Below, in pieces: positions 1 to 12,200 of a DNA stretch of 12,200 nucleotides; position 1 is the first letter of the stretch; the number at the start of each line of letters is the position of its first letter. Both the position numbers and the translations under genes were made by a program. This stretch comes from Candidatus Bipolaricaulia bacterium (lineage in GTDB: Bacteria; Bipolaricaulota; Bipolaricaulia; JBHIAT01). A model generated the notes under the pieces. That model saw only the letters and a program-made list of their open reading frames with translations, made no database searches and had not been told where the DNA came from. The DNA lies in contig JBHIAT010000112.1 of NCBI GenBank assembly GCA_046758705.1, forward strand, positions 1 to 12,200. Direction: 5' to 3'.

Positions 1-86
1 TTCAACCCATCCCAGAACGCTTCTTTCCCCGTCCCGATGGAGGTGACCACACCCAACCCGGTCACCACCACCCGCTCCCTGCTCAT
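1..86 (-). CDS. fabF: 3-oxoacyl-ACP synthase II, N-terminal fragment (runs off window start)
   Basis: Reverse strand from ATG at 86 reads MSRERVVVTGLGVVTSIGTGKEAFWDGL, the typical FabF N-terminus. SD AAGGAGGA at 96-103. Not in the ORF track. Confidence 0.88.
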   Translation of the reverse strand, partial: MSRERVVVTGLGVVTSIGTGKEAFWDGL

Positions 87-131
87 GGGATGTTATCCTC
101 CTTATGGTCCTGCTCCACTACCTGTCCATGA

Positions 132-160
132 AGTATAAGAATTTCGGGCGAACATATCAA
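132..160 (-). promoter_or_regulatory. sigma70-type promoter for fabF
   Basis: Minus strand TTGATA (160-155), 17-nt spacer, TATACT (137-132). Confidence 0.65.
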
Positions 161-190
161 ATACTGAGCGACTCCAACCGGGCTTCGGTC

Positions 191-219
191 TTGCACCGCC
201 CCTTGGCATGTGTTACAAT
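191..219 (+). promoter_or_regulatory. sigma70-type promoter for the spoVG-tRNA-rnc unit
   Basis: TTGCAC (191-196), 17-nt spacer, TACAAT (214-219), with extended -10 TG at 211-212. Confidence 0.7.
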
Positions 220-274
220 AGCGTGGCCGATAAATCTAGAAACGCAAACCAACAGAAGTAGAGGTGTACTTAGT

Positions 275-580
275 GTGGAGATCACCAAGGTAGAGATCCG
301 ACCGATGAAAAACGAGGGGAACCTCAAGGCGTTCTCCTCGGTCATCTTCGACGACGTCTTCATCGTCCACTCCGTGAAAGTCATCGAGGGACGGGACGGA
401 CTGTTCGTCGCCATGCCGAGTGAAAAGACCAACAACGGAGATTTTCGGGATATCGCCCATCCGATCGATAATACGTTCAGACTGAAACTGGAGCAAGAGG
501 TACTGGCCAAGTACCATGAGGCGATAGGAGAGCCATCGGAGGACGAAGACGATATCTTAACCGAGGATATCACCCTATAA
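275..580 (+). CDS. spoVG: SpoVG family nucleic-acid-binding regulator (101 aa)
   Basis: GTG at 275 follows SD GAGGTG (261-266). MEITKVEIRP...LKAFSSVIFDDVFIVHSVKVIEGRDGLFVAMPS...FRDIAHPI matches the SpoVG family. The ORF-track start at 104 runs through both promoters. Confidence 0.93.
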   Translation: MEITKVEIRPMKNEGNLKAFSSVIFDDVFIVHSVKVIEGRDGLFVAMPSEKTNNGDFRDIAHPIDNTFRLKLEQEVLAKYHEAIGEPSEDEDDILTEDITL

Positions 581-597
581 CTATAAAGTACAAACCT

Positions 598-671
598 TGG
601 GGCGTGGCCAAGCGGTAAGGCACGGGCCTTTGGAGCCCGGATCGGGGGTTCGAATCCTCCCGCCCCAGCCA
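598..671 (+). tRNA. tRNA-Gln (anticodon UUG)
   Basis: Acceptor TGGGGCG/CGCCCCA with U1-A72, anticodon arm CGGGC-CTTTGGA-GCCCG, T loop GTTCGAATC, discriminator G and encoded CCA (669-671). Confidence 0.97.
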
Positions 672-697
672 GTCACAGACTAGGGATCAAAATTAAG

Positions 698-1387
698 ATG
701 GAGTTTGCTGCGTTGAACGCCAAGCTGGGCCTAGAGATCAAACCCGAAGAGCTCAGTCGGGCGTTTGCCCACAGTTCCTACGCCAACGAAAGCCCCGAAC
801 CACTGAGATCGAATGAGCGACTCGAATTTTTGGGCGATGCGGTGATCGCTCTTTCGGTCAGTGCCTACCTGTTTGAGCGACTCGATGGAGACGAGGGGAA
901 GCTGACCCAGATCAAATCGGTCGTCGTCAGCGAACCGGTGCTCGCCGATGCGGCCAGGACTCTGAGCCTGGATCGCTACCTGCTCCTCGGAAAAGGGGAG
1001 GAGAAAACTGGCGGACGGGATCGGCCCTCGATCCTCGCCGCTACTTTCGAAGCCCTGGTCGGGCTGATCTTCTCGAAGACCGGCTATCGGAGAGCCGCCG
1101 AGTTTGTCATCGACGTCCTACAGAGCGAGATCGACCGGATCGTCGACCGGCCCCAGCACGGGGATTATAAGAGCCTGCTCCAGGAACTGACCGTCAACAC
1201 CTTCGGCAAGCCGCCCGTCTACCGACTGTTGGATGAGCAGGGCGCGGAGCACCGCAAGGTGTTCACCGTCGAGGTTGAGGTGGACCAGTTGAACGAGCGG
1301 GGTCGGGGGCGGAGGATCAAAGAAGCAGAGCAGGCAGCCGCCAAGCGGGCCTACTTAAAGTTAAAAAAGTTAAAAGGTTTAAGATGA
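698..1387 (+). CDS. rnc: Ribonuclease III
   Basis: Signature NERLEFLGDAV; HSSYANE; C-terminal dsRNA-binding domain DYKSLLQE...FTVEV...GRGRRIKEAEQAAA. Confidence 0.97.
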   Translation: MEFAALNAKLGLEIKPEELSRAFAHSSYANESPEPLRSNERLEFLGDAVIALSVSAYLFERLDGDEGKLTQIKSVVVSEPVLADAARTLSLDRYLLLGKGEEKTGGRDRPSILAATFEALVGLIFSKTGYRRAAEFVIDVLQSEIDRIVDRPQHGDYKSLLQELTVNTFGKPPVYRLLDEQGAEHRKVFTVEVEVDQLNERGRGRRIKEAEQAAAKRAYLKLKKLKGLR

Positions 1388-1426
1388 TTTTTTGACTTTT
1401 GAACTTTCAACTTTTAAACTTGAAAC
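1355..1426. repeat. AT-rich short tandem/inverted repeat element, copy 1
   Basis: AAAGTT-type units at 1357-1380, then ACTTTT(G/A)A-type units at 1393-1426, period 7-9 nt. Strongly AT-rich against the GC-rich background and overlapping the last codons of rnc. Confidence 0.75.
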
Positions 1427-1432
1427 AGACTT

Positions 1433-1506
1433 GCGCCTGTAGCTCAGCTGGATAGAGCGGCGGGTTCCTAACCCGTAGGTCGGGGGTTCGAGTCCTCCCA
1501 GGCGTA
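1433..1506 (+). tRNA. tRNA-Arg (anticodon CCU)
   Basis: Acceptor GCGCCTG/CAGGCGT, D arm AGCTCAGCTGGATAGAGC, anticodon arm GCGGG-TTCCTAA-CCCGT, T loop GTTCGAGTC. Discriminator A1506 is followed by CCC, so CCA is not fully encoded. Confidence 0.96.
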
Positions 1507-1510
1507 CCCA

Positions 1511-1565
1511 AGATAGTTAAAAAGTTATCAGGTTTTAGCACTTTTGACTTTTTAACTTTTCAACT
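1511..1565. repeat. AT-rich short tandem/inverted repeat element, copy 2 (hairpin)
   Basis: AGTTAAAAAGTTA (1515-1527) pairs with TGACTTTTTAACT (1545-1557): 13 bp with one G-U and a 17-nt loop. Same repeat units as copy 1. Confidence 0.75.
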
Positions 1566-1568
1566 GTT

Positions 1569-2534
1569 ATGGAACGACCGACGTTTCGAGATGTGCTGCG
1601 GGCACGGGAGATCATCCGTCACTACCTCTCCCCGCCCCCCCTCTACCATTACGCTTCGCTCGATCAGCTGTTGGGGTGTGCGACCTATGTCAAACACGAG
1701 AATCACCAGCCGATCGGGGCGTTCAAGGTGCGGGGTGGGATCAACCTGATCGCGTCGCTGAGCGAGGCGGAGTGTCACCGTGGGGTGATCACCGCCTCCA
1801 CCGGCAACCACGGCCAGTCGATCGCCTACGCCGCCCGGCTGTTCGGGGTGGAGGCTCGGGTGGTCGTCCCCGAGGGAGCCAACCCCGGCAAGGTGGAGGC
1901 GATCCGAAACTTAGGAGCGGAGGTGATCTTTCGCGGTCACGACTTCGACGATGCCCGACTCTATACCGAACAACAGGCCGAAACGCACGGCTATCGCTAC
2001 ATCCACTCTGCTAACGAACCGCTGCTGATCGCCGGGGTAGGGACCTACACGCTTGAGATCCTTGAGGCACAGCCGGAGATCGAAACGATCATCGTGCCGG
2101 TAGGCGGTGGGAGCGGGGCGAGTGGGAGCTCGATCGTGGCCAAGGCCATCGATCCGCAGATCGAAGTGATCGGCGTCCAGTCAGAGCGGGCACCGGCCGC
2201 CTACCTCGCCTGGAACGAGGGACGCCCGGTCGAGGCCGAGATGGAGACATTCGCCGAGGGCTTAGCGACCCGATTCTCGTTCGAGCTGACCCAGAGCATC
2301 CTGCAGGACCTGCTTGATGATTTCATCCTGGTGAGCGACGAGGAGCTGAAGCATGCGATCGTGCTGCTGCTCGAAAACACTCACAACCTCGCTGAAGGAG
2401 CTGGAGCGGCCGCCCTGGCCGCGGCGCTCAAGCTCCGTGATCGGCTCGCGGGCCGGAAGGTGGCGCTGATCCTGAGCGGCGGGAACCTATCGCTGGACAG
2501 GCTCCGGGAGGCGGTCGCGTCAGGAAGGAAGTGA
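1569..2534 (+). CDS. PLP-dependent threonine/serine dehydratase family protein (IlvA/TdcB-like catalytic domain, no ACT domain)
   Basis: KHENHQPIGAFKVRGG (PLP lysine), ASTGNHG, VPVGGGSG and LSGGN motifs. Confidence 0.92.
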   Translation: MERPTFRDVLRAREIIRHYLSPPPLYHYASLDQLLGCATYVKHENHQPIGAFKVRGGINLIASLSEAECHRGVITASTGNHGQSIAYAARLFGVEARVVVPEGANPGKVEAIRNLGAEVIFRGHDFDDARLYTEQQAETHGYRYIHSANEPLLIAGVGTYTLEILEAQPEIETIIVPVGGGSGASGSSIVAKAIDPQIEVIGVQSERAPAAYLAWNEGRPVEAEMETFAEGLATRFSFELTQSILQDLLDDFILVSDEELKHAIVLLLENTHNLAEGAGAAALAAALKLRDRLAGRKVALILSGGNLSLDRLREAVASGRK

Positions 2535-2535
2535 G

Positions 2536-3084
2536 ATGAACCGAGAACAAGCGCTGGTGCTGGTAGAGGAGTACACCAAGAATGTGAACTTGAGACGGCA
2601 TATGCTCGCCGTCGAAGCGGCGATACGGACCTACGCCCGGAAGTTCGGTGAGGACGAGGACCTCTGGGGGGTAACCGGTCTGCTCCACGACTTCGATTAT
2701 GAAACATACCCGGACGAACACCCGGCACGGGGGGTCCGCATCCTAGAAGAGCAGGGTTGTTCAGAGGAGATCGTCTACGCCATCAAATCCCACGCCGACT
2801 ACCTGGGGATCGAGCGGATCCACCCGTTGGACAAGACGCTGTTCGCCGTCGATGACCTCACCGGATTCATCGTGGCGGTGGCGTTGGTGATGCCGAACAA
2901 GAGCCTGCATGAGGTGACCGTGGCGTCGGTCAAAAAGAAACTCCGTTCCAAGGGGTTCGCCCGCAACGTCGATCGTGAAGAGCTTCACACGGGGGCCGAA
3001 GCGCTGGGGGTGCCGCTCGATGATCACATCGAGACAGTCCTCAGAGCCATGCAGGGGATCGCCGATGAGCTAGGGTTAGCGTAG
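2536..3084 (+). CDS. HD-superfamily (HDIG-type) metal-dependent hydrolase
   Basis: RRHMLAVE, GLLHDFDYE, EHP, AIKSH and LFAVDDLTG motifs; starts 1 nt after the upstream stop. Confidence 0.9.
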   Translation: MNREQALVLVEEYTKNVNLRRHMLAVEAAIRTYARKFGEDEDLWGVTGLLHDFDYETYPDEHPARGVRILEEQGCSEEIVYAIKSHADYLGIERIHPLDKTLFAVDDLTGFIVAVALVMPNKSLHEVTVASVKKKLRSKGFARNVDREELHTGAEALGVPLDDHIETVLRAMQGIADELGLA

Positions 3085-3104
3085 TTCACTCACGAAGGCA
3101 ACGA

Positions 3105-3632
3105 TCAGGCAGGCATTGCGTGGGAGTGGAAGGTAAGCGGTGTATTCTGATAATCGTAGTTGCCCACGTGGGTTGTCAACAGCTGTTTGCGCTCATGATC
3201 CCAATAGGTGAGATCATACTCCGTAGGGTCCGATGGGTTATAGTTCTCCCCTAATAAGGCGAGCAATACCCGACCGGTGACATCGAGAACGTAGATGACC
3301 GTGGCCCCGTAGGGTTGCGGTGAGAAGAACGCGTAAGCGATTGCGTAGTGAACGGTACGATCGAATTCATAGTTCTCTCTCCCGGCCGTATACCCGGTGA
3401 GTTCACGATGGAAGTAAACATACCATTTCCATCCCTCATTCTGTACCCTGTCCCACATATACTGAAACACGGAGGGCAGGTCGGAGAAGTTATCAAAGTA
3501 CAGATGTTCGATCTTAACTTCGCCGGCGTATCCCCCGAACGGGACAGCATACAGGGCAAGCGATACGAGCCCCAAGATCGTGAACACGGCGATGATGGTC
3601 CCGCCTCTGGTTGCGATGCTTAGCCTTGACAT
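3105..3632 (-). CDS. Hypothetical exported or membrane-anchored protein (175 aa)
   Basis: ATG at 3632 with strong SD AAGGAGGTGA (3647-3638). Basic N-terminus plus hydrophobic stretch IIAVFTILGLVSLALYA, then a Tyr/Trp/Phe-rich body. No family recognised. The ORF-track extension to 3869 reads through the riboswitch. Confidence 0.8.
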   Translation of the reverse strand: MSRLSIATRGGTIIAVFTILGLVSLALYAVPFGGYAGEVKIEHLYFDNFSDLPSVFQYMWDRVQNEGWKWYVYFHRELTGYTAGRENYEFDRTVHYAIAYAFFSPQPYGATVIYVLDVTGRVLLALLGENYNPSDPTEYDLTYWDHERKQLLTTHVGNYDYQNTPLTFHSHAMPA

Positions 3633-3636
3633 AGGG

Positions 3637-3738
3637 TTCACCTCCTTAACTGCAGGAGTTGAATCGGTCAGGGCCTGCAAAGGTGGGTTGTACGGTCGGC
3701 CTGTTAAGATCCAGTACACCCAAAGTTTGCAAGGTCCT
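3637..3738 (-). promoter_or_regulatory. Putative translational expression platform (SD-sequestering hairpin plus long upstream stem-loop)
   Basis: UUCAACUCCU (3663-3654) pairs at 9 of 10 positions with AGGAGGUGAA (3646-3637). Upstream stem: CUUGCAAA/UUUGCAGG, UGGGU/ACCCA, GUAC/GUAC. Confidence 0.6.
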
Positions 3739-3822
3739 TCGGCAGCCCGGTCACCCCTGTAGTAGGGGTCCGTTGGCTTTGCGCCCCGCTGGGGCACCCT
3801 TTCGGGACCGACTGCTATCTCC
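3735..3822 (-). promoter_or_regulatory. Second, variant c-di-GMP-I (GEMM)-like aptamer
   Basis: RNA: GGAGAUA-GC-AGUCGGUCCC-GAAA-GGGUGCCCCAGCGGGGC-GC-AAA-GCCAACGGACCCCU-ACUAC-AGGGGUGACCGGGC-UGCCGAAGG. The junction GGGGCGCAAAGCC, P3 and the 3' CGGGCUGCCGAA are conserved, while P2 and P1 are altered. Confidence 0.6.
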
Positions 3823-3897
3823 TTCGGTAGCCCGACTGTCCTTTCGGATCCGTGGCTTTGCGCCCCCACCTTTCGGTGGGTTTGCCTTTGTCGTGGC
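3821..3897 (-). promoter_or_regulatory. c-di-GMP-I (GEMM) riboswitch aptamer
   Basis: RNA: GCCACGACAAAG-GCAAACCCACC-GAAA-GGUGGG-GGCGC-AAA-GCCACGGAUCC-GAAA-GGACAGUCGGGC-UACCGAAGG. It matches the class I layout: GCAAAC, P2 GNRA loop, GCGCAAAGCC junction, AG bulge in P3, 3' CCGA. G is at the G20-equivalent position (3886). Confidence 0.9.
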
Positions 3898-3918
3898 TGC
3901 GTCTTTGGGCTTCACTTC

Positions 3919-3947
3919 CTATTGTACCCAAACACCAAAAGGTTTAG
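3919..3947 (-). promoter_or_regulatory. Candidate promoter of the riboswitch leader
   Basis: Minus strand CTAAA-N13-GGGTACAATAG, about 20 nt upstream of aptamer 1. Contains TACAAT but no sigma70 -35. Confidence 0.45.
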
Positions 3948-3963
3948 CCGTGAGCGGCTAAAC
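3937..3963 (-). terminator. Probable intrinsic terminator of the sigma factor gene
   Basis: Perfect 9-bp inverted repeat GTTTAGCCG/CGGCTAAAC (3942-3950, 3955-3963) with a 4-nt loop, 7 nt after the stop, followed by CUUUU on the minus strand. Confidence 0.6.
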
Positions 3964-3970
3964 TAACGTG

Positions 3971-4726
3971 TTAACGTTCCAACTCCTTCTTAATCTCTTG
4001 GAGCGCTTGATCCTTGAGCCGGGAGATGTGGCGCTGCGTGTAGCCAATCTCATCGCCGACCTCCTGCTGAGTCTTCCCTTCATAGAACAAGCCTTGAATG
4101 ACCTTCTGCTGAATCTCAGATAGCTTCTCAATGATGATGGCGATCTTGATGCGATCCTCGATCGGAAGCTTGAAAGTTTCGTAGGTCTTGCTGCGGATCT
4201 TGTGGATGTCGATCCTCGGCCGCCCGTCAAGCTCCCGGCGCTTCTCGTCAAGGGGGATGTAATACATGCTCTCCCGGGCTTTCAGCACCTCGATAATCCC
4301 CTCCTCCTCGATGTTGAGCGCCTCGGCCAGCTCGCTGAGCGTGGGGAGTTCCCCGTTCTGCTGGAACAACTCCTCCTCGGTCCGCTTGACTTGCTCGTTG
4401 AGTCGCCGGAGCCAGCGGGGGATCCGGATGAAGTGCTGGGTCTTTCGGATGTGGTGGCGGATCTCACCTTGGATGAGATGAGTGGCATAGGTGCTGAACT
4501 TGAAGCCGCGATCCGGGTCGAAGTTATGGATGGCGTTGAGCAGGCCGATGTAGCCGGCCTGGACCAGATCCTCGTATGGCTCTCCGGAGTTCAAAAACCG
4601 CTTAGCCAGTGATTTGACCAGACCGATGTTCTGCTCGATGATGAGCGTTTCGACCTCGGGCCTGCTGGGAAGCTCGTTGAGGAGCTCTTCAGTCGTCTTG
4701 GATCGGTTCTTCAGATCTCGGTTCAT
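3971..4726 (-). CDS. RNA polymerase sigma factor, SigB/SigF/SigG family (group 3)
   Basis: Region 2 NIGLVKSLAKRF...EDLVQAGYIGLLNAIHNFDPDRGFKFSTYA...IQGEIRHH; IRIPR; region 3 PTLSELAEAL; region 4 TQQEVGDEIGYTQRHISRL. Start is ATG 4726 or GTG 4729. Confidence 0.93.
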   Translation of the reverse strand: MNRDLKNRSKTTEELLNELPSRPEVETLIIEQNIGLVKSLAKRFLNSGEPYEDLVQAGYIGLLNAIHNFDPDRGFKFSTYATHLIQGEIRHHIRKTQHFIRIPRWLRRLNEQVKRTEEELFQQNGELPTLSELAEALNIEEEGIIEVLKARESMYYIPLDEKRRELDGRPRIDIHKIRSKTYETFKLPIEDRIKIAIIIEKLSEIQQKVIQGLFYEGKTQQEVGDEIGYTQRHISRLKDQALQEIKKELER

Positions 4727-4748
4727 CACGAGGTTTCTCTATCGCCAT

Positions 4749-4776
4749 CTATTATGCCCCTTTTTTGGCGCTCTAG
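4749..4776 (-). promoter_or_regulatory. Candidate promoter of the sigma factor gene
   Basis: Minus strand CTAGA-N12-GGGCATAATAG, about 20 nt upstream of the start and similar to the motif at 3919-3947. Confidence 0.45.
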
Positions 4777-4862
4777 ATGTTGGGCTCTAAGAACGATCGA
4801 TTGGTAACTGTGTGAGCTTCAGCTAGACTGGGACGGTGATCTCACCCGATACCTGTTGCAGA

Positions 4863-4891
4863 TTGCGAAATCTCCTGCTCCGTCCTATAAT
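4863..4891 (+). promoter_or_regulatory. sigma70-type promoter for guaB
   Basis: TTGCGA (4863-4868), 17-nt spacer, TATAAT (4886-4891). Confidence 0.75.
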
Positions 4892-4919
4892 TGTAAAAAG
4901 CCAATCGGGGGGATACTTT

Positions 4920-6401
4920 ATGATAGAGGACAAGCTGGTCGGAGTGGGATTGACCTTCGACGATGTCCTGCTGATCCCACAACGATCGGGGATTCTGCCC
5001 CGGGATGTTGACGTACACACCCGACTCACCCCAAGGATTGATCTCAACATCCCAATCATCAGTGCAGCGATGGACACGGTCACCGAGAGCCAGATGGCGA
5101 TCGCTATTGCCAGAGACGGGGGCGTGGGGGTGGTCCACCGCAACCTGTCTCCGGAGCGTCAAGCCGAGGAGGTCCAAGCCGTTAAACGCTATGAGAGCGG
5201 GATCATCCGAGACCCGATCACGCTCACCCAGGAGGAGTCGGTCGGGCAGGCTCTGCAAGTCATGGAACGGTTCGACATCTCCGGAATCCCGATCGTCTCG
5301 GACGGGGGGCGGTTGGAAGGACTGATCACCATTCGGGACCTGCGTTTCCAGCAGGATCTGAGCCGCAAGATCGCTGAGGTAATGACCCGTCGGAAGGCGT
5401 TGGTCACCGCGCCCATGGAGGTGAGTTTCGACAAGGCGAAGAAGATCCTGCATGACCATAAGATCGAGAAACTTCCGCTTGTCGACGAGGATTTCCGATT
5501 GCGAGGGTTGATCACCATCAAGGACATTCAGAAGGCTGAGCAGCATCCCAATGCTTGCAAAGATACTCACGGGCGGCTGCGGGTCGGGGCGGCCGTCGGG
5601 ACCTCACTCGATCTGGAGCGTGAGGAGCGATTGATCGAGGCAGGCGTCGACTTTTTGGTGGTCGACACCGCCCACGGTGACTCCGACGGCGTCATCGACA
5701 AGATTCAGGGGCTGAAACGGGCGTTCCAGATCGATGTGATCGCTGGGAATGTCGCCACCCCCGCGGGGGCGGCTGCATTGGCCAAGGCCGGAGCCGATGC
5801 GATCAAGGTGGGAGTGGGGCCGGGGAGTATCTGTACCAGCCGGATCGTTGCCGGGGTCGGGGTTCCACAGCTCACTGCCATCTACAACTGCGCTCAGATC
5901 GCCAAGGAGTACGGTCTGCCGACGATCGCCGACGGCGGGATCCGGTTCTCCGGGGATATTGCCAAGGCGATCGTCGCCGGAGCCGACGTCGTCATGATCG
6001 GAGCGTTGTTATCGGGCACCAAGGAGGCACCCGGTGAGGTGTTCACCCTCCAGGGGAAGCTCTATAAGACCTACCGCGGTATGGGTTCGCTCGCGGCGAT
6101 GCGGGCCGGGAGCGCCGATCGGTACGGCCGCGACCAGGATGATCTGGAGGAGCCGATCCCGGAAGGGATCGAGGGCCGGGTCCGTTACCGGGGGGAGCTC
6201 AATGGGGTGTTACGCCAGCTGGTCGGCGGGTTGCAGGCGAGCATGGGCTACTGCGGGACACCCACCATCGAGGCGCTCCAGCGGGACGGCCAGTTTATCC
6301 AGGTGACCCACGCCGGTGTCATCGAGTCCCATCCCCATGATATCCAGATCACCAAGGAGGCACCGAACTACAGCCTCTCGGATTTGAATCTGCTGGACTG
6401 A
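4920..6401 (+). CDS. guaB: IMP dehydrogenase with CBS pair (493 aa)
   Basis: [24 protein letters not shown], catalytic [32 protein letters not shown] 4920 follows a G-rich SD and lies downstream of the promoter. Confidence 0.97.
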
Positions 6402-6865
6402 TGATGAGGAACAATAGCCTAATCGATAGCATTCGGAACGCGATCGACGGTCTCATCCATGCGGTCCGCACCCAGCGAACACTCGCCATCCAACTGGTCC
6501 TGGCGAGCATCGTCCTGGGGATCGCTCTGGGTTTGATCGGTCTCGAGCGCTTCGAACCGTGGCGGTTCGCCTTGCTCCTGTTCACTATCTTCTTCGTTCT
6601 GGGCAGCGAGCTGCTGAACACTTGCCTGGAGACGATCCTCGATCTCATCACCGAAGAGCATCACGCATGGGTGAAGAAGGCCAAGGATCTCTCAGCCGCT
6701 CTGGCACTTTGGGCGGCGGTGGGCTCCATGTTCATCGGGGTCGCTCTGTTCTGGGAGCCGCTCGGTATCCCGGTGGCGATCGGTCCGATCCTCATCACCG
6801 TCGGGGTCGTGTTGATCGTGCTGTTCGGGTTGCTCCTCCTGCTCGGACGACGGCTCCTCCGATAA
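6401..6865 (+). CDS. dgkA: Prokaryotic diacylglycerol/undecaprenol kinase family membrane protein
   Basis: SIRNAIDGL, ELLNTCLETILD and AKDLSAA motifs with hydrophobic helices. Start overlaps the guaB stop (TGATG); alternative ATG at 6404. Confidence 0.85.
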   Translation: MMRNNSLIDSIRNAIDGLIHAVRTQRTLAIQLVLASIVLGIALGLIGLERFEPWRFALLLFTIFFVLGSELLNTCLETILDLITEEHHAWVKKAKDLSAALALWAAVGSMFIGVALFWEPLGIPVAIGPILITVGVVLIVLFGLLLLLGRRLLR

Positions 6866-6878
6866 ATTGAGCGGTCCA

Positions 6879-6908
6879 TTGACACCTATACCGATCCACA
6901 AGTAATAT
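6879..6908 (+). promoter_or_regulatory. sigma70-type promoter for the ABC transporter-pro operon
   Basis: TTGACA (6879-6884), 18-nt spacer, TAATAT (6903-6908). Strong SD AAGGAGGGAGG at 6921-6931. Confidence 0.65.
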
Positions 6909-6936
6909 ATAAAAAATCCCAAGGAGGGAGGTTGCT

Positions 6937-7842
6937 ATGACAACTTTGTCAAATTTCGGAAAGCAACTCGTTCTTCTGACCCTGGCGTTGCTGCTGGTGA
7001 TCGGTGCCGCCCACCCGGTGTTCGCCAACGATCCACAGCTGGCACGGAGTTCGACGCTGGAGGTGATCCGGTCACGGGGGGTGCTGTTGGTCGGAACCGA
7101 TATCCCGTACACGCCGTTCGAGTTCAGAGATCAACAAGGACGACTGGTGGGTTTTGACATCGACGTCGCTCAGCTGATTGCCGATGAGATCGGGGTCGAT
7201 CTTGAGGCGGTGCCTACTGGCTTTGATGTCATCATTCCCGCCCTGAACACCAACAAGTTCGACATTATCATCTCCGGGATGACCCGGACGCTGAAGCGTG
7301 CGCTCCAGGTCAACTTCACCGATGGCTATCTGACCGCCGGACAGATCGCCATGGTCAACCGACGTAGGATGCCGAACGTCACCAGCTACGACCAATTCAA
7401 CCAAGCCGGGGTGGTAATAACCGTCCAGTTGGGAACGACCGGGGAGATCGCCGCGCGAAACAGCTTCCCCAACGCGACGATCAGAACCTTCGATAACGCT
7501 GAGGTGACAGTCTTAGAGGTGGTATTCGGACGGGCCGATGCGGTCATCTTCGATGACGTCTTCCTGCTGGCAGAGCTTCCCAAGTTCTCTGATCGAGTTT
7601 ACCTGTTCGACACCAGCGACCCGCTGACGAAGGAGATTCTGGGTCTGGCGATTCGCAAGGGGGATCCCGACTTCCTCACCTGGCTGAATCTGTTCTTAGA
7701 GCAGATCAGAACGACGATGTTGGTCGACGAAGAGTTCGTCGAGGCGTTCGACGTCGATTCCAGCTTCCTGGGGAAACCGGTCCACGACGCGCTGGTCCAC
7801 AAGTGGTTCGTCAGGTTCCCTGAAGAGGCGGTAGGAGGATAG
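6937..7842 (+). CDS. Polar amino acid ABC transporter substrate-binding protein (family 3)
   Basis: Signal peptide; VGTDIPYTPFEF, GFDIDVA, DIIISGMTRT..R, VNFTDGY, VQLGTTG, LAIRKGD, KWF. Confidence 0.92.
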   Translation: MTTLSNFGKQLVLLTLALLLVIGAAHPVFANDPQLARSSTLEVIRSRGVLLVGTDIPYTPFEFRDQQGRLVGFDIDVAQLIADEIGVDLEAVPTGFDVIIPALNTNKFDIIISGMTRTLKRALQVNFTDGYLTAGQIAMVNRRRMPNVTSYDQFNQAGVVITVQLGTTGEIAARNSFPNATIRTFDNAEVTVLEVVFGRADAVIFDDVFLLAELPKFSDRVYLFDTSDPLTKEILGLAIRKGDPDFLTWLNLFLEQIRTTMLVDEEFVEAFDVDSSFLGKPVHDALVHKWFVRFPEEAVGG

Positions 7843-7855
7843 ACACCTGAGGTCG

Positions 7856-7881
7856 GGCAGGGCGACACGTGTCGCCCTGCC
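7856..7881. repeat. Perfect 26-bp intercistronic palindrome (REP-like)
   Basis: GGCAGGGCGACAC|GTGTCGCCCTGCC, with no U-tract, between the binding-protein and permease genes. Confidence 0.75.
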
Positions 7882-7901
7882 TGCCTCACTCATAAAGCAC
7901 A

Positions 7902-8729
7902 ATGCAACGCAACAAAGTGATCGGTTTGCGACTGAAGCTGAAACAATCGAGCAGGTTCTATTACCTGTGGCGATTTATACGAGCTGCAGCCCTCATCGTC
8001 GCTATCTTATGGTTCATTTCCTATACGATCCAGCGATACTACATTTTCCATTGGCGGGAGCTGTGGGAGCTGCTCCCGCTCTTCCATCGTGGCCTGTCGC
8101 TCACCGTGGTGATCTCCGTGATCAGCATGGTCTTCTCCATCGGCTTGGGACTCATCATCGCGCTGGGACGACTGTCACGGTTCACCACCCTCTCGGACCT
8201 GTCGGCGGTCTATGTCCATTCATTTCGCAACCTACCCGCTCTGGTGGTCATTCTGCTGTTTTACTTCGGGATTGGAACGGCTATCCGTCTGGATCGGGTG
8301 GTGATCTTCGGCCTCCGAGTCCGTGAGGCGCTGCTCTGGGGGATCATCGCGCTCTCGTTCTTCGAAGCGGCGTTCATCGCCGAGATCTTCCGCGGCGGGA
8401 TCCGGTCGATCCACCGGGAACAGACAGAGGCGGCACGCTCTCTGGGGATGACCTATCTGCAGGCAATGCGCTATGTGATCCTGCCACAGGCATTTCGCAA
8501 CATCATCCCGCCGTTGACCGGAGAGTTGATTGCCCTGGTGAAGCAGTCGGCGCTGTTGATGGTGATCGGTGTTGAGGAGCTCACATTGGTTGTCAGACAG
8601 CTGATCTCCGGGCGAGGGATTGCCCTGGAAGCGTTCACGTTCCTCGCGCTCTACTATTTGATGCTGACCGTCCCATTGAGCATGTTCTCCCAGTACCTGG
8701 AGAGGAGGCTTGCCGTTGATCGAGGTTGA
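7902..8729 (+). CDS. Polar amino acid ABC transporter permease (HisM/GlnP family)
   Basis: YVHSFRNLP, AFIAEIFRGGIRSI, EAA loop QTEAARSLGMT, VILPQA. Confidence 0.93.
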   Translation: MQRNKVIGLRLKLKQSSRFYYLWRFIRAAALIVAILWFISYTIQRYYIFHWRELWELLPLFHRGLSLTVVISVISMVFSIGLGLIIALGRLSRFTTLSDLSAVYVHSFRNLPALVVILLFYFGIGTAIRLDRVVIFGLRVREALLWGIIALSFFEAAFIAEIFRGGIRSIHREQTEAARSLGMTYLQAMRYVILPQAFRNIIPPLTGELIALVKQSALLMVIGVEELTLVVRQLISGRGIALEAFTFLALYYLMLTVPLSMFSQYLERRLAVDRG

Positions 8730-8751
8730 AGTTGACCGCCGCAATGGAGCC

Positions 8752-9480
8752 ATGATCGAGATCGACGGGGTGCACAAGTGGTTCGGCGATCTACACGTGC
8801 TCGACGACGTCACGCTCGAAATCGCAGAGCAGGAGGTCGTGGTCATCTGCGGCGCCAGCGGCTCGGGAAAGAGCACGTTGTTGCGTTGTATCAACGGACT
8901 GGAGCCGATCCAGCGAGGGGAGATCCAGGTCGACGGTGCCTCCATCCACGACCCCAAGACCGACATCAACCAGGTGCGCCAGCAGATCGGTATCGTCTTC
9001 CAAAACTACAACCTTTTTCCCCATATGACGGCGCTGGAGAACGTCACCATCGCCCCGGTCAAAGTGAAGCGGATGAAGCGCAGCGAGGCGGAGGTGATCG
9101 CGCGCGACCTGTTAAATCGGGTCGGCATCCCAGAGAAAGAGCATGCCTACCCGGATCAGCTCTCCGGCGGTCAGCGCCAGCGAGTGGCGATCGCCCGTGC
9201 CCTGGCGATGGAGCCCAAGGTGATGCTCTTCGACGAGCCGACCTCGGCGCTCGATCCGGAGATGATCAAGGAGGTTCTCGATGCGATGCGAGATCTAGCC
9301 CGTGAAGGAATGACGATGATCGTAGTCACCCACGAGATGGGCTTCGCCCGTGAGGTCGCCGATCGCATCGCCTACATAGACCATGGCCAGATCATCGAGT
9401 GCCAGGATGCTGAAGGGTTTTTCGCACACCCACAGGCCGAGCGAACCAAGCAGTTCATCGACAAGATCCTCTCCGTGTGA
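8752..9480 (+). CDS. Polar amino acid ABC transporter ATP-binding protein (GlnQ family)
   Basis: Walker A GASGSGKST, signature LSGGQ, Walker B MLFDEPTSALD, VTHEMGFA. ATG 8752 follows SD GGAG. Confidence 0.95.
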   Translation: MIEIDGVHKWFGDLHVLDDVTLEIAEQEVVVICGASGSGKSTLLRCINGLEPIQRGEIQVDGASIHDPKTDINQVRQQIGIVFQNYNLFPHMTALENVTIAPVKVKRMKRSEAEVIARDLLNRVGIPEKEHAYPDQLSGGQRQRVAIARALAMEPKVMLFDEPTSALDPEMIKEVLDAMRDLAREGMTMIVVTHEMGFAREVADRIAYIDHGQIIECQDAEGFFAHPQAERTKQFIDKILSV

Positions 9481-9497
9481 CGGGAAGGCGGATCATC

Positions 9498-10661
9498 ATG
9501 AAAGGAATCGATCAGCGGCAGACCCTGATCAATCGGGTCCGCCGGATCGTTATCAAGGTGGGCTCCCGGGTGCTCACCCAGGAGGATATGACGCTCGACC
9601 AGGCGTTCTTCACCCGGTTCTGCGGCAAGTTAGCGGAGCTGAATCGGTCGGGGACCGAGGTGATCGTCGTCTCCTCCGGCGCGATCGCTGCCGGCCGCTC
9701 CCTGCTTGGTCTGAATGCACGCCCCAGGACGATTGCCGAGAGCCAGGCGACCGCCGCCGTCGGCCAGATTGAACTGATGCAGGCTTATAAAAGGTCGTTC
9801 GAAGCCTATGGACAACAGGTGGCTCAGGTGCTGCTCACCCACGCCGATCTGAGCGATCGCGGGCGGTTCCTGAACGCACGTCATACGCTGATGGTGCTGT
9901 TGGAACTCGGTGTCATCCCGCTCATCAACGAGAACGACACCGTCGCAGTTGAGGAGATTATGGTCGGGGACAACGACAACCTGTCGGCGATGGTGGCCAG
10001 TTTGGTCGGTGCGGATCTGCTCACCATCCTCTCCGACATCGACGGTCTCTACGACAGCGATCCCCAACGCAACCCGGACGCCCGGTTGATCCCGGTGATC
10101 GAAGAGGTCGCCGTCGAGGTGGTCGAGTACGGAGCCGATACCCCAAGCGACGTCGGAATCGGCGGGATGGTGACCAAGCTGGAGGCGGCGAGACGGGCTG
10201 CCTCCTATGGGATCTCCACGATCATCGCCAACGGGAAGGACCCGACGGCCCTGGATTGCCTGTTCGCCGGGGAGTCGATCGGCACGTTGATCTTGCCAAG
10301 TCGGGAGCGCCTCGGTGGACGCAAACACTGGATCGCTTATACCTTGAGGCCGGCCGGCTACATCACTGTCGACGACGGTGCCCGTCAGGCGATCGTGGAT
10401 GACGGCAAGAGTCTGCTGCCCTCCGGGATCGTCGCCGTCCGGGGCGAGTTCGGGATCGGCGATCCGGTGGAACTGGTCGATGGACAGGGGATCGCGTTCG
10501 CCCGCGGGCTGGTCTCCTACACCACCCGAGAAATCGATCGGATCAAAGGCCGACACTCATCTGAGATCGAGGCGACCCTGGGTTACCGGTATCAGGATGA
10601 GGTGATTCACCGAGATGATCTGGTGGTGCTGCAGGGGCTGGGATCAGGAAGGGATAAGTGA
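9498..10661 (+). CDS. proB: Glutamate 5-kinase with PUA domain
   Basis: [42 protein letters not shown] and PUA segment [12 protein letters not shown] 9498 follows GGAAGG; alternative GTG 9477 overlaps the upstream stop. Confidence 0.96.
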
Positions 10662-11920
10662 TGTCGATTCAACGGGAGATTCTGGAGATCGGGAGACGGG
10701 CGCGGGCGGCCGCCGGCGCGCTCGCCGGACTGCCGACCGAGGTTAAGGACCAGGCACTGCTGGTGATGGCCGAGCGCCTCAAGGAGAACAGCTCGGCGTT
10801 GCTGGCAGAGAACTGCAAAGACCTGGACGCGGCACAAGCCGAGGGATTGTCACCGGCCAAGCTCGATCGACTCAGGCTGGATGAGGATCGGATCGCGGGC
10901 ATGGCGGCCGGGCTGCGGGCGGTGGCACAGTTCCCCGATCCGGTCGGGGAGCTCACGAAGGTTCGCAGCCGGCGTGACGGGTTACAGGTCGGCCGAATGC
11001 GCATCCCCCTGGGGGTCATCGCGATGATCTATGAGGCACGCCCCAACGTGACCTGTGACGCAACCGGCCTGTGCGTCAAGAGCGGGAATGCCGTCATCCT
11101 GCGAGGCGGGAGCGAGGCGATCCGATCGAACCTGGCGATTGCTGAGCTGCTGAGGGAAGCGTGTCAGGAACAAGGATTGCCCCAAGATGCCCTCCAGGTG
11201 GTTCCGAGGACCGATCGGGCAGCCATCGACGCGCTGCTGGAGCTGGAGGATTATATCGACCTGGTCATCCCGCGCGGCGGGGAGGGGCTCATCCGTCGGG
11301 TGGCGGAGCGCTCGCGAATCCCGGTCCTCAAACACTATAAGGGCGTCTGCCATATCTTCGTCGACGCCTTCGTCGACCTGAAGATGGCCTATCAGCTCTG
11401 TCTCAACGCCAAGGTCCAGAGACCCGCCGTCTGCAACGCGATGGAGACGCTGCTCGTTCACCAGGAGATCGCCCCCCAATTCCTGCCTGAGATGGTCCGG
11501 CAGCTCCAGGAGGCCGGCGTGGAGATCCGCGGCTGTAAGCGAACCCGGGAGATCGCCAGTGGCGATGTCAAACAGGCGACCGAAGCGGACTGGACCGCCG
11601 AGTACCTCGACCTGATTTTGGCGGTGCGGGTCGTCTCCGATCTCGATGAGGCGATCGATCACATCACCCGCTACGGCTCGAACCACACCGATGCGATCAT
11701 CACTCGGGATTATGAGAACGCCCAAGCGTTTATGAGGCGGGTCGATTCGTCGGCGGTGATGGTCAACGCCTCGACCCGGCTGAACGACGGCGGCGAACTG
11801 GGGTTAGGGGCTGAGATCGGCATCAGCACCACCAAGCTGCACGCCTTCGGCCCGATGGGCCTGGAGGAGCTGACCACGCGAAAGTTCATCGTGCTCGGCA
11901 ACGGCCAGATCCGAAGTTGA
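10661..11920 (+). CDS. proA: Gamma-glutamyl phosphate reductase
   Basis: [28 protein letters not shown], catalytic [26 protein letters not shown]. Overlaps the proB stop (GTG 10658 or ATG 10661). Confidence 0.97.
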
Positions 11921-11928
11921 ACCGAACG

Positions 11929-12200
11929 ATGGAGGCTATCCGGGTGCTGATCCTGAGTCGGGAAGACCTGGTCGGGTTGCTCGAGGTGCGCGAGGTCATC
12001 GAGGCGCTTCGCGAGGTTTTTCACGCTTATCATGAGGGGCTTACAGAGGTCCCCCTGCGTATCCCGATTCAGGTGGAGCCAGGAAGCGACGTCCTGTATA
12101 TGCCCGCCCTGCTGAACGAGTTTCGCGGAGGGAAGGTGCTGGGGGAGAAGGTCGTCTCCGTCTTCGGCCGGAATCCCGAACGAGGCCTGCCGCTCATCCA
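11929..12200 (+). CDS. Ornithine cyclodeaminase/mu-crystallin family protein, N-terminal part (runs off window end)
   Basis: From ATG 11929: MEAIRVLILSREDLVGLLEVREVIEALREVF...VPLR...LYMPA...GEKVVSVFGRNPERGLPLI, the typical OCD-family N-terminal pattern. Not in the ORF track. Confidence 0.85.
   Translation, partial: MEAIRVLILSREDLVGLLEVREVIEALREVFHAYHEGLTEVPLRIPIQVEPGSDVLYMPALLNEFRGGKVLGEKVVSVFGRNPERGLPLI

Follow-up and report, generated by a model that had tools for sequence, protein, structure and literature searches.

A tandem GEMM-I leader in a Bipolaricaulia bacterium combines a canonical c-di-GMP-I aptamer with a structural variant of simplified P2

The DNA analyzed here (the window) is a stretch of 12,200 nucleotides from contig JBHIAT010000112.1 of Candidatus Bipolaricaulia bacterium. 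On its minus strand, a leader of about 285 nt carries two GEMM-I elements ahead of a single gene. The first (unit 1) is a genuine canonical GEMM-I aptamer, and the second (unit 2) is a derived GEMM-I that keeps P1, P3, all the junction bases and the three ligand-contact bases, with P2 reduced. The locus belongs to the known tandem c-di-GMP-I kind, and its second aptamer is a structural variant missed by the family models. We favor, with a probability of roughly 0.6, a c-di-GMP leader in which two aptamers share a single translational platform. It would operate through competition between P1 of unit 2 and an anti-P1 element, c-di-GMP being the presumed ligand of unit 2.

Tandem arrangements are a familiar feature of this riboswitch class. 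The commonest tandem riboswitch is c-di-GMP-I, with 347 doublets and 12 triplets (PMC9481103), and a second survey likewise reports enrichment of c-di-GMP among tandem riboswitches (PMC12452182). Within the GEMM-I scaffold, a G versus an A contact base separates the sensors of c-di-GMP from those of c-AMP-GMP, and riboswitches of the latter kind occur in tandem or in clusters with c-di-GMP-I aptamers (PMC9481103). The initial annotation of the window, made from the sequence alone, placed such an A in unit 2 and proposed a leader with two inputs, c-di-GMP and cGAMP. It was right about the tandem of abutting aptamer-like units, both of which contain GGGGCGCAAAGCCA..CGGA.CC..GG..CGGGCURCCGAAGGA, and right to suggest a new structural variant of GEMM, unit 2 having a simplified P2 and scoring 24-29 bits. 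The two-input reading itself fails because it was based on a mis-registered alignment.

Leader layout and the canonical first aptamer

The leader is bounded on one side by the terminator of a sigma factor gene and on the other by a 175-codon open reading frame (ORF), all on the minus strand. The sigma factor gene (3971-4729), assigned to the SigB/F/G-like family, ends in a terminator-like hairpin with a T-run (3937..3963), in which a 9-pair stem at 3963-3942 is followed by CTTTTGG. A -10-like box, TGGGTACAAT (3921..3930), probably belongs to the leader promoter: paralogous leaders have GGGTAYAAT equally spaced before GAAGCCC. The transcript would start near 3914. A consensus scan did not call a full sigma-70 promoter at 3921..3930. 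Downstream follow unit 1 (3822..3896), a 12-nt inter-aptamer linker GAGAUAGCAGUC (3810..3821), unit 2 (3733..3809), a platform hairpin, H1 (3676..3731), a candidate anti-P1 element (3663..3669), and a hairpin formed by an anti-Shine-Dalgarno (anti-SD) strand and the SD sequence (3637..3662). There is no terminator or platform between the two aptamers.

The regulated gene (3105..3632) has a strong SD, AGGAGG, 8 nt ahead of its ATG at 3632. It encodes a protein of 175 aa (P0002) that has a hydrophobic segment at its N-terminus and belongs to no known family; searches returned 0 Pfam or NCBIfam families and no usable Atlas match. The only homologue found is a paralogue in the same genome (C60:16575-17066, 80% identity) that has no upstream GEMM leader, and riboswitch control thus applies to only one of the two copies. 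The leader is, then, the 5' region of a small orphan gene for a membrane or secreted protein, and in this respect resembles other c-di-GMP-I leaders. Upstream of the gene, its reading frame has no stop anywhere in the leader and reaches back to a GTG at 3869. High G+C has probably produced this by chance, because homology with the paralogue begins at the ATG at 3632.

Unit 1 passes the cut-offs of two Rfam models and is therefore a real GEMM-I aptamer. With Infernal, RF03167 (c-di-GMP-I-GGC) gives 72.5 bits at 3822-3895 (cut-off 59), and RF01051 (c-di-GMP-I), run over the whole assembly, gives 67.7 bits at 3823-3896 (cut-off 35), in agreement with the initial description of a canonical unit with G3886 before GCAAAC. 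At gathering thresholds, the RF03167 match at 3822-3895 is the one riboswitch that Rfam finds in the window. The Infernal alignment identifies the pocket bases as G3886 (G20), A3859 (A47) and C3827 (C92), where 20, 47 and 92 are the Vc2 numbers of the pocket positions. P2 (3885-3860) is interrupted by an AAA/GGC internal loop and capped by GAAA, P3 (3857-3829) has an AG bulge, and the fold has a z-score of -3.5.

The RF03167 label that unit 1 receives deserves a separate comment. Unit 1 shares the compact P2/P3 layout of this family, which is its best-scoring Rfam model, but it reads CGCAAA where the consensus is CGCGAA and so has an A where the model has a conserved G, presumably the base to which the name 'GGC' refers. 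Unit 1 thus lacks the defining base of RF03167, an intercalating G that immediately follows the G-C pairs closing P2. An A follows CGC in unit 1, in unit 2 and in all 36 related aptamers inspected, which have (G/A)C-AAAG; nevertheless, Rfam clan competition gives the RF03167 label to 25 of the 27 aptamers in 20 loci of related genomes (L062-L081). Given the A in place of the model's G, the pocket is therefore canonical and the label is a scoring artefact of the compact P2/P3, an annotation pitfall for compact GEMM-I aptamers throughout the phylum.

In both units, the three-helix junction of c-di-GMP-I (RF01051; Vibrio cholerae Vc2) is recognizable, with equivalents of G20, A47 and C92, an A-rich J1/2 strand, GCAAAGCC, and a P1 with an AA bulge. 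Unlike that of Vc2, P3 is short in both and has no 11-nt tetraloop receptor. Part of the linker, GCAGUC (3815-3810), can pair with GACGC (3903-3899) and lengthen P1 of unit 1, weakly in the window copy, where the extension (-5.4 kcal/mol) is at chance level, equalled by 102 of 200 shuffled sequences; the homologous linker forms a long P1 extension in two paralogous leaders (C52a and C81), equalled by 0 of 200.

Register and anatomy of the second unit

When the thresholds are relaxed, Infernal reports a further GEMM-I-like match, at 3737-3807, and its best alignments start at 3807 or 3808, not at 3822. The scores fall below both cut-offs: 29.0 bits for RF03167 (E = 6.2e-5 in a 431-base search; cut-off 59) and 23.9 bits for RF01051 (cut-off 35). 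In this alignment, UCCCGAAAGG forms the 5' strand of P1 together with J1/2, and position 20 is occupied by G3798, with A3780 and C3742 as the equivalents of A47 and C92. P1 joins GGUCC-CG to CG-AA-GGACC (3809-3803 with 3741-3733); its pairing energy of -9.5 kcal/mol was equalled by 23 of 500 shuffles. J1/2 (3802-3798) leads into P2, a continuous 7-bp hairpin, GUGCCCC-AGC-GGGGCGC, in which 3797-3791 pair with 3787-3781 around the loop AGC. P3 (3778-3744) carries a GA bulge (3752-3751) in place of the AG of c-di-GMP-I. Taken by itself, the segment 3732-3810 adopts exactly the same three-way junction (-39.2 kcal/mol; z-score -2.2), so that the P1/P2/P3 junction with its conserved strands is present in unit 2 as it is in unit 1. 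What sets unit 2 apart from c-di-GMP-I and Vc2, besides its score and the P3 bulge, is P2, which lacks both the AAAC/GAC internal loop that is the source of C44 and the GNRA cap.

The register in the initial annotation was different. Unit 2 was placed at 3822-3735: position 20 fell on A3816, P2 was formed by GGUCCC/GGGUGCC with a GAAA cap and 8 extra bases, and 3',3'-cGAMP was the ligand suggested. The letters on which this model drew exist (A3816, GCAGUC at 3815-3810 and the GA bulge at 3752-3751), and its hairpin CC-GAAA-GG (3805-3798) pairs when the entire leader is folded without constraints; the register that was built on them finds no support. The weak P1 that it assumed (-4.0 kcal/mol) was equalled by 177 of 500 shuffles, which amounts to no P1 at that place, and with both models Infernal aligns best in the other register. 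In the supported register, A3816 therefore lies in the inter-aptamer linker and not at the specificity position.

The leaders of the same genome bear further on the matter. The assembly (3.7 Mb, 93.9% complete, 4.7% contamination) contains 27 RF01051 matches above the cut-off, many of them in tandem. In 9 leaders of the genome, two units lie 12-15 nt apart (14 nt for the pair in the window). In 7 other leaders, the second position is taken by a canonical 84-nt aptamer scoring 51-71 bits, and the simplified form of unit 2 recurs in two leaders, at C97:370-452 and C190:4502-4584. The canonical second units start with the same GUCCCGAAAGGGU, followed by AAAC and a full GAAA-capped P2; this stretch cannot be P2, as the initial model required, because the full canonical P2 comes after it. 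Nor is that register kept in the C97 and C190 copies, which have GACCAUC against AGCAGUC in the window, and CCCGAUAAAGG in place of CCCGAAAGGG, so that there is no GNRA loop to cap a P2.

We aligned nine second-position units, two of the simplified form and seven canonical. In the supported register, 95.1% of the cells are paired, compared with 32-49% when the partners are slid, and in 6 pairs both partners vary. All nine units have the same G20, A47 and C92, and the reading of unit 2 as a cGAMP sensor is contradicted by this comparison: like the rest, it has G, not A, at position 20, unlike the GEMM-Ib (c-AMP-GMP) riboswitches, which share the GEMM-I scaffold and are defined by an A at this contact. 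We accordingly regard a cGAMP-sensing unit 2 in the earlier register as extremely improbable. A practical lesson is that position 20 of a GEMM element should be called only once P1 and homologues have fixed the register.

That the pairing of P3 is kept in spite of a different sequence, as had been noted at the outset, is borne out by two compensatory double changes between the simplified and the canonical second units, A-U to G-C (columns 62/117) and U-A to C-G (columns 68/109). Between the window and C97, identity is 81% in unit 2, 52% in the platform and 65% in the 60 nt upstream, and no difference in a stem breaks a pair (two are G-C to G-U, one is A-U to G-U); the remaining differences are in loops and bulges, with the junction bases untouched. 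The C97 and C190 copies are identical in unit 2 (83/83), at 88.7% in the platform, 90.4% at the start of the coding region and 72.6% upstream. This pattern fits selection on the structure and junction sequence of unit 2, which thus appears not to be a freely decaying duplicate, the third reading offered in the initial annotation. No homologue was found outside the genome, so the covariation is that of paralogues; because all comparisons are among paralogues of one assembly, gene conversion could contribute. Among four DNA sequencing runs, no variant letters are listed for 3637-3827 in X1-X3, and the variant-strain contig in X4 stops at 3745, which leaves these runs uninformative on selection in unit 2.

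One further difference among the simplified copies concerns the contact between P2 and P3. In Vc2, the P2 internal loop provides C44, the partner of G83 in P3; no binding could be measured after a G83C change, and folding was accelerated by the tetraloop contact (PMC11705072). In C97 and C190, the P3 bulge is AA where the window has GA, and the change of G3752, the first bulge base, to A co-occurs with a change to U of C3783, the base that precedes the closing GC of P2. This single coincidence could represent a swap from C-G to U-A in an equivalent of the C44-G83 contact; in the Infernal alignment, the base that takes the place of G83 is A3751.

Since the P2 internal loop and the GNRA cap are missing, ligand binding by unit 2 could be weak or lost. 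In the latter case, unit 2 would be a former second aptamer that binds no ligand and acts as a folded scaffold or spacer within the platform of unit 1, presenting GUCGGUC to GACCGAU, and the leader would be functionally a single riboswitch. Several observations point this way: unit 2 lacks both of the peripheral contacts that join P2 and P3 in Vc2, of which C44-G83 is reported to be essential for binding (PMC11705072); it scores below threshold; and decayed aptamer remnants occur in the genome, for example at C52:5334-5394. A mere scaffold would not, however, need the junction and pocket bases that are intact in all three copies. Moreover, unit 2 is conserved as much as unit 1 between C97 and C190, and the second position is normally occupied by a working aptamer, to judge from the scores of the canonical units in the seven other leaders. 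On balance, we consider the scaffold reading rather unlikely and prefer the dual-aptamer c-di-GMP leader.

A bolder version of the preferred reading is that unit 2 represents an unrecognised 'minimal-P2' GEMM-I, which would have lost both inter-helix contacts and would still sense c-di-GMP, perhaps only when helped by the upstream canonical aptamer. We put this forward as a speculative proposal, more doubtful than not by a good measure. If true, it would describe a c-di-GMP sensor of two cooperating aptamers and a single platform, of a kind that current Rfam models miss. Binding of c-di-GMP by unit 2 would mean that a GEMM-I pocket can do without two features that Vc2 structural work treats as important for docking, the internal loop of P2 and the tetraloop contact, and that such aptamers are under-counted by homology models; if unit 2 does not bind, it is an aptamer put to new use as a building element of a platform. 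In both cases, the claim of a natural leader with c-di-GMP and cGAMP as its two inputs fails.

Ligand supply and the single platform

The genome encodes 9 GGDEF domains, 8 of them with an intact GGDEF motif. Hypr-GGDEF enzymes are recognized by a Ser in place of an Asp; the Asp of the GD dipeptide is present in 9 of 9 domains here. The check for Hypr-type cyclases that the initial annotation had proposed thus turned up the canonical Asp throughout, a result that counts against its cGAMP model. A search of the genome for the SMODS family gave no match, and in a search for DncV-like proteins the control found nothing anywhere, which leaves that search without information either way. There is, in sum, no evident cGAMP synthase in the genome.

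The SMODS result also bears on the idea that the remodelled P2 has changed the ligand of unit 2 to another cyclic dinucleotide or a small molecule, which would again make this a two-input leader. The architecture departs from every family model, and GEMM-I variants of altered specificity are known (PMC9481103). The known changes of GEMM-I specificity, however, sit in the pocket bases, and the G, A and C of unit 2 are unchanged; the P2 loop and cap are far from the pocket. With no SMODS match in the genome as well, we regard a change of ligand as very unlikely and return to c-di-GMP as the presumed ligand of both units.

The platform begins with H1, in which UGCAAA (3731-3726) pairs with UUUGCA (3681-3676) around a variable arm; it is present in all folds, and its 4 innermost pairs are conserved in 6 of 6 paralogous leaders. 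It is followed by GACCGAU (3669-3663), which is invariant in the 6 aligned leaders that share the platform and lies directly 5' of the anti-SD strand. This heptamer is complementary to GUCGGUC (3812-3806), the 5' strand of unit 2 P1, and the two pair in the unconstrained minimum-energy fold. There the resulting helix is capped by CC-GAAA-GG (3805-3798), an arrangement that would bury G3798; the hairpin of the initial annotation may thus exist in the ligand-free state. In the last element of the leader, UCA-CUCCU (3662-3654) pairs with AGGAG-UGA (3646-3638).

The mechanism that we propose runs as follows. Both units would read c-di-GMP and would cooperate; binding would stabilize P1 of unit 2, and the stabilized P1 would take GUCGGUC away from its alternative partner, GACCGAU. 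As GACCGAU directly adjoins, on the 5' side, the anti-SD strand by which the ribosome-binding site is paired, the switch would act on translation initiation, and we take translational control by P1 versus anti-P1 competition as the most likely mode of action. When both aptamers are forced to fold, GGCCCUGAC is freed, and the pairing then predicted for it covers the start codon; c-di-GMP would in that case repress the gene. Folding under constraints that represent the bound and the unbound leader yielded no division into SD-open and SD-closed states and did not settle the ON/OFF polarity. The SD hairpin, with CUCCU (3658-3654) paired with AGGAG (3646-3642), is present in all of the states modelled, which weighs against the proposed output.

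The arrangement of two sensors of the same ligand before one gene is that of tandem c-di-GMP-I riboswitches, such as the triple tandem of Bacillus thuringiensis. With one platform and neither a terminator nor a platform between the aptamers, the leader also resembles the dual-aptamer glycine riboswitches, and it differs from the c-di-GMP-I tandems tabulated in PMC9481103, which are entered there with 'multiple expression platforms'.

Tandem and plain-P2 elements in this and other genomes

GEMM-I elements of the assembly are found on contigs C14, C23, C52, C55, C66, C68, C81, C82, C97, C149, C183, C190, C207 and C256. Their leaders follow a common plan, with a -10-like box, GAAGCCCAAAGAC, one or more aptamers and then the platform, and the ORFs downstream mostly have signal-peptide-like or pilin-like N-termini (ERGS..., then a hydrophobic stretch). 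At C52:5334-5394 (minus strand), a truncated aptamer remnant of 26.5 bits, with P3 missing, precedes a complete unit by 7 nt. Its GCAAAC is preceded by an A, and it has the look of a partial duplicate that has decayed.

The phylum consists of one class, represented by 184 genomes. A covariance model of the simplified form (R1) scored its own three copies at 91.8-110.5 bits, and the best foreign match among 150 other genomes of the class reached 48.7. In the 29 loci from this search, P2 is of the canonical YAAAC type in 35 of 36 aligned aptamers and plain in one (L082). A pattern scan of the 184 genomes gave 14 matches in 12 genomes, and its reversed control matched in 10; the control matches about equally often, so the pattern alone proves nothing. 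The same approach applied to genome representatives yielded 38 loci, none of them a close relative of unit 2; 8 odd loci from these were submitted to an Rfam scan, and 3 gave GEMM matches. Two scans of metagenomes yielded 0 and 26 loci, and none of the 26 resembled unit 2.

Three distant GEMM-like elements (L082, L171 and L100) likewise have no AAAC loop in P2, and we treat them as leads and not as a demonstrated class. The first, L082:1501-1587 (G087:C263, same phylum), has a GEMM-like P1 and J1/2, a plain P2 of 9 bp, GCAAAG and GCCGAAG; two hairpins replace P3, and the element is located about 130 nt upstream of a signal-peptide ORF. L171:1490-1566 (G063:C15, same phylum) is a minimal GEMM-like three-way junction of 77 nt with a plain P2 and a plain P3, in which the 3' strand of P1 (CG-AA-GAUG) holds the start codon of a Crp/Fnr-like ORF. 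Neither of these two has an Rfam match at E<=1. In L100, from a Lysobacteraceae metagenome-assembled genome, the first unit of a tandem (692-775) has a near-continuous P2, with a small U versus UC interruption and a 3-nt loop, and keeps the AG bulge as well as a bulged C; unit two of the tandem (820-904) is canonical, at 54.6 bits.

The abutting layout is not unique to this locus: apart from its recurrence within the genome, two units 12-18 nt apart occur in 3 of 20 loci of related genomes. Finally, five near-identical elements on metagenome contigs (L133, L134, L143, L152 and L153) have GGGAUCCCGAGGGAUGAGGUGAGGGCGCAAAGCC, a canonical P3 and then GCCGAAGG; their 3' half is GEMM-I-like, and their 5' half is unusual.
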